In this document: positions 1 through 64,000 of the stretch, in pieces
Layout: every line of letters starts with the position of its first letter
Position numbering within the stretch: the stretch's first letter is position 1
Source: an uncultured Candidatus Saccharibacteria bacterium
GTDB taxonomy: Bacteria > Patescibacteriota > Minisyncoccia > Phycocordibacterales > PALSA-1337
Length of the DNA: 64,000 nucleotides
Assembly: GCA_964406895.1 (NCBI GenBank)
Contig: CAYOTK010000001.1
Location: 90,697-154,696, forward strand
Direction: 5' to 3'
Position numbers and translations under genes: made by a program
Notes under the pieces: generated by a model
Database searches by the model: none
Seen by the model: the letters and a program-made list of their open reading frames with translations, nothing else
What the model was told of the DNA's origin: nothing

Positions 1-730
1 TCTGAGATATCCAGCCACGGGCATTTTCTCGTTCAATGATGATTGTCTGTATGTCTTGTCTGGGTAATATCGAGAATGAACTCGTGCACACAATGACAAC
101 AGGATGTTCGGTGGTTGATATTTTATTCCAAGTATCTATTATCTTTTTTTTCGTCAGTTCGGTGTTAAGCAGGAAAATATAGCCTTCTATGCCTTTTTCG
201 AGCGCTTCATAAATATTTCTTGAATCTTCGATGGTTGGTAAATATATTGCCACGGAATTCTTCTTGGCGAATTCTTGTCGAATCAAACTTTTCCATGTAC
301 TCAATCGGTCAGAGTCATCACCTTGCACTGCATATGTTTCGGAAGTATTGATATTCGATGGGGTCTTTTTTGTTTCAGTAATATTTATTTTGCTAATATT
401 TTCTAGCAAACTATCTGTTACCAATGAATTTATGATAGAGCCGATGTTCGTAGCATAATATTCAGCCAAATATTTACATGATTCCATGAATGAATTGCTG
501 AAGAAATTCGTTCCTTTTATTTTACTCAATTTTCGTATTTCAAACGGTGCATTCCTGATTTCCGATCGTGCCTCTTCCGCAGGTCTAACTTCACTCACTA
601 TTGCATGAATATTTTTTGACCTTACTGGCACTGATACTATTGAGCCTATTTCTATATCAGAGGTTGTGAAATACGAAAGGGTTGGAGACATTTTCGCTCT
701 CGAAATTGGTATGACGGTAATGAGATTCAT
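1..730 (-). CDS. priA: Primosomal protein N' (PriA)-like, N-terminal ~243 aa; the gene continues past the window start. Helicase motif I (GxGKT) is replaced by GDDSDR and motif II (DEEH) by EREN.
   Basis: Manual translation of the reverse strand gives an uninterrupted frame from the ATG at 728-730 to position 1. N-terminal 3'-DNA-binding-like region (VSVPVRSKNIHAIV, AEYYATNIGSIINSLV) aligns with PriA. This ORF is missing from the supplied track because it runs off the window edge. Confidence 0.55.
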   Translation of the reverse strand, partial: MNLITVIPISRAKMSPTLSYFTTSDIEIGSIVSVPVRSKNIHAIVSEVRPAEEARSEIRNAPFEIRKLSKIKGTNFFSNSFMESCKYLAEYYATNIGSIINSLVTDSLLENISKINITETKKTPSNINTSETYAVQGDDSDRLSTWKSLIRQEFAKKNSVAIYLPTIEDSRNIYEALEKGIEGYIFLLNTELTKKKIIDTWNKISTTEHPVVIVCTSSFSILPRQDIQTIIIERENARGWISQ

Positions 731-825
731 GCTCTAGTTATAACGTATTTAAACCATAAGTGGTAGTAGTTAAAGTATGTTGATCGTTGTGAATTGTTCA
801 TCAAAAAGTTCAGTATAAAAAGACG

Positions 826-852
826 CTGGCGCAACGGGTTGGACGTTGCGCC
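826..852 (-). terminator. Rho-independent terminator for the small minus-strand gene: GGCGCAACG-loop-CGTTGCGCC followed by a T-run on the minus strand.
   Basis: Perfect 9-bp GC-rich stem with TCTTTTTAT immediately downstream on the minus strand. Confidence 0.7.
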
Positions 853-1056
853 TTATTTGTCGGCGATCCAGGGGGCAGACTCGACCTTGACGCACAGAAA
901 GTCGAATTCGCAACCTCCGTGCTTTTCTCGAATGCGCTCGAAGTGAAGTCTACAGTTACTAAATTCACCCCTAAAGTACAATATCGTCTGATCGGCGTCA
1001 TTGTCCCGATTTCGTAGGTCGACGCTCGTCAACCCGAGACAGATTTTGCATTCCAT
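853..1056 (-). CDS. Small Cys-containing hypothetical protein (67 aa).
   Basis: ORF preceded by a consensus RBS (AAAGGAGGTGAGAAACCAAC-ATG) and followed by a terminator hairpin. Cys residues at positions 3, 6, 35, 48 and 55. Confidence 0.55.
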   Translation of the reverse strand: MECKICLGLTSVDLRNRDNDADQTILYFRGEFSNCRLHFERIREKHGGCEFDFLCVKVESAPWIADK

Positions 1057-1151
1057 GTTGGTTTCTCACCTCCTTTCAAGATTACTTTATTACTTTTCTA
1101 GTAAAAGTCAATATGGTTTTAATTTTATTTTTGCTGAGTATTAATTTTCAT

Positions 1152-1319
1152 CCGCACTCGCGATACGGGCAAATTGTATGAATTCGAACTCCACTCATCA
1201 TGTACGGGAATTTTCACAAAAGCCGGCTTCCACGGCTTCAGCCGGCATTTGGAAAATTCTACCGTACATTCTTCGTGGATTATTCGAATTCATACAATTT
1301 GCCCGTATCGCGAGTGCGG
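1152..1319. repeat. Long palindromic element, copy 1. Perfect 37-bp inverted-repeat arms enclose a ~95-nt core that is itself hairpin-rich.
   Basis: Arms ccgcactcgcgatacgggcaaattgtatgaattcgaa and its exact reverse complement. The core ctccactcat[c/t]atgtacgggaattttcacaaaagccggcttcca[c/a]ggcttcagccggcatttggaaaattc[t/a]accgtacattcttcgtggattat is shared with copy 2 at 15945-16133. Confidence 0.8.
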
Positions 1320-1385
1320 TCACGCAACAATCGTCACGTATCAATCAATTTGTTAAAAAGATAGAAAACTATTACAATGTTTTGA

Positions 1386-2714
1386 ATGAAGTCAAACGAA
1401 GCGTTCATAATTCAAGGCCTAGGGGGTAAGAAAACCCTGAAAGGGAAAGTGTCTATAAATGGTGCAAAAAATGCTGTGCTCAAAGCCATGTCAGCCTCGG
1501 TCTTATTCAATGGACCAATAGTGCTCGAAAATGTGCCGAACACAGAAGATGTTAAGACGATGCAGAAAATTCTCGAAAAACTGGGGGCAAAAATTTCTTG
1601 GTTGGAGAATTCTGATGCAGGTGGAAGATTGCAAATAGACGCAAGTCAAATACACACAACAGACATAGATGCGGAAATGGCTCAGAGTATGAGAGCTTCG
1701 GTTGTGCTCACGGGTCCAATATTATCGAGATTCGGAAAAGTCAGTTTCCCAGCGCCTGGAGGTTGTGTCATAGGCTCAAGGCCGATTGACTTATTCGTCA
1801 AAGCATATGAGAAGATGGGTGCCAAAACTGTTGTTGGAAAGGATTCGTATAATATAGAGACAAATAATAAAGAAAGTCTGAAAGGCGAGACCATATTTTT
1901 CGATATTCAAACTGTAGGCGGTACCGAGACATTAATGATGGCTGCGGTATTGGCGAATGGAAAAACAATACTCAAGAATTGTGCAATGGAACCAGAAATA
2001 GTCAGCGTTGCGGAATGGTTGAATAGTTGTGGCGCGAATATTGTCGGAGCCGGTACAACAACGATTGAGATAAATGGTACATCCGGGAAACTTCTTAGTG
2101 CAAAGCATATATATAAAACAATTCCTGATCGCATAGAGGCGGGCAGTTTCATAATTCTCGGTGCTGTTTGTGGAGAAGATATATATATAGAGAGGTGTGA
2201 ACCCAAACACATGGAGGCGCTCGTGAACTTGCTCAAAGATTCGGGTGTGAATATTGAGATCGGCAAGGACTATGTAAGAGTGCAAAATAATAAAGACAGC
2301 AATTCATTCAAGGCCTTTAATGTCCGTACTCATGAATATCCTGGATTTCCGACTGATCTGCAGGCTCAGATTGTTACCATGCTTACTCAAGCACAGGGAG
2401 AAAGCATAGTATTCGAAACAATATTTGAGGGAAGATTCAAATATACAGAAGACTTACAGAAAATGGGTGCAAATATTACGGTTATGAATCCGAGAGAAGT
2501 AATCATAAAAGGTAAAACTGATTTGAAATTGGTTCATGAAAATGAGGAGTTGCGAGCACATGATATAAGAGCTGGATTCGCTATAGTGGTGGCCGCGCTT
2601 TTGTCTAAAGGTCAATCGAAAATCACAAACATTCATCTTATAGATAGAGGCTATGAAAATCTCGAAAATCGTCTCACAAATATTGGAGCAGAAATAAAGC
2701 GGATATCCTCTTGA
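1386..2714 (+). CDS. murA: UDP-N-acetylglucosamine 1-carboxyvinyltransferase.
   Basis: 442 aa. N-terminus (IQGLGGKKTLKGKVSINGAKNAVL), active-site region (GGCVIGSRPIDLFV) and overall EPT-fold similarity to MurA. Confidence 0.9.
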   Translation: MKSNEAFIIQGLGGKKTLKGKVSINGAKNAVLKAMSASVLFNGPIVLENVPNTEDVKTMQKILEKLGAKISWLENSDAGGRLQIDASQIHTTDIDAEMAQSMRASVVLTGPILSRFGKVSFPAPGGCVIGSRPIDLFVKAYEKMGAKTVVGKDSYNIETNNKESLKGETIFFDIQTVGGTETLMMAAVLANGKTILKNCAMEPEIVSVAEWLNSCGANIVGAGTTTIEINGTSGKLLSAKHIYKTIPDRIEAGSFIILGAVCGEDIYIERCEPKHMEALVNLLKDSGVNIEIGKDYVRVQNNKDSNSFKAFNVRTHEYPGFPTDLQAQIVTMLTQAQGESIVFETIFEGRFKYTEDLQKMGANITVMNPREVIIKGKTDLKLVHENEELRAHDIRAGFAIVVAALLSKGQSKITNIHLIDRGYENLENRLTNIGAEIKRISS

Positions 2715-2745
2715 CATATAAATATATATCTATATACTGGAGGAT
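2711..2745 (+). promoter_or_regulatory. Candidate rRNA promoter. TTGACA overlaps the murA TGA stop, followed by an AT-rich spacer and a TATACT -10-like box.
   Basis: The sequence cTTGACAtataaatatatatcTATACTgg sits ~240 nt upstream of the 23S 5' end. The spacer length is ambiguous (14-17 nt depending on which -10 hexamer is taken). Confidence 0.4.
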
Positions 2746-3125
2746 ACTTCAGAATGAATACAAAAAACAAACCAAATATTCGGCCATAGCGCTTAACCTG
2801 TTTGGTTATCGTTAGAGCCGCCAAGAAGCGGTTTTGTTTTATTCAGAAAGAAAGCAATTTGAAAACCACATACCGAGAAATAAAATGTAGGTAGTTCATG
2901 TACCATATTTGCCTTGGTCGGCCGATATGAGAATGCATGAACACAAGTAAGTAAGCGGTGTACAGATTTCCTAATGGGAAATCAAGGGCGTATGGTGGAT
3001 GCCTTGGCTAGAAAAAGCGATGAAGGACGTGGCGTGGCGACGATACGCTTCGGGGAGGTGCCGAGCAACCTTTGATCCGAAGATGTCCGAATGGGGAAAC
3101 CCGATTATGTAAAACATAATTACTG

Positions 3126-3263
3126 TGTCTCGTTAGTGTTTATTATAAGCGCAAAGCTCAAAGCTCAAAGGGCAAAACTCAAAAGTAAAGGCAAAAGCTA
3201 AAAACTTTTAACCTTAAGCTTTGAATTTGAACCTTTAACCTTTTAATAAATAGTAACGAGACA
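3126..3263 (+). other. IVS-like expansion in the 23S gene at the helix-9 position. A hairpin (stem tgtctcgttag / ctaacgagaca) encloses low-complexity gcaaagctcaaag repeats.
   Basis: About 100 extra nt relative to E. coli between GGGAAACCC and GGGAACUGAAACAUC. Flanked by an 11-bp inverted repeat. Confidence 0.6.
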
Positions 3264-3591
3264 CGGAGCGTACGTTGGGAAGTAAAACATTTCAGTACCA
3301 ACAGGAATAAAAACAAAAATGCATTCCGTTAGTAGCGGCGAGCGAAAGCGGAGGAGACTAAACTTAACGTCGCAAGACGTTGAGGGTTGCAAGGCAGAGA
3401 CGTGCTATTTATAGCAGAGAAGTTACAAAATCTTTTGTTAGCAGAATGAGCTGGAAAGCTCGACCCTAGAGGGTGATAGTCCCGTAAGTTAAAACAAAAG
3501 ATCTTCTTGGTTTCTGTTCTTAAGTACCCCAGGACACGAATAGCTTGGGGGAATCTGCCGGAACTAACCGGCAAGTCTAAATATTTTTCTA

Positions 3592-3631
<40 letters not shown>

Positions 3632-4437
3632 CAGCCCGGAAGGGCGGTGAAATAGATCTGAAACCATATGCCTACAAGGAGTCAGCGCCGTTGCACCTCA
3701 TTGCATTTGCTATAGTGAAATAATCAATAACCAAGATCCAATAATCAAACTCTTATCGAGTTTTGTTTGTTGATTATTGGTGTTTGATTATTTCATGGTA
3801 TCGAATGTAACGAGGTGTAACGGTCATGGCGTGCCTATTGAAGAATGAGCCAACGAGTTTTAGCAAGCAGCTCGGCTAAGTCCGCGAGGACGGAGTCACA
3901 GGGAAACCGAGTCTGAATAGGGCGTTTGTTGTTTGCTAAAGACCCGAAGCCAGATGAGCTTGCCACGCGCAGGGTGAAGTTCGCCGAAAGGCGGATGGAG
4001 GCCCGAACCGGTTAGCCGTGCAAAACTATCGGATGACGTGTGGTAAGGAGTGATAAGCTAATCGAATCTGGTAATAGCTGGTTCTCTCCGAAAAAACTTT
4101 TGGGTTTGCGTCAGAATTACCTTCGTGGGGTAGAGCACTGGAAGGTCTCGACAGGTCGAAAGATCACGAGACCTATCAAACTCCGAATACACGAAGTAAC
4201 TATCTGGCAGTTAGACTGTGGGGGCTAAGCTCCATTGGTCAAAAGGGAAACAGCCCGGATCTCAATTTAAGGTCCCTAAATCGACGTTCAGTGCGCTTAA
4301 GGTAGTGAAAATTCTACGACAATGAGGATGTAGGCTTAGAAGCAGCCATCATTCGAAGATAGCGTAACAGCTCACTCATCGAGAAATTTCGCGCCGCAGA
4401 TAATCGGGGCTAAAATGTCGTACCGAAACTGAGGACT

Positions 4438-4683
4438 TGTAAACTACATTGAGGAAAATTTTGTTCTTTAGGTACCAGAGTAGTTCAATGGCAGAACAGC
4501 TGATTTGGTTGCGCATTGCGACCGTTTTAAGTCAGTATGTTGAAGGTTCGATTCCTTCCTCTGGTGCCAAGTAGATTTCGGTGCTCGGGTAGCACATCTC
4601 GCCAATAAAGCGAGACGGGTTAAAACCCCGCCGGGCATCAATTTCGGGGGGAACTTCGGTTCCCCTCCTCAATGTAGTTTACA
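4438..4683 (+). other. IVS in the 23S gene at the helix-45 position (E. coli ~1170). A perfect 17-bp flanking stem (tgtaaactacattgagg / cctcaatgtagtttaca) encloses a tRNA-like module.
   Basis: 23S homology stops at 4437 and resumes at 4684. The insertion is bounded by a perfect inverted repeat, as in RNase III-processed IVSs. Confidence 0.7.
4474..4569 (+). ncRNA. tRNA-like element inside the helix-45 IVS. Features: 7-bp acceptor stem (ACCAGAG/CTCTGGT), D-arm (GTTC AATGGCA GAAC), canonical T-arm (GAAGG TTCGATT CCTTC), discriminator G and an encoded CCA. The anticodon region is expanded by ~21 nt (loop-like TTTGGTT, i.e. a UGG-like anticodon, then a 21-nt insert).
   Basis: Folded by hand from the sequence. 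The GGTTCGATTCC T-loop and a 3' CCA adjacent to a complementary acceptor strand are both present. Confidence 0.5.
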
Positions 4684-5231
4684 AGTGGTAGGAGAGTATT
4701 TGCATCGCGATGAAGGTGAAGGGGTGACCCACACTGGAGCGTTGCGAAGTAAGAATGTTGGCACAAGTAACCGCAATGCGGGTGAGATACCCGCACGCCG
4801 AAAGATCAAGGTTTCCTTGGCAATGTATATCAGCCAAGGGTTAGTCGGTCCTAAGGGGATGGCGAATGCCGCACCCGATGGATACACGGTTAATATTCCG
4901 TGACTTTCATAAAAATCGATGGAGTGACGAAGTGTAGTATATTGTGCGCATAATTGGATTTGACGTTCATGTCGTAAGGATGAGTCTTGGTAAATCCGGA
5001 CTCTGCTTTTGATAGCATATCCAAGCGAAGTGAAAATTTCGAGCAATCGGGAAATACAATAAAGCACACTTCCAAGAAAAGCTTCTAAGATTATTTTTAT
5101 GAAAACCGTACCGCAAACCGACACAGGTGGTTAGGTCGAGTAGACCTAGGCGAACGAGTGAGAGGTCTCCAAGGAACTCGGCAAAAAAGCAGCCGTAACT
5201 TCGGAATAAGGCTTGCCCTCTGGATATTGGT

Positions 5232-5295
5232 CGTTAGTTTTTGGTTTTTGGTAATCGCATTTGTGATTACTAATAACTAATTACTAATTACTAAT
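5232..5295 (+). repeat. AT-rich hairpin mini-repeat (ttagtaatta family), copy A, in the 23S helix-63 variable region.
   Basis: The sequence cgttagtttttggtttttggtaatcgcatttgtgattactaataactaattactaattactaata is about 57/65 identical to the reverse complement of 6931-7015. Confidence 0.6.
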
Positions 5296-5489
5296 ACCCA
5301 GAGGGCCGCAGCTAAAGTATCTCTGGCAACTGTTTAACAAAAACACAGCTCCCTGCGAACTCGTAAGAGGAAGTATAGGGGGTGACACTTGACCAATGCG
5401 AGAAGGTCAAATAACGGCGGTGCGATTATATCAAGCTGACTGTTATAAGCCCTCGTGAATGTCGGTCGTAACTATAACGATCCTAAGGT

Positions 5490-6263
5490 TCTTGGTTTAT
5501 TCACAAGAATGAATCAAGAAGGACTGGGATCGTTATGAGATTAATTGTTAAATATAGAAAACGTATAAGGAATTAATAATGCTGCCTATCTGCGCAGAAT
5601 AAAATGCAGATGTCCTAATAAATATCTGACTATATGCTGGGAAGTCTGAGTATCTCAGGTCACTATGGTATAATTACACCATAGTAACAATACCATGAGT
5701 GCAGACAATCAGCAGGAAAGATTAAAAATTGAAAATTGGATTCTTGGTTTCACTGATGGTGAAGGATGCTTTTCGGTTAGTTTTATAAGAAATAAAACGA
5801 CGAAAACCGGATGGCAAATTTTTCCAGAGTTTGTGATTACGAAAGGAGCCAAAAGTCTGTCTGCTCTCAAAATTATCAAAAAATATTTTGGGTGTGGAAA
5901 ATTATTCGTAAACAGACGTCATGATAATCATAGGGAAAATCTATATCGTTATTGTGTTAGATCTGTTACTGAATTGGAGAAAGTTATCGTCCCATTCTTT
6001 CTAAGAAATGAACTGAAGACATTTAAAATGAATGATTTTCGATTGTTTTCGAAAATCATACTGATTATGTCTGCTGGCGATCATTTGAATATAGTGGGAA
6101 TGAATAAAATCGCCAAATTAGTAGAAAAAATGAACAGACGAAAAAAATCTCGATTTTTGAAATCCTCAGAAACCAAACGTCAGACCCTGAGCGAAGCGCG
6201 TAGCGCTGAGTCGAAGGGAAAATAGAGTTCGCGCTGCATAGCGATATGCAGATTAACAAAACG
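5490..6263 (+). mobile_element. Intron-like insertion (presumed group I) in the 23S gene at the helix-69 hotspot (E. coli ~1917), carrying a LAGLIDADG endonuclease ORF.
   Basis: 774 nt interrupt CCUAAGGU|AGCGAAAUUCC. Preceded by U and ends in G. Junction placement is ambiguous by 1 nt. The group I core was not confidently identified by eye. Confidence 0.65.
5695..6225 (+). CDS. LAGLIDADG homing endonuclease, single-motif (homodimer type), intron-encoded.
   Basis: 176 aa with motif ILGFTDGEGCFSV near the N-terminus. Lies entirely inside the 23S insertion. Confidence 0.8.
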   Translation: MSADNQQERLKIENWILGFTDGEGCFSVSFIRNKTTKTGWQIFPEFVITKGAKSLSALKIIKKYFGCGKLFVNRRHDNHRENLYRYCVRSVTELEKVIVPFFLRNELKTFKMNDFRLFSKIILIMSAGDHLNIVGMNKIAKLVEKMNRRKKSRFLKSSETKRQTLSEARSAESKGK

Positions 6264-6894
6264 TAGCGCAATTCCTTGCGGGGTAAGTTCCCGCGCGTTG
6301 AAAAGTGTAATGACTGGAGAACTGTCTCGGAGACTTGCTCGGTGAAAATACAATACCGGTGAAGATGCCGGTTACCTGCAGTTAGACGAAAAGACCCTAG
6401 AAGCTTTACTGTAATTTGGTATTGACTATACGTTTTTGATGCGTAGCGTAGACGGTAGGATTTGAAGTGTCCCTTTCGGGGGGCATGGATCCGACGATGA
6501 AACACCGTTCTTTAAGAATGTATATTCTAACCTCGGCGGTATAAACGCCGGGAGACAGTATCTGATGGACAGTTTTAGTGGGGCGCTATCCTCCTAAACA
6601 GTAACGGAGGAGCCTATTAAGTTCAGCTAGGCGCGAATGGAAACCGTGCCGATAGTGTATGGGCACAAGCTGGATTGACTGCGAGACGTACGTGTCGAGC
6701 AGATGCGAAAGCAGAGCCAAGTGATCCGACCTTACGCATTAGATGCGGGGGAAGCTCATCGGACAAAAGCTACTCTAGGGATAACAGGCTAGTTCCGCCT
6801 AAGCGTTCATAGCGACGGCGGAGTTCGGCACCTCGATGTCGGCTCACCACATCCCGGGGGTGGAGAAGCTCCCAAGGGTTTGGCTGTTCGCCAA

Positions 6895-6929
<35 letters not shown>

Positions 6930-6930
6930 A

Positions 6931-7015
6931 TTTAGTTATTAGTGATTAGTAGTTAGTTATTGGTGATCGCAAATATGATTACCTAAAACCAAGAACTAAT
7001 AACCAATAACCAAGT
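6931..7015 (+). repeat. AT-rich hairpin mini-repeat, copy B, inverted relative to copy A, at the 5' edge of the second intron. A partial third copy lies at 7099-7145.
   Basis: Reverse complement about 57/65 identical to 5232-5295. The ttagtaattagt motif recurs at 7099-7145. Confidence 0.55.
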
Positions 7016-7137
7016 AGGGCAGTCTGAATCACTTCGAGAGATAATTTTAGTAGTCTATGAAAAAGTATAGGAAATGAACAATCATATCATGGCGGTCGTT
7101 TTAGTAATTAGTCATTAGTAATTAGTGATTAGTTCTA

Positions 7138-7560
7138 ATGCGAACAAGTCGATTTATATCGGTGGAAATCCCGAAAAGGAAGATACCGAGGGAATTATGT
7201 TCACTTAAATGGAAAAGAAGGAAGCGTATGATAATAAAATGGAAGTTGCTAATAAGCGTGTGTGTAGATGATGATTTTGAAAATTGCTTCAAGGATCTGG
7301 AAGCAGATGATGCAGATCAGGCTTTGGAATTAGCGTTCAAAGAAGTTCAGAAAGTTAACAATAGTCTTAGTGATAACGCAGACATCAACAGTGCTCTTTT
7401 ACTCGGGTTTCCTCAAGATGGAGCTTGGAGAAAGAGGCATGGTGACTTCGTTTTCATTGGACGCTGCAGAGCTCTTCAATCCAAAGAAGCAATCAAACAT
7501 TCATCGGTCAGTGAGTTCTGGAGGCCATACGGTACAGCGGACGGCACCATCGAAGACTGA
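7138..7560 (+). CDS. Intron-internal ORF of unknown type (140 aa). No LAGLIDADG, GIY-YIG, HNH or His-Cys motif seen. Possibly degenerate or novel.
   Basis: Longest ORF inside the second 23S insertion. Acidic/low-complexity middle (DDDFENCFKDLEADDADQALE). Confidence 0.3.
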   Translation: MRTSRFISVEIPKRKIPRELCSLKWKRRKRMIIKWKLLISVCVDDDFENCFKDLEADDADQALELAFKEVQKVNNSLSDNADINSALLLGFPQDGAWRKRHGDFVFIGRCRALQSKEAIKHSSVSEFWRPYGTADGTIED

Positions 7561-8052
7561 CCTCAAGGGAATGGTCTCCATTCCCTCCATTTAAGTGAAC
7601 ATAAGCCCGTAGAGACTAAACATCGACCCCCACTTCGCTCCTTTGGAGCTACGCGGGGAAGCTATAGTCCATTGCATCCTGTAAAGGATGATAACAAGCG
7701 TGAGACAGGTTGGTCTCCTATCTACTGCAGGCGTTGATACTTGAGGGGATTTGATAATAGTACGAGAGGACCTTATTGAACAGACCTCTGGTCTACCTGC
7801 TGTCGTGCCAACGGCACCGCAGGGCAGCTATGTCTGGACCGGATAACCGCTGAAAGCATATAAGCGGGAAGCCGACCCCAAGATTATGTATCGTTGAGAC
7901 CCCTGAGAGATGATCAGGTTGATAGGCGTTAGGTGTACGCACCGTAAGGTGTTGAGCCGTGACGTACTAATCCGTCGATCCTGTTAGGAACTTTGTACAG
8001 CATTATTTACGCACTTTATTTCTCGGTTATGGTTTTGAAAGTTGAATATTTT

Positions 8053-8165
8053 GTTCTGGTGGTTCGGCGCTATGGCAACACCCGTTCTCATTCCGAACAC
8101 GGCAGTGAAACGTAGTTGCGGCGATGATAGTCCTTCGGGGCGAAAGTAGCTTGCCGCCAGAACAA
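8053..8165 (+). rRNA. rrf: 5S rRNA.
   Basis: ttctggtggttcggcgctatggc...ccgaacacggcagtgaaacg...gccgccagaac matches the bacterial 5S consensus. Flanked by a processing stem (gttgaatattttgttctgg / ccagaacaaaatattcaac). Confidence 0.9.
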
Positions 8166-8185
8166 AATATTCAACAAACTAAATA

Positions 8186-8214
8186 AGACACCCGAACGGG
8201 TGTTTTATTTTTTG
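8186..8214 (+). terminator. Rho-independent terminator of the rRNA operon.
   Basis: acacccgaacgggtgt hairpin followed by tttattttttg. Confidence 0.75.
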
Positions 8215-8279
8215 CTGTGAATTGTGTAGGTCTATATAGTGTGAGACAATGTATATAACTTAAAAAGTAATATACATAT

Positions 8280-9134
8280 ATGGACTCCAACCAAAACAAT
8301 ACAGGTCGGCTCGTATCGCCTACAGATCTACTATATAGATCATTTGATCTATTCAAGAAGTACTGGAAACATCTAGTGCCTGTTGTAATTATTCCTACTA
8401 TTATATTGCAGATCTCAGCTATCCTATATATGTTATCGGCATATTATAGCAATATCATAGTACTGATTATTAGTCTCGTCCTTTCATTGGGTGGTCTTGT
8501 ATTGTATGTTGCTATGCAACCTGCATTCATACAGTTACTTTACAAACATAAAGCAGGAAGTCATTCAGGTATACACGATTTGATCCAAGAATATAAACAC
8601 GGCTTCGTTTTGTTCTGGCCAATTGTTTGGTTGGCTATAATGCAGACGACAATATTTATAGGAGCTTCTATATTTCTTTTTATTCCAGGACTTATACTTT
8701 CTGTTTATTTAGGTTTTTCTGTTTACGGTTTAGTTATTGAGAACAAGAAAGGTCTGCATGCGATCCTCTACAGTTATTCTCTTGTCAAGAATCATTGGTT
8801 TGCGATCTTTGGTAGGTCATTATTTATCATTGCTTGTACATTCATATTTGGACTAGTGTGCGGATTGGTAGGTTCAATAATTGTAGCAATATTGCAGTTG
8901 GATAGTGGTCAGATTTCCGCAAGAATTATCAAAGAATTAATCAATTTATTCTACACAGCAACTGGAGGTGTCATTTCTATGGTTTACTATTACGAATTAT
9001 ATTCTTCAGTTAGGCATCATGAAGCAAGAAATATAAATAATAAGCCATTTGTTAACTGGTTATATTTCTTCATTGCAATAGCGATAATATTTGCCATTAC
9101 AGGATTCATAGTGCTTTCAAATATTCTTCCATAA
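8280..9134 (+). CDS. Polytopic membrane protein, hypothetical (284 aa).
   Basis: Multiple hydrophobic helices. No recognised motif. Confidence 0.55.
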   Translation: MDSNQNNTGRLVSPTDLLYRSFDLFKKYWKHLVPVVIIPTIILQISAILYMLSAYYSNIIVLIISLVLSLGGLVLYVAMQPAFIQLLYKHKAGSHSGIHDLIQEYKHGFVLFWPIVWLAIMQTTIFIGASIFLFIPGLILSVYLGFSVYGLVIENKKGLHAILYSYSLVKNHWFAIFGRSLFIIACTFIFGLVCGLVGSIIVAILQLDSGQISARIIKELINLFYTATGGVISMVYYYELYSSVRHHEARNINNKPFVNWLYFFIAIAIIFAITGFIVLSNILP

Positions 9135-9140
9135 AATCAT

Positions 9141-9893
9141 ATGAGCTGGTCTAGTAATCGCAAAACTCTATATTTCATCATTGTTCTATTTGTAGTTATT
9201 GTACTTATTGCTTTGCCAATATTCTTTTTAGTTTATAAGGCACCAACTTGTTTTGATGGCAAGCGTAACGGTAATGAAACAGGTGTTGATTGCGGAGGTT
9301 CTTGTTCTAGACTTTGTGCTAGCGCATTTTTGCCTGCAAATATTTCTTGGTCTAGATATGAAGAGATTGCACCTGATCTTTACAATCTTGCAGCATATAT
9401 CATAAATCCCAATCCTGAAGGAGAAGCCAAGAATGTACCTTACAAATTCAACCTTTATGACAATCACGGTATTCCAATAGAAGAATATACGGGTTATGTT
9501 GATATTCCCCCACACAGAAATACGCTCGCATTTACAGGAGCTATCAATGTCAAAAATAGAAAGATAGGCAAAGTCACTTTCGAATTCACGGGCTCGCCTG
9601 AGTGGCACAAAAGAGTTGATCCACTGAGCAATCTTGTTATAAGTGCCAAAGATTACACTGAAGATGATGTAGGATCCTCACTCATGGTTGGTCTCAAGAA
9701 TTCAGGTGTATCGTCAATGCGCAAAATTGCAGTGTTTGCAGTCTTGTTCGGAGATGATGGTAACGCCCTAGGTTTTTCTAAGACTGTTGTTGATGGTATA
9801 CCAGGAGGCAAGACAGTTACCGCACCATTCACTTGGCCCATAAACAGACAGGGCAAAGTCGTTTCCATAGAAATCATTCCTGTGGCAGAATAG
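9141..9893 (+). CDS. Hypothetical membrane-anchored or secreted protein (250 aa). N-terminal TM segment and a Cys-rich segment GKRNGNETGVDCGGSCSRLC.
   Basis: ORF with N-terminal hydrophobic helix. Tightly spaced after the upstream gene. Confidence 0.5.
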   Translation: MSWSSNRKTLYFIIVLFVVIVLIALPIFFLVYKAPTCFDGKRNGNETGVDCGGSCSRLCASAFLPANISWSRYEEIAPDLYNLAAYIINPNPEGEAKNVPYKFNLYDNHGIPIEEYTGYVDIPPHRNTLAFTGAINVKNRKIGKVTFEFTGSPEWHKRVDPLSNLVISAKDYTEDDVGSSLMVGLKNSGVSSMRKIAVFAVLFGDDGNALGFSKTVVDGIPGGKTVTAPFTWPINRQGKVVSIEIIPVAE

Positions 9894-9897
9894 AGAC

Positions 9898-11034
9898 ATG
9901 TACAAACTGAAAGAAAGTTCAAAAGAGCGATCCATTGATCCGTGGATAATATTTGCTCTAATACCGATCCTAGCTGCCGGACTTATAACCATGAATTCAT
10001 TCACGGGGGATAATTCTGTTGTGGTCCACCAACTTTTATGGTTGTGCATATCGCTTATCGTTTTCTTGGTCTTGAGTCATGCACATATCAGATTTATAAA
10101 ATCAACGTGGGTTTCTGTAACTTTGTTTGCGGTATCAGTTTCGCTTCTAGGTGTGCTGACAATTTTGGGTAGGGTTTCTCATGGGGCAGAAAGCTGGTTA
10201 TCATTTGGTTTTTTCTCATTTCAGCCGTCTGACTTCGCCAAGATCGCTCTGATCATAATATTGGCGAAATATTTTTCTCGTAGGCATATTGAGATAGCCA
10301 ACGTTCGTCATATTCTAGTATCTGGTTTCTATGCCTTTGTAATTTTTGCCATGGTTTTGTCACATCCTGACCTTGGTTCTGCTATGATCATATTTTTCAT
10401 ATGGCTTGGTATGGTCATGGTTTCTGGTATTTCCAAGAAACATCTTTTCGCGATGATAGCTATTGGAGTCATTGCTCTTACTTTACTTTGGTCATTCGGC
10501 TTCAAAGAATATCAGAAGAATCGTATAAGAAGCTTCATCAATCCTCTCTCGGATATTCATGGTATTGGTTATAATGCTTATCAATCTACCATTGCAGTCG
10601 GGTCAGGGGGTTTGTTGGGGAAGGGGTTAGGATATGGCACTCAGTCTCGCCTGAAATTTTTGCCTGAATATCAAACAGACTTTATCTTCGCCGCTTTCGC
10701 GGAAGAGTGGGGATTCATCGGTGTTCTTATAATATTTGCAATGTATGGTTTGTTAATAGTTAGAATAATCATAAATGCCACTTTGGGAGCCACTAATTTC
10801 GAAATACTGTTTGGCGTTGGTGTGGCCGTCTTCTTCATTGTTCATATTATCGTCAATGTGGGCATGAATCTGCAATTATTACCGGTCACTGGCACACCAC
10901 TACCATTCATGAGTTATGGTGGCACACATCTTCTCATGGAATTCGGAGCACTAGGTCTTCTCATGGCCATGCGAAGATATTCTCGATCAACTCATAAAGA
11001 TGAGATCAAGAATGAATTCTTGGGACCTAGATAG
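9898..11034 (+). CDS. ftsW: SEDS-family peptidoglycan polymerase (FtsW/RodA).
   Basis: 10-TM profile. Conserved LPEYQTDFIFAAFAEEWGFIG and PLPFMSYGGT motifs. Confidence 0.85.
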   Translation: MYKLKESSKERSIDPWIIFALIPILAAGLITMNSFTGDNSVVVHQLLWLCISLIVFLVLSHAHIRFIKSTWVSVTLFAVSVSLLGVLTILGRVSHGAESWLSFGFFSFQPSDFAKIALIIILAKYFSRRHIEIANVRHILVSGFYAFVIFAMVLSHPDLGSAMIIFFIWLGMVMVSGISKKHLFAMIAIGVIALTLLWSFGFKEYQKNRIRSFINPLSDIHGIGYNAYQSTIAVGSGGLLGKGLGYGTQSRLKFLPEYQTDFIFAAFAEEWGFIGVLIIFAMYGLLIVRIIINATLGATNFEILFGVGVAVFFIVHIIVNVGMNLQLLPVTGTPLPFMSYGGTHLLMEFGALGLLMAMRRYSRSTHKDEIKNEFLGPR

Positions 11035-12171
11035 TTAAATATTTTTGTAGAGTCTCTCTGTGGAAGCGTACATCTTTTCTATTGAAAAGACATTTGTCAC
11101 CCTGTCTTTGAGCGCATTGCCGTATCTGCGTCTTTCATCAGGATTTTCGATGAGGAATGATATGCCATGAGCAAGTTCTTTCGAGTTGCGAGCTTGGATC
11201 AATATACCAGAGCGCATGTCCTCTATGATCTCAGGTATTCCTCCAACAGGTGTTGAAACAACCGGTAATGATGCGGAGCCCGCTTCTAGAAGAGTATATG
11301 GTAGGCCTTCCTTGATCGATGACATTGTAAATATATTGAACGCCTTCAAATATTCTGAACAATTGTCTATGAATCCGGTCAAGAATATTTTGTCTTCGAG
11401 TTTGAGATCTTTGATTTGTTTCTCGAGATTTGCTCTTTCTTCTCCTTCACCGACGATGAGACATATAGCTTGAGGATAATTGCTCGAGACTATACTCATA
11501 GCGTCGATGAGATAATTCAAGGCTTTGTTTCTGTGCAATTCTGCTATTGTTCCTATAACTATTTTCTTGCCGAAAGAATTGATGTCCATGTTTAGCATTT
11601 TTCCGAAGAATTGTTTCGCGCCATCTATAGACATGAATACGGGAGTTTTGATGCCTAGTGGTATGGTTGTGAGTTTTTGTCTAACCCATGGGAATTTGAG
11701 AGCTTGATAGTATTCTTTGTCTGATAACAATATGACTTTGTGTGCCAATACCATGGTGAGCCAAGAGAAGAAGGCAATCGTGGCTTTTTGTATGAATTTC
11801 CTGTCTTCATTGAATGTCCATCCATGCACGGTTGTGATGATTCTTTTTGTACCGAGTAGTCTTGCGGCCAATGCGCCGAGTCCTGAAGCTTTCGGACTAT
11901 GGAGGTGTATAACGTCAGGACGACGTTCTTTGATGATGGAATATATTTCTCTTAGAGATTTGAAGTCTTTGCTAAAAGAGAAGTCCCTTTCGAGATAATC
12001 AATAGGGTGAGTGAATATGCCGGCTGATTCGAGTTTCTTTTGCAATACGCCTTTGCCTCCGAGAGCCACACTTACTTCATGACCAGAAGCTTTCATTTGA
12101 GTTGCTAGGTCGAAGACGTTTCTCTGAGCGCCGCCCCAATTGGATTTTGTGATCACGTAGAGTATCTTCAT
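11035..12171 (-). CDS. Glycosyltransferase, family 4 (GT-B fold).
   Basis: MKILYVITKSNWGGAQRNV N-terminus and C-terminal EGLPYTLLEAGSASLPVVSTPVGGIPEII sugar-donor binding motif. Confidence 0.8.
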   Translation of the reverse strand: MKILYVITKSNWGGAQRNVFDLATQMKASGHEVSVALGGKGVLQKKLESAGIFTHPIDYLERDFSFSKDFKSLREIYSIIKERRPDVIHLHSPKASGLGALAARLLGTKRIITTVHGWTFNEDRKFIQKATIAFFSWLTMVLAHKVILLSDKEYYQALKFPWVRQKLTTIPLGIKTPVFMSIDGAKQFFGKMLNMDINSFGKKIVIGTIAELHRNKALNYLIDAMSIVSSNYPQAICLIVGEGEERANLEKQIKDLKLEDKIFLTGFIDNCSEYLKAFNIFTMSSIKEGLPYTLLEAGSASLPVVSTPVGGIPEIIEDMRSGILIQARNSKELAHGISFLIENPDERRRYGNALKDRVTNVFSIEKMYASTERLYKNI

Positions 12172-12208
12172 AGTGTTAAACTAACATAAAATTGATATTG
12201 TTACATCT

Positions 12209-13603
12209 TTGCCTAGTTTACTATTTTGTGTTACTATTCTGCCTATGAATATTCACGAGAGTACAAAGCGATTTTTCCTCTTAGTTGTCGGAGATATATT
12301 GTCTTATATAGTTTCTCTCATATTAACTTTGACTTTTCGTTATGGCGAATTGCCAGGAAGGCATTTGTTAGGGTTACATACCACTTCTTTCTCTATACTT
12401 TTCCTTGTTTTCATACTTATCAATTTCAGTGCAGGTCTCTATGACAAACAAGCTGCATTTATTCGTGGGCGCATTCAAGGATTGCTTATAAGAGTGCAAT
12501 TTGTATCCGCTATATTCGGCGTATTGTTCTTCTATTTTGCACCGACAGGTATTGCACCAAGAGCCAACCTCTTCATATTTTTCATAGTTTCTACATTGCT
12601 TATTTTGCTCTGGAGAACAGTGATGTTTCCAGTTTTTATTTCTTCGAGAAGACAATCAGCTCTTATTCTGGGTGAAGGTGAGGATATTCATGAATTATTC
12701 TCAGAAATAAATACCAATCCTAGATATGAGCTTTTTTTCCAGAAGAATATAATTCCTAGTGAAAAGAAAGAACAAACTCTTGATGATTTGAGAGATGCCT
12801 GTGCTGAGACGGGTGCGAGAATTATCGTCTCTGATCTTCATAATAAAAAAATTGAGCCATTGGTGCCATATTTATATTCACTTATTTTGTCAGGGTATCA
12901 GATCATAGACGCTAGCAAGTTATACGAAGCGGTTTTCGACAGGATACCTTTGTCACTTGTGGGCGATAGATGGCTCATAGAAAATTCAGGGACTTTCTCT
13001 ATGAATAGAAGAATATACGATACAGTAAAAAGAGTATTAGAAATTATATTTTCTATTATTTTCGGCGGTATATCACTTATCGTTTATCCGTTTGTTTATT
13101 TGGCCATAAAAATCGAAGATGGTGGTCCTATATTCATACATCAGCAAAGAGTAGGTAAAAACGGCAAATTGGTTGATATTGTGAAGTTTAGAAGCATGTC
13201 AGGAAATGACAATGGCAAATATGGCGCATCAGGCACAACCACAAATGTCGTTACAAAGGTCGGTAAGTTCCTTCGTGAGTCCAGAATAGATGAATTGCCA
13301 CAATTCTGGAATATTATTAAGGGTGATATTTCTCTTATTGGTCCTCGCCTAGAATTTCCTGCGCTCGTATCCGTCTATGAAAAAGAAATTCCTTATTACA
13401 ATATTCGTCACATGATCAAACCAGGGGCAATGGGTTGGGCGCAAATTTATCATGATGAGCATCCGCATCATTCTGTGGCAACTGAACAAACTAGAGACAA
13501 ATTGTCATACGATCTTTTCTATTTGAAGAATCGATCTTTAACTCTTGATCTTAAGATTATATTGAGAACATTTCAGATTCTCTTGAAAAGAGTAGGGAAA
13601 TAA
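12209..13603 (+). CDS. Polyprenyl-phosphate sugar phosphotransferase (bacterial sugar transferase, WbaP/WcaJ-like).
   Basis: C-terminal catalytic domain: KRVLEIIFSIIFGGISLIV, GKNGKLVDIVKFRSM, IDELPQFWNIIKGDISLIGPR. The N-terminal TM region resembles EPS initiating transferases. Confidence 0.8.
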   Translation: MPSLLFCVTILPMNIHESTKRFFLLVVGDILSYIVSLILTLTFRYGELPGRHLLGLHTTSFSILFLVFILINFSAGLYDKQAAFIRGRIQGLLIRVQFVSAIFGVLFFYFAPTGIAPRANLFIFFIVSTLLILLWRTVMFPVFISSRRQSALILGEGEDIHELFSEINTNPRYELFFQKNIIPSEKKEQTLDDLRDACAETGARIIVSDLHNKKIEPLVPYLYSLILSGYQIIDASKLYEAVFDRIPLSLVGDRWLIENSGTFSMNRRIYDTVKRVLEIIFSIIFGGISLIVYPFVYLAIKIEDGGPIFIHQQRVGKNGKLVDIVKFRSMSGNDNGKYGASGTTTNVVTKVGKFLRESRIDELPQFWNIIKGDISLIGPRLEFPALVSVYEKEIPYYNIRHMIKPGAMGWAQIYHDEHPHHSVATEQTRDKLSYDLFYLKNRSLTLDLKIILRTFQILLKRVGK

Positions 13604-13665
13604 TATCTATTGTTTTTCGTATTGGGTTTGTTGCAAATTTCCTGAAAATACATATAATAGCCTAT

Positions 13666-15027
13666 ATGTTAAAACACAGAGCTCGAGCCATTTATTTGCT
13701 CATCATTGCCGCCATAGTCGGTTATTTTGTTTATTCATCTAGTTTGCCCAGAGGTACTAAGCCATTCAGATTAGGCTTGGATCTTTCCGGCGGTACGCAT
13801 TTGGTCTATCAGGCAGATGTTTCTAAGGTTAGTGCTTTTGATATCGCAGATTTTATGTCATCTCTTAGAGATGTTGTCGAGAAGAGAGTCAATTTGTTCG
13901 GTGTTAGTGAGCCCCTCGTACAAGTCGAACAAGGTAAGGCCTTGAGCTCGAAAGAATCCGCTTACAAACTCATCGTCGAATTACCCGGAGTTACTGACGT
14001 CAATGAAGCAGTCAAATCAATCGGCGCAACTCCTTCTCTCGAATTCAAACTTGTTACAGCAGAAGCTTTGAAAACTTTCCAGGAATCAAATCCAGAATTA
14101 GCTGGCACTACTACAGATCGGAATCCAGCCTATCTTGCTTTGTTCAAGCCAACTGGTTTGACTGGAAGACTAGTTGGCAGAGCAACATTGCAATTCAATC
14201 AAACAACCAATGAGCCTTCGGTTGGTCTTACTTTCACATCAGAAGGTAGACAATTGTTCGGCAAAATCACAAAAGAAAATATTGGCAATTACATAGGCAT
14301 ATTCTTGGACGGTGTACCGATATCTGTTCCTGTTGTCAGAGATGCTATTACAAATGGCCAAGCCGAAATCAGTGGTTCTTTCACTTTGGATGATGCGAGA
14401 ACTTTGGTCCGCAATCTTAACTACGGTGCTTTGCCTATTCCTATCAGCCTTATCTCTACGCAGACGATTGGTCCTTCTCTCGGTCAGGCAGCTGTTGATG
14501 GCGGTATAAGAGCAGGTATTATCGCCTTTATAATCATCGCTATTTTCCTAGTCATATGGTATCGCTTACCGGGTCTTGTGGCTGTTGTCGCGCTCGGAGT
14601 ATATACGATCATCATGCTTGCTCTATTCAAGCTTATTCCTGTCACACTTACTGCCGCCGGTATCGCTGGATTCATCTTGTCTATCGGTATGGCTGTTGAT
14701 GCAAATATTCTTATATTCGAAAGAATGAAAGAAGAGCTTCAGCACGGACGTGGTGTATGGGATTCTATGCATGAAGGATTTGCTCGCGCATGGCTCTCTA
14801 TACGAGATTCCAACATTTCTAGTATCATTACAGGTGTAATATTGTATTACTTCGGTAGTACATCGGTTGTCACCGGTTTTGCTTTGGTATTCGTAATTGG
14901 AGTTTTGGTCAGTATGTTTACAGCCATTACTGCTTCGAGATTGTTCTTGTACGCTATTGCTCCAAAGCATACGACCAAGTTCAGTACTTTCCTTATTAGC
15001 AACGGTTTCAGAAGAAATAATAAATAA
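13666..15027 (+). CDS. secD: Protein translocase subunit SecD.
   Basis: LGLDLSGGTHLVYQAD periplasmic start and a C-terminal 6-TM RND-like domain. Confidence 0.85.
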   Translation: MLKHRARAIYLLIIAAIVGYFVYSSSLPRGTKPFRLGLDLSGGTHLVYQADVSKVSAFDIADFMSSLRDVVEKRVNLFGVSEPLVQVEQGKALSSKESAYKLIVELPGVTDVNEAVKSIGATPSLEFKLVTAEALKTFQESNPELAGTTTDRNPAYLALFKPTGLTGRLVGRATLQFNQTTNEPSVGLTFTSEGRQLFGKITKENIGNYIGIFLDGVPISVPVVRDAITNGQAEISGSFTLDDARTLVRNLNYGALPIPISLISTQTIGPSLGQAAVDGGIRAGIIAFIIIAIFLVIWYRLPGLVAVVALGVYTIIMLALFKLIPVTLTAAGIAGFILSIGMAVDANILIFERMKEELQHGRGVWDSMHEGFARAWLSIRDSNISSIITGVILYYFGSTSVVTGFALVFVIGVLVSMFTAITASRLFLYAIAPKHTTKFSTFLISNGFRRNNK

Positions 15028-15030
15028 TAT

Positions 15031-15927
15031 ATGTGGGTAGTAAATTATAGAAAAATATTTTATAGCGTATCGATAATTCTAGTCATTGCCTCTGTTTTTG
15101 CCATGATATTCTGGGGTTTGAAACCGGGTATTGATTTTACTGGTGGTACTTTGATTGAGGTTGATTATCCAAGTGGTAGGCCTGAGCAAACTCTCGTTAC
15201 TTCTGGATTATCTGCGATCGATAAAGCTGTTTCAGTAAGACCTTCTGGACAAAATGGTTATATTGTTCGCATGAAGGAAGTCAATCAAGAAGAGAAGTTA
15301 GCTGTCATGAATGTATTGAGTGAAAATGGTAAGAATTCTATGGTTGAAAAGACTTTTGATTCCATCGGTCCTGTCTTGGGTGCTGAGGCCATGAGGAAAT
15401 CTCTCGTCTCTATCATTCTAGTTATTCTCGGTATTGTTTTGTATATTACTTTTGCTTTCAGGAAAGTTTCTGAACCTGTGAAATCATGGAAATATGGTCT
15501 TGTCGCTATCATTGCTCTTGTTCATGACGTGATCATTCCTACGGGATTATTCGCTGTACTTGGTCATTATTTGGGTTACGAAGTTGACACTCTATTCGTT
15601 ACTGCACTTCTTGTTATTCTTGGTTTCTCAGTTCATGACACTATTGTTGTATTCGATCGTGTTCGCGAAAATCTTCGCCACTCGCTCGGTCACAAATCTT
15701 TCAGTTCTATTGTTGGAGAAAGTATAAGTCAAACATTCACTCGTTCCATAAATACTTCCTTGACCACTCTCATTGCTCTTATTGTTCTGTATTTTGTCGG
15801 TGGATCTATCACTGAACATTTCTCACTCGCTCTCATTGTCGGTATTGCTGCAGGTACCTATTCTTCGATTTTCATTGGTTCACCACTACTCGTTACTCTT
15901 GAAGCCTGGGCATCGAAAAGGAAATAG
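15031..15927 (+). CDS. secF: Protein translocase subunit SecF.
   Basis: GIDFTGGTLIEV motif. Adjacent to secD. Confidence 0.85.
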   Translation: MWVVNYRKIFYSVSIILVIASVFAMIFWGLKPGIDFTGGTLIEVDYPSGRPEQTLVTSGLSAIDKAVSVRPSGQNGYIVRMKEVNQEEKLAVMNVLSENGKNSMVEKTFDSIGPVLGAEAMRKSLVSIILVILGIVLYITFAFRKVSEPVKSWKYGLVAIIALVHDVIIPTGLFAVLGHYLGYEVDTLFVTALLVILGFSVHDTIVVFDRVRENLRHSLGHKSFSSIVGESISQTFTRSINTSLTTLIALIVLYFVGGSITEHFSLALIVGIAAGTYSSIFIGSPLLVTLEAWASKRK

Positions 15928-15944
15928 TAATAAGATTCAGTTTG

Positions 15945-16133
15945 CCGCACTCGTCTTCGACCAGCATTGCAGTATTTTTGTAAAGTCTCGAACTCCACTC
16001 ATTATGTACGGGAATTTTCACAAAAGCCGGCTTCCAAGGCTTCAGCCGGCATTTGGAAAATTCAACCGTACATTCTTCGTGGATTATTCGAGACTTTACA
16101 AAAATACTGCAATGCTGTCCTCGACGAGTGCGG
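15945..16133. repeat. Long palindromic element, copy 2. About 47-bp imperfect inverted-repeat arms around the same ~95-nt core as copy 1, followed by a T7 run that serves as the secF terminator.
   Basis: Termini ccgcactcg...cgagtgcgg are identical to copy 1. Arm interiors differ from copy 1 but remain self-complementary. The core is >95% identical. Confidence 0.8.
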
Positions 16134-16143
16134 GTTTTTTTAA

Positions 16144-17370
16144 TTATATTCTCTTCGTCCCATCAGCCACAATTTCTCCTTTGTGCAATTCCTTCATGGA
16201 ACCAACTATAGCGATCATGAGAGCATTATCACCTGAAATATGTCTAGAAGGGAGGTAAAGTGGCAAATTATTTTTGTCAGCAATTTGTTTCAATAATTCA
16301 CGAAGATAATTATTAGCACTAACTCCGCCACCGACGATAATAGACTGAACATGTTTTTCGGAAATTACTTTTGAGAGTTTACTCTGGATTACATCACCAA
16401 CGGCTTCTTCGAATTCCCGGGCAAGACCTTTTTTGAAATCATCACTGAGTGTTGAATTGTTGTTTTTGGTTGCATCACGTACGGCATATAATACAGCGGT
16501 TTTTAGACCAGAAAATGAAAAATCAAAATCATTACTGTTTATCATTGGTCTTGGTAGTGTAACGTTTGAATTTATATTTTCTTTTCGAGCTTGCTCTGCG
16601 AGCATAGAAATATGTGGCCCTCCAGGGTAGGGTAGCCCCATCACTCTAGCTGCTTTGTCAAAGGCTTCACCAACAGCGTCATCTCTCGTTTGCCCGATAA
16701 TTGTGTATGAAAAATTTCGATTTGTGTGCGTATTTTGATGATTTTTCACCAGAACTAGCTCTGTATGGCCTCCGCTTATAAGAAGGGCAATACTGGGCAT
16801 TTTGGCTTCATACAGGCCTTGCCACACGCCATATGGCTTATCTGACGGCAATAATGAGCCTATGATATGCCCCTCCATATGATTCACAGGAATAACTGGG
16901 CAATCCCACATTGTTCCTATGAATCTTGCAAAAACTATCCCTACCCACAAGGCCGGCTCGAGTCCAGGCCCTTCAGTCACCGCTATTCGATCAATTGGTG
17001 GTCTTTGTTCCAAGAATTTTGCATCTTTGAGAGACTGCCATAATTCAATATTTTGTCCAGAATTAATTGCACTGCATGTGCTCATGAATTCATTTAGATC
17101 CTTATGAGTGGGTTTATTTTTTTGTTGGTTTATATTCTCGAGAATGTCTTTCGAATCAATAAGTAATTTGTGCAAAAGTGGCACGATGTTTTTGGCATGT
17201 TCACGTTTCGCTAGATTGGGATAAACGCCCCCATATGCACTATGAAGCTTAGCCTGAGAATGAACCAGTGAGTTTATAACTCTGTACTCAGTTTTGCCAT
17301 TCACTTCGCGACTTTCTATGAGTGCAAGCGCTGTTTCATCACAACTTGTTTCTATACCTAAGGTGATCAT
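16144..17370 (-). CDS. tsaD: tRNA N6-adenosine threonylcarbamoyltransferase TsaD (Kae1/YgjD).
   Basis: MITLGIETSCDETALALIE start. The track ORF extends further upstream through a TTG into tRNA-Val, so it is trimmed to the ATG at 17368-17370. Confidence 0.85.
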   Translation of the reverse strand: MITLGIETSCDETALALIESREVNGKTEYRVINSLVHSQAKLHSAYGGVYPNLAKREHAKNIVPLLHKLLIDSKDILENINQQKNKPTHKDLNEFMSTCSAINSGQNIELWQSLKDAKFLEQRPPIDRIAVTEGPGLEPALWVGIVFARFIGTMWDCPVIPVNHMEGHIIGSLLPSDKPYGVWQGLYEAKMPSIALLISGGHTELVLVKNHQNTHTNRNFSYTIIGQTRDDAVGEAFDKAARVMGLPYPGGPHISMLAEQARKENINSNVTLPRPMINSNDFDFSFSGLKTAVLYAVRDATKNNNSTLSDDFKKGLAREFEEAVGDVIQSKLSKVISEKHVQSIIVGGGVSANNYLRELLKQIADKNNLPLYLPSRHISGDNALMIAIVGSMKELHKGEIVADGTKRI

Positions 17371-17472
17371 GTGCGTTGTTACATTATTGAATATTTGCTG
17401 TGCAAACCTGAAATCAATTTCAAATTTCGTGCTTGCACTGCGAAGCTCCGAACGAAGTGAGGAGCGAAGCAG

Positions 17473-17545
17473 TGCGCGATACAGGATTCGAACCTGTGAC
17501 CCTTCCCACGTCAAGGGAATGCTCTACCAACTGAGCTAACCGCGC
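17473..17545 (-). tRNA. tRNA-Val (anticodon GAC).
   Basis: Cloverleaf: GCGCGGT acceptor, D-arm TAGCTCAGTTGGTAGAGC, anticodon stem TTCCC/GGGAA with loop TTGACGT, T-loop GGTTCGAATCC. No CCA encoded. Confidence 0.85.
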
Positions 17546-17572
17546 GTATTTATTTATAAATAAACAATATTT

Positions 17573-17691
17573 AATGCATTCTGCCAAGACAGCTAACCGC
17601 GCTTATTTAATGCATTCTACCAAAACAGCTAACCGCGCATATATTTTTAAATAACTTTCTCGATGCATTCTACCAAAACAGCTAACTGCGC
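17573..17691 (-). repeat. Three tandem copies (~27-30 nt each, ~40-50 nt period) of the 5' portion of tRNA-Val (acceptor 5' strand plus a mutated D-arm AGCTGTCTTGGCAGAA/AGCTGTTTTGGTAGAA plus GCATT), lying upstream of the gene.
   Basis: Plus-strand units aatgcattctgccaagacagctaaccgcgc, aatgcattctaccaaaacagctaaccgcgc and gatgcattctaccaaaacagctaactgcgc, compared with the genuine 5' end ggaatgctctaccaactgagctaaccgcgcg. Confidence 0.75.
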
Positions 17692-17753
17692 TTACAAATA
17701 AGATATACTAAAAAAACGACTTGCGCAACTCTTATTCATCGCTTGATTTGCTG

Positions 17754-18200
17754 TTAATACCTATACCACTTATTTCCAATTTTGATTGCTTCCAGTCGAG
17801 AAGTTGCACTACCTCTTTCTACCAAAACGTAGACTCTATTACCATTAAAACCCCAAGTTTTTGAGGCCGCGATTTCTTCTTGTGTGAAATTCTCTTTATT
17901 GTTAACGAGGAACGTACTCAATGACTTTATGGCACTATCGGGAAGTGTGTCGAACTTTTTGTCAGGTTTCGATGCAACTAAATATTTTCTGATTGCACTG
18001 ACATCACCAGACCTGAATAAGTCGCGACCTTCAACAAGCGCGGAAGCAATATCTGACTTGTCGGCGTCGGTAATTTCAGATGGGGAAGTTGATGTGGATG
18101 ACTCATTTGATTGTATCGAACTGTTTTTATTATATACAAAATACGCAGAGCCTAAAACGATGATAAGTATGATTGCTATTATGATATATTTTTTGTTCAT
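17754..18200 (-). CDS. Secreted or membrane-anchored hypothetical protein (148 aa).
   Basis: N-terminal MNKKYIIIAIILIIVLGSAYF signal/anchor. Ser/Thr-rich linker. Confidence 0.5.
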   Translation of the reverse strand: MNKKYIIIAIILIIVLGSAYFVYNKNSSIQSNESSTSTSPSEITDADKSDIASALVEGRDLFRSGDVSAIRKYLVASKPDKKFDTLPDSAIKSLSTFLVNNKENFTQEEIAASKTWGFNGNRVYVLVERGSATSRLEAIKIGNKWYRY

Positions 18201-18292
18201 GAGCGTATTATAACATTACGTTTCCTTATAATGAACTTTATTATTTCTGCGGAGACTTGGATTTTAGATAGTTCCTGATAAAATTAACTGTA

Positions 18293-18706
18293 ATGAATGA
18301 TTATATATCTACAATTCAAACAAAGGTCACCAACCTGCTTAAAGCATTCCCTGGCAGTCTAGCTAGAGCTTCAAAGGATCGCTGTAGTGAAATCGCCCGC
18401 CTGGTCGGATGTTGGATTTTCAAAGATTACCCTAATATTGAGATATCGGTCTTGAAAGGTGAGTTTAGCAATAATATGGCGCACGACATCTTGGTAGTAA
18501 AATATGTAGATAAAATCTATGTTCTAGATCCTACTGTTTGGCAAATCTTCCCAGAAAGTAAGACCATTGCAGTCTGTACTGTGAATTCCATCACAGAAGC
18601 TATCGTTTTTGTAACAAATAAATATGGTGGGGTTTGGAAAGTGTCCGAACTTCTTAAAGCATGTAGCTATGAGGAAGAACAAAAATTATTAGGTATTGTG
18701 TGTTAA
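18293..18706 (+). CDS. Hypothetical protein (137 aa).
   Basis: ORF only. No recognised motif. Confidence 0.4.
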   Translation: MNDYISTIQTKVTNLLKAFPGSLARASKDRCSEIARLVGCWIFKDYPNIEISVLKGEFSNNMAHDILVVKYVDKIYVLDPTVWQIFPESKTIAVCTVNSITEAIVFVTNKYGGVWKVSELLKACSYEEEQKLLGIVC

Positions 18707-18768
18707 ATCTGATTTTATTTTAATGCTGCGTACTTTAGACAAGGTTTAAATAGGGTACATATCATCAG

Positions 18769-18855
18769 CGGAGAGGGAGGGATTCGAACCCTCGAGACCC
18801 TTGCGAGCCTGCCGCTTTTCGAGAGCGGTGCCTTCGACCACTCAGCCACCTCTCC
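18769..18855 (-). tRNA. tRNA-Ser (anticodon CGA), class II with a long variable arm.
   Basis: GGAGAGG acceptor, anticodon loop CTCGAAA, long variable arm, T-loop GGTTCGAATCC. Confidence 0.8.
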
Positions 18856-18930
18856 AGGGGTGTGACCTTATATAGACTATCATTTTTTGCCTTTTTTTCA
18901 AAAAGTTGGTAATATTCGATCGGTACTTGT

Positions 18931-19002
18931 TAGTTGAATAGGCCCTATCGTCTAGTGGTTAGGACAGCAGGTTTTCAATCTGTTAACCCGGGTTCGACTC
19001 CC
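18931..19002 (+). tRNA. tRNA-Glu (anticodon UUC).
   Basis: GGCCCTA acceptor, D-arm CGTCTAGTGGTTAGGAC, anticodon loop TTTTCAA, T-arm CCGGGTTCGACTCCCGG. Confidence 0.8.
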
Positions 19003-19043
19003 GGTAGGGTCACATCGGATAATAAAAATAGATCCTAAATAGT

Positions 19044-19922
19044 ATGAACAAAACAACAAAAATAATTCTATTAGTGTTTTGGCTACTAGTCATATTATGT
19101 GAATTTATATGGATAATTATGCAATTATCACATAAAAATTCAGAAGAAGTTAAGCGTGATGTTTCAAGGCAAGAAAGTGGGGCGATTCGTATTGACGGAT
19201 GTTATTATAAACTAAATAATCAAATATATTGTGGTGGTATAGGAAGCGTGTACAATATACCAGATGTTGATATTTCTTCATTTCAGGTTATCGAACATAT
19301 TGTCGCAAAAGATAAAAATCATGTATATGTGACTAATCAAATTGATCCAAATTTGGACGCGCAGACTTTTCGTAAATATTATAAAGAAGGGCTTAATCTA
19401 TACGGTTTATTTGCTGATAAAAATGGAATTTATAATATGGACTCAAGTACAAAACTTGTACCTATTGGTTTGAATGTAGACACAGCAACAAGTGTCGATC
19501 CATTTTATATACGAGATGAAAATGGCATATATTTTAATGATTACTCTATTACGAAAATGAATAACGTAGATCCTAGAACATTTCGTATATTGGGTGGCTG
19601 TGCGTCTGTAGAGACATTTTACGCAGAATACGTGGCAGATAATAATCATGTATTTGTTGGCACTGAAATATTGCCCGGGATCGATCCGAATCATTTTGTT
19701 AGAATTGCCACAATTCAAAATAATGACGGTGAGATGCCGTACGCATTCTTTTTATGGAAGGATACAAGTGCAAAAAAAATATATGTTTACTGTGGAACCC
19801 ATATAAAAGAGGCAGATTACGATACATTTGAGTATAAAGATGGTCGTACCCAGGACAAAAATAATTATTATAACTTTAATACTGGCGGGGGAAGTTATAC
19901 AGTGTCTCCCAAATCCAAATAA
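19044..19922 (+). CDS. DKNYY-family repeat protein, membrane-anchored.
   Basis: N-terminal TM. Repeated motifs D..TF....AKDKNHVYV, DAQTFRKYY..ADKNGIYN, DPRTF...YVADNNHVFV, YDTFEYKDGRTQDKNNYYNF. Confidence 0.65.
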   Translation: MNKTTKIILLVFWLLVILCEFIWIIMQLSHKNSEEVKRDVSRQESGAIRIDGCYYKLNNQIYCGGIGSVYNIPDVDISSFQVIEHIVAKDKNHVYVTNQIDPNLDAQTFRKYYKEGLNLYGLFADKNGIYNMDSSTKLVPIGLNVDTATSVDPFYIRDENGIYFNDYSITKMNNVDPRTFRILGGCASVETFYAEYVADNNHVFVGTEILPGIDPNHFVRIATIQNNDGEMPYAFFLWKDTSAKKIYVYCGTHIKEADYDTFEYKDGRTQDKNNYYNFNTGGGSYTVSPKSK

Positions 19923-19976
19923 AATAGATTAAAAAATTTAAAACTTTTTTAGTTTACAAATTGTGTATGCTATAAT

Positions 19977-20190
19977 TTTCCGAGGAGGCGAACATGGCAT
20001 CAAAGCGTAAGAAACCGCACGGTCATCTTCGGCACTTCCTGAAACGGTGTAGAAGGCGCCGTAAGGAACGTGGCGGTTCGGGTCTCGGTCACCGGCACGT
20101 AGAAAAGTCCCAAACATGGTTGTGAGCGGGACTGTGTCGGTGATTTGTGGGCAACGGATTCGTTGCCCAACCTTGTGAGTTTATGATTAC
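19977..20190 (+). ncRNA. GC-rich island with its own extended -10 promoter (TGcTATAAT at ~19958-19966) and a 3' hairpin GGGCAACG-gatt-CGTTGCCC. Candidate structured RNA, or alternatively a 43-aa very basic sORF (19994-20125) behind a GAGGAGG Shine-Dalgarno.
   Basis: Local GC far above the flanks. Internal complementary segments (tcaccggcac / gtgtcggtga, gtccc / gggac). GC-rich codons are atypical for this genome. Confidence 0.35.
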
Positions 20191-20253
20191 GAATTGTATT
20201 TCGATCGTATATTTACAAGGTTTGACGCAGGAATACTATTCGCCAATAGTATG

Positions 20254-20772
20254 AAAATAGAGAAGTTGTGGTTGGTGTTTTGTGTTGTTTTGGTATTGAT
20301 CTGTATTTTATTTGTCGGTTTGAGTGTCGGTAATAAAAAAGCGCCATTTGTAGAAAATGAATATTATAAGATCGTTTACGTTGTTGACGGAGATACATTC
20401 AAGGTAAAAGTGAAAGATAAAATAGTGACCATAAGAATGTTGGGCATCAATACTCCTGAAACTTTGGATCCAAGAAAAGCCGAAGAATGTTTTGGCAAAC
20501 AGGCTTCAGATGAGAGTAAGAAAATACTTGCCGGTTCTATGGTGCGTTTCGAAATGAGTCCGAATAGGGAGGTTATGGATAAGTATGGTAGATACTTGAC
20601 TTACGTATATACGAAAAATAGTATATTCCTGAATGAATATCTTATATCGAACGGCTATGCCAAAGAATATACATACGACAAAGCATATTCCAAGCAATCA
20701 GAATTCAAGAGTTTAGAAAAGAAAGCCAAAAAAGATAGATTAGGTTTGTGGGGTATGTGTAACAACAAATAA
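20254..20772 (+). CDS. Thermonuclease (staphylococcal nuclease/SNase-like), membrane-anchored.
   Basis: GDTFKV...IRMLGINTPE...RYLTYVY...LISNGYAKEY SNase fold motifs. N-terminal TM. Start taken at the ATG, since the track ORF begins at an upstream TTG. Confidence 0.75.
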   Translation, partial: KIEKLWLVFCVVLVLICILFVGLSVGNKKAPFVENEYYKIVYVVDGDTFKVKVKDKIVTIRMLGINTPETLDPRKAEECFGKQASDESKKILAGSMVRFEMSPNREVMDKYGRYLTYVYTKNSIFLNEYLISNGYAKEYTYDKAYSKQSEFKSLEKKAKKDRLGLWGMCNNK

Positions 20773-20774
20773 AA

Positions 20775-21698
20775 CTATTTTGCCTTGATGTGAATATATA
20801 TATCCTCGAGAGCCTTGACCGCATCGCCAGCCGCAATATTATTCTGGTGATATAAGGCATCAGTACAATCACCCGCTGCCCAAATATTTGGATTGGAAGT
20901 CTTCTGGTCCTTCGTATTGATCTTTATGCGGCCGATAGGATCGAGTTCGATCACGTTCTTAGCGAAGTCGGTATTTGGTGTGGAGCCAATTTCTGCGAAA
21001 ATAGCTGACACGGGCAGAGTAATGTCTTTATTCGATGATGTGTCAGTGTATATGATTGCATTTACGAATTTGTCTCCGAGAATTTGTTTTGGGGTGGCGA
21101 ATTTGATGGCTTTCATGTGTGGATTCGATAATACTTTTTCGACTGTGCCTGGATCAGCTCTGAACGTACCACTGCGATTGAGAAGAGTAACGGATTTGCA
21201 GTATGCAAGAAGTTGAGCGGCACTTTCGAATGCCGCATTACCTCCTCCAACAACGACGACATCTTGTCCTGAATACATAGGACCATCACATGTTGCACAA
21301 TACGTGAGACCTTTGTGTTCATAGGTATCGGCGCCTTGAATGTCTAATTTTTTTCTTTTACTACCTGAAGCGATAAGAATGGTTTTGCTTTCGTATACGG
21401 CTTTGTCTGTTTTGATATTGAAATGATCATTTGACTTGGTTATGTCCAAGCATAATTCGCCATCTTGGAAATCTATATAGTCTTTGCCGTAGAATTTGGC
21501 ATGATTCTCTAGACTTTTCGATAGATCCAAGCCGGATATTGCAGGTGTGCCTACCCAGTTTTCTATCTTGTCTGAAACATAACTTTGTCCCAGCCAATCT
21601 TTTGTAATATGAACTGTTCGGAGGCGTTTGCGAGATGCATAAACAGCCGCTGCTGCACCCGCGGGTCCGCCACCTATAATTGCTAAATCATAAATCAT
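20775..21698 (-). CDS. trxB: Thioredoxin-disulfide reductase.
   Basis: GGGPAGAAAAVY FAD motif, CATC redox-active disulfide, VVVVGGGNAAFE NADPH motif. Confidence 0.9.
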   Translation of the reverse strand: MIYDLAIIGGGPAGAAAAVYASRKRLRTVHITKDWLGQSYVSDKIENWVGTPAISGLDLSKSLENHAKFYGKDYIDFQDGELCLDITKSNDHFNIKTDKAVYESKTILIASGSKRKKLDIQGADTYEHKGLTYCATCDGPMYSGQDVVVVGGGNAAFESAAQLLAYCKSVTLLNRSGTFRADPGTVEKVLSNPHMKAIKFATPKQILGDKFVNAIIYTDTSSNKDITLPVSAIFAEIGSTPNTDFAKNVIELDPIGRIKINTKDQKTSNPNIWAAGDCTDALYHQNNIAAGDAVKALEDIYIHIKAK

Positions 21699-21710
21699 CT
21701 TATGATTATA

Positions 21711-22904
21711 CTATTTTAGACGTGATCTTCTCAAGAAGGCAGGAATAGCTCCCCAATCATCATCTTCTTCTATCTTGGGTGTTTCTTTCTTTGGTTTGAT
21801 CTCTTCGACTACGGGTATGTCTTTCTTTGTAGTATCTGTAACGGAATTGAATATTCGGCCTTTCTCTGTAGGTTTGATATTTTGTTGAGGCTGGTGAGAG
21901 GTGAAAGGTTTCGCGAGAGTGGCGGTCGTGTCTGATTTGAGAGTAGTATTCTCTGGAAAACCGGTGGCAATAACTGTAATGCGAATCTCGTTTTTCTTGA
22001 GCTTATCATCACGAACATTACCGAATATGATTTTGGCTTCTGGATCGATGGATTCTGTAATAACTTTTGCAGCGTCTTGTATTTCGAACATAGTGAGATC
22101 TTCGCCGCCCGCGATAGAGAACAAAACACCTTTTGCTCCCGCAATAGAAACGTCGAGAAGAGGGGAATTGATAGCAGCTTTGGCAGCTTCGATGGCGCGA
22201 TTCTCGCCTGATGCTGAACCGATACCCATAAGCGCCGGGCCGGCATTTTCCATGACTGTTCTTATGTCCGCGAAGTCTATGTTGATAAGACCTGGAGTAG
22301 TGATGAGATCAGAAATACCCTCGACAGCTTGGCGAAGTATTTCGTCACACATTGCGAAGGCGTTCTTGACTGTTGTGCCTTTGTCTATGGTTGAAAGAAG
22401 TCTTTCGTTAGGAATGATAATGATAGCGTCTACTTCTTTGCGTAATTCTTCTAGGGCTGCTTCTGCTATACGAGCTCTTTGACGTCCTTCGAATGAAAAT
22501 GGTTTTGTGACAACTCCAACTGTGAGACAGCCGAGTTCCTTCGCTGTACGAGCAACGATAGGACTAGCTCCACTGCCTGTGCCACCACCAAGTCCACAAG
22601 TTACGAATACCATGTCTGCGCCTTTGACAGCTTCTTGTATTTCTTCTTTGTTCTCTTCGACAGCTCGGCGACCAAGATCTGGATTCATGCCTGTACCCAA
22701 GCCTCGGGTTAAATTCTTGCCAATGTGAATACGCTTCTTGGCTAATGAACGATGTAGGTCTTGCGAGTCTGTATTGATGGCCATGAAGTCTACTCCACGC
22801 ACCTTACAACTAATCATGTGATTGATAGCATTCATGCCAGAACCACCTACACCAAGGACTTTGATTCTTGCAAATGCTTCTATTTCTGGAGTTATATTGG
22901 GCAT
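21711..22904 (-). CDS. ftsZ: Cell division GTPase FtsZ.
   Basis: GVGGSGMNAINHM and VFVTCGLGGGTGSGASP tubulin signature. Confidence 0.95.
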   Translation of the reverse strand: MPNITPEIEAFARIKVLGVGGSGMNAINHMISCKVRGVDFMAINTDSQDLHRSLAKKRIHIGKNLTRGLGTGMNPDLGRRAVEENKEEIQEAVKGADMVFVTCGLGGGTGSGASPIVARTAKELGCLTVGVVTKPFSFEGRQRARIAEAALEELRKEVDAIIIIPNERLLSTIDKGTTVKNAFAMCDEILRQAVEGISDLITTPGLINIDFADIRTVMENAGPALMGIGSASGENRAIEAAKAAINSPLLDVSIAGAKGVLFSIAGGEDLTMFEIQDAAKVITESIDPEAKIIFGNVRDDKLKKNEIRITVIATGFPENTTLKSDTTATLAKPFTSHQPQQNIKPTEKGRIFNSVTDTTKKDIPVVEEIKPKKETPKIEEDDDWGAIPAFLRRSRLK

Positions 22905-23002
22905 AGAAGCAATAATATCAGTTCCATTTCAATGCGCAAGTTGAAATTGCTCAGAAAAGATGTTGAAAATATAAAGCCCAAATTTATGATACGAAAAAAT
23001 AA

Positions 23003-24184
23003 TTATGGCAAGAATTGCTTCAACCAACGAGAGCTAGCCTTCCACAAATTCTTGACTGTACGAAGTGAATTGTCTAATTCTGGTCCTTCTTCTGCATGAA
23101 GACCCCATATGCACAGACCGTATGCCACCGCCCATGTTCCATCCTTGAATGAAGATTTATTATCACTTGCAAATATCGAACCAATTCGACTCGGTAATTT
23201 GAGTGATGCTTTTGCCAAAGTATCGATTGTATTTAATCCTGATCCTCCTCCCGTAATAATAATACCCGCAGGAAGTAAACCGTTTCTGCCGATTTTCTTC
23301 AAGTGAGCTTCGATAAGTTCGAAAATATCAGATAGTCTAGCGGTGATTATTTCTTCGAGTTTCTTTCTTGGATATGAACTACCGGTTATGGCGCCAATCT
23401 TAATTTGTTCTGCTTCTTCGAGTGGCACCTTGAGGCCTAGAGCAATGTCATTTGTAATATCTGTAGATCCAATAGGGAAGACTTCGAGTGATGTCGGTAT
23501 ATTGTTCTCGAATACTGCAATAGAGACTGTTTCTGCACCGATATTGGCGAGAACACAGCCGGCGTTTTTCTGAGATTTGGTCAGCATTACGAAGCTGGCA
23601 GAAATAGGCGCAGCCATGACGTCTTCTACTTCTATGTCTGCTTCATTTGCTGCCTGAATAAGATCGGTTACATGATGATCTAAACAAGTTACGAAAAGTG
23701 TTTTGAGTTCGACTTTATTACCCGTCAATCCTTCGATACTGCCGAGCACAGGTTCATTGTCGACCTTGTATTGAAGTGGAATATTGTAAATAATACGACG
23801 ATTGGCGATGGCTGGCTTCGGTATGTCTTTCTCGCATTGCTCGTGGAGTTTTTTGATATCAAGATCAGTGATCTCAGCGTCTGCGCGGGAAGTAATAATA
23901 GAACTTGTTACATTAATACTACTTAGTCCTATGCCACCAATACCTAAGAAGGCTTTCTTGACTTTCACTCCTGCTTTTTCTTCGGCGATCGATACTGCTT
24001 CACGGATACTGGCTTTAACATCTTTGACATTGGTAACATAACCATGCCGGAGGCCGTGTGATTCGGCTATACCAAGGCCGATGATTCTAGGCATGCCTTT
24101 TTCGTTGCGTTCTCTTGCATCGACAATTACCACTTTGACATGATATGTGCCGACATCGATTCCTGTAATGATGTTTCTTGTCAT
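23003..24184 (-). CDS. ftsA: Cell division protein FtsA.
   Basis: Actin-like ATPase: IITGIDVGTYHVKVVI N-terminus. Immediately upstream of ftsZ. Confidence 0.85.
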   Translation of the reverse strand: MTRNIITGIDVGTYHVKVVIVDARERNEKGMPRIIGLGIAESHGLRHGYVTNVKDVKASIREAVSIAEEKAGVKVKKAFLGIGGIGLSSINVTSSIITSRADAEITDLDIKKLHEQCEKDIPKPAIANRRIIYNIPLQYKVDNEPVLGSIEGLTGNKVELKTLFVTCLDHHVTDLIQAANEADIEVEDVMAAPISASFVMLTKSQKNAGCVLANIGAETVSIAVFENNIPTSLEVFPIGSTDITNDIALGLKVPLEEAEQIKIGAITGSSYPRKKLEEIITARLSDIFELIEAHLKKIGRNGLLPAGIIITGGGSGLNTIDTLAKASLKLPSRIGSIFASDNKSSFKDGTWAVAYGLCIWGLHAEEGPELDNSLRTVKNLWKASSRWLKQFLP

Positions 24185-24202
24185 TTATATATGTTTGTGA
24201 AA

Positions 24203-24598
24203 TTAGACCTGAAATTTATTTCTGATTTCTGTCTCTATCTCTTCCATTTTACTACCATGGTCGTAACCTTTCAAATGCACGCAACCGTGGATAAATAAAA
24301 AAATCAAGAAATTGTCGACTTTGCGATCAAATTTTCCTGCCTCTTTCTCGACTTCATTCATGCAAAAGAATATTTCTCCTTCATTTTGACTCAAAGGGAA
24401 ACTAAGTATGTCAGTCGGAGTGTTTTTATTTCTGTAACTCGAATTTAATTCTTGGATTTTCTGAGAACTTGTAAAGACAACCGATAGTTCATATTTACTA
24501 CCCAAGCAATAGTCTTTAATTCCTTGAATTTTATCCAAGTCGAAATATTCAGGACATTTTTGGCCGGAATCAATCGTTATAGACACTTTTTGCGTCAT
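24203..24598 (-). CDS. ybeY: Endoribonuclease YbeY (rRNA maturation factor).
   Basis: HGCVHLKGYDH zinc-binding motif. Confidence 0.8.
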   Translation of the reverse strand: MTQKVSITIDSGQKCPEYFDLDKIQGIKDYCLGSKYELSVVFTSSQKIQELNSSYRNKNTPTDILSFPLSQNEGEIFFCMNEVEKEAGKFDRKVDNFLIFLFIHGCVHLKGYDHGSKMEEIETEIRNKFQV

Positions 24599-24605
24599 AG
24601 GAACG

Positions 24606-24848
24606 TTATTTCTTGTGTTCGGTTTTTGGAGCGATTTTGCCGAGCTTGATGAGTGTTTCCATTTCTTTCCTGCGATTCAAGGTTTTCAAAGTTTTTTGTT
24701 TGATCTTGTAGTGACTCTGAATACGAGTACTGAATCTCAAGCTTCTTACGCGAGGAATTATGCCTGAACCTTGTACTTTCCTAGTGAAACGTCTAAGCAC
24801 ACCTAGACTGTTTTCGCCGGTATTTCTTGTTACTGATGCATTTATCAT
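24606..24848 (-). CDS. rpsU: 30S ribosomal protein S21.
   Basis: LGVLRRFTRKVQGSGIIPRVRSLRFSTR aligns with the bS21 core ([27 protein letters not shown]). Confidence 0.65.
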   Translation of the reverse strand: MINASVTRNTGENSLGVLRRFTRKVQGSGIIPRVRSLRFSTRIQSHYKIKQKTLKTLNRRKEMETLIKLGKIAPKTEHKK

Positions 24849-24902
24849 AGTGCGTAAATACTATCATAAGACAATATTTTGGGCAAGTTTCTGAGATAAT
24901 TG

Positions 24903-26111
24903 CTAATTCTTATAATACTTATTTTCTATATCCTTCATGTACTTAGGTAAATCTTCAATTTTTATGATTTGTTGAGAATGACTGTCGTTATGTCTCACAA
25001 TGACGGTATTTTCGACTGCTTCTTTCTTGCCCATGACGATAACATATGGAGTGTGATATCTTTCCACAGAAGAAACTTGAGCACCAAGTCGGTCCTTGGA
25101 TAGAGAAAGGTGAAGTGGAATTTTGGCTTTTCTCAAAATCTCTATTACCTTGAGAGAAAGTAATTTGGATTCGACGCTGAGTTGTACGAAAGAGGCGATA
25201 GGTTTCTTCATTTTCGTGAGAGGTTTCTTGTTGTCTTTGTTTTTTGCTTTAACTAATATCGAAATACCACAACCAGGAACATCTCTTTTTACGTTCATTT
25301 TCTTTGCAATTCCAGAATATCGTCCTCCGATTGCCAAAATATTGTTTCTTTTGTTCTTATCGGAACTTTCGTCGGCATTCAATATTGTGAATATTGTTTC
25401 TGTACATAGAGACCGATTGCCAATCAATGAATTATTGATGAAATAGGGTACTTCTATTGCTTCTAAATATTCTAGGACTTCTTCGAGGTGCTTCTTGCTA
25501 CTCTCGCTAAGATAATTGATAGAATTCGGTGCGCGTTTGTTGATCTCTAGGCATGAAGGTTCATCCGAAGTCAAAACTTCGAAAGGTCCTTTCTTTAGTA
25601 ACTGTCTTCCTTCAGTAGTTAATTCATTTATATGTTTGCGATAATATGATGTCAATTCACGAGTGAATTTGGCCAAAGAATCCTTGTCACCGATGCTGTT
25701 AATTTCTACAATTGTATTTTTGTAACCTTCTTCTCCGAGCATTATTCTTGCGCATTGAATAATTGTGGCTTCAGATATGCTGCTTGTTGTGCCGAGAACT
25801 TCCAGTTGACCAAGAAAATTGTCATTTTTCTTCGCGCCTTTTATGGAATCCTTGAAATACAACATTACAGGCTGAGATTGGGAGAAAAGTTCTTTTTCTT
25901 GATACATTCTTACGATTGCAACTTTTTCATCGGTTCTGATATTGATTATGTTTGAATTGTTGCCGTGATTTTCTGGATCTATTGATTTTGCAATATCTTC
26001 GTCGGATTTGGATATTGTCGGAGACTTGATAGGTTGGAATCCATAATAAACTGGAATTTCACCGATTTTGTCTAAATTCTCGAATGAATTGAACTTTGTG
26101 ATTTTATTCAT
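24903..26111 (-). CDS. hisS: Histidine--tRNA ligase (class IIa), divergent.
   Basis: GGRYSGIAKKMN...VPGCGISI motif 3 region. C-terminal anticodon-binding domain (YVIVMGKKEAVENTVIVR). Confidence 0.65.
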   Translation of the reverse strand: MNKITKFNSFENLDKIGEIPVYYGFQPIKSPTISKSDEDIAKSIDPENHGNNSNIINIRTDEKVAIVRMYQEKELFSQSQPVMLYFKDSIKGAKKNDNFLGQLEVLGTTSSISEATIIQCARIMLGEEGYKNTIVEINSIGDKDSLAKFTRELTSYYRKHINELTTEGRQLLKKGPFEVLTSDEPSCLEINKRAPNSINYLSESSKKHLEEVLEYLEAIEVPYFINNSLIGNRSLCTETIFTILNADESSDKNKRNNILAIGGRYSGIAKKMNVKRDVPGCGISILVKAKNKDNKKPLTKMKKPIASFVQLSVESKLLSLKVIEILRKAKIPLHLSLSKDRLGAQVSSVERYHTPYVIVMGKKEAVENTVIVRHNDSHSQQIIKIEDLPKYMKDIENKYYKN

Positions 26112-26649
26112 TGTATTTTCCAGGTAATATGGATATTTTGTTAAGTGGTAATAATCTTATTATTGGACGACCAATTATTAGTTTTTCATTCACGGGTCCC
26201 CAAGCCCTAGAATCTGAACTATCTTTGCGATTGTCTCCCATCACGAAGTACTGATCTTTGCCGAGAATGAAGGTCGTGTTTTCGTGAGATTTTTGTGATG
26301 TCTTTACATAAGGTTCTAATAGATGTTTTCCGGTCGTTGAGGCATTGTTGTTAGAAACCGTCACCTCACCGTCTGTTATAGTTATTTTTTCTCCAGGAAG
26401 GCCGATGACTCTTTTTATGAAATATAGTTTTGTATTATTGGGGTATCTGAATACTATAACCTCGTCTCGCTTGGGATTCCTGAAATCAAATGTCAGTCTG
26501 TCAATAATGAGGAAATGTCTAGTTTCGAATGTGGGCGACATAGATGAGCCGTCAACCACGAATGGTTCAGCTATAAACAAACGGATGGGTATAGCTATGG
26601 CTAGAGCTATGACTATTATGAATAACCATTCAGTTATTTGCCTTATCAT
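26104..26649 (-). CDS. lepB: Signal peptidase I.
   Basis: VVDGSSMSPTF (Ser nucleophile box) and GDNRKDSSDSR box E. N-terminal TM. Confidence 0.85.
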   Translation of the reverse strand: MIRQITEWLFIIVIALAIAIPIRLFIAEPFVVDGSSMSPTFETRHFLIIDRLTFDFRNPKRDEVIVFRYPNNTKLYFIKRVIGLPGEKITITDGEVTVSNNNASTTGKHLLEPYVKTSQKSHENTTFILGKDQYFVMGDNRKDSSDSRAWGPVNEKLIIGRPIIRLLPLNKISILPGKYNE

Positions 26650-26781
26650 ATACGCATTCTATTATGAAAATCGAACTGGCACAAGTTTTTCAATATTATC
26701 AACATGCTACATGTATGCAGTGTATATATGTGATATAATTGTGATGAATATTTCTATTATTTATTATCGTATCCAAAACAT

Positions 26782-27111
26782 ATGAATCCCAAAAAAAACA
26801 ATCATGCAGTGCGCCTAGTTTCACTAATTGTTCTGCTTGTTGTTGCTATCGTTGTTTCTTTCTTGATTACTGATGTATTCAAAAAGAAATCACAACCTGT
26901 AGAGCCAATACCGACATTCAAGCCGACAATTTCAAGGTCAAATCTAGACATATTCAATGATCTCAAAATTGCAAATCAAGCAACCGTTATCTCCGATAAA
27001 GAAAGAGTCGATATATTCAAGGCAATGAAGGCAAAGAATAAATCCGACACACAATTGTCTGACAAACAAAAAACCGCAATATTATCAGCCATGATACAAG
27101 CACAAAAATAA
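26782..27111 (+). CDS. Small membrane-anchored hypothetical protein (109 aa).
   Basis: N-terminal TM helix. Lys-rich C-terminal part. Confidence 0.5.
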   Translation: MNPKKNNHAVRLVSLIVLLVVAIVVSFLITDVFKKKSQPVEPIPTFKPTISRSNLDIFNDLKIANQATVISDKERVDIFKAMKAKNKSDTQLSDKQKTAILSAMIQAQK

Positions 27112-27120
27112 CAAAATAAT

Positions 27121-27549
27121 ATGAATACAAAAAATATTTTAAATAAAATAGTTTCAGTAACAGGTTTGGCTCTGGGTGCATTTGCATTATCAGCTTTGGC
27201 TGGCTCATGGACTGCGCCAAATCAACCTCCTCCTAATGGTAATGCTGATGCCCCTATCAATGTAGGTACTTCTCCACAACACAAAGCTGGTACATTGGCT
27301 CTAGGCAAATCATCTGATGCCCTGAGTGGTTTGGTTATGGATATCAATGGTGCTATTGGTGCAGTCAATCTCATTACAACAGGGGATGTTACAGTTGGTG
27401 GCAATCTGGGTGTTGGCACAGCCTCACCTAGCAAGAAGCTGGAAGTAGTTGGTGGTCCTATCAAGGCAACTGGCGGTCTTATTATAGAGACTGTCTCTGC
27501 CGATCCTGCAAGTCCAGAGACGGGAAGAATGTGGCTAGTCACTCCATAA
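27121..27549 (+). CDS. Secreted Gly/Thr-rich surface protein, paralog A (142 aa).
   Basis: Signal peptide ...ALSALAGSW|TAP. Conserved block GNADAPINVG..QHKAGTLALGKSSDALSGL shared with 28852-29607. Confidence 0.6.
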   Translation: MNTKNILNKIVSVTGLALGAFALSALAGSWTAPNQPPPNGNADAPINVGTSPQHKAGTLALGKSSDALSGLVMDINGAIGAVNLITTGDVTVGGNLGVGTASPSKKLEVVGGPIKATGGLIIETVSADPASPETGRMWLVTP

Positions 27550-27556
27550 TATTCAT

Positions 27557-28225
27557 ATGATCAAAATCAAAAGTCATTCAAAAATTTTACTTAGTCTTAC
27601 AGTTTTGATCCTTATTGCTGGTGTTTTATTCGTGTCTCGAGAAGTTAAGGCTTTGTCTTTCATCGATATAGGTCTTAGAATCAATCAGGGCACTCAAGCC
27701 GTACCGGATATTCAGAAGATAGCGATCGAAGATCCTTCTGGCTCTGTCAGTTCGCCTCTTATGATTGCAAAGGGTGGTGCGAAATATCATGTTGCATTGG
27801 TTGATCCTTCTGATCCGTTTGCTACAAAGGCTCATATAAAATTGGCTAGTGGAATAGTGAAGGCTCTGAGGAAGTTGGGTAGTGCGGCTGTTTTGCAAGA
27901 TCAAACTGTTATGGCCATCGGTCATAGTAGTGGTTCGAATACCAATTTCTATGCTTCAATTGTAATTGCCAATCCTACTTCTAGTACAATTACTTTGACG
28001 AGAACATCATATACACTTGCATATCAAGAAGCTGTACCGCCTTCTACTATTGTGATCGGCGCAAACTCCTCAGTTACACAGATATTCGGTAGTAAAATAT
28101 TCCCTGGCAATCCCGCTGTGCCTGATGCCAATTATGCGAATAAGAGCGGAACGGTGACATATTCTATCAGCGTTGGGGGTACTTCTTCCGGCAGCGTGAC
28201 GTATATATGGGATTACGCAATATAA
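27557..28225 (+). CDS. Secreted hypothetical protein (222 aa).
   Basis: N-terminal signal/anchor. Lies between the two paralogs. Confidence 0.5.
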   Translation: MIKIKSHSKILLSLTVLILIAGVLFVSREVKALSFIDIGLRINQGTQAVPDIQKIAIEDPSGSVSSPLMIAKGGAKYHVALVDPSDPFATKAHIKLASGIVKALRKLGSAAVLQDQTVMAIGHSSGSNTNFYASIVIANPTSSTITLTRTSYTLAYQEAVPPSTIVIGANSSVTQIFGSKIFPGNPAVPDANYANKSGTVTYSISVGGTSSGSVTYIWDYAI

Positions 28226-28233
28226 TTTTAAAC

Positions 28234-28845
28234 ATGCCTTATATCATCACGGGACTCGGTAATCCGGGAAAAGAATACGAAAACACAAGACACAATACAG
28301 GTCGTATCGTTTTGGATATTATTCGCAAAGAACATGATGGTGAGGATTTTGTTTTTGATAAGAAGTCCAATTCATCTGTTAGCAAAATTACTATTGGTAA
28401 GGGTAAGAAAGCAGAAACAGTAACACTCGTTGCTCCGGAAACATTTATGAATAATTCCGGTAAGGCTATTGCTTATTTCGTCAAGAATGAAAAGGCTGCT
28501 TCGAAACTCATTGTAATATATGATGATTTTAATTTGCCTTTGGGTAGAATAAGGATTTCATTCAATCGCAGTTCAGGTGGTCATAATGGTATTGAGTCAA
28601 TCATCAAAAGTCTCAAAACCGAGGCCTTCATCAGAATTCGTGTTGGTAATGCCAAAGAAACAAGCAAGGGTTTAGCCAAAGTGCCACATGGTGATGATAA
28701 GATTGAGAAATTTATTCTCGGTGAATACTCAGATGCTGAAATGAAAGAATTAAAAAAGATATCCAAGAACATTTGTGAAGCTGTATCTGTTATAATAAGT
28801 GAAAGTAAAGAGAAAGCAATGAGTATTTATAATGCTAACAATTGA
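28234..28845 (+). CDS. pth: Peptidyl-tRNA hydrolase.
   Basis: MPYIITGLGNPGKEYENTRHNTG N-terminal signature. The track ORF starts 27 nt upstream. Confidence 0.85.
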   Translation: MPYIITGLGNPGKEYENTRHNTGRIVLDIIRKEHDGEDFVFDKKSNSSVSKITIGKGKKAETVTLVAPETFMNNSGKAIAYFVKNEKAASKLIVIYDDFNLPLGRIRISFNRSSGGHNGIESIIKSLKTEAFIRIRVGNAKETSKGLAKVPHGDDKIEKFILGEYSDAEMKELKKISKNICEAVSVIISESKEKAMSIYNANN

Positions 28846-28851
28846 AAAAAT

Positions 28852-29607
28852 ATGAATAAAACAAAAATAGTAAATAGAATAGTTTCGCTTGTGGGATTGG
28901 CTTTCGGTGCGTTTGCATTATCAGCTTTGGCTGGCTCATGGACAGCGCCAACACAAGCACCTCCTTCGGGAAATGCTGATGCACCACTCAATGTTGGTGT
29001 TACAGCTCAACACAAAGAGGGAACATTAGCGATAGGAAAGACAAGTGATGCTCTGACAGGACTCAAGTTGGACGTAAATGGCATTATAGGTTCTACAGGA
29101 CTTTTTACGACAGGTGATCTATATGTGAATGGCGTGTCTTCTACAACACAACTTAAGGTGACGGGTGGATCTCCATCGATCGGTAAGGTTTTGACTTCAG
29201 ATGCAAGTGGTAATGCTACTTGGCAATCACCTCCATTATCAGGTTCTTCTATAGTCATGGGCCGTGTACAAGGTTCAAGCGCGGCGATTACACTGAATCC
29301 TGGATCTTGGACAGTTATGGTTACAGCATATTTTGGTGAATGTAAACTAACTCCAGTTGTTATGAAAATTGATGGTGTTGAAATAGGTGGAAGTGGCATG
29401 GGAAGAGATGCAACTGATCTTGGTGATGAACAGGGTTGTGACCAAAATGCTGTTACGGGAATAGCCACAAATTTGGACAACACTAGAATACATACAGTGA
29501 CTCTAGAAAAATTAACTGCAGATCCAGGTGATGAGTTTGCAAATTCAGATCCAAATAGAAGTCAGGTTAATAAAAGGCAATTTTGGTGGATTGCTGTTCG
29601 ACAATAG
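28852..29607 (+). CDS. Secreted Gly/Thr-rich surface protein, paralog B (251 aa).
   Basis: N-terminal ~75 aa about 70% identical to 27121-27549, with a longer C-terminal extension. Confidence 0.6.
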   Translation: MNKTKIVNRIVSLVGLAFGAFALSALAGSWTAPTQAPPSGNADAPLNVGVTAQHKEGTLAIGKTSDALTGLKLDVNGIIGSTGLFTTGDLYVNGVSSTTQLKVTGGSPSIGKVLTSDASGNATWQSPPLSGSSIVMGRVQGSSAAITLNPGSWTVMVTAYFGECKLTPVVMKIDGVEIGGSGMGRDATDLGDEQGCDQNAVTGIATNLDNTRIHTVTLEKLTADPGDEFANSDPNRSQVNKRQFWWIAVRQ

Positions 29608-29625
29608 TTTCGTGATTTTCCAAAA

Positions 29626-29657
29626 AGAAAAAAGCTCCTTTCGAGGAGCTTTTTTCT
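29626..29657. terminator. Bidirectional rho-independent terminator (AAAAAGCTCCT-ttcg-AGGAGCTTTTTT) between convergent genes.
   Basis: Perfect hairpin flanked by A-run and T-run. Confidence 0.8.
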
Positions 29658-29673
29658 TTGTATTGTGAGATTA

Positions 29674-30792
29674 TTATTTTTTCTCACTTACATAAGTCAA
29701 TGCCATCTTTTGTTCCTTTGAATCAAACAAAGATATTTTGAAATTGTATGTCTTGCCGAGTTCGAGAGCCTTGCGAAGCTTCTCTTCAGAACCAAATTCT
29801 GATACATGGACCAAGCCCGCTACTCCTTCTTCAATAGAAGCCAAAGCGCCATGCTTGTTGAATTTGATAATAACTCCCGTAACAGGCATGTCTTTCTTGT
29901 ATTTCTTGCTTGCTTCAACCCAAGGATTGGCTTTGAGCTGTTTCATGGATAGGGAAATCTTGCCTTCTTTGATCTCTATTATCTTGGCTTTGATTTTTTG
30001 ACCAACTTTGACGAAAGCACGAGGATCTTCTACTAGACCCCAGTCAATCTCAGATATGTGTATGAGACCTTCTAGACCTTCTTCTAGTTTGACGAATACA
30101 CCAAAATCAACGATGCCAGTTACCGTACCATCAACCTCATCGCCCAATTCATATTTGGAAACGATTTTCTCTTTTTCTTTTTGTTCTGAACCTTTCTCTG
30201 AGAATATCAGTTTGCCTTCTTTAGGATCGGCTGTGATGATAGAAACAGTGAGTCTTGTGCCTACTAGTTTCTTTAATTCCTCCAAAATCTTATCTTTGTC
30301 ACCATCTGTTACTCTTGGATAGTGATCAGTTTTGAGCTGTGATGCAGGAAGGAAACCGACAATACCTTGCCATTCCATAAGAAGTCCACCCTTGTTTGCT
30401 TCTTTGACCAAAACATCGAGAGCCTTTTTCTCTTTGATTGCTGACTCAGCCTCACTCCATATGAGCGCCTGTCTTGCTTCTTTGAGTGATAATTCTAGAT
30501 ATCCTTCTGGGTGAGAATTATCAACTACTTTTGCAGCAATTACGTCACCGATGTTGATCTTTTTGATAACATCTCTTGCTACCATGTACTCACGACCGTA
30601 TATGATACCTGTGCCGAATGGGGACAGGTTTACGTATACAGAGGCCTTTTCTATGGCAATCACTGGACCTTCGACTATATCACCGACTATTGGTGGGTTT
30701 TTCATTCCCGTTACCAATGTTCCCATGACACTAGTCTTCTGTTCTTCTGTCATAACCATACTATCCTTATCAATTGCTATAACTTTTTTCAT
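29674..30792 (-). CDS. rpsA: 30S ribosomal protein S1 (short form, four S1 domains).
   Basis: Repeated S1 RNA-binding domains (GDIVEGPVIAI..., GTVTGIVDFGVFVKLEEGLEGLIHISEI...). Confidence 0.8.
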   Translation of the reverse strand: MKKVIAIDKDSMVMTEEQKTSVMGTLVTGMKNPPIVGDIVEGPVIAIEKASVYVNLSPFGTGIIYGREYMVARDVIKKINIGDVIAAKVVDNSHPEGYLELSLKEARQALIWSEAESAIKEKKALDVLVKEANKGGLLMEWQGIVGFLPASQLKTDHYPRVTDGDKDKILEELKKLVGTRLTVSIITADPKEGKLIFSEKGSEQKEKEKIVSKYELGDEVDGTVTGIVDFGVFVKLEEGLEGLIHISEIDWGLVEDPRAFVKVGQKIKAKIIEIKEGKISLSMKQLKANPWVEASKKYKKDMPVTGVIIKFNKHGALASIEEGVAGLVHVSEFGSEEKLRKALELGKTYNFKISLFDSKEQKMALTYVSEKK

Positions 30793-30931
30793 GAATTTAT
30801 TCGTGGCCGCTTTTTATGCTAATAAAATTAATTGCGGTTTTACACGAAATGATAATTTCTTATCATAACTGTTGGCTTTCGCCATATTGAAATCTAACAT
30901 ACAGAGTATGTTTTGTCACGTATTTAGGCGC

Positions 30932-31087
30932 CTATTTCTTGGCTTCCTTGAAAACGACGTGCTTGCGGAGTTTGGCGCTATATTTCTTGACTTCTATCTT
31001 ACGCTCAACTTTCTTTTTGTTTTTGCGCGTCCAATAGACCTCGCCGGTTGCTTTGTGTCTTAGTTGTATAAGTTGATTTTGTGACAT
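30932..31087 (-). CDS. rpmG: 50S ribosomal protein L33 (51 aa). Not in the supplied track because it is under 60 aa.
   Basis: Manual translation gives MSQNQLIQLRHKATGEVYWTRKNKKKVERKIEVKKYSAKLRKHVVFKEAKK, matching bL33 (...TKNKRTMPEKLELRKFDP..RKHVIYKEAK). Confidence 0.75.
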   Translation of the reverse strand: MSQNQLIQLRHKATGEVYWTRKNKKKVERKIEVKKYSAKLRKHVVFKEAKK

Positions 31088-31178
31088 GTTATTGAGTACA
31101 CAATATAGCGCAATATTGATTTTTTTGCAAAGGCAGTGAGCTCTATATTTAGAATGCGTGTGACAAGTACGATTTCTG

Positions 31179-31249
31179 CGGGCGATGAGGGAATCGAACC
31201 CCCGACAGCGGTTTTGGAGACCGCAGTTATACCACTTAACTAATCGCCC
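31179..31249 (-). tRNA. tRNA-Trp (anticodon CCA).
   Basis: GGGCGAT acceptor, anticodon stem GCGGT/ACCGC with loop CTCCAAA, T-loop GGTTCGATTCC. Confidence 0.8.
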
Positions 31250-31269
31250 TCGTATTAACGTATATTACA

Positions 31270-32202
31270 CTATTCGAGGTCGGTCCTCAAGAAGGTCGGA
31301 CCTCCAAAAGGTCCGACCTCATCAGCGTTTTCGTACCAGGAAATCGCCTTATTTCTCTTGAACCAAGTCATTTGTCTTTTTGCATAATGTTTGATCTCCA
31401 TTTCCAGTTCGGCGATCATTTGTTCCAAGGTTAGTTTGTTTTGTAAATGTCTCGCCATGTATCTGTATTCTAGGCCCAGTTCTTCCATTCTCTCAAAACT
31501 CAAACCTCTATTATGTAAATCTATCGCTTCGTTCAGCATTCCTTCATTCAGGCGATTTATTAGTCGAGCATGAATTCGCTGGTGCAATATTTCTTTCGGA
31601 GGATTGATGCCTATGAATACTGGCTCAAAAATAAACTCCAGCTGAGTCGTAGTCTCATGAGTTTTTTCTCCTGACTCTATTTCTATTGCCCGAATAAGTC
31701 TACGAGCATTTTTTCTGTCGGACTCATTCATGGTCTCGGCGCGGTTGATGTTTAAACTCTTTAATAGCTGAAATAATTCATCGACATTTTTCGTTTTTAG
31801 ACTGGCCCTCAATTCTTCATCGGCTCCAACTTCAGGCAGGTTTGTATTGTTTATGAATGAATCAATATAAAATCCGGTTCCTCCACACAGAATCGGAACC
31901 TTATTGTGTTTAATAATTTCCTTTACTGCCTCAGTCGCAAGTTTTCTGAATAGCGTGACCGTGAATCTATCCTGCGGATCCGCAACATCAAGCAAATAGT
32001 GTTTTACACCTTGCATTTCTTCGTTTGTGATTTTGCCAGTCCCAATATTCAAGCCTCTATAAACTTGTCTTGAATCAGCAGATATCACTTCTCCATTTAT
32101 TTCTTTTGCGATTCTAACAGCAAGGTCGCTTTTTCCAGAAGCGGTTGGGCCGAGAATGACTATAATTCTCACATTATTTATTTTTAGTGATGAATCTTTC
32201 AT
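31270..32202 (-). CDS. miaA: tRNA dimethylallyltransferase.
   Basis: ILGPTASGKSDLAV P-loop and DSRQVYRGLNIGTGK motif. The 3' end carries an embedded palindromic repeat. Confidence 0.85.
   Translation of the reverse strand: MKDSSLKINNVRIIVILGPTASGKSDLAVRIAKEINGEVISADSRQVYRGLNIGTGKITNEEMQGVKHYLLDVADPQDRFTVTLFRKLATEAVKEIIKHNKVPILCGGTGFYIDSFINNTNLPEVGADEELRASLKTKNVDELFQLLKSLNINRAETMNESDRKNARRLIRAIEIESGEKTHETTTQLEFIFEPVFIGINPPKEILHQRIHARLINRLNEGMLNEAIDLHNRGLSFERMEELGLEYRYMARHLQNKLTLEQMIAELEMEIKHYAKRQMTWFKRNKAISWYENADEVGPFGGPTFLRTDLE
31272..31322. repeat. GC-rich palindromic (REP-like) element with GAGGTCGGACC units, embedded in the last 17 codons of miaA.
   Basis: gaggtcggtcctcaagaaggtcggacctccaaaaggtccgacctc. 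The same unit family occurs at 46527-46559. Confidence 0.6.
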
Positions 32203-32827
32203 ATATATTTCTTTTTCTCTTTAAACATATTTTATTGGTACTATGGTAAATTTGATTTAGAATATACAGCGATTCCTTTTTTCCAAACTTTATTATATAC
32301 ATCGAATGTCCCAAATGATTCGGTTTAGATTTGTGAATCCTACCGTTTACTTTCGCTACTTCTACAATTTTATTATGAAGCCAAGTGATGTGTTTTTTAC
32401 TGGCTGATATAAATCGAACAATTATTCTGTTGTATATATATTTAGATTTGATTTTTGTATTATAGGTATCTGTATATGTTGTAATAGAGCCGTCGCCATC
32501 TAGATGACCACGCAAAAAATCAATAAAAAATTGATCTGGTATATTGATCTTTCCAATAGTAAGAGACTTTTTTTCTGTTAAACCAATCTCGATCAGATTT
32601 CTGTATAATCTGACGTTGCCAATTTGAATTCTATAAACCTGTGAATGTTTGTTTTTTGATTTTCCTATTGATGTATTTGTGGCATGAAAAATCTGCCTAA
32701 TATTTTTAACTAGCTCAATATCCTTGGAAGTAAAAACAACATGACGTTTATCTGATGAAAGGTTTCCATCTGTTACGAGAAGACCAATTCCATAGGCCAA
32801 ATCACTTGTCCATTTTATTGAATGCAT
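32174..32827 (-). CDS. Free-standing double-motif LAGLIDADG homing endonuclease-like protein (~217 aa).
   Basis: Motif 1 AYGIGLLVTDGNLS and motif 2 DFLRGHLDGDGSIT. Start trimmed to MHSIKW because the track ORF extends upstream into tRNA-Leu. The 3' end overlaps the miaA start by 29 nt. Confidence 0.7.
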   Translation of the reverse strand: MHSIKWTSDLAYGIGLLVTDGNLSSDKRHVVFTSKDIELVKNIRQIFHATNTSIGKSKNKHSQVYRIQIGNVRLYRNLIEIGLTEKKSLTIGKINIPDQFFIDFLRGHLDGDGSITTYTDTYNTKIKSKYIYNRIIVRFISASKKHITWLHNKIVEVAKVNGRIHKSKPNHLGHSMYIIKFGKKESLYILNQIYHSTNKICLKRKRNIYERFITKNK

Positions 32828-32830
32828 TTG

Positions 32831-32914
32831 TGCCGGAGGTGGGACTCGAACCCACAAGAGGTTACCCCCACACGATTTTGAGTCGTGCGCGTAGACCAAT
32901 TCCGCCACTCCGGC
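32831..32914 (-). tRNA. tRNA-Leu (anticodon CAA), class II.
   Basis: GCCGGAG acceptor, 3-bp D-stem, anticodon loop CTCAAAA, 15-nt variable arm, T-arm GTGGGTTCGAGTCCCAC. Confidence 0.8.
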
Positions 32915-32991
32915 AATATATTTTCTGTTAGTAGTTTATATTACAACTTATCGACATGCAATACCCACTATTTGCGTGATATAATCTCTTC

Positions 32992-33978
32992 ATGACAACA
33001 CCATATGTAAATGATGCAATTTTTTGGATAGAAGTCGAGAAGATCGAACCCAATCCATATCAGCCTAGACGAGAATTCGACGAAGCCAAACTCAAAGACT
33101 TGGCAGAATCCATACGTATGTACGGAGTTTTGCAACCATTAGTCGTGACGAGGAAAGAAGTTTACCACGATGGGGGCGGTATGTCGGTGGTTTACGAACT
33201 TATTTCAGGTGAGAGAAGATTGCGCGCATCTAAGATTGCAGGTTTAGCACAGGTTCCTGCGCTCATAAGATCTGGACAAGAAGATGCCCAGGTCAAATTA
33301 GAAATGGCTATTATCGAAAATCTTCAACGCGAAGATTTGAATCCTGTTGATAGGGCAAGATCATTCGAAAGATTGACCAAAGAATTTGGCTTGAAACAAG
33401 CTCAGATTGCAGAGAAAATGGGTAAAAGTCGTGAGTATGTATCCAATTCCATGCGTATATTGTCTCTACCTGACGAAATGATAAATGCTCTAGAAGAGGG
33501 AAGAATATCTGAAGGTCACACAAGACCACTTCTTATGCTCATTGATAAGCCAGAAGAACAGATGGTTTTATTCAAGGAAATTATTACTAAGAAACTGACA
33601 GTTAGAGAGGCAGAATCTCTGGGACGTAGAGCTGCCACTGAAAAAATCCGTAATAAGGGTAAGTATCTAGATCCAGCAATAATAGAGCTTGAGAAAAACT
33701 TTACAGAGACTTTGGGAACGCGCGTCCGTATTGAAAAAAACAAAGACGGAGGCACGGTTACGATCGATTTCTTTAGTCCTGATGATTTGGTGGCTTTGTT
33801 AAACAAGTTAAATAAAGAGCAAAGTGAAAAGGTCCAACACAATACGAATACAGTAAATAATGAAAATACAAGTTCAAATGATGTTTCTAATTCAGCACCT
33901 ATAGATGATCGACCCGAAGAAGAAGTTGAGAAAGAAAATACTGAAGATTTGTATTCCTTGAAAAATTTTTCAATCTAG
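32992..33978 (+). CDS. parB: Chromosome partitioning protein ParB/Spo0J.
   Basis: ParB box GERRLRASKIAGLAQVPAL, an HTH, and an acidic C-terminus. Confidence 0.85.
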   Translation: MTTPYVNDAIFWIEVEKIEPNPYQPRREFDEAKLKDLAESIRMYGVLQPLVVTRKEVYHDGGGMSVVYELISGERRLRASKIAGLAQVPALIRSGQEDAQVKLEMAIIENLQREDLNPVDRARSFERLTKEFGLKQAQIAEKMGKSREYVSNSMRILSLPDEMINALEEGRISEGHTRPLLMLIDKPEEQMVLFKEIITKKLTVREAESLGRRAATEKIRNKGKYLDPAIIELEKNFTETLGTRVRIEKNKDGGTVTIDFFSPDDLVALLNKLNKEQSEKVQHNTNTVNNENTSSNDVSNSAPIDDRPEEEVEKENTEDLYSLKNFSI

Positions 33979-34003
33979 TTTCAAATATTAATTATGAATC
34001 AGA

Positions 34004-34034
34004 AACGCCACCGCCCGTGGAAGGGGGTGGCGTT
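34004..34034. terminator. Bidirectional terminator hairpin AACGCCACC-gcccgtggaaggg-GGTGGCGTT.
   Basis: 9-bp perfect stem. T/A-rich on the minus-strand side. Confidence 0.65.
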
Positions 34035-34076
34035 GCGGTGATGAGGCTGGGTATTTAGTTGATCAGTCCCATTCTC

Positions 34077-34307
34077 TCATCCTGCGTTATTACGAAAAAG
34101 TTTCGTCCAGCAGGCACCGAACGGCCAAGAGATCATGGTCCAACGTCGAACAGCTTGTCGACCATTCACGACTTGACCGTGAGTTGCGCTTTTGAAATGC
34201 GGAATAACTCGCACGCGCGGTTTGTTGCTTCCACGATGTCGCGTTACCGCGTGTCTGATTAATGGCGTGCTCTCGAATCCGTTTGAAGGGTTAACTTTTC
34301 CGTTCAT
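34077..34307 (-). CDS. Small basic protein (76 aa) encoded in a GC-rich island. Unknown function.
   Basis: AAAGGAGCACAC-ATG Shine-Dalgarno. Protein MNGKVNPSNGFESTPLIRHAVTRHRGSNKPRVRVIPHFKSATHGQVVNGRQAVRRW.... Local GC is much higher than the flanks. Confidence 0.45.
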   Translation of the reverse strand: MNGKVNPSNGFESTPLIRHAVTRHRGSNKPRVRVIPHFKSATHGQVVNGRQAVRRWTMISWPFGACWTKLFRNNAG

Positions 34308-34409
34308 GTGTGCTCCTTTGTACTCCTTTTTGACTCTAACTCCTTGTTCGAACATAAGAATATACCCATACAAAGAAATCTGCAAGAGCAAATTTCCACA
34401 GTGATTCTA

Positions 34410-36686
34410 TTATTCTTTTTTCTTAGTAAATCTGCCTTTTCTCGGTGCCTTCGGAATAGCTAAAAGTTCTAGAGCTCTTTCGAGTGTAATATTGTAAACA
34501 TCGTCAGGTATTTTGACTGAACGGAAATTGCCATCAGATGCCACATAAGGTCCAAACCTGCCTATCGACGCAGTCACTTCTTTGTTAGTTTTTGGATCAA
34601 TGCCAAGAGTTCTGGGTACGCTCAAATATTTTAATGCATCAATTACCGTAACCTTGGAAGGATCAACATTTCGAGGTATGGATGCCATGCGTGGCTTGAT
34701 ACTCGGAGTATTCTCTGATGGGGAAGTTGGCTCGGCAGAAGTCGGAGTTACACTTTTTTGTTTTTTTGAAGAAGTTCTCTTCTTTTTTTCTAGTTTATAG
34801 CCAAGTTGAACATACGGACCAAATCTGCCGTTCAATACGAAGATCGGTAGTCCTGAAGTTGGATCCGTGCCAATAGGTTCATCTTTCTTGAATTCGACAC
34901 CTTCCATGGTTAAGGCTCCATCACATTCTGGATATCTCGAACATGACATGAATTTGCCATTCTTACCAAGTTTGATATCCATATCACTGCCACATTTAGG
35001 ACAGCGGAATTTGTCATCAGCCAAGCCAAGGTTTGTAATTTTTGCAATTTTGTCTTTTGCTTTCACATCATTGTGGAATGGGCCGTAAAAATCTTTTAAC
35101 GTTTTCAAATATTTACGTGTTCCATTGGCTATATCATCTAGCTCGTCTTCCATAAGTGCAGTGAATGAATCACTGATGTATGTAGGGAAATTTTGTTCAA
35201 GGAAAGTAGAAACTACTTCGCCAGTATCGGTTGGTCTCAAAGCTTTGTTTTCCTTTGTAACATAGCCGCGGTCTTCTATGGTCTTACAAATGCTCGCATA
35301 AGTAGAAGGTCTGCCAATGCCTCTTTTTTCTAATTCTTTGATAAGTCCAGCTTCTGTGTATCTAGGAGGAGGGGTGGTCGCTTTTTCCATCGAATCAATT
35401 GATTGCAATTTAATATTGTCGTTCTTGTTACATTTCGGCAATCTTACTTCGTCACCCGCAGAATCAGGGTCTGCTTTCAACCACCCATCAAAAATAACTT
35501 TTGAACCTGTTGCTTCGAAATCAGGAACGGAATTTGATTCGGTGTTCGCAATAATCTTGGATCTTGCAATCATTGCGTCTGACATTTGAGAACTGACTGT
35601 TCTTTGCCAAATTAGCTTATATAGACGTTTTTGTTCATCATTTGCGCCCGCGCTTAACTTGCCGGAATTAGTTGGTCTTATGGCTTCGTGTGCTTCCTGG
35701 GCATTCTTGCTTTTGGTTGCGTATTTTCTGACTAGGACGTATTGTTCACCGAAATTTTTCTTGATTGTTTCTGCTATTTGTGCCAATGCTTGATTGCTCA
35801 AATTGGTTGAGTCGGTACGCATATAGGTTATATGGCCTGCTTCGTAGAGTTTTTGCGCTATGCCCATAGTCCTAGAAGGAGAAAAACCAAATCTCGAGCT
35901 AGCAACTTGTTGAAGAGTAGATGTTGTGAAAGGTGCTCGAGGTGAACGTTTTTGTTCTGTATTCTCAATGTCTTTTATTAGCCATTTTGATTTGTTTGCT
36001 TCATCAAGAATGTTCCTCACTACTTTTTCGTCTCGTGGCTCTTCTTTGCAGGTAAGGTCAATAATTTGATCGCTGAGAGTCTTCCATGTTCCAGATATTG
36101 TCCAGTACTTCTCTGGTATAAATGATTGTATCTCTCTTTCTCTTTCGACGATGATTCTGAGTGCGGGGGATTGGACACGCCCTGCAGAAAGTCCATATCG
36201 AACCTTTTTCCAAATAAGCTGTGACAAATCATACCCGAACAATCTGTCGAGCACACGCCTGGCTTCTTGGGCTGATCGTAAATTCTCGTCTATCTCTCTT
36301 GGATGAGTGATTGCCTCATTGACTGCCTCTTTTGTAATTTCGTGGAAAGTAATACGAGAAATTTTTGATTGGATTTTTGCTCCCAATCTATCGGCGAGAA
36401 CTTGAGACAAGTGCCAAGCAATAGCTTCGCCTTCTCGATCAGGGTCGGTTGCGAGTATTATGTCTTCTGCTTTTTTTGCTTCTTTTGATATGTCAGCGAT
36501 GACTGGTTCTTTCTTGGGGTCGATTTCGTAGTGGGGCACAAAGCCAGCTTCTATGTCTATAGCTTTTTTGCTTGATTTGGGCAGATCTCTTACGTGTCCC
36601 ACAGACGCACGCACCAAATAACCATCTCCAAGATATTTGGAAATTGTTTTGGCTTTTGATGGTGATTCTACGACTACAAGTTTCAT
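34410..36686 (-). CDS. topA: DNA topoisomerase I.
   Basis: MKLVVVESPSKAKTISKYLG Toprim start, C-terminal zinc-ribbon repeats (CPKCGSDM..., CSRYPECDG) and a Lys-rich tail. Confidence 0.9.
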   Translation of the reverse strand: MKLVVVESPSKAKTISKYLGDGYLVRASVGHVRDLPKSSKKAIDIEAGFVPHYEIDPKKEPVIADISKEAKKAEDIILATDPDREGEAIAWHLSQVLADRLGAKIQSKISRITFHEITKEAVNEAITHPREIDENLRSAQEARRVLDRLFGYDLSQLIWKKVRYGLSAGRVQSPALRIIVEREREIQSFIPEKYWTISGTWKTLSDQIIDLTCKEEPRDEKVVRNILDEANKSKWLIKDIENTEQKRSPRAPFTTSTLQQVASSRFGFSPSRTMGIAQKLYEAGHITYMRTDSTNLSNQALAQIAETIKKNFGEQYVLVRKYATKSKNAQEAHEAIRPTNSGKLSAGANDEQKRLYKLIWQRTVSSQMSDAMIARSKIIANTESNSVPDFEATGSKVIFDGWLKADPDSAGDEVRLPKCNKNDNIKLQSIDSMEKATTPPPRYTEAGLIKELEKRGIGRPSTYASICKTIEDRGYVTKENKALRPTDTGEVVSTFLEQNFPTYISDSFTALMEDELDDIANGTRKYLKTLKDFYGPFHNDVKAKDKIAKITNLGLADDKFRCPKCGSDMDIKLGKNGKFMSCSRYPECDGALTMEGVEFKKDEPIGTDPTSGLPIFVLNGRFGPYVQLGYKLEKKKRTSSKKQKSVTPTSAEPTSPSENTPSIKPRMASIPRNVDPSKVTVIDALKYLSVPRTLGIDPKTNKEVTASIGRFGPYVASDGNFRSVKIPDDVYNITLERALELLAIPKAPRKGRFTKKKE

Positions 36687-36932
36687 TATTGTATAAGTAT
36701 TACACGACATTAACAAAAAACAAAATAATTGTTAATAAATATGCACTGGGCGAATATCTCTATGCAGTCATACATATAGATACTCGCCCCCGCCTTGTGC
36801 ATGTTTGAAATACGCAGGTAAGTTACACTATTCGCAACTTAATTCATAATGGTTATTTCGACTTATAACCTTTCCTATACTATCAACTGATAGTTAAAGA
36901 TTTATTAAAATAATTCTAAAGATTTATTAAAT

Positions 36933-37625
36933 TTACAACTTGGCGAGATTTTCTATAGTGTCTACGATATAACCGCGTCCAGACATGTTATGTATGACAT
37001 TGGGTTTGCCACCCTCGTTGAGTTTTCTTCTTAAGTTGCCGATGTGAGATTCTACGGTATTAGAGAACGGATCACCGTCTGCGGTCCAAACATGTTCCAT
37101 GATCAGTCCTCTAGATATAACAATAGATTTATTTCTCAATAAATATTCCAGAATGCCGTATTCTTTGCTGGTCAAATGAATACTTTTTCCATCTCGCGTT
37201 ACCATATGATTCACGGTATCTAGTTTGATATCTTCTATTTCTAGAATATTGTTGTTTTTAATTTCTTTTGGTCGTCGTGTTATTGCTTCAAGCCTCGCGT
37301 ATAATTCTTGCAAAGCATATGGCTTGGTCATATAGTCATCTGCACCACGTTGTAAAGCCTCAACTTTTATATCAACGTCATCGACAATTGATAAGAACAA
37401 TATCGGAGTTGTTTTACCAGCTCTACGTATCTCCGTAGTTACTATCAAGCCATCTTTATTGGGCAGAGAGTAATCGAGAATGATTGCATCGTATTCATAA
37501 CTTCTGGCCAAGAATGAACCGTCCGCTCCGTCATGACTAACGTCTACAACATGCATTTCAGAATTCAAACCACGCTTAACAATATTTGCTGTATTAACGT
37601 CGTCTTCGATTAGTAATAATTTCAT
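36933..37625 (-). CDS. OmpR-family two-component response regulator.
   Basis: Receiver domain MKLLLIEDD...DAIILDYSLPNKDG and a winged-helix DNA-binding C-terminus. No adjacent histidine kinase in the window. Confidence 0.8.
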   Translation of the reverse strand: MKLLLIEDDVNTANIVKRGLNSEMHVVDVSHDGADGSFLARSYEYDAIILDYSLPNKDGLIVTTEIRRAGKTTPILFLSIVDDVDIKVEALQRGADDYMTKPYALQELYARLEAITRRPKEIKNNNILEIEDIKLDTVNHMVTRDGKSIHLTSKEYGILEYLLRNKSIVISRGLIMEHVWTADGDPFSNTVESHIGNLRRKLNEGGKPNVIHNMSGRGYIVDTIENLAKL

Positions 37626-37669
37626 GGCACGATTATAACAATATGAAAGACTTATTGCCAACTTTTTTG

Positions 37670-37741
37670 TGCCCTCAGCAGGAATTGAACCTACATCTAC
37701 TCCTTAGGACGGAGCTGTTCTATCCGTTGAACTATGAGGGC
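37670..37741 (-). tRNA. tRNA-Arg (anticodon CCU).
   Basis: GCCCTCA acceptor, anticodon loop GTCCTAA, T-arm GTAGGTTCAATTCCTGC. Confidence 0.75.
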
Positions 37742-37772
37742 TCGGTAGATCACGACTTTAGATTATCACACT

Positions 37773-38075
37773 TTGAATATAAACATAAACATATGTTATA
37801 CTAGCGCCATGACACCCGAAGATAGAATATTATTGGAGAGAACTTTGAAGCTTGCAGAAGAGAACAATGAAATGCTACATTCTCTTAGGAGAGCCCAGAG
37901 ATTATCAACAACTATGCGAGGTATATATTGGGCTGTCATTTTAGCTTTGAGTTTTGGAGCATATTATTTCATACAACCGTATGTTGAGAATATGCTTAGT
38001 TTATATGGTCAGGTCCAAGACAATATAAACGCAGTGCAAGATGTAAGTGGTTCACTAAAGACGTTCCTGAAATAA
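37773..38075 (+). CDS. Small membrane protein, hypothetical (100 aa; likely start at MTPEDR, 37809).
   Basis: Single TM (IYWAVILALSFGAYYFI). Confidence 0.45.
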   Translation: MNININICYTSAMTPEDRILLERTLKLAEENNEMLHSLRRAQRLSTTMRGIYWAVILALSFGAYYFIQPYVENMLSLYGQVQDNINAVQDVSGSLKTFLK

Positions 38076-38089
38076 GTTTTTAATGACAT

Positions 38090-38230
38090 GCCAAGGTAAG
38101 CTGTCTTGGCAGAAATCATTTAAAATTATCATATACCGCCAAGGTAAGCTGTCTTGGCAGAAATCATTTAAAATTATCATATACTGCCAAGGTAGCTGTC
38201 TTGGTAGAAATCATTTAAAATTGTAATAGA
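38090..38230 (+). repeat. Three tandem ~47-nt units upstream of tRNA-Phe. Each unit is the tRNA 5' fragment (GCCAAGGTA + mutated D-arm AGCTGTCTTGGCAGAA + ATCATT) plus an AT-rich TAAAATTATCATATA tail. Each unit reads as a -35-like TTGGCA/TTGGTA, a 17-nt spacer and a -10-like TCATAT/TAATAG.
   Basis: Units at 38090-38135, 38136-38183 and 38184-38230 are near-identical. The last ends 2 nt before the tRNA. Confidence 0.8.
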
Positions 38231-38232
38231 CC

Positions 38233-38308
38233 GCCAAGGTAGCTCAGTTGGTAGAGCATTCCCCTGAAGAGGGAAGGGTCACCAGTTCGATCCTGGTCCT
38301 TGGCACCA
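38233..38308 (+). tRNA. tRNA-Phe (anticodon GAA) with encoded CCA.
   Basis: GCCAAGG acceptor, D-arm TAGCTCAGTTGGTAGAGC, anticodon loop CTGAAGA, T-arm ACCAGTTCGATCCTGGT, followed by ACCA. Confidence 0.9.
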
Positions 38309-38445
38309 AAACGATTCAATATAAATACTGCGATTTACTGCGGGATGGGGTAACATTCGATCCTGGTCCTTGGCACCAAATTACTCAAAATCATATCGCG
38401 CAAATTGCGGGATGGGGTAACATTCGATCCTGGTCCTTGGCACCA
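38309..38445 (+). repeat. Two tandem ~67-nt units downstream of tRNA-Phe, each ending in a copy of the tRNA 3' portion (GGGGTAACA-TTCGATCCTGGTCCTTGGCACCA).
   Basis: 38347-38378 and 38414-38445 reproduce the T-loop 3' half plus acceptor 3' strand plus ACCA exactly. Each is preceded by a small hairpin (cgcaaattgcg-like). The array abuts the stop of the 1351-aa gene. Confidence 0.8.
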
Positions 38446-38451
38446 AATTAA

Positions 38452-41400
38452 TTATTGCGAGTAAACTTCATTTAGTTTGGCGCGTGTTTTTGGTCCAACA
38501 ACACCATAACCTCTTTCTTTTTCATCTTTGACAACACCGTATTGTAGCTGGAATTTCTTCACGGCTTTCTCAGTAAGTGGGCCATAGAAACCAGTAATTT
38601 TCTTTTCAGGATAAATTTCATTTGATAGTTGAGATAAGAACTTCTGAAGATTTGTTACTTCACGAGACTGAGAACCTACAGACAATTCACTCATAAATGT
38701 TTTTGAATTAATATTTTTAGTATTATTTATGATTTGTGGTATTGCAAGAACCTTATCATTTGAGGTTATTGTGAATATGTTCGATATTGTTTCGGAAAAC
38801 ATGCCAAATGGGTTGAATATTCTAGTGTAAAGAGTATATTCTCCGTCTTTACAATCGGCATTTTTGTTCCTGTATCTTATCAAGGTTTTGCACATATCGA
38901 ATTGAATATCATTTGAGTAATTTAGCATTATAGAATCAGTGAAATTTTTCGATAATGATATTTCAATCTTTTTTGCATTATTATTTGCGTTGGAGTTTAA
39001 TCTAATGATTCGTTCGTCCTTTTGCGTAGAATTATTTTTTACTTGCTTAACTGATAGGGTAAGTTTAACATTTGCGCCATCTGTAAATTTTCTATTGTCC
39101 CAACCGATTGGTAATCTGCCCCCATAGGAGGTTGAAGAAGATGAATTTGAATTCGAAGAAGTATCTGTGGTCGTTGTTACTTCTTCGACCTCAAATGTTT
39201 TGGTTGAATAACCGTCTGAATAAGTGAAAGTAATTTGTCCTGAATTGTCTGCTGTATATGTACCAGTTTGCACGCCGTCTATTTTCAGTGCATAGGTTTT
39301 GCCAGGACTAAGATCACCAATAGTGTGGGCGGTCGTAACACTGTGTGTTGGACTAGATTCAACCCACTTTTTGTAGTAATTTCCTGATTTGTTCCAGTTT
39401 TTGATCTCTACATTTAATGTTGATGCTGAAGGTGCTATTCTCAGAGATGTTGAACTGCTGATGTGAATATCGATCTGTCTATCTATTGAATTGACTATTA
39501 ATCCTTCTGCAGTGGTGCTTGCATAATCCAAACTAATCAAACCGTCTGTTATTGTTGTACTGGCATTTCCAGATGGTGGTGTGATTGAAAGATCCGTGTT
39601 GACTACATTATCAATAGAAGAATCAGACGGATACATGATATAACCATCACCCATAACTGTGTTCGTTACACCTTTGAAGAATTTGACGATGCTTTGGATA
39701 GTAGATGATGCCGTTGAAAGAGCTGGTTCATAATATGTAGTTTTTCTTCTCTCGAAAATAGTACGTATTTCATCTCCAGTAAGGGCTCTGTTATATATTC
39801 GTACATCATCAATGAAACCGTTGAAGAATCGACTTGAATTATTCCATTTACCCATATACAAACCGGTTGTGGTTGCATCAATGCTTCCTGTGAGTGTTCT
39901 AGCTATCGCCGCTCTTAGTTGTCCGTCAAAATATATCTTGATTTCTGGATATGTGAGAGATTGACTATCTGCGACAGCGAATACATGATGCCATTTTCCG
40001 GCTTGTTCAGATGCAGGAATAGTGTACTGTATAGAGTTGTAACCAGCACCATTTGCAATCGCCACTTTTATATCTGATTGTAGAAGAACGTTTCTTTCCC
40101 ATGGAACTGAAAGATAGAAACCTCTTTGGGTCGTGTTACTACCAGAAAAGTCACCTGTAGACTTGTCGATGATAGCTGAACCCCAACTACTTCCTGGTCC
40201 TGCTATGTACACCCATGCTCCGAAACTTATTCCGCCAGTGCCGAAATTGTTTAGACTTGCGGGGTTTCCTGCAGTAGCATAATCATCCTTACCATCGAAT
40301 CTAAGAGCAGAACCAGTTGAGAATAATTGTCCATCCTTTGGACCCCAAGCACCTCCGTCTGTGTCAGTTCTAGCTGCTCCATATATGGTTGCAGTATTAT
40401 TGTTGGAAGAAGAATCTGTCAAAAGGTTACTTGATTGTCTCACTGATACAGAATCAATATATGCCACACCTGTAGTCGTCTCTGAATTAAGATAAACTTT
40501 TATTCTAACACTAGTAGTACTTGTAGCAGTGAATCTTACATTCATCATGTAATATCCTGTTGTTGTAGCCGTTGTTAAGGATTGAGTGGCGAGTATTACA
40601 GAATTTGTAAGATCATACGCTTCTACGTACAGAGTGCCCGCGGTTCTTGAATTGAATCTTTCATAAACTGATAACTGATATTTTTCATTACTAACAGTAG
40701 TTATATTTTGGGTAATGCCAAAACCAGTTGCATTATTTGAAGTGGCCGTAAGTTTGACAGCATGTGAACCAGCGTTAACTATAGATGTCTCGTCTGTAAC
40801 GTCTCTGACTCCAGTAGAAGTAGCATTAATTGTCCAATTATCTATATTAGTTCCTGTCCATGATTCGAAACTGCCATTTTGTATAAGTTCTGTGCCGGGT
40901 GTCTGTTCATCCATCTTAAAATGTGCAACGAGGCCAGAAGTTATGCTGTCCTTTGTAAATGTATTGTCATAGCTAGAAGTAGAAGTAGCACTTGAATTGC
41001 CGTAGTACATGAAATATTTTTCACCAGTAACACCCAATCTGGTAATCGCTTTATCTTTCATCATTTTATAGACATATATATGACCGAGAGCAACATACCA
41101 AACGTCGGTCCTATTTGCTATATACGTAGTGTGTAGATCTGCATACTGTCCTGTTGCTAGGTTAACGCTGGCCGGATGAAACATCAAATGATATATGGCA
41201 CCTCTTGCATATGTCGCATCAAAGACCGCATTAAGTGCGGTTGCGTCTGTTAATCCACTATCGGTTCCCATTCTTTGAGTATATCCTATCTGCCCATATA
41301 CACCGTACTTTGAGTCCCAATCAGCACTATGATACTTGTCGTATTCAATTGCAGAAAATACGTCGCGGTTTGCTAGGTATTTATATTTTCCAAGTGTAGT

Positions 41401-42507
41401 ATACACACTCGTATCTTCATTACCTCCGGGGGCGATCCAGGTATACAAATAATCTGTAGAACCTTTCCTGAATAATGGAGGGAATACCAAGTTGTTTATA
41501 ATGCTATTTTTACTATCACCTATTTCAACATCATAGTCTGCATATGGTGTCACGGTGTGGTTCGTAGAGTGTGAAGCCGGCTCTATATATCCTGCGTTAA
41601 CTTTATTTTGAACGTTTGTCCAGTTTGGAACTCTACCAACCCCTGTTTCTATACCTACAGCAAACCAGAGATGCTTACTAGAAAGCATGTCACAAGAACT
41701 GGCGAAAACAGTTTCTCCAGAACTTGTCCAGTCATCTCCAGATATTGTTACTCCCGCAACGCGATTGTCATAATAGTCAGTAATTTTTTTGTAAGTACCA
41801 ACTTGAGTTCCGCTCGAGTTAACAACTTTTATAAATATGTCATTTGAATTGGCGTCAAACGCAGCAGAAACATAAGCTTTGTTGTTTGTGTAATCAAATC
41901 TTACTGCGTCAATGCCGTTGAAAAAATCACTGGAAGTCTTTTCGGTAAGCTGAGTCCAACTTGTTGATGTTGCTATATACTTAACATATGCCTGAAGACC
42001 TGATGAACCAGCAGGGATATCGAATTCATATGTTACTGGATATGACAGACCGTAATTATCTCTAAGTGTAGATGAAGCGTTGAATCCGTAGTATTCTGGA
42101 ACCGAAGTAGAAGCGGCTGTGATATTAGCCCAAATTACAGCATTCTTATTCGTGGAATCCCAATTTTCAATGAAAAAGGGAACCAAGCTCGTCTTGTCAG
42201 AAGAAGTGATCCTAATGTCTGAACCGTCAACAGCAGCTTTTCTAAAATCAATATAATTTGATTTTGAGGTATCATTACCTTGAATAATGATTCTGGTTTG
42301 ATAGCCAGAAGGTGTTGATGTGCCCACATTGTCTAGGATGAGTGGCGCTCTAAAATTCCAACCCGTAAGCCATGTATCGGCAGCTTTTGCCATATTGTCT
42401 CCAATGACTAAAATAGCAGCTATGAATATTATTGAAAGAATTAAATATTGAGGTGCAAAATACTTAGTAAAATTTCTTCGAATATCTCCGTGGGATTTGA
42501 TTTTCAT
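38452..42507 (-). CDS. Giant secreted or membrane-anchored surface protein (1351 aa) with a LamG/concanavalin-like domain and a C-terminal peptidoglycan-binding (PG_binding_1-like) domain.
   Basis: N-terminal TM. LamG-like block FDGKDDYATAGN...GGISFGAWVY...FNGFIDDVRIYNRALT. C-terminal LQKFLSQLSNEIYPEKKITGFYGPLTEKAVKKFQLQYGV. Confidence 0.7.
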   Translation of the reverse strand: MKIKSHGDIRRNFTKYFAPQYLILSIIFIAAILVIGDNMAKAADTWLTGWNFRAPLILDNVGTSTPSGYQTRIIIQGNDTSKSNYIDFRKAAVDGSDIRITSSDKTSLVPFFIENWDSTNKNAVIWANITAASTSVPEYYGFNASSTLRDNYGLSYPVTYEFDIPAGSSGLQAYVKYIATSTSWTQLTEKTSSDFFNGIDAVRFDYTNNKAYVSAAFDANSNDIFIKVVNSSGTQVGTYKKITDYYDNRVAGVTISGDDWTSSGETVFASSCDMLSSKHLWFAVGIETGVGRVPNWTNVQNKVNAGYIEPASHSTNHTVTPYADYDVEIGDSKNSIINNLVFPPLFRKGSTDYLYTWIAPGGNEDTSVYTTLGKYKYLANRDVFSAIEYDKYHSADWDSKYGVYGQIGYTQRMGTDSGLTDATALNAVFDATYARGAIYHLMFHPASVNLATGQYADLHTTYIANRTDVWYVALGHIYVYKMMKDKAITRLGVTGEKYFMYYGNSSATSTSSYDNTFTKDSITSGLVAHFKMDEQTPGTELIQNGSFESWTGTNIDNWTINATSTGVRDVTDETSIVNAGSHAVKLTATSNNATGFGITQNITTVSNEKYQLSVYERFNSRTAGTLYVEAYDLTNSVILATQSLTTATTTGYYMMNVRFTATSTTSVRIKVYLNSETTTGVAYIDSVSVRQSSNLLTDSSSNNNTATIYGAARTDTDGGAWGPKDGQLFSTGSALRFDGKDDYATAGNPASLNNFGTGGISFGAWVYIAGPGSSWGSAIIDKSTGDFSGSNTTQRGFYLSVPWERNVLLQSDIKVAIANGAGYNSIQYTIPASEQAGKWHHVFAVADSQSLTYPEIKIYFDGQLRAAIARTLTGSIDATTTGLYMGKWNNSSRFFNGFIDDVRIYNRALTGDEIRTIFERRKTTYYEPALSTASSTIQSIVKFFKGVTNTVMGDGYIMYPSDSSIDNVVNTDLSITPPSGNASTTITDGLISLDYASTTAEGLIVNSIDRQIDIHISSSTSLRIAPSASTLNVEIKNWNKSGNYYKKWVESSPTHSVTTAHTIGDLSPGKTYALKIDGVQTGTYTADNSGQITFTYSDGYSTKTFEVEEVTTTTDTSSNSNSSSSTSYGGRLPIGWDNRKFTDGANVKLTLSVKQVKNNSTQKDERIIRLNSNANNNAKKIEISLSKNFTDSIMLNYSNDIQFDMCKTLIRYRNKNADCKDGEYTLYTRIFNPFGMFSETISNIFTITSNDKVLAIPQIINNTKNINSKTFMSELSVGSQSREVTNLQKFLSQLSNEIYPEKKITGFYGPLTEKAVKKFQLQYGVVKDEKERGYGVVGPKTRAKLNEVYSQ

Positions 42508-42663
42508 ATGGTTGTTTTTGTCTTATATAATCAGATTATATACTATTTCCGGACGAATTGTCTCTTAAAGATGTTAATATAATTGCGTCCTTGACTAAAT
42601 AAAGAAGATAGTATATAATTGTGAGGTAATATAAAATAGGTATATAATACCTAATACAATAAT

Positions 42664-44043
42664 ATGATTAAAAAAACACTATATATAGCATCTTTTTTTG
42701 CCCTGATTCTGGTTTCTTCCTTTGTCTTCACTCCTGCCAAGGCACAAGCTGTTGAGTTAGAGAGAATTTTGGATCCTCTTTGTCTTTTTACTTGCAATAG
42801 AAATAACAATTCTTCTTATAATAACTACAATCATATTTACGAGAATTATGACAATAACTACAACAATTACAGACGTGAACCAACGACTCCATCATATTCG
42901 TACGACAACAGACCGCTAGAAGCGTTAAGAGTAACTTGTTATCCAATGCCTACTTCAATACAAGTCGGTGGCAATGTTCAGTGGGTTGCTTCTGCATACG
43001 GAGGTAATGGCTCATACAATTATTCTTGGACTGGTACAGATGGTTTGAATGGCTATGGCTCATCAGTGACAAGAATTTACAACAACACAGGTACAAAAAG
43101 TGCCACAGTAAACGTTATTTCCGGTTCTCAGAATATATCCAAAAACTGTGATTCTTATGTGAACGTTTATGATAATTATCAATATTATCAACCTTACAAT
43201 CCTCCAGTTTATTATCCTCAGCAAACTTATTACCAGAATTATTATCCATCTTTATCTGTTTATTGTAGTGCAAACACTACTTACGTTAACAATGGCAGTT
43301 CTGTAACATGGACAGCATATCCTTCGGGTGGTAACGGTACTTATACTTATTCTTGGAGTGGTACTGATGGTCTATGGGGTTCAACTCAAAATATTTATTT
43401 CAACTACGTGAATCCTGGAAGTAAGTATGCTTCAGTCACTGTGTATTCCAATGGTCAAACAGCTACACAGAGTTGTTCAAATACAGTGAACGTAGCTAAT
43501 ACTTCTAGCAATTATTACAACCCAGTTTATTACGCTCCCGCTGTTACTTACAATAGTAATAGTCTTGATATTGGTTGCTATTCTGATCCTTCTTCTATAA
43601 CGCCAAATCAGCCAGTCACATGGAATGCTGAAGTTACTGGTGGTGTTGGTCCATATACATATTCTTGGACCGGATCGGATAATCTAACAGGTTCACAAAG
43701 TTCTGTAGTCAAATATTACAGCACGGCCGGTACAAAAAATGCTATCGTTACTGTCACGTCGGCAAATGGCAAAACAGGCGTTAGGGCATGTAGTAATACT
43801 CTTGCCGTTCGTTCAACTTCCAGTAATGTAGCGAAGAAGGTTACAACTACTACTGTTGCAAAACAAGACAGTACAACACAAACAAAAACTCAAGATAATA
43901 CTGCCAAGGGTTCAATAGGTGGACTTACTGCTGCATCATTATTCTCATTGGATAATGTTCCGTGGGGTTGGGTAGCGGTTCTCATCATACTAGTGCTATT
44001 CGCTACGGTTTTGTATTTGCTATTCAATAGGAATAAGATATAA
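42664..44043 (+). CDS. Secreted PKD-like repeat protein with a C-terminal TM anchor (459 aa).
   Basis: Signal peptide. Three ~95-aa repeats with GGNG.Y.YSW.GTDGL...C core. C-terminal WGWVAVLIILVLFATVLYLLF anchor. Confidence 0.65.
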   Translation: MIKKTLYIASFFALILVSSFVFTPAKAQAVELERILDPLCLFTCNRNNNSSYNNYNHIYENYDNNYNNYRREPTTPSYSYDNRPLEALRVTCYPMPTSIQVGGNVQWVASAYGGNGSYNYSWTGTDGLNGYGSSVTRIYNNTGTKSATVNVISGSQNISKNCDSYVNVYDNYQYYQPYNPPVYYPQQTYYQNYYPSLSVYCSANTTYVNNGSSVTWTAYPSGGNGTYTYSWSGTDGLWGSTQNIYFNYVNPGSKYASVTVYSNGQTATQSCSNTVNVANTSSNYYNPVYYAPAVTYNSNSLDIGCYSDPSSITPNQPVTWNAEVTGGVGPYTYSWTGSDNLTGSQSSVVKYYSTAGTKNAIVTVTSANGKTGVRACSNTLAVRSTSSNVAKKVTTTTVAKQDSTTQTKTQDNTAKGSIGGLTAASLFSLDNVPWGWVAVLIILVLFATVLYLLFNRNKI

Positions 44044-44051
44044 TATTTCTC

Positions 44052-44666
44052 ATGGATAAATCATTTGAGATTGGAAAGCCAACTTCTGATGAAGGAGTGT
44101 CTCATTATCGTGATGAAATATTAACAATCATTAATGATATTGAAATCAAAGTAAGATCTGTTGTTCCTGATGAGTTGTTACATAAAGAAACTCATGAAAA
44201 AAAACATATTGATGCTCGAAAAGAAAGAGAGCAATATGAAGAAATTAGACAAGACGTGTGTGCGTCTTTCGGTGTATCATACGATGATGAGCATGTATAT
44301 TTACATGACAGTATTGAGGGTACGCAAAGAGCTTTAAGAGCTTTTTATGTTCTAATTGATTCAATTAATAAACAGGCATTTTATGGAGAGGGAAGAATTG
44401 ATCACAATACTCTTTTAATAAAATTATGTGATAAGTTGGCTGCTTTTGATGGTGTTTCAACTTATGAATCAGTTACAAGAGCGATGGATGAAGAACCATT
44501 AAAATACTTGATTTTTAAAGGTTTTCTGAGTAAAAAAGAATTTAAGGAATTATCTGATGCGAGTCGTTCTGTATTGGAAACACCTATTATAGACGGAAAT
44601 GGTCACAAAATTTCTACACCTAGTACATGGTTTGTGACTGGACATAATATTCCAGAGGTAAAATGA
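44052..44666 (+). CDS. Hypothetical cytoplasmic protein (204 aa).
   Basis: ORF only. Translationally coupled spacing to the upstream gene. Confidence 0.45.
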   Translation: MDKSFEIGKPTSDEGVSHYRDEILTIINDIEIKVRSVVPDELLHKETHEKKHIDARKEREQYEEIRQDVCASFGVSYDDEHVYLHDSIEGTQRALRAFYVLIDSINKQAFYGEGRIDHNTLLIKLCDKLAAFDGVSTYESVTRAMDEEPLKYLIFKGFLSKKEFKELSDASRSVLETPIIDGNGHKISTPSTWFVTGHNIPEVK

Positions 44667-44684
44667 GTAAAAAAATATTGTTTT

Positions 44685-46496
44685 TTAATTTCTCTTTACA
44701 ATTTTCTCCACAAACATCTCCACGATTTTAGAAATGTCTTTCTGCCCAACTTGTCCCTCATCGCGACTTTCAAGTGTGACTTTGTTTGCGGCAATATCCT
44801 TATCACCAATAATGATGAAATAGGGCACGCGACTTGTTTTGGCCTCGCGGACCTTCTTGCCGAAGCCATTATTGGAATTGTCTATTTCTGCTCTTATCAT
44901 CTTGGAACGCAATGTATCAGTTATTTGTTTTGCTGTATTTATATGATTTTCACCGACTGGAATGACTTTGACTTGGACAGGAGCAAGCCAGAATGGGAAG
45001 TTTCCTCCATAATGCTCGATCAAAAATCCAATGAATCTTTCATGAGTACCTAGCGGTGCACGGTGAATACAGAGTGGTGTTTGCTTCTTGCCTTCGTTAT
45101 CAATATATTCAAGATTGAATCTTTTCGGCACAGCAAAGTCGACTTGATTTGTGGCTAATGTAAATTCACGACCAATTGCGCTCCATACCTGTACGTCGAT
45201 CTTTGGTCCATAGAAAGCGGCTTCGTTAGGGATTTCAACATATGGAATTTTTGATTCTATGAGAACGTTTCTAACCATATCTTCAGTTTTTTTCCATAGA
45301 GCAGGCTCATTGACGAATTTCTCACCCAATCTCTTAGGATCGTGAGTAGAGAAACGCATAACGTACTTCTGAATATTGAATATTTTGAAATATTGCAAGT
45401 ACATTTCATTGACTGCACGGAATTCCTGGGCAAACTGCTCTTTTGTACAATAAATATGCGCATCATTCATGAGCATGGCTCTTACTCTCATAAGACCGAA
45501 TAATTCGCCACTTTTTTCATGTCTGTAACACATACCGTATTCGGCCAGACGAAGAGGTAATTGTCTGTAACTTCTCGGTTCAGCTGCAAATATCTTGTGA
45601 TGATGGGGACAATTCATGGCTTTCATATAATATTTGCCGCCCTCGTATTGCATAGGAGGGAACATGCTGTCTTCATAATATGGCAGGTGGCCACTGCGCA
45701 AATACATTGAATCTTTAGCAATATGCGGAGTGTGCACGCGCTCATAATTCATTTTGAATTCTGTTTCCTTCGCCAATTTCTCGAGTTCCTCTATGATTGC
45801 GCCACCATTTGGTAACCATAATGGCAATCCTGGACCCACATCATCATCGAAGCAAAAAATACTCATTTCTTTGCCGAGTTTTCGGTGGTCTCGTTTTTCT
45901 GCTTCAGCCATCATCTTCTCATATTCATCAAGTTCTTTACCTGAATGAAAAGCGAGGCCGTATATTCTGGTTAGCATCGTATTGTTCTCATTGCCACGCC
46001 AGTATGCGCCTGCAATATGAGTAAGCCTAAATGAATCGGCGAGGATTTCTTCGGCGGGACTATCCGAATGACCACCACGGCATAAGTCCGTGAATCCCGA
46101 ATGCGATGATTGGTTATTGGTTATTGGTTTTTGTTTATTGGAATCTCCACCTGCTGTATACAAAGTCACCGGTTCTTTCTTCGCTACTATTTCATCAATC
46201 AGCTCGAGCTTGTATTTGTTTGAGCTAAAAATTTTCTTTGCCTCATCGGGTTGTACTTCTTTGCCTACTATAGTCTTCCAATGGGGAAGTATTTTGCGCA
46301 TTGATTTTTCTATGGACTTCAAATCATCATCGGTTGGTTTCTTGTCTGCAGGGAATTCGAAATCATAATAAAAACCATTATCTATGGCGGGTCCTATTGT
46401 AGGTTTTGCTTCCGGATAATGTTCGAGTACTGCCGCTGCCAATAAGTGAGCTAAAGTATGGCGCTTGGCCATCAGTTTTGGGTCGTTGTTATGCAT
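44685..46496 (-). CDS. thrS: Threonine--tRNA ligase, lacking the N-terminal TGS domain.
   Basis: Editing domain HTLAHLLAAAV...DLCRGGH, class II core, C-terminal anticodon-binding domain. Begins at the N2 domain relative to E. coli ThrRS. Confidence 0.85.
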   Translation of the reverse strand: MHNNDPKLMAKRHTLAHLLAAAVLEHYPEAKPTIGPAIDNGFYYDFEFPADKKPTDDDLKSIEKSMRKILPHWKTIVGKEVQPDEAKKIFSSNKYKLELIDEIVAKKEPVTLYTAGGDSNKQKPITNNQSSHSGFTDLCRGGHSDSPAEEILADSFRLTHIAGAYWRGNENNTMLTRIYGLAFHSGKELDEYEKMMAEAEKRDHRKLGKEMSIFCFDDDVGPGLPLWLPNGGAIIEELEKLAKETEFKMNYERVHTPHIAKDSMYLRSGHLPYYEDSMFPPMQYEGGKYYMKAMNCPHHHKIFAAEPRSYRQLPLRLAEYGMCYRHEKSGELFGLMRVRAMLMNDAHIYCTKEQFAQEFRAVNEMYLQYFKIFNIQKYVMRFSTHDPKRLGEKFVNEPALWKKTEDMVRNVLIESKIPYVEIPNEAAFYGPKIDVQVWSAIGREFTLATNQVDFAVPKRFNLEYIDNEGKKQTPLCIHRAPLGTHERFIGFLIEHYGGNFPFWLAPVQVKVIPVGENHINTAKQITDTLRSKMIRAEIDNSNNGFGKKVREAKTSRVPYFIIIGDKDIAANKVTLESRDEGQVGQKDISKIVEMFVEKIVKRN

Positions 46497-46526
46497 GCGT
46501 TAATGATAACTTGTTTCAAGCATGTA

Positions 46527-46559
46527 AATCAAGGTCGGACCTCTAAGAGGTCCGACCTT
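46527..46559. repeat. GGTCGGACC-family palindrome AAGGTCGGACCTCT-aa-GAGGTCCGACCTT between dnaE and thrS.
   Basis: Perfect 14-bp inverted repeat. Same unit as the element in the miaA 3' end. Confidence 0.6.
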
Positions 46560-46566
46560 GAAAAGT

Positions 46567-49500
46567 TTACAACGCTTTCACTCGCTCTATAATGAATCCT
46601 TTCTCGCCATTTTTGACATTTACTGTGACTTTAAAGGCCAAACACTTGTCTGACTGTATTGAACTATGGAATTCACGATAAACTCTAGGGAAAACAACTG
46701 CTTCTGCGGAGCCTGAAAAATCTGATATTGAAATAAAGGCCATAGTCTCATTATTTTTCGTTTGAACCGTTCTGACTTCATTTATAATTCCTGCAAAGAC
46801 TACAGAATCACCTTCTTTAATTGTTTCCAAAGCCTTTTTTATATTCATGTCTTTTTTCATTATTGACTCTTTGTATTTATCAAGAGGATGACCTGAGACA
46901 TATAAACCAAGCAATTCCTTCTCCCATGAAAGTTTTTCTTCTGCTGTTGCCTTATTTGTTTCGATAAGTCGCAATTTTGGAATACTCGAATGATCTTCCA
47001 TGGCTCCGAAAAGTGAAGTTTGATCTGAATGTTTATTGGCGTTTTCTTTGTTATATTCGAGCAAGAGATCCATGTTTGCGAGCATCACACCTCGATCTTC
47101 ACCGAAGCAATCCATAGCTCCAGATTTGATGAGTGATTCTAGAGATTTCTTATTCAAATTCCTGTCTTTAACCCGATCCAAGAAGTCGGCCAAAGAACGA
47201 TACGGGCCATTCTTTTTCCTTTCTTCAATGATTGCAGTAGAGATGCCTTGGCCGAAATTTTTGATTGTTACGAGTCCGAATCTTATGCGGTATTTATTTT
47301 TTTCGGGACTATTTCCGGAAACATCTGACGTAGAGGAAGTTTTGTCATCTTTAATAACTGTGAACTGACTATAACTTTCATTGACGTCAGGAGGCAAAAT
47401 AGGAATATTCATATGCTTACACTCTGTGATAATTTCGGCAATCATGTCATTGTCGCCGGATTCTGCTGTAAGAACTGCGGACATGTATATTTCAGGAAAA
47501 TTGGCCTTCATATATGCGGTCTGGTAGGCGACTTTACCGTAGCTTGCGGCATGGGCTTTGTTGAAACCGTAACCTTGAAATGGTTCGAAGAGTTTCCAAA
47601 TATCCTCACTTTGTTTCTTTGTTAAGCCACCGTGTTTCTGGCAACCTGCCACGAAAATTTCATGTTGTTTCGCCATTTCTTCAGGTATTTTTTTACCAAC
47701 GGCTTTTCTGAATTTATCAACTTCACCCCATGAATATCCTGCAACGTTAATAGCGGTCATGAGTAGATCGTCCTGATATACAAGTACTCCGAATGTTGGT
47801 TCCAAGAAATCCTTCATCTTAGGATGCAAGTATGCTGCAGGTTTTTTGCCGTGTTTGCGAGCAATATATTCATTTATGTTTTCTATTGGTCCTGGGCGAT
47901 ATAGAGCGACCATAAGATTGATATCGGTAATGGCTGTTGGTTTGAGATCTTTCAAATATTTGGTCATGCCTGAACCGTTGAGTTGGAATAGACCTATTGT
48001 TTCTCCTCTGGCTAGCATTTCAAATGTTTTTTTGTCATCGGTCGGGATATTTTCTATGTCTATATTTATGCCTTCAATTTTCTTTACTCTTTCTACGGCA
48101 TCAAAAAGAATGGCAAGGTTGCGTATGCCAAGAAAGTCGAATTTCAATAATCCAGCATCTTCGATAGCGTGCATGTCGTATTGAGTAATGATTTTGTTTT
48201 CTCCTTTTGTATCAAACTGTAATGGCGAGAAATTGACCAGCGGTTCGGGCGCTATGACTACTCCTGCCGCGTGCACAGAAATGTGTCGTGCACAACCCTC
48301 AATTTTCTTTGCCATGTCTATGATCGTTCTCGTGTCCTCGTCAGATTCGTACAGATTTTTCAATTCTGCCGTGTCTTCAAGAGCTTTGTCGATAGTCATG
48401 GGGAAGCCCTGTGAACCCATTGGTATGAGCTTTGATATTCGATCACCAACCTCATATGGATATCCCATTGCGCGTGCGACGTCACGAACGGCTCCGCGCG
48501 CCATCATGGTACCGAATGTACCGATTTGAGCTACTTTGTCTTCACCATATTTGCGTCTTACGTACGCTATCATTTCATCTCTGCGATTATCGGCGTAGTC
48601 CATATCTATGTCAGGCGCTGACGGTCTTTCTGGATTCAAAAATCTTTCGAAAGGAAGATTGAGTTCTATTGGATTGACGTTTGTAATTCCAGACAAATAT
48701 GTAACCAATGAACCCGCTACGGAACCTCTGATCGTAGTAAGGATATGATTCTCATGAGCAAATCTAAGCAGATCGGATACTACCAAAAAGTATGGTGCAT
48801 AACCTTTGTCGCGAATGACTTTGAGTTCGTATTCAACTCTCTCCATTACTTTGGGTGTTTGTTTAATTTTTCTTTTTTCGAAGCCATTCATGACTAGATA
48901 TCGCAATTCGTCATCATATCCTCGTCCGCTCTCTACTATATATTTCGGGAATACCCATTTGCCTAGATTCAACTCAAGATTGCACATATCTGCGATTTTG
49001 CTTGTGTTTTCTAGTGCTTCTGGCATATGTGAAAAAAGCTCTTTCGCTTTATCAGGAGATATAAAGGAGAAATCATCATCATCGCTGTCACTTATTTTTT
49101 CGCCAGTGTCAGAATGAGAGTTGACGCGAGCCAATGTCTCTCTTGCTATTCTATCTTCTGGATGAATGTAATATACATCGTGAGCAGCCATGATAGGTAT
49201 ATGTTCATCTCGCGCAAATGAAACTAACTTTTGCATATGTGCTTCGTGGCCGTCTATTTCTGGATGTCGGGTTATCTCAATATATAGTCTATCGGCAAAT
49301 ATTTTCTTCAGAAAATTGGCTGATTCGGTGGCTTTATCATTATTTGTGCCTTTTAGTAATTGTGATATTTCTCCCGAAAATGATGGTGATATACATATTA
49401 GACCCTCGTTGAATTTTTCTATAAGTTCGCGATCAATTCTGGGTTTATAATAGAAACCTTCGAGGTTAGAATATGTAACTAACTGCATTAGATTCTTATA

Positions 49501-49809
49501 ACCAATTTCATTCATGGCAAGAAGTATGAGACGGCTGCGTCTATTATCAATGCCTGCTTGCATGTCTTTTCTCGTACGTGAAGCAACATAGAAATCAACG
49601 CCGATTATGGGTTTGATCTCTTTTTTCTTGCAGTACTTGTAAAACTCAATCGCACCGTACATGTTGCCACTATCGGTAAGAGCGAGAGATGTCATGCCGA
49701 GTTTCTTGGCTTCACCTACAAGATCAGGAATTTTCGGTAATGCTCCTAGTAAAGTGTAGTGTGAGTGGGTGTGGAGATGAGTGAATGACATAAATACAGT
49801 ATAAGGCAA
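46567..49809 (-). CDS. dnaE: DNA polymerase III alpha subunit.
   Basis: PHP domain start (FTHLHTHSHYTLLGA), polymerase core, OB-fold C-terminus. 1080 aa. Confidence 0.9.
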   Translation of the reverse strand: MPYTVFMSFTHLHTHSHYTLLGALPKIPDLVGEAKKLGMTSLALTDSGNMYGAIEFYKYCKKKEIKPIIGVDFYVASRTRKDMQAGIDNRRSRLILLAMNEIGYKNLMQLVTYSNLEGFYYKPRIDRELIEKFNEGLICISPSFSGEISQLLKGTNNDKATESANFLKKIFADRLYIEITRHPEIDGHEAHMQKLVSFARDEHIPIMAAHDVYYIHPEDRIARETLARVNSHSDTGEKISDSDDDDFSFISPDKAKELFSHMPEALENTSKIADMCNLELNLGKWVFPKYIVESGRGYDDELRYLVMNGFEKRKIKQTPKVMERVEYELKVIRDKGYAPYFLVVSDLLRFAHENHILTTIRGSVAGSLVTYLSGITNVNPIELNLPFERFLNPERPSAPDIDMDYADNRRDEMIAYVRRKYGEDKVAQIGTFGTMMARGAVRDVARAMGYPYEVGDRISKLIPMGSQGFPMTIDKALEDTAELKNLYESDEDTRTIIDMAKKIEGCARHISVHAAGVVIAPEPLVNFSPLQFDTKGENKIITQYDMHAIEDAGLLKFDFLGIRNLAILFDAVERVKKIEGINIDIENIPTDDKKTFEMLARGETIGLFQLNGSGMTKYLKDLKPTAITDINLMVALYRPGPIENINEYIARKHGKKPAAYLHPKMKDFLEPTFGVLVYQDDLLMTAINVAGYSWGEVDKFRKAVGKKIPEEMAKQHEIFVAGCQKHGGLTKKQSEDIWKLFEPFQGYGFNKAHAASYGKVAYQTAYMKANFPEIYMSAVLTAESGDNDMIAEIITECKHMNIPILPPDVNESYSQFTVIKDDKTSSTSDVSGNSPEKNKYRIRFGLVTIKNFGQGISTAIIEERKKNGPYRSLADFLDRVKDRNLNKKSLESLIKSGAMDCFGEDRGVMLANMDLLLEYNKENANKHSDQTSLFGAMEDHSSIPKLRLIETNKATAEEKLSWEKELLGLYVSGHPLDKYKESIMKKDMNIKKALETIKEGDSVVFAGIINEVRTVQTKNNETMAFISISDFSGSAEAVVFPRVYREFHSSIQSDKCLAFKVTVNVKNGEKGFIIERVKAL

Positions 49810-49871
49810 AAATAAAAGAAATTCTAATATTTGAGCTTGATGTTATGCATATGGTCTGAGATGATGTCTGT

Positions 49872-51723
<1,852 letters not shown>

Positions 51724-52719
51724 TTAGATTTCTTGGGGTTTATAGTCATCTGGTGCTTTCTTGAGCCACCATTCGACCTGCTCATGCTCGAGTAAACCTT
51801 CTTGAGAGCCGATGAACTGAGATACAGACATAGAATTGATAGGTGCACGAATAAGGCTTTCGAGAGGGGTCATGCCCAGCGCTAAATATGTGACAAAAGT
51901 AGAAGCAAATGCGTCACCACAACCAGTCCTTTCTACTGCAGGTCTTGGGTTGGGGTACATCGGCATTTTATAAAAATGATCACCATCAAACATATAAGCG
52001 CCGTTTACGCCATCTGTAATGATTGTGAGTTTTGGACCCTTCGAATGTATACCTTTCAATAGGTATTTGATATCTCGAGAATCGTTAACCAAAATTCTCT
52101 GTGCTTCTTCTAGGTTTGATATGAATACCTCGCTTCTTTCATAGAAAAATTTCATTTTATCCAAACCAAGTTTGATCTGGAATGTTCCAGGTTGGAATGC
52201 TAATTTGATACTTGGGTTTTTCTCTAGATGATTTTGTATTGAAGCATAATATTGCGGAGAATATGCACCTATTGAAGTTAAATATATCCATTTGCTTTGT
52301 GGCAAAGATGGTAATTTATAATCATAATCAACATGATTGACTAGGATAGTCCTGTCATTCTCGTACCATAATACAAAATGATAGTTCGTGGCTTTGTCAT
52401 AATGTTTGGTAACGAATCTAGAGACTACTTTGTTTCGTTGCAATTCATCCAAACATTCCTTGCCATTGTCGTCATTGCCTATATCAGAAACAAGTAAAGA
52501 TTTTAGACCAAGTCTAGAGGCGCTGACTGCTGCATTACTTGCATTGCCAACAGCTCTTATGACTTTTACATATTCGAAAGGGATCTTTTCCTTGAATGGC
52601 ATGCACAATTCACAGTTTTGTTTGTCGAGTCTGCAATGTATAGATGCGTCTTTCAATCTTATGAATGCATCAGTAGTAATATCACCGATTGATACAAGAT
52701 CAATTTTTTTTGTGAACAT
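51724..52719 (-). CDS. PfkB-family carbohydrate/nucleoside kinase.
   Basis: GCGDAFASTFV pfkB signature 2. N-terminal GDITTD. Confidence 0.7.
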   Translation of the reverse strand: MFTKKIDLVSIGDITTDAFIRLKDASIHCRLDKQNCELCMPFKEKIPFEYVKVIRAVGNASNAAVSASRLGLKSLLVSDIGNDDNGKECLDELQRNKVVSRFVTKHYDKATNYHFVLWYENDRTILVNHVDYDYKLPSLPQSKWIYLTSIGAYSPQYYASIQNHLEKNPSIKLAFQPGTFQIKLGLDKMKFFYERSEVFISNLEEAQRILVNDSRDIKYLLKGIHSKGPKLTIITDGVNGAYMFDGDHFYKMPMYPNPRPAVERTGCGDAFASTFVTYLALGMTPLESLIRAPINSMSVSQFIGSQEGLLEHEQVEWWLKKAPDDYKPQEI

Positions 52720-52762
52720 GTGTTTAGTATATCATCTTGTGATTTTGTGGTAAAATATATCC

Positions 52763-53635
52763 ATGTCAAATTTTTCATTGAGATATCATATTGAAAATGC
52801 AAAACAAAAAGGTGTGGCTATTGGGCATTTTAATATTTCAACATTAGATGGTGTGTGGGCGGTTGCTGATGCGGCACAAAATCTAGGTGTGCCAGTTATT
52901 GTCGGAGTTTCCGAGGGTGAAAGAGATTATGTGGGAGTAGAGCAGATCTCGGCTGTTATTGCTTCTATCAGGAAAGCTAGAAATCAAGAAATATTCTTGA
53001 ATGCTGATCATACATATTCATTTGATAAAGTTCAAAAAGCCATTGATGCCGGTTTCGATGCAGTTATATTCGATGGAGCTCAATTATCTTTCGATGAAAA
53101 TATAGCAACGACCAAAAAATGTGTTCAATATGCCAAACAAAGCGGAAGAGATGTCTTGGTCGAAGGTGAGTTGGGTTACATTGGTACATCTTCAAAAATT
53201 CTAGATTCTATACCAGAAGGCGCCGCCGTAAAGGAAGAACAATTAACCAAGATTGACGATGCTCTATCATTTGTTAGTGAAACCGGTATAGATTTGCTAG
53301 CTCCTGCAGTCGGTAATATTCATGGTGTTGTGAAGGGGGGTGATCCAAATCTCAATACTGTAAGAGTCAAAGAAATAAGTTCAACCGTCAAAATACCTCT
53401 TGTTTTACACGGCGCTTCGGGTAACACGGCTTCAGATATTCAGGAATCAATAAGAAACGGTGTAGCGATTGTCCATGTAAATACAGAATTACGTATTGCA
53501 TACAGGAGTGGTTTGGTATCAGCATTGTCTTCTGAGCCGGATGAATTATCACCTTACAAATATCTCAAATCCGCAAAGAACGCCATGCAAAAAGTCGTCG
53601 AAGAAAAAATAAAGATCTTTAATTTCATCAAATAA
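52763..53635 (+). CDS. fba: Fructose-bisphosphate aldolase, class II.
   Basis: HFNISTLDGVWAVADAA, ADHTYSFD, LVLHGASG motifs. Confidence 0.8.
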   Translation: MSNFSLRYHIENAKQKGVAIGHFNISTLDGVWAVADAAQNLGVPVIVGVSEGERDYVGVEQISAVIASIRKARNQEIFLNADHTYSFDKVQKAIDAGFDAVIFDGAQLSFDENIATTKKCVQYAKQSGRDVLVEGELGYIGTSSKILDSIPEGAAVKEEQLTKIDDALSFVSETGIDLLAPAVGNIHGVVKGGDPNLNTVRVKEISSTVKIPLVLHGASGNTASDIQESIRNGVAIVHVNTELRIAYRSGLVSALSSEPDELSPYKYLKSAKNAMQKVVEEKIKIFNFIK

Positions 53636-53636
53636 A

Positions 53637-54611
53637 ATGAGCCAGAAAGTTTTCGTCACTAGGAAAATTCCAGAAAATGGCATCAATATGCTAAAAGAAA
53701 AGGGTTATGAGGTAGACATAAATCCAAACGATAGACCACTGACCAAAGATGAACTTATTACAAATCTTAAGTCCAAGAATTATGATGCTGTTATCACTCT
53801 TCTCAATGACAAAATAGACAAAGATGTTTATGATTCCGCTCCAACAGTAAAAATTTTTGCAAACTATACTATTGGTTTTGATAATTTTGATATCGAAGAA
53901 GGGAAGAAGCGGGGAGTTTATCTCACAAATGTTCCTGGTGGGGGTGCAGATAGAGTGGCAGAGCATACTTGGGCGCTTATTTTGGCATTATCTTGTCGCA
54001 TAGCTGAAGCAGATCGCTTCGTTCGAAGTGGGAAATATAAGGGTTGGGATCCGATGTTGCTTATGGGTACCAGGATCAAAGGCAAGACTATTGGTTTGTT
54101 GGGGGCAGGGCGCATCGGCACGGAGGTTGCGAGAATTGGTGCGCAGGGTTATGGAATGCGGGTGATTTATAATGATGTTTGCCGAAATGAAAAAATTGAG
54201 AGTTTGTTTAATGCTTCATATTATTCATCGGCAAAAGATATCTTGGTTCAATCAGATATCGTTTCTATTCACGTACCTCTTATGCCCACTACTCATCATT
54301 TGATAAATTCAGAGAATATTCATTTCATGAAGAAAACTGCTTTTATTATCAACACATCGAGAGGTCCAGTTATAGATGAGCAGGCTTTGGTAAATGCGCT
54401 GAAAAATAATGTCATAGCCGGAGCTGGTTTGGATGTATATGAAAATGAGCCAAATCTAACACAGGGTCTAGTCGATCTAGAAAATGTCGTTCTTACACCT
54501 CATATCGCATCTTCCACTCTGGAATCAAGAGAAGAAATGTCTCGAGTAGCAGCTCTCAATGTTATCAACACGCTTTGTGGTTGCAAGCCTGACTGTCTAA
54601 TATATAATTAA
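53637..54611 (+). CDS. D-isomer-specific 2-hydroxyacid dehydrogenase (glyoxylate/hydroxypyruvate reductase-like).
   Basis: GLLGAGRIGTEVARI NAD-binding motif. Catalytic ...RGPVIDEQALV...HIASST. Confidence 0.75.
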   Translation: MSQKVFVTRKIPENGINMLKEKGYEVDINPNDRPLTKDELITNLKSKNYDAVITLLNDKIDKDVYDSAPTVKIFANYTIGFDNFDIEEGKKRGVYLTNVPGGGADRVAEHTWALILALSCRIAEADRFVRSGKYKGWDPMLLMGTRIKGKTIGLLGAGRIGTEVARIGAQGYGMRVIYNDVCRNEKIESLFNASYYSSAKDILVQSDIVSIHVPLMPTTHHLINSENIHFMKKTAFIINTSRGPVIDEQALVNALKNNVIAGAGLDVYENEPNLTQGLVDLENVVLTPHIASSTLESREEMSRVAALNVINTLCGCKPDCLIYN

Positions 54612-54619
54612 CATCATAT

Positions 54620-54880
54620 ATGGCATCAGGCGTTGAATTTGATGAAGATACAATTGGAATGACTGGCCCTGCAAGCCAGGCTCAGCAATCCAGAAGTCCA
54701 GCAGATTTCCTAAGATCAAGCCCAGCATATGTAGATCCGAATACAGTTACGGGACTCAAGGGGTGGGTGTTGAGACATGGTTTTGCCAAGAATTCAAAGT
54801 CGGCTGAAATCCTGTTACTGGTAGTCATGGTTTTCAACTTCGTTATAACTTTTTTGGTAATAAGATATTTCGTAAAATAA
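54620..54880 (+). CDS. Small hypothetical protein with a C-terminal TM helix (86 aa).
   Basis: ORF only. Confidence 0.4.
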   Translation: MASGVEFDEDTIGMTGPASQAQQSRSPADFLRSSPAYVDPNTVTGLKGWVLRHGFAKNSKSAEILLLVVMVFNFVITFLVIRYFVK

Positions 54881-54887
54881 AAATAAT

Positions 54888-55787
54888 ATGAATTATAAAA
54901 CAAATAAGTATAGTAAAGCATTCACACTACTAGAATTGCTGGTAGCGGTTTCGGTCATAAGTATGATGTCTTCAGTGGTCTTAGCCGCGGTGCAGAATGC
55001 TCGAGACAAGGGTAGAATATCTGGAGGTATAAGGTTTGCAACAAATGCTTACAGAGCCTTTGGAGACAAGATGGCTGCGTATTTTGATTTTAATGGTAAT
55101 CCGACTTACAAGGATGTTGCAGGTAGCATAGCAATGGCAAGTCCAACAAGCGCACCAGCATTATCAGGACAAACACCAACTAAACAGTCAACATCTTATT
55201 CTTCTTATGCATATAGCTCTATCAATTTTGTAAGAAATACACCCTCAGGAACTTATCAGTATTTGAGAACATACAATTCATCTACGAATCAGGCTATAGT
55301 TTTGTCACCGGCAGGAGCGATATCTGTTTGGATCAGGGCCAATGCGGATGCATCTACAGATAACTTAATTGTGGCGGATGGAGCTGGCACCCCAACTTTT
55401 TCTATGTATATACCAAATTCGTCTTCTGCGTCAAATGCAAATCAAGTTGTTGTCGTAGAAAAAACCACGCTAGCTTCCGGTGTTACTGTTGCTGATGGTA
55501 ATTGGCATAACATAACATGGTCTTCTCCAATCAATGGACCAGAGAAGTTGTATGTTGATGGTAATTTGGTAGACCAGGAAGATATTGTAGGTTCGAGATC
55601 AAGTAAAAACTTTTTCTACCTCGGATATAATGGAAAAATTCCAGAAACTGCAGGAGCTATGGCTTTCCAGGGCGACATGGACGACTTCATGATGTTCCAA
55701 CAAGACCTTGCTGAGAGTGAAGTCAAACAAATTTACGCCATGGGAGCTCCATCTCATCCTGTAGCCAAAGCTAATACAGCTAAATAA
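54888..55787 (+). CDS. Type IV pilin-like protein with a C-terminal LamG/concanavalin-like domain.
   Basis: Class III prepilin signal KAFTLLELLVAVSVIS. C-terminal DGNWHNITWSSP...LYVDGNLV lectin-like block. Confidence 0.7.
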   Translation: MNYKTNKYSKAFTLLELLVAVSVISMMSSVVLAAVQNARDKGRISGGIRFATNAYRAFGDKMAAYFDFNGNPTYKDVAGSIAMASPTSAPALSGQTPTKQSTSYSSYAYSSINFVRNTPSGTYQYLRTYNSSTNQAIVLSPAGAISVWIRANADASTDNLIVADGAGTPTFSMYIPNSSSASNANQVVVVEKTTLASGVTVADGNWHNITWSSPINGPEKLYVDGNLVDQEDIVGSRSSKNFFYLGYNGKIPETAGAMAFQGDMDDFMMFQQDLAESEVKQIYAMGAPSHPVAKANTAK

Positions 55788-55844
55788 TCCCTTATAAATC
55801 ATATTTGCATTTTTTCTATAATCATGTAGAATGCTTTTACTAAT

Positions 55845-56525
55845 ATGCTTACATTAAATTACGAAAAGAGAGATGATAAAAGTTCCCTAGAAGCCCTCCG
55901 CGAATCAGGCTATATTCCTGCTGTATTCTATGGTCCAAAAGTATCCTCTACATCTGTAAAGATTAAAAACATAGACTTTACAAAAGTTTGGAAAAAAGCA
56001 GGTGAATCCTCAGTTATTTCTCTAAAGGGTTCTGATGGAGAAGAACACGAAGCTTTGATTCATGAAATTGATTTTCATCCTGTAACAGACACACCAAGAC
56101 ATGCTGATTTTTATGTCATTGAGAAAGGCAAGAAACTCGAAGTAGCAGTACCTCTTGTTTTCGTGGGTGTTTCTCCTGCAGTCAAAGACAAAGGTGGTAT
56201 TTTGGTCAAAGTACGACGTGATATGAAGGTTGAAGCTGCGCCAAAAGACTTGCCTCACGAGATCAAGGTTGATATTAGTTCCCTAGTCGAAGTAACAGAT
56301 GTTATTACAGCAAAACAACTACCTATTCCTACTGGTGTTGAGATCAAGATCAATCCTGACGACGTCGTTGCTTCTATTGCCGTTGCCAAGGAAGAAGTAG
56401 AAGAAGCACCAACTGCTATAGACATGTCAACAATCGAAGTAGAATCAAAGGGTAAAGAGGACAAAGAAGGCACAGAAGGAGCCGGTGAAGCTAAAGTTGA
56501 AGACAAGAAAGCAGAGAAAAAATAA
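55845..56525 (+). CDS. rplY: 50S ribosomal protein L25 / general stress protein Ctc.
   Basis: LNYEKRDDKSSLEALRESGYIPAVFYG N-terminus and a Ctc-type C-terminal extension. Confidence 0.8.
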   Translation: MLTLNYEKRDDKSSLEALRESGYIPAVFYGPKVSSTSVKIKNIDFTKVWKKAGESSVISLKGSDGEEHEALIHEIDFHPVTDTPRHADFYVIEKGKKLEVAVPLVFVGVSPAVKDKGGILVKVRRDMKVEAAPKDLPHEIKVDISSLVEVTDVITAKQLPIPTGVEIKINPDDVVASIAVAKEEVEEAPTAIDMSTIEVESKGKEDKEGTEGAGEAKVEDKKAEKK

Positions 56526-56569
56526 TTTCTCTACAAGTCTAAATCTAACAAATTTGTTATACTGATAAC

Positions 56570-57913
56570 ATGCCGAGAAGATACATATTGATGTTATCAA
56601 TTATTTTTTTATTGAGTTTGAGCAGTCGTGTGTCTGCTCAAGCCCTAACTATTGAACAGAAATTACAACTCCAGTCAGAGTTGTCGCAAGTGGAAGCTGA
56701 ACAAAAGAAAGCGGAAAAAGAACTTATAGATGCTCAGAATCTGACCTCGTCACTAAAACGAGATATAGCAATATTGGATGCGAAAATCAAAGCTGCAACC
56801 TTGGATATTAAAGCGAAAAATCTACTCATACAGACTTTGGGAAATGATATAAACGATAAGCAAAAACGTATTGCCGATCTCGAGGCACATATTTCTCGTG
56901 GAAAGGAAACTTTGGCACAATTGATAAGGAAAACAGGAGAAATGGATTCATATTCATGGCCAGAAGTTATTCTTGCTCAAGAAAATATTAGCGGTTTCTT
57001 CACAGACGTTGATACATTCCAGTCTGTACAACAAGGTCTCAAAGATACATTCGAGGAATTAAGAGCCATAGAAGCATCTACAACTGCTGAAAAGGAAGCT
57101 TTAGACAAAAGACGAAATGCAGAAATGGACGCGCGATATGCTATTCAACAAGAACAAAAAAGTATACAGGCTGATGAGGCTACCAAACAGCAATTGTTGT
57201 CGATAAGTAAGGGTAATGAAAAAGCCTACGCTTCTCTTATTGAACAAAAGAAAGCAAGAGCTGCTACAATTCGTGCTCAACTCTTCGCGTTGCGAGATGC
57301 TGCTTCTATACCATTTGGTCAAGCCTTGCAATATGCCAATATTGCAGCACAAAAGACAGGAGTGAGACCTGCCTTTCTTTTGGCCATTATGATGCAAGAA
57401 TCATCTTTGGGTAAAAATGTCGGACAATGTTATGTGACGAATACTTCGACAGGAAGTGGTGTGAATGCGAGAACAGGTAATAGTATTAGCAATGTTATGC
57501 ATCCTACTCGCGACGTCCCTGCCTTCTCTGATATCTTGTCACAAATCGGCGGTGAGGTGACCAAGACCGTTGTTTCCTGTCCGTTGTCTATTGGTTGGGG
57601 TGGCGCAATGGGTCCGGCCCAGTTCATTCCATCTACTTGGGTTCTTATGAAGAATAGAGTGGCCTCTGCAGTAGGTATTTCAGGAATGCCTGACCCATGG
57701 AATCCATCACACGCATTCATGGCTTCATCAATGTATTTGGCAGATCTGGGCGCTGGAGCAAGAACATATTCATCGGAGAGAAACGCTGCTTGCAAATACT
57801 ATTCAGGTCGAGCATGTGGTTTGGTAAAAGGAAATACTACTTATGGTAACCAAGTCGTAAGCCAAGCTGATATTATTCAGCGCACAATGATCGATCCATT
57901 ACAGGGTATTTAG
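56570..57913 (+). CDS. Secreted coiled-coil protein with a C-terminal lytic transglycosylase (SLT-like) domain.
   Basis: Signal peptide. Long coiled coil. MQESSLG...GAMGPAQFIPSTW catalytic motif block. Confidence 0.65.
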   Translation: MPRRYILMLSIIFLLSLSSRVSAQALTIEQKLQLQSELSQVEAEQKKAEKELIDAQNLTSSLKRDIAILDAKIKAATLDIKAKNLLIQTLGNDINDKQKRIADLEAHISRGKETLAQLIRKTGEMDSYSWPEVILAQENISGFFTDVDTFQSVQQGLKDTFEELRAIEASTTAEKEALDKRRNAEMDARYAIQQEQKSIQADEATKQQLLSISKGNEKAYASLIEQKKARAATIRAQLFALRDAASIPFGQALQYANIAAQKTGVRPAFLLAIMMQESSLGKNVGQCYVTNTSTGSGVNARTGNSISNVMHPTRDVPAFSDILSQIGGEVTKTVVSCPLSIGWGGAMGPAQFIPSTWVLMKNRVASAVGISGMPDPWNPSHAFMASSMYLADLGAGARTYSSERNAACKYYSGRACGLVKGNTTYGNQVVSQADIIQRTMIDPLQGI

Positions 57914-57914
57914 T

Positions 57915-59999
57915 TTATATTGTTAGTATAACAGGTATAACCATCGGTCTCTTGGCTGTTTTCTGGAGCAAGAATTTGCTTACTGCGTCAGTTATGTTTT
58001 CTTTTATATAGTCTACATTGATAGGATTCATACCTTTTGAAGATTTTTCTGTAGTTTCTTTTATAAGTAGTCTTACTTCATGCAAAAGATCCTGAGATTC
58101 ACGCAAATACACGAAGCCTCTTGAAATTATATCGGGTGACTTCTTGAGTTTTCCTGTAACTGCATTGATAATGCCGAATATTATGAATATTCCATCCTGA
58201 GCTAGCATTTGTCTGTCTCTTATAACCACATCTTGAACATCTCCAACAGAGAATCCATCAACAAGGACCAATCCTGAAGCGGCTTTTTCTTTGAGTTTGA
58301 CTATCTTGGTGCCACCGTTTTGAATTTCGATGATTGAACTATTGTCAGGAATAACTATATCCTCATCCTTAAGTCCATTCGCATCTTTTGCTATATCACC
58401 GTGAACTCTCAACATATAGTGAAATCCGTGGACTGGCATGAAGAATCTGGGATGGATCTGTTTGTGTATCCAAGCCGTCTCATCGCGGTTTGCGTGACCT
58501 GAAGAATGTACGTCTGCAATTCTGTAGTGAATGATTTTTGCACCTTGTCGAGACAGGTTGTCTTTCAACTTTTGTACAGCCTTTTCATTACCAGGAATAA
58601 CTGATGAAGACAACATGACAGTATCGCGAGGAGTAATGCGGATTTTGGTGTGAGTCTTGTTTGACATTCTCATCATGGCAGCGAATTCATCACCTTGTGC
58701 TCCTGTAGCCAAAATAATGATCCTGTCCGGTGGGTAATTATCTATTTCGTCTGAACTGATGATGGTTTCTTTCTTGGCTTTGAGTAGGCCTAGGTGTTTA
58801 CATATCTCTATATTGCTCTTCATACTTCGACCCTCAATAACAACTTTTTTATTGTGAAGTTCTGCGAAATCAATGATTTTGAGCATTCTTTCTAGAAGGG
58901 AAGCAAATGTAGCGATGATCAGTCTTCCCTTAACATTCTTTATTATTTGTTCAATATTTTTATGAACTTCTTTCTCGGGTATTGAGAATCCAGGATTTTC
59001 AACGTTAGTCGAATCAGCCATGAGAAGGAGTACCTTTTCATTTTTGAATGCTCTATCATATTCTTCGACTTCAGTTTCAGAAGGAATACCATTTGTATGA
59101 TCCAATTTCAGGTCACCTGTATGAACTATTGAACCATACGGTGTTTGCAGTATTACTCCCATAGCATCAGGAATTGTGTGAGTTACTGCGAAGAATTTGA
59201 CCTTGAATGAACCGATAGTAATAGTCTGGTTTTTTTCTACGACTGTAATATCAAGCTTAGGAACATGAGGGAATTCCTCTTGTCTTTTTTGTATGAGTAC
59301 TGATGTTAGTAATCTCGTGTAAACAGGGGGATTACCGATTCTCGGCATGATATAAGGAATACCTCCTATGTGATCTAGGTGTCCGTGAGTAATAATTACC
59401 GCTTTTATCTTATTTGTTCTTTCCTCCAAATATTTCGTATTGGGAAGAATATAATCAATACCAGGAGTATTCTCGTCTTTGAATTGGAAACCTATATCTA
59501 TTACGATTATGTCTCCGTTGAATTCAACCGCAGTCATATTCCTGCCGATTTCTTCTACACCTCCCAAAGGAATAATGCGTATAGAATCAGGTGCGAGAGC
59601 AGGTATAACGTCTTCATTTTTTGGGCGGAGCATAGGTCTTGCTGGACCGCGTCTTGCGCCTTTATTTTCTTTTCTGATGACGTTCATGCGTGCTCCCGCT
59701 ATGTGTTTGACTGCCTCGGGATGTTTCCTTGCACCTTTACCTAGGAATATTCTATGACCATTGTTTGGATTTGAATTTACAGGTGTTGTAATTGTTGGTG
59801 CAGGAGTTGTCGTATTATCAGAATCACTTCTCAGTATGCGAGTTTTGATCTGATTGTTATTATGATTATGACGATTGTTTGCGTGGAGGTGAGGTCTTCT
59901 ATTTCTAAAATTATTATTTGACCTACTACCGTGCTCGTCTTTATTTGTTGTTTGATTGTTGTGCATATTATTTATTGTTCTTAAAGAATTTCCAGACAT
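57915..59999 (-). CDS. rnj: Ribonuclease J (beta-CASP metallo-beta-lactamase) with a ~140-aa basic Asn/His-rich N-terminal extension. The true start may be the internal ATG at 59966.
   Basis: ITHGHLDHIGG motif II, beta-CASP region, C-terminal domain. As drawn, the track ORF overlaps the upstream gene by 32 nt. Confidence 0.8.
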   Translation of the reverse strand: MSGNSLRTINNMHNNQTTNKDEHGSRSNNNFRNRRPHLHANNRHNHNNNQIKTRILRSDSDNTTTPAPTITTPVNSNPNNGHRIFLGKGARKHPEAVKHIAGARMNVIRKENKGARRGPARPMLRPKNEDVIPALAPDSIRIIPLGGVEEIGRNMTAVEFNGDIIVIDIGFQFKDENTPGIDYILPNTKYLEERTNKIKAVIITHGHLDHIGGIPYIMPRIGNPPVYTRLLTSVLIQKRQEEFPHVPKLDITVVEKNQTITIGSFKVKFFAVTHTIPDAMGVILQTPYGSIVHTGDLKLDHTNGIPSETEVEEYDRAFKNEKVLLLMADSTNVENPGFSIPEKEVHKNIEQIIKNVKGRLIIATFASLLERMLKIIDFAELHNKKVVIEGRSMKSNIEICKHLGLLKAKKETIISSDEIDNYPPDRIIILATGAQGDEFAAMMRMSNKTHTKIRITPRDTVMLSSSVIPGNEKAVQKLKDNLSRQGAKIIHYRIADVHSSGHANRDETAWIHKQIHPRFFMPVHGFHYMLRVHGDIAKDANGLKDEDIVIPDNSSIIEIQNGGTKIVKLKEKAASGLVLVDGFSVGDVQDVVIRDRQMLAQDGIFIIFGIINAVTGKLKKSPDIISRGFVYLRESQDLLHEVRLLIKETTEKSSKGMNPINVDYIKENITDAVSKFLLQKTAKRPMVIPVILTI

Positions 60000-61737
60000 T
60001 TTCTGTCTTTATATACCAATTTGAAATGGTATTCCATCGGTCGCTAGAAGCGGTAATGGCTCTTGTATTAATATTTTTGATATCGCTATTAATGATGTAA
60101 ATATAATTTGGTGTGTAAAGGAAAATTTCTGGTATTTCGTCTTCTATGATCTGATTGAAATTATTCATTAGTTTCTCTTTATCAGAATCATTTTGTGTCG
60201 TTCTCAAATCTTCCAGTATTTTGTCTACTTTACTGTTCACATACATGGAGACGTTCAATCCAGGAGCATTTCTCTGAGAAGAATGCCAAAAAGCATAGTA
60301 ATCTTTGTCTTTTCCAATCATTTCTCCGAATAGTAATATGTCGTATTTTCTTTGTCTTATGACATTCTGGAATAGATCGCTTGGCTCAAATACTTTGATA
60401 TTAATATCTATACCTAGAGCAGACCAAGAAGTCTTGACCATATCAGCCACCTTCTTCAAATCATCACTGTTTGCTGTATACAAATTGAATGAAAGTGTTT
60501 GCGTTGTGTTCTTTGAAGTTTTCTTTTCATAAATGCCCGAAGTATTCTTTTTCCAGCCGTTTTTTTCTAGAATTTTTTGTGCTTTCAGAATATTTGCAGG
60601 TAGGTCTGCGGTTGATGTGGAATTCATGCCGTTATCATCGAATAAATCTGACTTTGCATTTGAAAATGGAATTGGTCCGTATAGTGGTAATCCATGTTGA
60701 CCAAAGACATTATTTACGATTGATTGCCTATCCACCGCTACATTGAGCGCTTGTCTTACAGCTATATCCGCCAAAGCACTTGATTGATTTTGATTCAAGA
60801 ATAGTCCGAATGTTCTCGAATAAGGTATAGAAAGAATTTTGAATGAATTATTTTTCGATAATTTGTTTGCATCTTCAGGAGTAACAGAACCTAACATGTC
60901 TATGGTTTTACTATTAAGAGCCGAAATAGCTTTTGAATAATCAGTATAGAAATTGAGATTGATTGTGCTTATAAATGGTGATTTGTCGTAGTATTTAGAC
61001 CAAGTGTCGAGTTTGTATGAGGTCGGAATACCACTACTGTCTTTGTTGATTGAAGTGATTTTATAAGGACCTGAACCAATGGCTTTGACATTATTCTCGC
61101 TAAATATGAATTGTTCATCTGGTATGTTGTTCCACACATGTTTAGGTAAAATACCTAAAGTCGTATTAAGCAAGAAAGGTGAATATGGTTGTTTCAAAAC
61201 GAATTGGACTTCATTCTCGGAAACAACTTTTGTTGAAATATTCAACCAATCTGATCTTTTCGGGCTTTTAATATTTGGATTTTGGATTTTTTGGATAGTA
61301 AAAGCAATATCTTCTGCTGTTAGTCTTATGCCGTCCTGGAAATATACATTGTCTCTCAATATGAAATCATATGTTAGGCCATCATCGGAAATTGTATATG
61401 ATTTTGCTATGTCTTTGGTTAAGTTGCCGTCTGTATATTTCATTAAACCAGAAAATACAATCGAAGTAATGTCTTTATCTATATCGGTAATAGCAAGAAC
61501 TGGGTTGATAGTTCGGGGCAAACCAATTATGCCTTCTGTGAACTGTCCACCATAAGTAGGGGACTGTACCATGAATGAATTGCTCAATTTGAAAAGTATC
61601 GATAATGCAGAAATAATAAGTGCAATACAAAATACACCAAAAATAGTTTTTTCTGTTATAGAAAACTTTTTAATATAGTCCAGTATAATATTTCCGCCTT
61701 TAATACGGAATTCTCTTATTGGTTTTTTGTCTTCCAC
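59968..61737 (-). CDS. ABC transporter substrate-binding protein, family 5 (peptide/nickel type), orphan.
   Basis: N-terminal anchor. Family-5 SBP fold signature region (FTEGIIGLPRTINP..., YKITSINKDS). No permease or ATPase adjacent. Confidence 0.65.
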   Translation of the reverse strand: MEDKKPIREFRIKGGNIILDYIKKFSITEKTIFGVFCIALIISALSILFKLSNSFMVQSPTYGGQFTEGIIGLPRTINPVLAITDIDKDITSIVFSGLMKYTDGNLTKDIAKSYTISDDGLTYDFILRDNVYFQDGIRLTAEDIAFTIQKIQNPNIKSPKRSDWLNISTKVVSENEVQFVLKQPYSPFLLNTTLGILPKHVWNNIPDEQFIFSENNVKAIGSGPYKITSINKDSSGIPTSYKLDTWSKYYDKSPFISTINLNFYTDYSKAISALNSKTIDMLGSVTPEDANKLSKNNSFKILSIPYSRTFGLFLNQNQSSALADIAVRQALNVAVDRQSIVNNVFGQHGLPLYGPIPFSNAKSDLFDDNGMNSTSTADLPANILKAQKILEKNGWKKNTSGIYEKKTSKNTTQTLSFNLYTANSDDLKKVADMVKTSWSALGIDINIKVFEPSDLFQNVIRQRKYDILLFGEMIGKDKDYYAFWHSSQRNAPGLNVSMYVNSKVDKILEDLRTTQNDSDKEKLMNNFNQIIEDEIPEIFLYTPNYIYIINSDIKNINTRAITASSDRWNTISNWYIKTENVWKFFKNNK

Positions 61738-61777
61738 GGAAATGTAAAGTTAATTTGGTGTTATTTGAGTAATATAT

Positions 61778-61999
61778 TTAGAGTAGATTGGCGAGTGCTG
61801 ATATAGCGAAAAGAATTGCTACGGCTATAGTAATGCCGAATAGTGTTTTTTCGAGGCCTCTTCTTGTGTGAAATGCAGAACTGAAGTTATCACTTCCACC
61901 GAAAGCACCGCCGACTTGAGCGCCGGTTCTTTGCAAAAGAATGCATATAACAAGAATAACTGACAGTATGATCTGGATGTAGGGAAGGAGGTTTTTCAT
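61778..61999 (-). CDS. secG: Protein-export membrane protein SecG (73 aa).
   Basis: ILLQRTGAQVGGAFGG...RRGLEKTLFGITIAVAILF matches the SecG consensus. Trimmed from the longer track ORF to the MKNLLPY start. Confidence 0.65.
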   Translation of the reverse strand: MKNLLPYIQIILSVILVICILLQRTGAQVGGAFGGSDNFSSAFHTRRGLEKTLFGITIAVAILFAISALANLL

Positions 62000-62133
62000 C
62001 TCGAATGACAATATACTAGCATATTGATTGCAAATTGCAAGTATCGTTAGGTATTGCTTCAAAAAAGAACTTATATATAATATGTAAACGTTCGATATTA
62101 TAAGCATTAATTGCGCTTTTTGCGCCACAAAAA

Positions 62134-64000
<1,867 letters not shown>

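What the first reader, a model, noticed from the sequence alone, without database searches (positions are those of the whole stretch)
1152..1319. Long palindromic repeat element (two copies) with conserved core and covarying arms
Copy 1 lies in the murA leader (1152-1319). Copy 2 lies between secF and tsaD (15945-16133). They share identical 9-bp termini (ccgcactcg...cgagtgcgg) and a >95% identical ~95-nt core. That core contains nested hairpins: GCCGGC...GCCGGC, gaattttc/gaaaattc and atgtacgg/ccgtacat. The long inverted-repeat arms between termini and core differ completely between copies: 37 bp perfect in copy 1, ~47 bp with one small bubble in copy 2. Each copy nevertheless keeps its own self-complementarity. 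That is the signature of either a MITE-like foldback element or a selected RNA/DNA cruciform structure. Copy 2 is followed by a T7 run and is positioned to act as the secF terminator.
Basis: seen in the sequence. Interest (0 to 1): 0.65.

Follow-up and report, generated by a model that had tools for sequence, protein, structure and literature searches.

The report
Flip-flop palindromic intergenic repeat family
Two ~170-190-base perfect hairpin sequences in this Paceibacteria genome belong to a small, lineage-specific family of palindromic intergenic elements. Their inner core is more conserved than the neighbouring genes, their interior flips between strains and species, and their arms change in mirrored patches, so this is a strand-symmetric DNA element and not a murA leader RNA.

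Summary
Copies at 1152-1319 and 15945-16133 fold into near-perfect hairpins (z -18 and -20), share a 104-nt core (101/104 identical) and 9-bp termini, and match no Rfam family.

Related contigs add four points.
1. A third locus exists in the same species. Orthologous copies sit at both window sites in other species of the genus, one species lacks the secF-tsaD copy, and more distant relatives show nothing similar.
2. The interior is inverted relative to the flanking genes at both loci in other species, and in some strains of the window species.
3. The lower core (79 nt, bulges included) differs at 2-4 positions between any two copies, while flanking coding DNA is 81-85% identical. The apical hairpin is species-specific and shared by paralogs.
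4. Of 50 aligned pairs, 11 changed on both sides and none on one side. There are no G-U pairs. One replaced arm patch copies a 12-mer lying 81 nt away.

Copy 1 lies upstream of the conserved murA promoter-like site. The T7 run after copy 2 is not conserved.

Best reading: a vertically inherited, strand-symmetric hairpin/cruciform DNA repeat. Templated arm-to-arm copying keeps the arms complementary, and an unidentified factor reads the core. A structured RNA is not excluded.

The parts
1152..1319 (.). Copy 1, whole element (168 nt). It sits between the divergent small ORF (853-1056, minus strand) and murA.
   Evidence: An identical copy is present in the independent contig L002.
1152..1188 (.). 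Copy 1 left arm (37 nt). Outer CCGCACTCG, variable middle CGATACGGGCAAA, inner TTGTATGAATTCGAA.
   Evidence: 100% complementary to 1283-1319. One search shows which parts are conserved in the ortholog.
1283..1319 (.). Copy 1 right arm (37 nt).
1184..1287 (+). Copy 1 core (104 nt, 'flip' orientation). Stems P1-P6 with bulges C, TTA, TA and A, and a 5x5 internal loop TCATC/TCTTC.
   Evidence: The covariance model scores 113.9 bits on + versus 39.6 on -.
1222..1246 (+). Copy 1 apical hairpin: GCCGGCT, 11-nt loop, AGCCGGC. This is the species-specific, fast-evolving part of the core.
   Evidence: 7 of 14 stem positions and 3 of 11 loop positions vary. Paralogs within a genome share the same type.
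15945..16133 (.). Copy 2, whole element (189 nt), between convergent secF and tsaD.
   Evidence: An identical copy is present in the independent contig L018.
15945..15955 (.). Copy 2 outer stem, left side (11 bp). It pairs with 16123-16133.
15956..15961 (.). Copy 2 asymmetric mid-arm bubble, left side (TTCGAC). It lies opposite 16118-16122. This asymmetry travels with the core when the element flips.
15962..15992 (.). Copy 2 inner left arm (31 nt, perfect).
15988..16091 (+). Copy 2 core (104 nt, 'flip' orientation).
   Evidence: The covariance model scores 120.2 bits on + versus 43.6 on -.
16087..16117 (.). Copy 2 inner right arm (31 nt).
16118..16133 (.). Copy 2 right side of the bubble (16118-16122) plus the outer stem (16123-16133).
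16135..16141 (+). T7 run after copy 2. It is terminator-like only in this allele.
   Evidence: It is absent from the orthologs L029 and L027.
1350..1378 (+). Promoter-like site for murA (TTGTTA-17-TACAAT), downstream of copy 1.
   Evidence: It is conserved in species X.
1060..1071 (+). GGTTTCTCACCT, complementary to the ribosome-binding region of the minus-strand small ORF. It is the likely template for the replaced mid-arm patch of the copy-1 ortholog in species X.

Best explanation
The two copies belong to a small family of 170-205-bp quasi-palindromic intergenic elements, with at least three loci per genome. The family is restricted to one genus-level Paceibacteria lineage and is inherited vertically at orthologous sites.

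**It behaves as a strand-symmetric, DNA-level hairpin/cruciform-forming element. It does not behave as a strand-specific RNA.**

Shown:
- The long arms stay complementary because changes appear on both arms at once, sometimes as multi-nucleotide patches copied from nearby or paralogous DNA.
- Everything inside the outermost 11-17 bp of the stem has inverted repeatedly (flip/flop).
- The 79-nt lower core, including its bulges and internal loop, is under purifying selection.
- The apical hairpin evolves in concert among paralogs.

Inferred:
- Arm-to-arm copying and inversion come from replication template switching or recombination between the inverted arms.
- The arms exist to drive hairpin or cruciform extrusion, which presents the bulged lower core.
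- The lower core is a sequence-specific recognition module for an unidentified trans-acting protein.
- When transcribed, as copy 2 must be from the convergent secF and tsaD, the element also forms an RNA hairpin. That hairpin can end or protect transcripts, but this is a side effect.
For: **Real and significant**
-.

**Family and distribution**
- A third locus is seen as an ORF read through a copy. Its core peptide is identical to that of copy 1, and its flanks match neither window site.
- A copy-1 ortholog is spanned by five independent assemblies, L033-L037.
- A copy-2 ortholog is spanned by L029, L030 and L032, and is partly present in L027, L022, L011 and L013.
- The junctions with flanking DNA are conserved.

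**Flipping**
- The covariance model scores 104-126 bits in one orientation against 21-50 in the other.
- The better strand is opposite to that of the window, relative to the flanking genes, in L033-L037, L029-L032 and L011/L013. It is the same as in the window in L002, L018 and L027.
- The asymmetric mid-arm bubble flips together with the core.

**Strand symmetry**
- There are no G-U pairs among the 69-80 pairs in each of four elements.
- Of 50 aligned pairs, 11 changed on both sides and none on one side. 99.5% of cells are paired, and 0 of 500 shuffles reach this.

**Templated patch**
- The 13-nt mid-arm of the species-X copy is replaced on both arms.
- Its 12-mer has a single match in the 64-kb window, and that match lies 81 nt from copy 1.

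**Selection on the lower core**
- The lower core shows 2-4 differences in 79 nt between any pair of copies.
- By comparison, murA coding DNA is 84.7% identical, flanking intergenic DNA 62-80%, and the syntenic region about 81%. The binomial probability is about 2-3e-4.

**Concerted evolution**
- In the apical 25 nt, the two paralogs in the window differ by 1 position, while copies from different species differ by 5-8.

**Position relative to transcription**
- Copy 1 lies upstream of both flanking promoter-like sites.

**Published mechanism**
- Template switching between inverted repeats homogenises the arms and reversibly inverts the spacer (PMC8604942).
- The same process helps preserve inverted repeats in bacteria (PMC5941160).
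Against: - No trans-acting reader of the core has been identified.
- No recombinase, transposase or HUH nuclease is encoded in the 64-kb window.
- Arm-to-arm correction alone does not lower the substitution rate, so the conservation of the core requires a function that I cannot name.
- Template-switch spacer inversion is documented for spacers of a few bases (PMC8604942), not for a structured interior of about 170 nt.
- Expression was not tested. Transcription from an internal promoter that flips with the element would also be orientation-independent.
- Only four full-length sequences from three species were available.
- One congeneric species (L026) lacks the secF-tsaD copy, so any function is dispensable at that site.
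Confidence: 0.55

Rival explanations
1. It is a structured non-coding RNA gene, or a double-stranded RNA hairpin, with its own promoter inside the flipping unit. The conserved lower core with its bulges would be a protein-binding RNA motif, and the long stem a double-stranded RNA scaffold.
For: - The RNA fold is very stable.
- Unpaired bases of the lower core are conserved: 15 of 19 are invariant.
- Stems show compensatory changes.
- Copy 2 must be transcribed from both convergent genes.
Against: - No Rfam match, even at E-value 10.
- No G-U pairs and no one-sided changes, which is unusual for an RNA under selection.
- The antisense strand folds at least as well.
- No conserved promoter-like or terminator-like signal accompanies the element.
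- The T7 run is not conserved.
- The apical loop is the most variable part.
Confidence: 0.2
2. It is an active non-autonomous transposable element (a MITE or foldback element), mobilised in trans by a transposase encoded elsewhere in the genome.
For: - It is small, non-coding, palindromic and intergenic.
- At least three dispersed loci exist. The third locus shares whole arms with the secF-tsaD allele found in other species.
- One congeneric species has an empty site.
- A more distant relative carries a different palindromic repeat family.
Against: - No target-site duplication at either copy.
- The termini are not conserved in allele B.
- The copies sit at orthologous sites with conserved junctions in species whose shared DNA is only about 78-85% identical.
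- The most divergent relative with the same gene order (L022, 72% DNA identity) carries the element, while the closer L026 (80%) lacks it. Loss is therefore more likely than insertion.
- No transposase is encoded in the window.
- An exact 22-mer from the core is absent from 185,579 species-representative genomes apart from one chance hit.
Confidence: 0.1
3. Its selected role is as a bidirectional transcription terminator or mRNA 3'-end protector between genes.
For: - Copy 2 is the only hairpin between the convergent secF and tsaD, and it is followed by G plus T7 on the secF strand.
- In L026 the two stop codons are only 3 nt apart.
Against: - Copy 1 lies between divergent genes, upstream of both promoter-like sites.
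- The T run is missing in L029 and L027.
- A terminator role does not explain sequence conservation of 79 nt including bulges.
Confidence: 0.08
4. It is a programmed invertible switch (an inverton), flipped by a site-specific invertase to control neighbouring genes.
For: - Both orientations exist at both loci, including within one species at 98-99% flank identity.
- Inverted repeats bound the flipped segment.
Against: - The flipped interior is itself almost palindromic, so flipping moves only about 25 asymmetric bases.
- The promoter scan finds no site inside either copy; the only overlap is a 9-of-12 match that straddles the right end of copy 2.
- No invertase is encoded in the window.
- Each spanning contig shows a single orientation.
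Confidence: 0.05
5. The palindromes or their orientations are assembly artefacts.
For: Most short-read contigs break inside the element.
Against: - Full-length copies were recovered identically in independent assemblies made with different assemblers: 2 for each window copy, 5 for the copy-1 ortholog and 3 for the copy-2 ortholog.
- MEGAHIT's k-mer of 141 exceeds the arm lengths of 39-55 nt.
Confidence: 0.02

Closest known systems
Bacterial MITEs with a conserved core and hairpin potential, for example the Neisseria Correia repeat enclosed elements (PMC2649163; review PMC10969869)
   Same: Both are 100-200 bp, non-coding, intergenic and dispersed. Both have inverted ends around a core and fold into a long hairpin that, in RNA form, can act on neighbouring genes.
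   Different: - Correia-type MITEs have conserved terminal inverted repeats, a TA target-site duplication, and tens to hundreds of copies.
- Here the conserved part is central and the mid-arms are hypervariable.
- No duplication is seen, the copy number is low, and copies are orthologous across species.
REP/REPIN elements mobilised by RAYT transposases (PMC3116915, PMC3337134)
   Same: Both are hairpin-forming intergenic repeats that persist vertically within a lineage. Both show paired changes that keep the hairpin.
   Different: - A REPIN is two conserved ~25-bp REP sequences around a variable spacer, the opposite layout to this element.
- REPINs occur in large numbers.
- No RAYT is encoded in the window, and the rest of the genome could not be searched.
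Quasipalindromes shaped by replication template switching (PMC8604942, PMC5941160, PMC7202029)
   Same: Arm homogenisation, multi-nucleotide mirrored changes, reversible spacer inversion and unusual persistence of inverted repeats are all observed here.
   Different: - Documented cases involve arms of 5-20 bp and spacers of a few bases.
- Here the arms are 37-55 bp and the inverted interior is about 170 nt.
- The centre of this element is also under purifying selection.
Folded-DNA recombination sites such as integron attC hairpins (PMC5737091); the general principle is from my own knowledge of the field
   Same: In both, a long imperfect palindrome has a stem sequence that is free to vary while bulged, extrahelical bases are kept, and it could be read as a hairpin.
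   Different: - attC sites have conserved R and L boxes at the base and a variable top.
- Here the base varies and the inner core is conserved.
- No integrase or cassette context is present.
Flip/flop terminal palindromes of parvoviruses (own knowledge)
   Same: Both are asymmetric palindromes found in two inverted configurations.
   Different: The viral case arises at the ends of linear genomes by hairpin transfer. This element is internal to a bacterial chromosome.

Membership tests
MITE | Small non-coding element with no transposase of its own | tested here: met
   The element is 168-204 nt. Only spurious ORFs cross it, and they lack a ribosome-binding site.
MITE | Terminal inverted repeats conserved among copies and matching an autonomous insertion sequence | tested here: inconclusive
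   - The two window copies share 9-bp ends.
- Allele B and the orthologs have other ends.
- No insertion sequence carrying these ends is present in the window.
- The rest of the genome was not available.
MITE | Target-site duplication flanking each copy | tested here: not met
   The flanks are TTTTCAT|..|TCACGCA and CAGTTTG|..|GTTTTTT. No direct repeat longer than 3-4 nt is present.
MITE | Insertion polymorphism showing recent mobility | tested here: inconclusive
   One empty orthologous site exists (L026). However, a more divergent relative (L022) carries the element, which favours loss.
REPIN/REP | Two conserved REP sequences in inverted orientation around a variable spacer | tested here: not met
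   The conserved part is the centre, and the mid-arms are the most variable part.
REPIN/REP | An associated single-copy RAYT gene | not testable with these tools
   None is found among the 40 window ORFs scanned against Pfam, which cover 4.7-62 kb of the window.
Riboswitch / cis-regulatory leader RNA | Match to a curated RNA family | tested here: not met
   Nothing reaches the gathering threshold. Only chance-level hits appear at E-values from 1.4 to 10.
Riboswitch / cis-regulatory leader RNA | Fixed sense orientation inside the 5' UTR of the regulated gene | tested here: not met
   - The core is inverted relative to murA in species X.
- The promoter-like site lies downstream of the element.
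Intrinsic terminator | GC-rich hairpin followed directly by a U tract, conserved at the site | tested here: not met
   Only the window allele of copy 2 has the T7 run. Copy 1 and the orthologs L029 and L027 lack it.
Inverton (phase-variable invertible promoter) | Inverted repeats flanking a segment found in both orientations | tested here: met
   Orientation calls from the covariance model.
Inverton (phase-variable invertible promoter) | A promoter inside the segment and an invertase nearby | tested here: not met
   The promoter scan finds no site inside either copy; only a 9-of-12 match straddles the right end of copy 2. No recombinase is encoded in the window.
Integron attC site | R''/L'' and L'/R' boxes (GTTRRRY consensus) at the hairpin base, within a cassette array with an integrase | tested here: not met
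   The ends are CCGCACTCG / CGAGTGCGG. The flanking genes are housekeeping genes.
Template-switch quasipalindrome | Mirrored multi-nucleotide changes on both arms, with spacer inversion between related genomes | tested here: met
   - 11 pairs changed on both sides and none on one side.
- A 13-nt patch is replaced on both arms and matches a neighbouring 12-mer.
- Inversions occur at two loci.

The most novel reading that the evidence does not exclude
The element is a new kind of folded-nucleic-acid site.
- A conserved bulged hairpin module would be presented on a long stem of arbitrary sequence.
- A dedicated enzyme, not yet identified, would read it: a hairpin-specific nickase or recombinase, or a double-stranded-RNA processing factor.
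- That enzyme's action would cause the flip-flop and the templated rewriting of the arms.

In the most extreme version, the hypervariable 13-19-bp duplex in the arms would be a programmable segment released from a hairpin RNA.
Probability: 0.12. Interest if true: 0.8.

Novelty: new variant of a known kind. Interest (0 to 1): 0.5.

Why it matters
Paceibacteria, part of the Candidate Phyla Radiation, have tiny genomes with little room for non-functional DNA. Even so, this lineage keeps 170-205-bp near-perfect palindromes at the same sites across species. That is unexpected, because long palindromes are usually unstable.

Three properties make the family useful to study:
- **Separate evolutionary regimes in one element.** The core is more conserved than the neighbouring essential genes, the apical hairpin evolves in concert among copies, and the arms are rewritten in mirrored patches. 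Selection and templated mutation can therefore be told apart within 200 bases.
- **A caution for RNA discovery.** Perfect 'covariation' can arise at the DNA level without any RNA function.
- **A possible new system.** If a protein that reads the core is found, it would define a new hairpin-based DNA or RNA system in an uncultured phylum.

There is also a practical consequence: the element breaks most short-read assemblies at these loci.

Tried and rejected
**Searches that found nothing useful**
- **Exact 22-mer scans.** Scans of the core in viral contigs, 185,579 representative genomes and JGI metagenome contigs gave only chance hits in Bacteroides and unrelated contigs.
- **Arm and core patterns in viral contigs.** I tested a 'guide/protospacer' idea for the variable arms. 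There were no matches. The arms also have no second match inside the window.
- **Phage and plasmid records.** BLAST in distant mode found no match.
- **Rfam.** Nothing at the gathering threshold or at E-values up to 10.
- **Six-frame peptide search.** I searched for ORFs called through other copies. This gave only one extra locus (P0241), and its DNA could not be retrieved.
- **Covariance model.** A search over 205 kb of window and related loci found no further or degenerate copies.
- **Failed look-ups.** The look-ups of TsaD and of the neighbouring 148-aa ORF returned nothing useful.

**Ideas considered and dropped**
- **An early inference I withdrew.** I first thought the L011 left arm and the L027 right arm showed a perfect 54-bp palindrome. 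They are the same arm seen in flipped elements. In the full-length L029 copy the arms are 89% complementary.
- **Non-canonical parS.** parB is in the window and no canonical parS is present, but nothing links the element to ParB.
- **Small peptide gene.** All three + frames are open across the core, but there is no ribosome-binding site and the changes are compensatory for pairing.
- **Replication origin or terminus.** There is no GC-skew switch in the window.

Full report
**1.

Copy 1 (1152-1319, 168 nt) and copy 2 (15945-16133, 189 nt) are present as described.

- The 9-mer CCGCACTCG occurs only at their four ends in 64 kb. Chance expectation is 0.15, and 0 of 100 shuffles reach 4.
- The shared core is 104 nt (1184-1287 and 15988-16091) and 101/104 identical. 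The three differences lie in an internal loop, the apical loop and a bulge.
- Copy 1 has 37-nt perfect arms. Copy 2 has a 31-nt perfect inner arm, a 6/5-nt bubble and an 11-bp outer stem.
- Each copy folds into one long hairpin. As RNA the energies are -111.6 and -116.2 kcal/mol, with z -17.8 and -20.1. As DNA copy 1 gives -74 kcal/mol, z -18.4.
- The complementary strand folds at least as well.
- Independent assemblies reproduce both copies exactly: L002 for copy 1 and L018 for copy 2.
- No Rfam family matches at the curated thresholds or up to E = 10.

**2. Context**

The organism is a Patescibacteria/Paceibacteria member, according to the names that sources give to homologs.

*Copy 1*
- It lies between a minus-strand 67-aa ORF (853-1056, with a strong ribosome-binding site) followed by priA, and plus-strand murA (1386-2714).
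- The promoter-like sites for both genes lie outside the element. For murA the site is TTGTTA-17-TACAAT at 1350-1378, ending 8 nt before the ATG, and it is conserved in the ortholog.
- Copy 1 is therefore upstream of the murA promoter and not in a leader.

*Copy 2*
- It lies between the stop codons of convergent secF (15031-15927) and tsaD (16144-17370, minus strand).
- G plus T7 follows it on the secF strand.

**3. How widely it occurs**

Searches that found no relatives:
- Exact core 22-mers are absent from viral contigs, from 185,579 species-representative genomes and from the JGI metagenome collection, apart from chance hits.
- Phage and plasmid records have no match.

Searches that did find relatives:
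- A search of 5.8 billion proteins with the six-frame translation of the core found one ORF read through another copy (P0241, on an NCBI contig of 107,679 bp). Its core peptide is identical to that of copy 1. Its flanks match neither window locus, so it marks a third locus in this species.
- Using neighbouring proteins to fetch contigs, I recovered orthologous copies at both window sites.

*secF-tsaD site*

| Contigs | Relation to window | State of the element |
|---|---|---|
| L029, L030, L032 | about 81% DNA identity | full length, 204 nt |
| L027 (species X) | about 78% | partial |
| L022 | about 72% | left arm only, then the contig ends |
| L026 | about 80% | absent; the two stop codons are 3 nt apart |
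| L023-L025 | SecF 77% identical (protein) | different gene order, element absent |

*murA site*
- Five independent assemblies of species X (L033-L037) carry a full 172-nt ortholog with conserved junctions.

*Interpretation of the empty site*
- The most divergent relative with the same gene order (L022) has the element, while the closer L026 does not.
- The empty site is therefore more simply explained as a loss than as the ancestral state. I see no evidence of recent transposition.

**4. The element flips**

I built a covariance model from the core. It scores 104-126 bits in one orientation and 21-50 in the other.

Orientation relative to the flanking genes:
- **murA site:** window and L002 are 'flip'. 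All five species-X assemblies are 'flop'.
- **secF-tsaD site:** window and L018 are 'flip', and so is L027. L029-L032 are 'flop'. L011 and L013 are also 'flop', even though their flanks are 98-99% identical to the window.

Further details:
- L027 and L029 share 97.7% identity over 130 nt of the element in opposite orientation, while their tsaD genes are 84.5% identical.
- The asymmetric bubble in the arms travels with the core. The TTCGRC version always stays on the side of the core's 5' half, and the GAGGR version on the other side.
- Everything inside the outermost 11-17 bp therefore inverts.
- The spanning contigs come from different assemblers, and MEGAHIT's k-mer of 141 exceeds the arm length. 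The orientations are therefore unlikely to be artefacts.
- At least three independent inversions are needed to explain the pattern.

**5. How the parts evolve**

I put four full-length and three partial copies in the same orientation.

| Part of the core | Variable positions |
|---|---|
| Lower stems | 2 of 60 (one compensated pair) |
| Lower unpaired bases | 4 of 19 |
| Apical stem | 7 of 14 (three compensated pairs, one T.C mismatch) |
| Apical loop | 3 of 11 |

*Lower core*
- Any two copies, paralogous or orthologous, differ at only 2-4 of the 79 lower-core positions.
- By comparison, murA coding DNA is 84.7% identical and flanking intergenic DNA 62-80%.
- The binomial probability of so few changes is about 2-3e-4.

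*Apical 25 nt*
- The two paralogs in the window differ by 1 position, while copies from different species differ by 5-8.
- This indicates concerted evolution among the copies within a genome.

*Arms*
- The outer 8-9 bp and the inner ~15-20 bp are conserved between orthologs.
- The 13-19 bp in between is replaced, always on both arms.
- In species X, the replaced patch contains GGTTTCTCACCT. Its only match in the 64-kb window lies 81 nt upstream of copy 1, at 1060-1071, complementary to the ribosome-binding region of the minus-strand small ORF.
- The middle of the copy-1 arm (CGATACGGGCAAATT) resembles the outer arm of allele B at the other locus (CGAATACGGGTAATTT).

*Two alleles within the window species*
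- Allele A (window, L012, L014, L016, L018, L019) and allele B (L011, L013, L017) coexist at the secF-tsaD site.
- Divergence between them begins at window position 15944.
- Allele B arms are 95-98% identical to those of other species.

**6. The pairing is strand-symmetric**

- In four full-length elements there are no G-U pairs among 69-80 pairs each.
- On an ungapped alignment of core plus inner arms (50 pairs, 200 cells), 99.5% of cells pair.
- Eleven pairs changed on both sides and none on one side.
- No shuffle reaches these values, and sliding the partners destroys the signal.
- An RNA under selection normally shows G-U intermediates and one-sided changes. Their complete absence, together with equal folding of both strands, indicates that changes are mirrored at the DNA level.

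**7. Mechanism**

Established from the literature:
- Replication template switching between inverted repeats homogenises the arms, produces clustered multi-nucleotide changes and reversibly inverts the spacer (PMC8604942).
- The same process has been proposed to preserve inverted repeats in bacterial intergenic regions (PMC5941160).

All three signatures are present here, on a larger scale.

My inferences:
- The 'covarying arms' are kept complementary by arm-to-arm templated copying, occasionally using nearby or paralogous templates. They are not maintained by selection on an RNA stem.
- The flip-flop arises by the same process or by recombination between the arms.
- This process cannot explain the slow evolution of the lower core, bulges included. 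That requires purifying selection and hence a sequence-specific reader.
- A protein that recognises the extruded DNA hairpin or cruciform fits best. It could instead recognise the hairpin on either RNA strand. On this view the long arms serve to drive folding.

The 40 window ORFs scanned encode housekeeping functions, a LAGLIDADG endonuclease inside the 23S gene, ParB, topoisomerase I and similar proteins. None is a transposase or recombinase.

**8. Rival explanations**

- **Own-promoter structured RNA.** This remains possible. It lacks support from promoter and terminator scans and from the substitution pattern.
- **Active MITE.** This fails on target-site duplication, conserved termini and recent mobility.
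- **Terminator.** This role is specific to the window allele of copy 2.
- **Programmed inverton.** The interior is nearly palindromic and has no promoter inside it, so this is unlikely.
- **Artefact.** Replicate assemblies exclude this.

**9. Comparison with known elements, and novelty**

- The element is closest to bacterial palindromic repeats (MITEs such as Correia elements, and REPINs) and to template-switch quasipalindromes.
- Its layout is inverted relative to those repeats: conserved centre, hypervariable mirrored mid-arms.
- It has low copy number, is orthologous across species, and flips.
- A more distant relative (L023) has its own, unrelated ~110-nt palindromic repeat in two orientations. 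Small palindromic repeat families therefore seem to be a feature of this group.
- I found no paper describing such elements in Patescibacteria.
- I rate it a new variant of a known kind, of moderate interest. The most interesting open point is what reads the core.

Noticed in passing
window 2972-7054, especially 4435-4686: The 23S rRNA gene is about 1.1 kb longer than the Rfam model. Inside it, at 4474-4566, is a strong tRNA match (58.5 bits) with a 25-nt insertion in the anticodon loop. Perfect 21-bp inverted repeats (4435-4455 / 4666-4686) flank it. ARAGORN does not call it.
   Followed up: partly
window 5695-6225: A LAGLIDADG_1 homing-endonuclease ORF lies inside the 23S rRNA gene, which suggests an intron. 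Other ORFs in or near the rRNA insertions (4669-5124 on the minus strand, 7138-7560 on the plus strand) have no Pfam match.
   Followed up: partly
window 17523-17702, 38090-38232 and 38339-38450: Tandem repeats resembling tRNA fragments lie next to tRNA-Val and tRNA-Phe. There are 3-4 copies of 34-48 nt, and two identical 45-nt copies of a tRNA 3'-half-like sequence.
   Followed up: no
window 31276-31319 and 46529-46561: A second, short palindromic repeat (AAGGTCGGACCT..AGGTCCGACCT) occurs at two intergenic sites 15 kb apart.
   Followed up: no
window 32992-33978 and the whole window: A parB gene is present, but no canonical parS (TGTTNCACGTGAAACA, up to 2 mismatches) occurs anywhere in the 64 kb.
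   Followed up: partly
window 1350-1386: The -10-like TACAAT ends 8 nt before the murA ATG, and there is no Shine-Dalgarno sequence. murA may be translated from a leaderless mRNA.
   Followed up: no
L023 4279-4385 and 6953-7061: A more distant relative (SecF 77% identical) carries two copies of an unrelated ~110-nt palindromic repeat. Its 34-35-nt arms are conserved and its asymmetric centre is present in opposite orientations.
   Followed up: partly
window 15944 onward; L011, L013, L017 versus L012, L014, L016, L018, L019: Strains of the window species with 98-99% identical flanks carry two very different alleles of the secF-tsaD element. One allele is almost identical to that of other species. 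This could be an old polymorphism or recombination between species.
   Followed up: partly
window 27114-27360 and 28845-29091: The 5' parts of two nearby genes with no Pfam match (27121-27549 and 28852-29607) are 74% identical over 247 nt.
   Followed up: no
L003, L011, L013, L027 contig ends: Several independent short-read contigs end at the same position in the core, or within two bases of it (GGGAATTTTC). Logan contigs end exactly at the arm/core junction. This could reflect the palindrome itself or mixed orientations in the population.
   Followed up: no

Follow-up and report, generated by a model that had tools for sequence, protein, structure and literature searches.

Why does a 23S rRNA gene carry a segment shaped like a tRNA at the tip of one of its own helices, and is it decoding or shape that is maintained there? 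The question is posed by a gene at 2972..7054 on the + strand of a 64-kb stretch of DNA from a CPR bacterium with a tiny genome (the whole stretch analysed, hereafter the window), which the Rfam model LSU_rRNA_bacteria recognizes with 1914 bits. A promoter scan gives this 23S gene a promoter-like site of its own at 2711-2738, and a terminator scan places a terminator-like site past the 5S gene, at 8181-8210. Three further long hairpin insertions, which could be expansions, are found elsewhere in the same 23S gene. An earlier note, made from the sequence alone, had described the insert and its tRNA fold; the boxA-like motif, the possible second module, and the widespread family described below were not part of that reading.

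The helix-45 insert and its closing stem

The Rfam alignment covers the 5′ strand of helix 45 preceding GGUAGGGGAGC, skips an insert of ~240 nt, and matches again from UUUACAAGUGGUAGGAGAG, which puts the insert in the helix-45 loop. BLAST against a relative with no intervening sequence (IVS), locus L014, gives a match that ends at 4439 and restarts at 4682. The IVS delimited in this way (4440..4681, + strand, ~242 nt) is extra sequence at the helix-45 tip that is missing from IVS-less relatives, and it occupies the classic helix-45 site to which the earlier note had assigned it. An assembly artefact is ruled out because 16 independent assemblies share the arrangement. In a search for same-species copies of the IVS, by way of flanking and internal proteins, every contig returned was broken at the rRNA.

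Comparison was made with a set of 119 mostly CPR 23S loci listed, fetched by one 23S sequence signature, for which frequencies are rough. Helix 45 is plain (≤45 nt) in 77 of the 119 loci listed, and ~25 of them have a homologous insert. The window's insert is closed by a perfect inverted repeat in which 21 of 21 base pairs form, with a 5′ arm ACTTGTAAACTACATTGAGGA at 4435..4455 and a 3′ arm TCCTCAATGTAGTTTACAAGT at 4666..4686 (both + strand). The repeat had been put at 17 bp; its perfection stands, and its length was understated. The first ~8 bp of the repeat are the native helix-45 stem. A long, near-perfect terminal duplex of about two helical turns is characteristic of an IVS. Across 24 homologous IVSs, the 21 pairs are 99.4% paired with changes on both sides in 15 of the 21; none of 500 shuffles does as well, and controls slid out of register are 35-43% paired. 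Directly adjoining the 3′ arm is a predicted terminal hairpin, GGGGAAC-UUCG-GUUCCCC (4648..4665, + strand), and nearly all family members fold a hairpin at this position.

Within the closing stem lies a boxA-like sequence, GTTCTTTA (4463..4470, + strand), which is a candidate antiterminator element of the NusB-NusE type. The sequence has the boxA core G(C/U)UCUUU(A), is predicted to be single-stranded in the rRNA transcript, and matches the functional boxA GTTCTTTAAAA (PMC7862264) at 8 of 11 positions. GTTCTTT occurs in 18 family IVSs, at an offset fixed at 33-39 nt in 10 of the 18, and folds leave it unpaired in every case. All four 16S genes in the fetched loci have the motif upstream. Two observations weaken the boxA reading: G[TC]TCTTT precedes none of the 23S genes in 72 loci (400 nt searched in each), and the genomes with motif-bearing 16S leaders are non-CPR. 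In the window, a search of the 23S leader of the organism itself likewise gave no boxA. If the reading is correct, the motif suggests that antitermination signals may be placed inside rRNA genes.

The tRNA-like module and its anticodon loop

The tRNA-like module (module 1; 4474..4569, + strand) is matched by the Rfam tRNA model RF00005 over 4474-4566 with 58.5 bits, against a gathering threshold of 29 (E-value 4.6e-10 over the whole window, 4.3e-12 locally), so the covariance-model check proposed for it has given a strong match. Our own tRNA model, R1, trained only on 42 tRNAs outside any IVS, scores it at 61.2 bits, and the scores of the seven ordinary tRNAs of the window lie on both sides of that value (38.8-74.8). 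In isolation, the 99 nt from 4471 to 4569 fold into a cloverleaf with an MFE of −41 kcal/mol and a z of −5.4, unequalled in 200 shuffles. The description of 4474-4569 as a tRNA fold is borne out by these three results.

Direct reading yields every part that had been listed for the module: the acceptor stem ACCAGAG/CUCUGGU (4474-4480 / 4559-4565), the D arm with G18 G19 (4483-4497), the T arm GAAGG-UUCGAUU-CCUUC (4542-4558), the discriminator G73 (4566), and an encoded CCA (4567-4569), together with an anticodon stem GCUGA/UCAGU (4499-4503 / 4532-4536), all on the + strand. The nucleotides that form tertiary contacts are all in place, namely U8 (t4481), A14 (a4487), G18 G19 (g4490 g4491), A21 (a4493), G53 U54 U55 C56 (g4546 t4547 t4548 c4549), A58 (a4551), and C61 (c4554). 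Preceding the module is a leader, GGU (4471..4473, + strand), that can pair in the MFE fold with G73-C74-C75 (4566-4568) and so extend the acceptor stem to 10 bp. The homologous module of locus L049 has the same leader. As modelled, this pairing could be an obstacle to RNase P instead of an aid.

The ordinary tRNAs nearest to module 1 are tRNA-Asn(GUU). A Trp identity, hinted at by A1:U72, G73, and the D arm, was rejected when a metagenome scan with the T-arm/acceptor of the module as query gave almost only tRNA-Asn(GUU). The body is therefore taken to be probably Asn-type, with some reserve because one match of the scan was Gln(UUG). The 5′ half of the module has no match among viral contigs.

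The departure from a tRNA lies in the anticodon loop. The loop spans 28 nt (4504..4531, + strand) and reads U, UUG, a 19-nt insertion (GTTGCGCATTGCGACCGTT, 4508-4526), UUAA, and G. The model alignment marks 25 inserted nucleotides in it. Folds place a hairpin, GGUUGC/GCGACC, at 4507-4523 on the + strand, and a weak terminator-like hairpin that coincides with the 19-nt insertion is the sole match in a search of the IVS for internal promoters and terminators. A decoding loop has seven nucleotides with U33 and a purine at 37, and because the loop is 28 nt long, module 1 as written is unable to decode; decoding had been judged unlikely from its expanded anticodon arm. ARAGORN does not call the module at default settings; with the intron option, it is called a ‘Lys’ tRNA with a 19-nt ‘intron’.

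A second, degenerate module is tentatively placed at 4583..4637 (+ strand), with an acceptor-like GCUCGGG/CCGGGC, an arm CUCGC-CAAUAAA-GCGAG, and a T-like GGG-UUAAAAC-CCC, and with neither D arm nor CCA. R1 with filters off gives it 6.3 bits (E 0.07 within 261 nt), and its fold is three-way with a z of −3.5. It is absent from L036, the closest relative among the matches listed.

Related spacers and what they maintain

One or two tRNA-like modules are present in the IVSs of at least 16 of the ~25 loci. These hold at least 21 modules that score 20-71 bits by the tRNA model, all on the rRNA strand (16/16 loci). A strict scan for acceptor, T arm, N73, and CCA finds 16 modules where shuffles give 0.16. 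The comparison with relatives that had been called for thus places the module at the same position in 16 loci, L036 included. No helix-45 tRNA match is listed for the other 85 loci (601 kb), with position relative to the 23S gene checked for L014. The family is spread across Paceibacteria-type lineages and is diverse. Its IVSs run from 150 to 750 nt, and the number and type of modules vary widely, with Asn-, Gly-, and initiator-like modules as well as Pro and Trp, one or two per IVS. The IVSs of L063, L084, L093, and L060 have no detectable module, and the large modules of L008 and L050 give Rfam matches to tRNA and LSU only. A further CPR locus, L055, has a classical IVS at the same site that encodes a PF05635 23S_rRNA_IVP protein (6e-28).

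Anticodon loops are non-canonical in ~15 of the 21 modules, through insertions of 26-79 nt, 6-nt loops, a GCGA tetraloop, or C33 or C37. Among the Asn-type relatives, each has another lesion: the loop of L036 is CUAUUAA (AUU), that of L032 is the 6-nt AUUUAA, and the window and L049 have insertions of ~19 nt, with a 26-nt loop in L049. Loops broken in so many different ways would fit an ordinary RNase III-excised spacer that once captured tRNA genes, with each module a roleless pseudogene whose decay is incomplete or is refreshed by gene conversion. The wide variation in module number, module type, and IVS length fits as well, as do the far more degenerate second modules (6.3 bits in the window, 24.4 bits in L021) and the fact that classical helix-45 IVSs are removed from the rRNA of other bacteria by RNase III alone.

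Against decay stands the distribution of the changes, which makes this account possible but unlikely. The lesions cluster in the anticodon loop and are not evenly spread, and the acceptor, D, and T arms of the modules stay paired across the family despite the loss of the loop. Between the window and L036, two acceptor pairs (ACCAGAG/CUCUGGU versus UCCGGAG/CUCCGGA) and all five anticodon-stem pairs differ with pairing kept, so that the anticodon stems are wholly different and yet paired, and conservation is higher in the T arm than in the 23S flanks (86-91% identical). One module of L032 (L032a) has been reduced to acceptor, T arm, and CCA, and its 7-bp and 5-bp stems are perfect. CCA is encoded in ~16 of the 21 IVS modules, compared with 3 of 11 ordinary tRNAs of the CPR loci (Fisher p 0.02); among the seven ordinary tRNAs of the window, one encodes it. 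The compensatory changes could predate capture, having arisen in functional tRNA genes of the host that were then captured independently or spread by gene conversion, and need not reflect selection within the IVS. The best explanation is that tRNA shape, and not decoding, is what is maintained. In its tRNA-shaped fold that has lost decoding, on the same strand within a longer transcript, module 1 resembles a tRNA-like processing element of the tRNA-punctuation or mascRNA type.

These features point to a helix-45 spacer, similar to an internal transcribed spacer (ITS), that is probably excised to split the 23S rRNA, with tRNA-derived modules that would serve as handles for processing of the RNase P type. 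The spacer would be transcribed together with the 23S rRNA in the order 21-bp stem, boxA-like GTTCTTT, module 1, possible second module, and terminal hairpin. RNase III would cleave the 21-bp stem, its presumed substrate, and RNase P would recognize the acceptor, T arm, and elbow of the module and cut at its 5′ end. The remains would be trimmed by exonucleases such as RNase J and PNPase, leaving two 23S pieces joined by the base of helix 45 and a ~96-nt, CCA-ended tRNA-like RNA. CPR genomes generally keep RNase III (rnc), RNase J, and PNPase (PMC12641178).

The encoded CCA bears on the choice of enzyme in this scheme. In bacteria, the RNA subunit of RNase P binds its substrates at their 3′ RCCA, and CCA is an anti-determinant for bacterial RNase Z. 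Recruitment of RNase Z, which the earlier note had proposed alongside RNase P, is doubtful because the module encodes this anti-determinant. As RNase III suffices for the removal of helix-45 IVSs elsewhere, the module is not obviously needed for excision at all. A stronger form of the proposal would make helix 45 of a large Paceibacteria-type CPR lineage a true internal transcribed spacer, with its own boxA and a tRNA-derived, CCA-ended cassette, in which the tRNA-processing machinery yields a two-piece 23S rRNA and each ribosome releases stable, non-decoding mimics that are functional in themselves, for instance as decoys, regulators, or enzyme substrates. We regard this extended form as improbable.

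Module 1 may also be turned around, so that processing is the means and the end is the released small RNA itself, one per ribosome, acting as a decoy, regulator, or enzyme substrate. The module keeps the whole L-shape, including the D arm with G18 G19, the T loop, and the anticodon helix, which goes beyond the acceptor/T minihelix that RNase P needs. Its CCA is genome-encoded, it comes with a dedicated boxA-like element and with accessory hairpins that are conserved, and the family is widespread in Paceibacteria-type lineages. The identity of the module varies from locus to locus, however, and therefore argues against one specific trans-acting RNA, as do the IVSs in which no module is detected. 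We think a dedicated small RNA of this kind rather improbable.

It is very unlikely that module 1 is the tRNA-Asn of this genome, or another decoder, nested in the rRNA with its 19-nt insert removed or tolerated. The idea has an attraction, since without 4508-4526 the loop reads UUGUUAA, which is exactly the loop of an Asn (GUU) tRNA, and the 64-kb window holds no other tRNA-Asn; a normal copy may lie outside it. Interruptions of tRNA-Asn genes are common in Patescibacteria (PMC13011429), and some relatives' modules look fully canonical, such as Pro UGG in L002 (C1:G72, A73) and Trp CCA in L089, which may be real tRNA genes. The deletion of 4508-4526 is the sole one suited to restore GUU, but the product has either a stem of 6 bp or a loop of 9 nt and is rejected as a working tRNA. 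No single deletion, by direct reading, produces a canonical 5-bp stem and 7-nt loop with a sensible anticodon. Deletion of 21 nt, considered for a suppressor or other decoder, gives UUA, UGA, or UGG in all seven registers, none of which fits an Asn-type body. The insert, at 19-21 nt, falls far below the size of a group I intron, and no Rfam intron matches it at E≤1. Nor does it resemble an archaeal-type intron, as the fold is one 5-nt bulge with a 5-nt hairpin loop and not the 3-4-3 bulge-helix-bulge. We know of no bacterial system that removes such a 19-nt insert, and the homologous modules of L036, L032, and L049 are non-canonical too.

Retention of the insert as an expansion segment, a tRNA-shaped domain on the ribosome surface at the solvent-exposed tip of helix 45, would keep company with the three other hairpin insertions of this 23S gene but is scarcely credible given that the encoded CCA and leader/trailer pairing make sense only for a freed end, that the 21-bp perfect stem is of the RNase III type, that L055 has an IVS of the classical excised type at the same site, and that length and content vary so widely.

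Relation to known systems

A spacer of this kind at helix 45, bearing a tRNA module, appears to be previously undescribed. A 2024 catalogue of CPR rRNA insertions nowhere mentions tRNA and leaves the short, non-intron insertions at the helix-45 site uncharacterised (PMC11270868). The literature searched held no description of 23S IVSs that bear tRNA modules, in agreement with the earlier note, whose author knew of none for CPR 23S genes. The short insertions of the catalogue are now given an anatomy.

The proposed processing predicts that many CPR ribosomes have 23S rRNA split at helix 45 and that carrier cells hold abundant tRNA-like small RNAs, one for one with ribosomes. Annotation is affected as well, since tRNA finders call, or with introns allowed mis-call, tRNA genes within 23S genes. 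Such mis-calls distort the tRNA counts by which MAG quality is judged, and they can conceal the absence of a tRNA-Asn or make one seem ‘missing’.

The classical helix-45 IVSs of Salmonella, Yersinia, Campylobacter, Leptospira, and Coxiella share with the CPR family the site, the long inverted repeat forming an RNase III-type stem, and a patchy presence. They are plain hairpins or encode an S23p/IVP ORF, whereas the CPR family combines CCA-bearing modules derived from tRNA with a boxA-like motif and conserved accessory hairpins.

The bacterial 16S-23S ITS offers the closest parallel in layout, with a processing stem, a G(C/U)UCUUU motif that sometimes follows a hairpin (the boxB-boxA order), and tRNA-shaped units. 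Those units are freed by tRNA-processing enzymes, as the IVS modules may be. The ITS lies between genes and holds tRNA-Ile and tRNA-Ala, with boxA upstream of the stem, whereas the IVS lies inside the 23S gene with its boxA-like motif inside the stem-loop, and its modules are Asn-, Gly-, initiator-, Pro-, and Trp-like and, unlike the ITS tRNAs, mostly non-decoding.

Interrupted tRNA-Asn genes of Patescibacteria (PMC13011429) resemble module 1 in phylum, tRNA type, and interruption within the anticodon loop. Those interruptions are self-splicing group I introns of normal size at position 35/36 of free-standing genes, unlike the window's insert, which is 19 nt long, has no ribozyme, and is hosted by a 23S IVS.

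In Tetrahymena mitochondria, a tRNA gene lies between two pieces of the LSU rRNA, and the tRNA is the signal for cleavage of the RNase P type. Mitochondrial tRNA punctuation and split organellar LSU rRNAs are thus alike in setting a tRNA between two rRNA pieces. They belong to organelles and use functional tRNAs, whereas the spacers considered here belong to free-living or episymbiotic bacteria and hold mostly non-decoding modules within an RNase III stem. The mascRNA of MALAT1, its MEN-beta counterpart, and the t-elements of plant mitochondria are cut by RNase P, with RNase Z, and have a CCA end. They are likewise non-decoding tRNA mimics inside a longer transcript. Those mimics are eukaryotic or organellar and set the 3′ ends of mRNAs or lncRNAs, whereas the modules of the CPR family lie in bacterial rRNA with a genome-encoded CCA. 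If the processing proposed here is correct, bacteria would have, within an rRNA gene, an equivalent both of the tRNA punctuation of mitochondria and of the tRNA-like processing signals of eukaryotes, and one that is conserved throughout a large and poorly understood radiation.

The helix-45 insert and its rRNA locus

The 23S rRNA gene of the window (2972-7054, + strand; bacterial, by Rfam) is interrupted at helix 45. Rfam aligns the gene along the 5′ strand of the hairpin before GGUAGGGGAGC (helix 45), leaves out ~240 nt, and picks up again on the 3′ strand. BLAST against a related locus free of the intervening sequence (IVS; L014) ends at 4439 and restarts at 4682; both place the insert at the helix-45 site that the earlier note had given. 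The closing inverted repeat is perfect, as that note held, but measures 21 bp (4435-4455/4666-4686) rather than 17 bp, with the native helix-45 stem forming its outer ~8 bp. The 261-nt IVS region folds at -113 kcal/mol (z -8.5 vs shuffles).

No 16S gene lies upstream of the 23S gene. The rRNA genes are unlinked, and the 23S-5S unit has its own strong promoter-like site 5′ of the 23S gene (2711-2738, TTGACA-16-TATACT), a 5S gene (8055-8162, Rfam), and 3′ of it a terminator-like hairpin (8181-8210). The 1-kb 23S-5S spacer (7055-8054) holds a 140-aa ORF (7138-7560, +) with no Pfam match. Contigs of the same species all end at rRNA. A further 23S insertion (5490-6262, 773 nt, near Rfam model position 1956) carries an ORF (5695-6225, +) for a LAGLIDADG homing endonuclease (Pfam 1.7e-20); a search of this insertion with Rfam at E≤0.1 yields no group I intron. 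Three more insertions relative to L014 (3125-3264, 3688-3823, and 5215-5306) are long AT-rich imperfect hairpins, with 45-62-nt arms that are 76-78% complementary. Nothing in them resembles a tRNA, and they may represent either IVSs or expansion segments.

The tRNA-like module and its tRNA type

Within the IVS, the module at 4474-4569 matches the Rfam tRNA model over 4474-4566 with 58.5 bits (threshold 29; E 4.6e-10 over the whole window), the alignment inserting 25 nt in the anticodon loop. A covariance model of our own, R1, built from 42 tRNAs outside any IVS to avoid circularity, scores it at 61.2 bits, which falls among the scores (38.8-74.8) of the seven ordinary tRNAs in the window (17472-17545, 18768-18855, 18941-19013, 31178-31249, 32830-32914, 37669-37741, and 38233-38308). 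The tRNA fold claimed by the earlier note, which had proposed a covariance-model search, is thus well supported. Direct reading finds the tertiary nucleotides U8, A14, G18, G19, A21, G53, U54, U55, C56, A58, and C61 all in place, together with the discriminator G and encoded CCA (4567-4569) that had been reported. In the minimum-free-energy fold, the leader GGU (4471-4473) is predicted to pair with G73-C74-C75, so that the stem reaches 10 bp.

The anticodon arm is expanded, as had also been noted. Its stem, GCUGA/UCAGU, encloses 28 nt, made up of U, UUG, a 19-nt insertion (4508-4526) that folds into a 6-bp hairpin, UUAA, and G. Default ARAGORN does not call the module; with introns allowed, it is called as a tRNA with a 19-nt “intron”. 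A bulge-helix-bulge intron is dismissed since its motif is absent from the predicted fold, as is a group I intron, the insertion being too short and without an Rfam match. Judged from its sequence, the module as written cannot decode.

When the T-arm and 3′ acceptor strand of the module served as the query against metagenome contigs, 16 loci matched, all of them outside 23S genes. With few exceptions these are ordinary tRNA-Asn(GUU) genes, with loop CUGUUAA, U1:A72, G73, and CCA; one is tRNA-Gln. Without 4508-4526, the module is 77% identical to tRNA-Asn genes, above every other tRNA type, among genes that were retrieved by the module's own sequence and include tRNA-Gln. Deleting 4508-4526 restores the letters UUGUUAA, but the stem is then 6 bp. 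We read the module, on this sequence likeness, as a tRNA-Asn-type gene with a disrupted anticodon loop.

The metagenome contigs L122-L135 hold phage-like tRNA gene clusters in which tRNA-Asn has the acceptor and T arm of the IVS module, and L121 holds tRNA-Gln(UUG) and a tRNA-Asn with the same acceptor and T arm. By sequence reading, the tRNA-Asn of L120 (Ga0265297_10341295) has an apparent group I intron at 35/36, a position recently described for such introns in Patescibacteria tRNA-Asn (PMC13011429).

The insert family and what is kept in its modules

Searching GTDB species genomes for one 23S signature located immediately 5′ of helix 45 yielded at least 119 loci, mostly CPR (Paceibacteria/Parcubacteria-type lineages) with some Omnitrophota. 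Among those listed, helix 45 is plain (≤45 nt) in 77 and carries a longer insert in 34; the window's architecture is common to ~25 inserts among the matches listed. Across 24 sequences, the 21-bp stem is 99.4% paired, with both sides changed in 15 pairs; none of 500 shuffles is as good, and slid controls are 35-43% paired. Five inserts of another type (L019, L043, L086, L112, and L114; 138-156 nt) are built from short AT-rich repeats, both direct and inverted, and contain no tRNA-like modules.

With R1, the helix-45 inserts of 16 listed loci hold at least 21 tRNA-like modules (20-71 bits), often two per insert and invariably on the rRNA strand, so that the module does recur in the homologous IVSs of relatives, a comparison the earlier note had suggested. 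R1 hits in the remaining 85 loci (601 kb) comprise tRNA-Ile/Ala in the ITS of non-CPR genomes, plus four tRNAs of CPR genomes that appear to lie outside 23S (coordinates checked for L014 only). Under strict structural criteria that demand a 7-bp acceptor, a 5-bp T stem, a 7-nt loop, N73, and CCA, 16 modules are recovered vs 0.16 expected from shuffles. The closest relative among the matches listed, L036, shares 86-91% identity with the window across its 23S flanks and has an identical stem, the same upstream motif and terminal hairpin, and a homologous Asn-type module; it lacks the 19-nt insertion and a counterpart of 4577-4642.

Six of the 21 modules have a canonical loop (7 nt, U33, purine 37): Trp CCA (L089), Pro UGG (L002, with C1:G72, the identity pair for Pro, plus A73), CUC (L008), UUU (L024), AUU (L036), and UCU (the weak second module of L021). 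In the other 15, the loop carries an insertion of 26-79 nt, is 6 nt long, is a GCGA tetraloop, or has C33/C37. Comparisons within the family involve a handful of sequences, and the lesions of the four Asn-type modules (window, L036, L032, and L049) all differ: G34A, a 1-nt deletion, and two unlike ~19-nt insertions. Their acceptors are all paired through compensatory changes (ACCAGAG/CUCUGGU, UCCGGAG/CUCCGGA, and UCCGGGG/UCCCGGA), their anticodon stems are wholly unlike in sequence with pairing retained, and one T stem is UAAGG/CCUUA. Compensatory change also keeps pairing in a Gly-type pair (L021, L049) and an initiator-like pair (L024, L054). Reduced modules, such as L032a, comprise acceptor, T arm, and CCA around one hairpin. 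CCA is encoded in ~16 of 21 IVS modules vs 3 of 11 ordinary tRNA genes of the CPR loci (Fisher p 0.02); among the window's ordinary tRNA genes, only that for Phe encodes it (1 of 7). An alternative is that the compensatory changes predate capture, having arisen in functional genomic tRNAs that were then captured repeatedly. Paired helices and an encoded CCA alongside broken loops suggest that what is being maintained is the portion of a tRNA seen by processing enzymes rather than the portion read by the ribosome.

Other elements are shared. GTTCTTT follows right after the 5′ arm in 18 family IVSs, at a fixed 33-39-nt offset in 10; in the window (4461-4471) it reads TTGTTCTTTAG. It is predicted to be unpaired in every case, and six longer IVSs have a hairpin 4-8 nt upstream of it. 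We call it boxA-like, a candidate antiterminator site, since its sequence agrees with the core of the boxA element that acts in rRNA antitermination; an experimentally active boxA is 5′-GTTCTTTAAAA-3′ (PMC7862264). All four 16S leaders in the fetched loci have (T/C)G(T/C)TCTTT 34-88 nt upstream of 16S. Against a boxA role, these leaders come from non-CPR genomes, and none of 72 23S leaders has a motif of this type. A hairpin adjoins the 3′ arm in nearly all members (4648-4665 in the window, with a UUCG loop). Between module and hairpin, 4583-4637 is predicted to fold as a three-way junction and aligns weakly with R1 (6.3 bits, E 0.07 locally) as a tRNA without D arm or CCA; tentatively, it may be a second, degenerate tRNA-like module.

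Six relatives (L006, L008, L010, L050, L054, and L106) have structured modules of 100-420 nt after GTTCTTT, often with GAGGTGTC at the start and GGGTCCAAATCC...CCGACCA at the end (acceptor/T-arm-like, CCA); Rfam matched only tRNA and LSU when run on those of L008 and L050. In L024, L054, L082, L102, and L106, a CTTTTT run after the last module precedes a conserved hairpin, NNNN-TTTTT-CAGGT-AAAAA-NNNN. This hairpin shows covariation in its outer pairs (GGCA/TGCC, GCGA/TCGC, and CGG/CCG) and is absent from the window. L008 also has a weak 5.8S-like Rfam match (826-982, 31 bits, E 2.8e-5, below threshold) ~300 nt upstream of its annotated 23S match start, perhaps a 5′ portion of 23S that was duplicated or became detached.

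Proposed processing and known systems

The spacer would be co-transcribed with the 23S rRNA, the 21-bp duplex cut by RNase III, the transcript cut at 4473/4474 by RNase P, and the remains trimmed by RNase J and PNPase, leaving a two-piece 23S rRNA together with a tRNA mimic of ~96 nt that ends in CCA. A direct cut after G73 by RNase Z, which the earlier note had also invoked, is improbable, since an encoded CCA is an anti-determinant for the bacterial enzyme. CPR genomes have kept RNase III, RNase J, and PNPase and lost many other RNases (PMC12641178).

A 2024 catalogue of CPR rRNA insertions lists numerous short insertions at known IVS sites that are not introns, which it considers probably RNase III IVSs, and makes no mention of tRNA (PMC11270868); a 2026 study of Patescibacteria tRNA introns reports no tRNA gene located within a 23S gene (PMC13011429). 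A full-text literature search found no description of tRNA-like modules in 23S IVSs, in line with the earlier note's unawareness of any for CPR 23S genes, so the tRNA-carrying helix-45 IVS is apparently undescribed. The site is that of classical helix-45 IVSs, and one CPR locus (L055) has the classical type right there, a 448-nt insert encoding a 23S rRNA-intervening-sequence protein (PF05635, 6e-28). The layout of stem, boxA-like motif, tRNA-shaped units, and stem is the same as that of the ribosomal internal transcribed spacer, but here it lies within the 23S gene.

Follow-up and report, generated by a model that had tools for sequence, protein, structure and literature searches.

Organization of the locus

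The window (the whole 64,000-nucleotide stretch of DNA analysed) contains a 23S rRNA gene that matches the Rfam model LSU_rRNA_bacteria with 1914 bits. The gene is split into a 5′ part that runs to CCUAAGGU at position 5489 and a 3′ part that resumes with AGCGCAAUUCC at position 6265. The features at the split are as follows.

5477..5489, + strand: 5′ exon segment, E. coli positions 1919-1931; U5489 corresponds to U1931 and is the last nucleotide before the 5′ splice site
5490..6264, + strand: whole intron, 775 nt, at site L1931, delimited by restoration of the junction and by homology to 120 L1931 introns
5695..6225, + strand: open reading frame (ORF) for a 176-aa single-motif protein of the LAGLIDADG homing-endonuclease type (Pfam LAGLIDADG_1)
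6264..6264, + strand: last intron nucleotide (omega position), U and not G
6265..6275, + strand: 3′ exon, with A1932 as its first nucleotide

With MG1655 rrlH as the reference for E. coli numbering, CCTAAGGTAGCG begins at position 1924, and the insertion therefore follows U1931 and lies between U1931 and A1932 (L1931). A preliminary description of this DNA had recognized the interruption, which is real, but had assigned it to helix 69 near position 1917; in the E. coli alignment it lies seven nucleotides 3′ of that helix. Among the genome loci of ORF relatives, 70 of 80 carry an insertion between CCTAAGG and AGCG.

The same 23S rRNA also contains other insertions. A canonical intron at L2593, which ends in G and has a G-C pair, serves as an internal control, and an intervening sequence in helix 45 (4437..4685) is closed by a 20-bp terminal stem. 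The L1931 insertion has neither the end stem nor the helix 25 or 45 location of intervening sequences. The Rfam LSU match in the window ends about 950 nt short of the real 3′ end of the gene.

Boundaries of the insertion

The insertion was first described as 774 nt long, preceded by U and ending in G, with a junction that could be placed in two ways and an apparent extra U. The letters are as stated (U5489 and G6263), and would suit a canonical intron spanning 5490..6263 whose removal leaves an additional U in the mature rRNA (GGUUAGCG) or which resides in a variant rRNA. This reading is very improbable. Excision of 5490..6263 leaves one surplus U that would interrupt a sequence otherwise identical to E. 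coli 1924-1933, whereas GGUAGCG is restored by a 775-nt deletion, either 5490..6264 or the same length shifted 1-2 bases leftward; the junction does slide, but the extra U disappears with precise excision. Moreover, G6263 is not conserved, since the ten closest relatives among the genomes have A, C or U there, and the nucleotide that follows it (U6264 in the window) is invariant. Sister introns with equal spacing from the UAACA motif have their terminal G exactly at the position of U6264, and the pair at the guanosine-binding position of the ribozyme is A-U, not G-C, as described below. The intron is taken here to end in U6264.

In U-ending introns the splice sites can be slid by one base, since the terminal U is identical to U1931; in the C-ending relatives the placement is unambiguous. 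A placement one base to the left, with G1930 as the end of the 5′ exon, was rejected: the terminal nucleotide would then vary among G, A, C and U, and the placement is at odds with the C-ending relatives and with the helix-anchored tails described below. The possibility that the A-ending relatives are themselves slid placements fits only four of them, and the splice site would then lie off the P1 U.G pair.

The LAGLIDADG endonuclease gene

The 176-aa single-motif ORF noted previously encodes a full-length LAGLIDADG_1 protein: the HMM search proposed at that time gives 74.3 bits against PF00961 (E 1.7e-20; cut-off 23.1), and the match spans profile positions 1-101 of 102. The motif reads LGFTDGEGCF in context, and GFTDGEGCF (G18-F26), including the acidic residue, is invariant in 20 homologues. 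There are 3565 homologues of the ORF, and LAGLIDADG meganucleases in the PDB match its product at E 2e-37.

[quoted passage not shown] The closest relatives are Parcubacteria MAGs, and LAGLIDADG_1 proteins are encoded by insertions at position 1931 of CPR 23S rRNA (Tsurumaki 2024, PMC11270868). One such enzyme is characterized: I-ShaI, whose gene lies in the CPR 23S insertion 23IS7, cleaves its own site of insertion and forms dimers; I-KazI likewise sits in 23IS7 (PMC11270868). We read 23IS7 as the 1931 site from the order in which that paper gives its sites (1917, 1931 and 1952 for 23IS6-8). The occurrence of LAGLIDADG-bearing group I introns at 1931 of CPR 23S rRNA is therefore known already. 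The window intron shares with these insertions the host group, the class of rRNA site, group-I-like flanks and a single-domain LAGLIDADG_1 ORF of ~170 aa, the likeness to I-ShaI being by description. The insertions were classified there by Rfam and Pfam, and the splice-site nucleotides and the guanosine pocket are not discussed (the word "guanosine" occurs 0 times).

By analogy to I-ShaI, and in view of the single-motif architecture, the 176-aa protein would act as a site-specific homodimer that cuts intron-less 23S rDNA around CCUAAGGU/AGCG (intron-less target ACGATCCTAAGGTAGCGCAATTCC) and so drives homing. It may additionally assist RNA folding.

A group I fold interrupted by the ORF

At the curated Rfam thresholds, a scan of the window found the LSU rRNA and no intron family. 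In a permissive scan of 5440..6320, the intron matched Intron_gpI (RF00028) with only 14 bits (E 0.82; threshold 50 bits), a low score that we attribute to the splitting of the core by the 531-nt ORF; the other matches were chance matches, and group II covariance models gave none even at E<=10. L013, a canonical ORF-bearing relative, also falls below the threshold with 23.3 bits, while the ORF-less homologue L189 (6326-6663, - strand) exceeds it with 56.3 bits. The lack of a covariance-model hit, which the preliminary description would have accepted as refuting an intron, is thus too strict a standard for ORF-bearing copies, and the covariance-model search it proposed is passed by L189 and failed by the window copy itself.

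RNAalifold analysis of 11 ORF-less homologues recovers P1, P3, P4, P5, P6, P6a, P8 and P9, of which P1, P3, P5, P6a, P8 and P9 are backed by compensatory changes; P4 and P6 are invariant and hence uninformative for covariation. When P7 is included, paired cells make up 94.2%, compared with 78.7% in shuffles, and 36 pairs are changed on both sides; none of 500 shuffles reached the observed values, and slid controls gave 33-42% paired. These helices map onto the window intron as listed below, in the canonical order P3-P9 with a covariation-supported P3/P7 pseudoknot that identifies a group I intron.

5477..5485, + strand: exon strand of P1, paired with internal guide nucleotides 5525-5533 (MFE fold)
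5489..5520, + strand: intron-side extension of P1, 5489-5502 paired with 5507-5520 (MFE fold)
5521..5533, + strand: internal guide sequence GGACUGGGAUCGU
5534..5624, + strand: peripheral P2/P2.1 domain, with conserved GCUGCC at 5581-5586 and a hairpin at 5588-5611
5625..5630, + strand: 5′ strand of P3, UCUGAC, paired with 6179-6184 (RNAalifold, pair counts)
5636..5640, + strand: 5′ strand of P4, GCUGG, paired with UCAGC at 5709-5713 (invariant pairs)
5644..5706, + strand: P5 (5644-5648 with 5702-5706) and its P5a/P5b extension (MFE fold)
5714..5732, + strand: 5′ strands of P6 (5714-5717 with 6163-6166) and P6a (5722-5732 with 6150-6160) (joined fold)
6167..6175, + strand: 5′ strand of P7, CAGAAACCA, aligned by Rfam to the consensus UCAaAGACUAAAcG
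6179..6184, + strand: 3′ strand of P3, GUCAGA
6185..6218, + strand: P8 hairpin (fold; all 6 pairs co-vary in relatives)
6219..6231, + strand: J8/7 (AAAAUA) and 3′ strand of P7, GAGUUCG; U6229 pairs with A6171
6234..6251, + strand: P9 hairpin with a GCGA (GNRA) tetraloop

The pairs between exon and guide in P1 co-vary in relatives (CG/UA/GC and GC/AU), and 11 of the 13 pairs of the P1 extension show compensatory changes. In the MFE fold the partner of U5489 is A5520, and the alternative wobble with G5521 would require a bulged A; the same UU...AAGG arrangement is present in G-ending relatives. P3 changes between GC and AU, UA and CG, and CG and UA, and is also supported by the Rfam alignment of L189, which in addition aligns the L189 equivalent of 5636-5640 to P4. 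P5 changes between UA and CG, and its extension holds a hairpin (5663-5684) and an A-rich stretch (5685-5691). All 5 pairs of P6a co-vary among the ORF-less relatives. J8/7 and the P7 3′ strand agree with the group I consensus, AAAAUAGAGUUC at 6219-6230 being aligned by Rfam to AAGAUAUAGUC.

P6 and P6a close a loop that contains most of the ORF. The start codon (5695-5697) lies in the 3′ strand of P5a, and the reading frame then passes through P5a′, P5′, P4′ (5709-5713, within the codons for ADNQQ), P6, L6, P6′, P7, P3′ and P8 to a UAG stop codon in J8/7 (6223-6225). The 3′ end of the ORF contains P7 and the 3′ strand of P3, which explains why the preliminary description, having looked for a P7/P3 core upstream of the ORF, recorded none; the core sits downstream.

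The failure of the window copy to reach the Rfam threshold would suit something other than a group I intron: an intervening sequence of the RNase III type, a group II intron, an expansion segment or an insertion element with a free-standing endonuclease gene. Such explanations are scarcely credible given the covariation-supported group I fold, the above-threshold ORF-less homologue and the unmatched group II models. In addition, the fold has no pairing between the two ends of the insertion of the kind seen in RNase III intervening sequences, and the 5′ end pairs instead with the upstream exon. The group I class, presumptive in the preliminary description, is supported by the same fold, and L1931 is almost certainly occupied by a LAGLIDADG-bearing group I intron.

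Other introns described earlier at L1931 agree with the window intron in site and endonuclease family, in an IC1-like complex P5 and in an ORF that starts in a peripheral loop and reaches the P7/P3/P8 core. They were, however, described as lacking P2, whereas a P2 domain of 90 nt and a lengthened P1 are present in the window intron.

The terminal nucleotide and the P7 nucleoside-binding pair

The intron departs from canonical group I introns in two features. It ends in U6264 where a guanosine would be expected, and the P7 pair at the guanosine-binding position is A6171-U6229 instead of G-C. A6170 is the bulged A of P7. From its position, and from the Rfam consensus alignment, we take A6171-U6229 to be the homologue of Tetrahymena G264-C311. 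The joint replacement of the terminal guanosine and of the G-C pair that binds it, both near-universal, is unexpected.

The two replacements go together in 120 related L1931 introns. An A-U pair is accompanied by a terminal U (60/60), a U-A pair by C or U (5/5; C 4, U 1) and a G-C pair by G or A (55/55; G 42, A 13). The 120 parsed introns comprise a genome set and a metagenome scan in which a non-G base as the 5′ nucleotide of the pair was the sole selection; the unselected genome set by itself gives G-C/G 45, G-C/A 13, A-U/U 11 and U-A/C 2. From the metagenome scan, 49 of 120 pattern matches were left out as they did not parse as complete L1931 introns; these are mostly unrelated coding sequences and include at least one intron cut by a contig end. 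In a scan of all core alignment columns, the two nucleotides of the pair rank first with 0.99 bit each (next, 0.61), and no other core column is as good a predictor of the terminal base.

In one architectural subtype, a conserved UUCG/CGAA helix lies immediately before the terminal nucleotide and anchors it. The helix-anchored nucleotide is G in L080 and A in L064 (both G-C), U in L176 (A-U) and C in L123 (U-A). A non-G terminal nucleotide together with a non-G-C pair is found in the window intron and in more than 60 relatives, ORF-less copies included. The order of branching in a neighbour-joining tree, which was built from short sequences, suggests at least 3 independent evolutionary switches.

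The coupling is not rigid, as 13 relatives combine a terminal A with an unchanged G-C pair, and U-A pairs accompany either C or U. The Coxiella intron reportedly shows the combination of the 13 A-ending relatives, a terminal A with an unchanged pocket.

Possible pocket re-specification or loss of canonical splicing

Changes at these positions have a laboratory precedent. In the Tetrahymena ribozyme, conversion of G264-C311 to A-U or alteration of the terminal G is reported to impair guanosine-dependent splicing strongly (Michel 1989; Been & Perrotta 1991). The A-U conversion reportedly switches the specificity to 2-aminopurine (Michel 1989), and splicing with adenosine is reported once pocket and terminal G are altered together (Been & Perrotta 1991, a reference of PMC2588497). 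The natural variants appear to share the logic of these mutants, in which the same pair becomes A-U and the terminal nucleotide must follow. The mutants, however, were laboratory-made and used purine analogues, whereas the L1931 variants occur naturally, are widespread and go with pyrimidines.

Such effects also point to a ribozyme crippled for canonical splicing, with the intron either retained in the mature 23S rRNA or excised without exon ligation. Excision might proceed by 5′ cleavage and 3′ hydrolysis, or by host RNases, to give a fragmented but functional 23S rRNA like that left by an intervening sequence. In model introns, guanosine-dependent splicing is abolished by exactly such a non-G terminal nucleotide and non-G-C pocket pair, the 13 A-ending relatives lack a pocket change, and the helix-45 intervening sequence in the same 23S rRNA indicates that fragmentation is probably tolerated. 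The Simkania L1931 intron is on record as unspliced, according to a title cited in PMC11270868 and PMC1995217. Against these points, the core remains under selection after the switch, since 55 of 80 non-redundant (<90% identity) P2-type constructs combine the A-U pair with a terminal U, and ORF-less copies show many compensatory changes. A terminal nucleotide without function should drift, but here it tracks the pocket pair through 120 introns with no exception, no other column tracks it in this way, and the pair is Watson-Crick in every case. On balance, loss of canonical splicing is rather unlikely.

The preferred explanation, to which we assign a probability of roughly 0.6 as a whole, is that the insertion at 23S L1931 (5490..6264) is a mobile group I intron whose nucleoside pocket has been re-specified. 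The ribozyme pairs nine 5′ exon nucleotides with its internal guide in a long P1, and comprises a P2 domain, a P5abc-like extension, the P3/P7 pseudoknot, P8 and the GNRA-capped P9. Its removal from pre-23S rRNA would presumably occur by two group I transesterifications. Group I introns use a single nucleoside site for the two steps, where G is held in a base triple with the G-C pair of P7 (PMC2588497). Re-specification of this pocket for the terminal U, with a U.A-U triple replacing G.G-C, is suggested by the co-variation of terminal nucleotide and P7 pair across relatives; as an interpretation of aligned sequences it has about an even chance of being correct. Since the pocket is common to both steps, the nucleophile of the first step may also differ from guanosine, although a non-guanosine cofactor is doubtful. 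It is a tentative generalization that a large and diverse set of Patescibacteria 23S introns have undergone the same re-specification, from G-C to A-U or U-A and from terminal G to U or C, with the terminal pyrimidine docked in a triple of the U.A-U type and with a non-guanosine start such as uridine or UTP.

The nearest natural case is the 23S group I intron of Coxiella burnetii, which, in the words of a title, "lacks the canonical omegaG" (Raghavan 2007, cited in PMC11270868). As far as that title and its citation indicate, the Coxiella and window introns share a bacterial 23S host gene, the 1917-1951 hotspot and a non-G terminal nucleotide, and the Coxiella intron is natural and self-splicing. 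It is, on the same footing, a single case, while in the L1931 introns U (or C) occurs with a compensating change of the pocket pair. Apart from this title, our literature search found no natural non-G terminal nucleotide or non-G-C pocket, and no report of a naturally re-specified nucleoside pocket in group I introns.

If the pocket is truly re-specified, these introns would be the natural counterpart of the Tetrahymena specificity-switch mutants, and with a non-guanosine start they would represent the first case of non-guanosine specificity in natural group I ribozymes. Re-specification makes a sharp prediction for splicing with UTP or uridine as opposed to GTP, and could be a source of orthogonal self-splicing modules for tools that circularise or trans-splice RNA. 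Such introns also defeat standard annotation, as Rfam Intron_gpI misses them and "U ... G" rules shift the boundary by one base.

Site and 3′ boundary of the insertion

The window intron (5490..6264, forward strand, 775 nt) is of a natural, widespread variant type with neither a terminal G nor a G-C pocket pair in P7, and this variant merits experiment. Its host gene is:

2972..7054 (+): bacterial 23S rRNA (Rfam, 1914 bits)

In a global alignment with E. coli MG1655 rrlH, one large insertion adjoins the conserved CCUAAGGUAGCG. Since CCUAAGGUAGCG starts at E. coli 1924, CCUAAGGU ends at U1931 (window position 5489); AGCGCAAUUCC restarts at A1932 (6265). The insertion noted in the preliminary description is real, and its numbering (~1917, at the helix-69 hotspot) was wrong: the site is L1931, 7 nt 3′ of helix 69. 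The junction reads ...AAGGU|UCUUGG...AAAACGU|AGCGC, so that deletion of 5490..6263, the 774-nt insertion with terminal G originally proposed, leaves a surplus U, and deletion of 775 nt restores the rRNA. Among the genome relatives, the ten nearest in RNA type have A, C or U opposite G6263, and all ten have U immediately 5′ of AGCG. Sister introns in genomes of the Moranbacteria type have equal spacing between a conserved UAACA motif and the 3′ splice site, and carry G where the window has U6264. Together, the variable position 6263, the invariant U and the alignment with the sister-intron G indicate that G6263 is coincidental and poorly supported as an intron end; the terminal nucleotide is, as judged from these alignments, U6264.

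Ribozyme fold and endonuclease

The P7/P3 core, earlier sought upstream of the ORF, was missed because P7 and the 3′ strand of P3 lie downstream, inside the 3′ end of the ORF. The group I consensus UCAaAGACUAAAcGgCaGac, comprising the P7 5′ strand, J7/3 and the P3 3′ strand, has its counterpart in UCAGAAACCAAACGUCAGA (6166..6184), and AAGAUAUAGUC, which comprises J8/7 and the P7 3′ strand, has its counterpart in AAAAUAGAGUUCG (6219..6231). The Rfam alignment gives identical P7/P3/J8/7 assignments for relatives and, in part, for the window copy. Scores against Rfam Intron_gpI were low for the window copy (14 bits, E 0.82; threshold 50) and for L013, a canonical ORF-bearing relative (23.3 bits), because the 531-nt ORF interrupts the core. 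The metagenome scan recovered ORF-less forms of the same intron (304-430 nt), in which a short P6a hairpin takes the place of the ORF; one of these, L189, scored 56.3 bits. In the covariance-model check suggested earlier, the window copy itself thus stays below threshold, and its ORF-less homologue L189 lies above it.

Eleven ORF-less copies (alignment A2) were folded with RNAalifold, and P7 was added as a pseudoknot. The folding yielded P1, P3, P4, P5, P6, P6a, P8 and P9. With P7 included, standard pairs occupied 94.2% of cells vs 78.7% in shuffles, 36 pairs showed changes on both sides, and 0/500 shuffles came up to these figures. With the partners displaced by 1-3 columns, pairing fell to 33-42%. 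P4 and P6 are invariant in A2 and hence uninformative. Beside this fold, non-intron readings of the insertion are poorly supported. The elements map to the window as follows:

5477-5485 with 5525-5533, continued by 5489-5502 with 5507-5520 (+): P1
5625-5630 with 6179-6184 (+): P3
5636-5640 with 5709-5713 (+): P4
5644-5648 with 5702-5706 (+): P5, enclosing a P5a/P5b extension that holds the start codon
5714-5717 with 6163-6166 (+): P6
5722-5732 with 6150-6160 (+): P6a, closing the ORF loop
6167-6175 with 6225-6231 (+): P7
6185-6218 (+): P8
6234-6251 (+): P9, with a GCGA loop
5695..6225 (+): LAGLIDADG ORF, 176 aa (Pfam LAGLIDADG_1)
6223-6225 (+): ORF stop codon, within J8/7

The LAGLIDADG assignment of the ORF is borne out by a match covering the entire Pfam LAGLIDADG_1 profile (74.3 bits; cut-off 23.1), and solved LAGLIDADG meganucleases with two domains match the ORF in either half, with E down to 2e-37. 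A large protein collection contained 3565 homologues, the top ones 65-99% identical and chiefly from Patescibacteria/Parcubacteria MAGs. GFTDGEGC and the C-terminal S-R/Q-F-L-K/E-S-S/P-E-T are nearly invariant in 20 aligned homologues; the N-terminal ADNQQER and C-terminal SSETKRQ are invariant in protein and nucleotides alike because the ORF overlaps the ribozyme core.

Covariation of the terminal nucleotide with the pocket pair

In Tetrahymena, guanosine is bound by the pair G264-C311, which adjoins the bulged A on its 3′ side and is the fifth counted from J8/7. The window pair aligned to it, here called the pocket pair, is A6171-U6229, an assignment with which the Rfam consensus alignment agrees. 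The "U ... G" boundary logic of the preliminary description was thus informatively wrong, a terminal U accompanying an A-U pocket pair instead. Coding does not account for the change, since A6171 occupies the third position of a Glu codon (GAA vs GAG).

Pocket pair and terminal nucleotide of introns in the unselected genome set
G-C, terminal G: 45
G-C, terminal A: 13
A-U, terminal U: 11
U-A, terminal C: 2

The metagenome scan had a non-G 5′ member of the pocket pair as its sole criterion, with partner and terminal nucleotide unconstrained. All its L1931 introns with a readable 3′ junction have a pyrimidine as their last nucleotide: U in the 67 with an A-U pair, and C or U in the four with a U-A pair. 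The 120 fully parsed introns combine the 5′ base of the pair with the terminal nucleotide as A/U (60), G/G (42), G/A (13), U/C (4) and U/U (1). When each core alignment column was scanned for association with a purine or pyrimidine terminal nucleotide, the two pocket-pair members ranked highest (0.99 bit each; next column 0.61).

In one architectural subtype a conserved UUCG/CGAA helix is followed at once by the terminal nucleotide, whose position is therefore fixed independently of the exon; it is G in L080 and A in L064 (both G-C), U in L176 (A-U) and C in L123 (U-A). The splice sites of C-ending introns are unslidable (5′ GGU|U..., 3′ ...C|AGCG). A slide by one base is formally possible in U-ending introns; it was rejected, as the terminal nucleotide would then vary and homology with the other introns would be broken.

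Several points speak against a strict pair/terminal code: the number of independent pocket switches is uncertain (see below), U-A pocket pairs go with C or U, and 13 relatives combine a terminal A with an unaltered G-C pair (L009, L013, L017, L041-43, L050, L053, L059, L064, L072, L078, L079). As the latter fall in several unrelated sub-types, a non-G terminal nucleotide appears to have been tolerated repeatedly in the L1931 family.

Interpretation of the pocket change

Group I introns have a single nucleoside site, occupied by free guanosine during step 1 and by the terminal G during step 2; in each case the G-C pair of P7 completes a base triple (PMC2588497). Introns with an A-U pair and a terminal U are many and divergent: they make up 55 of 80 P2-type constructs in a set without redundancy (<90% identity). 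They retain the co-varying ribozyme fold, in ORF-less copies too, and their pocket pair stays Watson-Crick. Their number, divergence, fold and pocket favour working RNA over decay, and argue for a terminal nucleotide that would still dock on the pocket pair. In purine-motif triplexes U.A-U is a known companion of G.G-C, which makes the substitution chemically plausible; the terminal U would dock on the A-U pair as a U.A-U triple, replacing G.G-C. By inference only, the first-step nucleophile may have changed as well.

The main rival holds that canonical splicing is no longer completed, the intron being retained or removed without ligation. This is consistent with model-intron biochemistry and fits the intervening sequence elsewhere in the same rRNA, and the Simkania L1931 intron is reportedly retained, but this rival does not account for the correlation between terminal nucleotide and pocket pair. 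The A-U-pair, U-ending introns form three separate blocks in an NJ ordering (a tree of short sequences), and the count of independent pocket switches is uncertain. Those that are ORF-less and 304-430 nt long (L094, L106, L124, L126, L132, L133, L145, L175, L185, L189) are handy minimal ribozymes for experiments. In a literature search of incomplete coverage, so that a prior description is possible, neither a pyrimidine terminal nucleotide nor a compensating pocket change turned up; a natural Coxiella intron reportedly lacks the canonical terminal G.

Relation to known introns

A genome scan in which each species was represented once gave 270 loci encoding a relative, of which 80 were retained; in 70 of these the gene lies within a CCTAAGG/AGCG-flanked insertion, that is, at L1931. 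Catalogued CPR rRNA insertions carry LAGLIDADG_1 ORFs at 23S positions 1917, 1931, 1952, 2593, 2604 and 2657, and one such enzyme, I-ShaI, cuts its own insertion site and was shown to dimerise (Tsurumaki et al. 2024, PMC11270868). Bacterial L1931 introns are listed for Simkania, Thermotoga and Synechococcus, and the ORFs are noted to extend from a peripheral loop into the P7/P3/P8 core (Haugen et al. 2007, PMC1995217). The window intron agrees with both sets in its fidelity to L1931. It and its homing-endonuclease gene are therefore one more of the described sort, and the earlier reading, a group I intron of the CPR type that carries a LAGLIDADG gene, is correct and already known.

Near relatives of the endonuclease and intron also occur in Acidobacteria/Pyrinomonadaceae loci (L045, L063, L074), and one Pyrinomonadaceae carrier of close relatives is a complete 6.27-Mb chromosome. 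Other non-CPR labels among bins with close relatives are Bathyarchaeia, Nanoarchaeota, Gammaproteobacteria and Bdellovibrionales. Either horizontal spread or the mis-binning of rRNA contigs would account for these occurrences.

Other features of the 23S rRNA gene

3105..3262 (+): insertion after E. coli 132-172
3380..3435 (+): insertion after E. coli 289
3685..3802 (+): insertion after E. coli 536, 118 nt, at the classical helix-25 intervening-sequence site
4437..4685 (+): intervening sequence in place of the helix-45 tip, with a 20-bp inverted repeat closing it
4474..4566 (+): tRNA gene within it (Rfam, 58.5 bits), with CCA at 4567..4569
5283..5325 (+): insertion after E. coli 1769
6927..7698 (+): second group I intron, 772 nt, at E. 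coli U2593 (the I-CreI site)
8055..8162: 5S rRNA, just 3′ of the 23S end

ARAGORN found the nested tRNA only when introns were allowed, and called it tRNA-Lys(UUU); a 19-nt hairpin is inserted between positions 32 and 33 of its anticodon loop. The helix-45 insertions of two relatives hold a tRNA-Lys(UUU) without insert (L005) and a tRNA-Glu(UUC) with a 49-nt insert (L006), and L012 has a tRNA-Glu(CUC) in or near the same 23S region. Tsurumaki et al. 2024 (PMC11270868) make no mention of a tRNA nested in this insertion.

The L2593 intron is canonical, with U before the 5′ splice site, terminal G7698, P7 strands AGAGACUA / UAGUCC and a P9 hairpin, and serves as an internal control for the L1931 intron. 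It had no Rfam match, and its 140-aa ORF (7138..7560) had no Pfam match; about 40 fetched loci have an intron at this site. The Rfam LSU_rRNA match stops at 7054, yet E. coli 2594-2760 aligns to 7699..7865, so the true 23S gene extends to about 8009 and automatic annotation would truncate it, losing 7055..~8009 (+). In L118 (reverse strand, about 4671..5089 and upstream), one 23S gene carries tandem introns separated by a 14-nt exon (AACGGUCCUAAGGU): the first, at L1917, contains a LAGLIDADG ORF, and the second, at L1931, is ORF-less, has a U-A pocket pair and terminates in U.

Follow-up and report, generated by a model that had tools for sequence, protein, structure and literature searches.

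A 23S rRNA gene interrupted at position 2593

The window (the whole 64,000-nt stretch of DNA analysed, from an uncultured Candidatus Saccharibacteria bacterium) carries a 23S rRNA gene on the + strand from ~2972 to ~7950, followed by the 5S gene; all features described below are on the same strand. To locate the interruption of this gene, we compared it by BLAST with E. coli rrlH. Ec1927–2596 (Ec, E. coli position) aligned with 6260–6929 and Ec2594–2779 with 7699–7884, giving an insertion of 772 nt after E. coli U2593. A CGT triplet is present at both junctions, and all placements from 6927–7698 through 6930–7701 are therefore equivalent on the window sequence alone. In the relative L002, the 5′ junction reads GACCGT/CCT and is unambiguous, which fixes the window intron at 6927–7698, after U2593, with splice sites at 6926/6927 and 7698/7699. 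The closely related metagenomic introns L002–L009 have exon flanks identical to those of the window. A sequence-only reading of this DNA had placed an insertion at the I-CreI-type 23S site, and both the rrlH alignment and the L002 junction agree; the interval it gave, 6930–7700 (771 nt), is one base short and would leave one extra T behind. I-CreI, whose site is at the same rRNA position (Ec 2593), has the target sequence ACGUCGUGAGACAG.

A group I intron requires a U as the final base of the preceding exon and a G as its own final base. Here the 5′ exon end (6915–6926, Ec ~2582–2593), which supplies the 5′ strand of P1, finishes with U6926, and the last intron base is G7698 (omega-G). An intron-final G before the 3′ exon is invariant in the aligned relatives (32/32). 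The 3′ exon starts with CGUGAGACAG (7699–7708, Ec 2594 onward), as placed by the rrlH alignment and the comparison with L002.

The same 23S gene also contains a conventional LAGLIDADG intron at ~Ec 1931. Among the matches listed, the loci with the closest exons (94–95% identity) are L128 and L033.

The L2593 intron family and its ribozyme core

We searched one-genome-per-species contigs with a degenerate pattern, AGACTAAA..TATAGTC..CGTGAGACAG, made up of the putative P7 strands and the 3′ exon. This returned at least 120 loci, nearly all with CPR/Patescibacteria names. Using the 5′ exon as an anchor, 107 distinct introns at the same site were extracted among the matches listed. They range from 233 to 772 nt, and most are 250–450 nt long and ORF-less.

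The window itself gave no match to the Rfam model Intron_gpI (RF00028), whether the cut-off was the gathering threshold or E ≤ 10, because its three large inserts reduce the sensitivity of the search. The same model scored 63.9 bits (gathering threshold 50) on a 266-nt relative, L077, and 38, 29, 26 and 18 bits on L063, L065, L062 and L002, respectively. The Infernal check proposed with the sequence-only reading thus failed on the window and succeeded on a relative, and the fold is backed by covariation. RNAalifold on 30 ORF-less members recovered P1, P3, P4, P5, P6, P8 and P9, with compensatory changes at 42 of the 60 pairs. For the structure in window coordinates, we counted pairs explicitly on an alignment of the window and 31 relatives (32 sequences); as controls, the 3′ partners were slid by 1–3 columns or the alignment was subjected to 500 shuffles. 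The window-derived P1–P9 structure was 93.7% paired across the 32 sequences, compared to 30–46% in the slid controls, and its covariation score of 0.399 (≤0.12 in the slid controls) was matched by none of the 500 shuffles. Together, the covariation of the core and the scores of the relatives support the earlier assignment of the insertion as a group I intron, and we place it in the L2593 family of CPR bacteria on this comparative sequence evidence.

The insertion could instead be a non-ribozyme intervening sequence or expansion, either removed by RNase III or retained in the rRNA, with the ORF as a chance open frame. The lack of an Rfam match in the window would fit this, as would the other insertions in the same 23S gene, which resemble hairpin intervening sequences. 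However, RNase III-type intervening sequences are characterized by a long basal stem, no ribozyme core and helix 25/45 sites, and this insertion lies at Ec 2593 with a full group I core that is backed by covariation and has relatives that match Intron_gpI. It also interrupts the peptidyl-transferase region of a gene that is usually single in these organisms (PMC11270868), and its ORF is conserved in frame, at 34–41% identity, in three other introns. We therefore regard this explanation as highly improbable. The overall explanation that we favour, and consider probable as a whole, has as its starting point a single-copy 23S rRNA gene of a CPR bacterium interrupted by an L2593-family group I intron.

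The core can be followed helix by helix. The internal guide sequence, which is the 3′ strand of P1, lies at 7015–7030; the P1 pairs are 6915–6923 with 7022–7030 and 6925–6930 with 7015–7020. Covariation links the guide to the exon base at Ec ~2588 (column 7/191; GC in 23 sequences and AU in nine). At the 5′ splice site, U6926 forms a wobble with G7019, and a U.G wobble is the canonical pair at this position in group I introns; in the register used, the splice-site U is paired with A in 27 of the 32 family members, whilst the window has the canonical U.G. The 5′ strand of P3 (gucgau, 7148–7153) pairs with 7622–7627, and all six pairs show compensatory changes. P4 and P5 occupy 7159–7189, with P4 formed by 7159–7164 and 7184–7189 (99% paired) and P5 by 7169–7171 and 7178–7180. 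P6 is formed by 7190–7192 with 7606–7608 and by 7195–7199 with 7600–7604. The 3′ half of the catalytic core (7612–7670) contains P7, the 3′ strand of P3 (aucgac, 7622–7627) and P8 (7628–7658). The P7 strands are gagacua (7612–7618) and uagucc (7665–7670), in which 7612 and 7614–7618 pair with 7665–7670 and A7613 is bulged. The P8 hairpin, between the 3′ strands of P3 and P7, is closed by 7628–7631 with 7655–7658. P9 (7675–7690) is a hairpin with a GUAA tetraloop, in which 7675–7680 pair with 7685–7690 and five of the six pairs are compensatory. The R- and S-like core elements that had been recognized near the 3′ end of the intron are real, and correspond to P7, the P3 3′ strand, P8 and the P7 3′ strand. 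Although P7 fits perfectly, it is invariant and was required by the search pattern, and hence contributes no covariation evidence; comparative support besides P3 comes from P4, P6, P8 and P9.

If the intron behaves as others of its class, P1 would present U6926.G7019 to the active site, and the P7 G-site (the G7614–C7669 region) would bind a free guanosine, which would attack after U6926. Omega-G7698 would then replace the guanosine and the exons would be ligated, restoring GACCGU-CGUGAGACAG in the peptidyl-transferase region.

Around the ribozyme core, which tolerates them, are three lineage-specific additions: a heptad hairpin in L1, a second heptad hairpin in the P2 region and a cassette in L6. 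The first is an 86-nt AT-rich hairpin of TTAGTNA heptads in the P1 loop (6930–7015). It had been noted previously as a hairpin at the 5′ edge of the intron, and is indeed present in the window; it is a lineage-specific insertion that L002 lacks, having a 20-nt hairpin instead. The second is in the P2 region (7031–7147), where the family-conserved uggcgguc (7090–7097) is followed by another TTAGTNA array (7098–7136); in relatives, a short hairpin follows the conserved CGGCGGUC at this point. Across the window, TTAGTNA occurs 13 times against an expectation of 2.06, and 12 of the 13 matches are inside the 23S gene. The third addition occupies P6 (7190–7608), the base of which is GGG/CCC (7190–7192 with 7606–7608) and which carries a cassette of ~420 nt. 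The cassette is closed by a perfect 19-bp stem (7195–7213 with 7586–7604, 100% complementary) and includes a hairpin after the stop codon of its ORF (gggaaugg ucu ccauuccc, 7567–7585). L1, P2 and P8 have all been remodelled by indels between the window and L002, the P8 hairpin of L002 being swapped for a different hairpin.

A family of orphan proteins encoded in P6

The cassette contains a 110-aa ORF terminated by a TGA stop (7228–7560), with a Shine-Dalgarno-like AAGGAAG (7218–7224) 3 nt before the ATG at 7228. Purine-rich equivalents are also found upstream of the start codon in L002, L132 and L066. The sequence-only reading had given an ORF of 140 aa at 7138–7560. That frame is open, but the conserved gene comprises only the last 110 codons: L002 has in-frame stops upstream, and both the gene callers and the homologues start at M31. 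The extra 30 codons start at the border of the variable heptad insert of the P2 region, where the ATG at 7138 lies, and also cover P3–P6.

Searches with the 140-aa ORF found no match in Pfam, PHROG or NCBIfam, and a sequence search of the PDB was also empty. The statement that the ORF has none of the LAGLIDADG, GIY-YIG, HNH or His-Cys signatures agrees with these searches. Similarly, we found no catalytic motif or fold of the GIY-YIG, HNH, His-Cys box, PD-(D/E)xK or EDxHD type. In searches of 5.8 billion protein clusters and 1.84 billion representatives, homologues were nonetheless recovered. P0002 is 81% identical to the window ORF, and P0003 (from locus L010) is a P0002 variant carrying a 1-nt deletion. 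P0004 (108 aa, locus L132) matches over its full length with ~40% identity (E = 1.5e-18), and is encoded in the P6-equivalent loop of a 16S group I intron at ~Ec 1062 in Candidatus Taylorbacteria. A further member, an ORF of 105 aa (E = 7e-25), was picked up when all retrieved loci were searched in six frames with an HMM. It lies in L066, in a group I intron of 1341 nt at 23S position 2262; downstream of P9, this intron also bears a LAGLIDADG_2 gene that is intact (162.8 bits). The L066 member was not called by gene callers and is missing from the protein databases searched. Another candidate, P0005 (697 aa, eight matched stretches, E = 2e-7), is a low-complexity tandem-repeat protein and was rejected as a compositional match. 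Neither profiles of three and four sequences nor scans of metagenome and viral contigs revealed further lineages: there were no others in the protein clusters and representatives, none in JGI metagenome contigs beyond the Taylorbacteria type, and none in viral contigs.

The family thus consists of four lineages. Each is found in the P6 loop of an rRNA group I intron of CPR bacteria, at 23S-2593, 16S ~1062 or 23S-2262. In all four, the cassette is 419–429 nt long, lies in P6 and is closed by a stem of 14–19 bp. It is present in two of the ~107 distinct L2593 introns among the matches listed (the window and L002 types), and in the two introns elsewhere in the rDNA. A peripheral-loop location and a sporadic spread among ORF-less relatives, which are traits of homing endonuclease genes, are both seen with this cassette.

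Several observations indicate that the conserved product is a protein. Between the window and L132, 25 of the 42 identical residues are encoded by different codons, and in the C-terminal half pN is 0.265 compared to a pS of 0.77; this is protein-level purifying selection. Conservation of the ORF as an RNA structure rather than as a coding sequence was considered and rejected, given this third-position/synonymous-codon pattern and the closure of the non-coding frames by stops across all four lineages. The comparison with related introns that had been suggested therefore gave a frame that is conserved and, for the window and L132, a codon-position pattern. Of the two alternatives offered by the sequence-only reading, a novel intron-encoded protein is favoured by the full-length homologues at 34–41% identity and by the synonymous-substitution signature. 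On the same comparative grounds, we identify the ORF as a genuine gene. Its protein family is rare, moves together with rRNA group I introns and has no relation to LAGLIDADG, GIY-YIG, HNH, His-Cys or PD-(D/E)xK enzymes.

The other alternative, a decayed homing endonuclease, was examined as a remnant of a LAGLIDADG gene of the I-CreI type. The sister introns L021, L026, L028 and L065 carry LAGLIDADG genes of 150–173 aa (I-CreI homologues) in the same P6 loop at the same site; the L065 protein matches I-CreI over its full length with E = 1e-25, and the P6 base GGGAA(G)UUAUG is common to the window and the sister introns. Nevertheless, no frame of the window intron matched three sister proteins in tblastn, blastp gave only 4-residue matches, there is no Pfam match, the predicted topology differs from alpha-beta-beta-alpha-beta-beta-alpha, and the ORF has its own homologues under selection. 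A LAGLIDADG origin by decay is therefore extremely unlikely, and for this class of enzyme the earlier alternative is effectively refuted.

The fold was modelled from three sequences. AlphaFold2 with the three-sequence alignment gave a model with a pLDDT of 83.4 and a pTM of 0.79, in which the predicted order is beta-beta-alpha-beta-alpha-beta-(alpha-alpha)-beta. A second AlphaFold2 model with P0004 as the target reproduced residues 1–77 at lower confidence. Foldseek comparisons covering the PDB and BFVD returned no significant match for the predicted fold. The top match in both PDB searches was Top7 (7fao/1qys), which has the order beta-beta-alpha-beta-alpha-beta..beta in common with both models, but the similarity is not significant (E 0.07–0.26, TM 0.33–0.40); being a designed protein, Top7 offers no functional clue to the ORF. 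Matches to the archaeal/eukaryotic ribosomal protein LX/eL20 and to the GIY-YIG nucleases Slx1 and HIGLE were likewise not significant (E 0.3–2) and were set aside.

The residues that are invariant across the family are M1, I3, K4, W5, A32, E39, L47, L58, G60, D64, W67, R68, H71, D73, F74, V75, F76, R79, K86, F97, W98, R99, P100 and G102. Few of these are acidic (E39, D64 and D73, to which H71 can be added). The pI varies across the members from 4.7 (window) to 9.6 (L066).

The most recent history of the gene differs from that of the family. Between the window and L002 there are 29 differences, spread 8/12/9 over codon positions 1/2/3 with no third-position bias, which correspond to 21 nonsynonymous and four synonymous codon changes and a dN/dS of 0.88. 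The copy in the window/L002 lineage is thus evolving almost neutrally, and the window copy may be functionless already. It could accordingly be a relic that is still open, once under selection and now drifting towards loss in this lineage. Besides the substitution pattern, this is suggested by the divergence of the ORF (~9% from L002), against a ribozyme core and exons that hardly differ, by the 1-nt-deletion variant (L010/P0003), and by an N-terminal half that is strongly acidic relative to other members. Yet the 333-nt ORF is without a stop or an indel in the window and in nine L002-type contigs, despite the indels in L1, P2 and P8; the window copy retains its frame, its start codon, the Shine-Dalgarno-like site and all of the family-invariant residues. 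On balance, we think it somewhat unlikely that the copy is a relic. Near-neutral change in the copy of this lineage would also be expected late in a homing cycle.

Possible roles of the protein and relation to known introns

The role that we prefer for the family is that of a nucleic-acid-binding protein that serves its intron. As part of such a role, it may be a new kind of homing or mobility factor: the cassette occupies the loop used by homing genes, is found sporadically and at three rDNA sites, and selection on a fixed copy of it is relaxed. The scarcity of conserved acidic residues and a length of only 105–110 aa argue against a nuclease and for an RNA-directed role, and the swing in pI also speaks against a nuclease; moreover, with an intact LAGLIDADG_2 gene in the L066 intron, a second endonuclease would be redundant there.

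It is less probable, but still worth considering, that the protein is a maturase-like cofactor that binds RNA and assists the folding or splicing of a heavily expanded intron lineage, rather than a DNA endonuclease. What the three sites have in common is the intron RNA and not the DNA target, with a similar P4–P6/P7 core and the cassette always in P6; the complete LAGLIDADG_2 gene of L066 could supply mobility; and aromatic or basic side chains predominate among the invariant residues (W5, W67, R68, H71, F74, F76, R79, K86, F97, W98 and R99). In contrast, most introns of the family are ORF-less and are presumably removed without such a protein, the window and L002 proteins are acidic (pI 4.7–5.0), and Foldseek found no structural similarity between the predicted fold and RNA-binding folds. 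To our knowledge, bacterial group I maturases other than LAGLIDADG proteins have not been described.

Returning to the preferred role of an intron-serving protein, we tentatively propose that the ORF founds an undescribed class of group I intron-encoded proteins, which would be either a new family of homing/mobility enzymes or the first non-LAGLIDADG bacterial group I maturase. The compact alpha/beta fold predicted for it, which is without a natural match in the PDB, would be part of the same proposal. There are precedents for loops of rRNA group I introns that encode a protein which either never was a homing endonuclease or has ceased to be one, namely rps3 in a fungal mitochondrial rnl intron and the LAGLIDADG maturases. 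Neither of these is related to the ORF family in sequence or fold, and the family is tiny (four lineages) and has no evident host function.

The intron itself is of a known type. Group I introns at 23S-2593 occur in chloroplasts (I-CreI) and cyanobacteria (Haugen et al. 2007, PMC1995217). The Chlamydomonas chloroplast Cr.LSU intron, which encodes I-CreI, and the cyanobacterial L2593 introns are inserted at the same rRNA position as the window intron (Ec 2593). However, the window intron is without the LAGLIDADG gene of the former, and we saw none of the large P7.1/P7.2 extension of the latter (PMC1995217). Within CPR bacteria, 23S-2593 group I introns ('23IS12') are frequent, most of them with LAGLIDADG_1 (Tsurumaki et al. 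2024, J Bacteriol, PMC11270868). These share with the window intron the site, the ribozyme family and the phylum-level group; their ORFs are in a peripheral loop and many are ORF-less. In place of LAGLIDADG_1, the window intron has a Pfam-less orphan gene and two heptad-repeat hairpin inserts. The survey of CPR introns annotated ORFs with Pfam domains only (PMC11270868). Thus rRNA introns in CPR bacteria, and the attribution of their spread to LAGLIDADG endonucleases, are already documented, whilst novelty lies in the family of cargo proteins and in the heptad-repeat inserts of the loops.

There are two practical lessons: group I introns inflated by their loops escape the Rfam Intron_gpI model, and gene callers that mask rRNA hide ORFs of this kind. 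More generally, the cargo loop P6 is not restricted to LAGLIDADG genes: it can also house the gene of an orphan protein, conserved in frame at three rDNA sites. A nuclease activity would make this protein a homing-enzyme scaffold that is both new and very small, and that might interest genome engineers. A role as an RNA cofactor would instead mean that group I splicing in bacteria is assisted by a protein with a new fold.

Reading frames carried by the introns

The 23S gene that holds the L2593 intron of the window also contains, as its first intron, a conventional homing-endonuclease intron at 5490-6259 (~Ec 1927-1931, E. coli numbering), whose ORF (5695-6225, 176 aa) has the LAGLIDADG-type motif ILGFTDGEGCF. 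LAGLIDADG-like sequence was also found in the 704-nt L2593 intron of L076, a Candidatus Liptonbacteria locus, where tblastn gave 48-57% resemblance to LAGLIDADG proteins over the full length. Despite this similarity, there is no open ORF of at least 50 aa in the L076 intron under genetic code 11, which points either to a pseudogene interrupted by several stops or to recoding.

At L066, two ORFs share one intron. This 1341-nt group I intron (3574-4914; 23S Ec 2262) carries a 105-aa ORF of the orphan family in its P6 loop (3812-4129) and, after P9, an intact LAGLIDADG_2 gene of 213 aa (4285-4926). The latter runs past the intron, so that its final 9 coding nucleotides and the stop codon are 3' exon.

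The orphan ORF was also found in an altered form. In L010, an ENA contig, it has a 1-nt deletion relative to L002, a close relative of the window intron, which shifts it into the +1 frame. By chance that frame is open for 75 codons, giving protein P0003. Two readings fit the deletion: an error in sequencing, or pseudogenisation at its very start.

Splice-site pairing and closely spaced introns

G is the near-universal partner of the splice-site U in group I introns. In the register used here, which sets column 12 of alignment A7 (the window and 31 relatives) against column 185, 27 of the 32 aligned CPR L2593 introns have A as that partner. The U.G pair is found in the window (U6926 with G7019) and in a few close relatives in the same alignment.

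The 16S gene of the Taylorbacteria locus L132 has two group I introns, the first at 27-907, after Ec 1062, and the second at ~921-1330, at ~Ec 1074, spaced by just ~12-14 nt. The first cannot have both a U at -1 and an omega-G without a surplus U remaining in the mature 16S, and its exact junction is therefore partly ambiguous.

Insertions and repeat hairpins in rRNA loops

In the stretch 4434-4746 of the window, the 23S gene has an insertion of ~230 nt at the helix-45 IVS site, between Ec 1163 and 1245; a perfect 21-bp inverted repeat (4435-4455 with 4666-4686) closes it. Within it, Rfam gave a tRNA match at 4474-4566 (58.5 bits) with a 3' end of ...CUCUGGUGCCA and an anticodon region ~20 nt longer; ARAGORN made no tRNA call there. 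A tRNA-like unit within an rRNA intervening sequence is unusual.

Short-period-repeat hairpins occur at 5215-5306, 6930-7015 and 7098-7136 in the window, in the P1 loops of three relatives (L043, L054 and L081; alignment A4), and at L132 1416-1530; they were found in rRNA genes only. In the window they are built from TTAGTNA heptads, a motif with 13 matches there, of which 12 fall within the 23S gene. Comparable repeat hairpins, made of units other than TTAGTNA, occupy the same loops in other CPR genomes. This suggests that repeat hairpins are a general route for the expansion of rRNA and intron loops.
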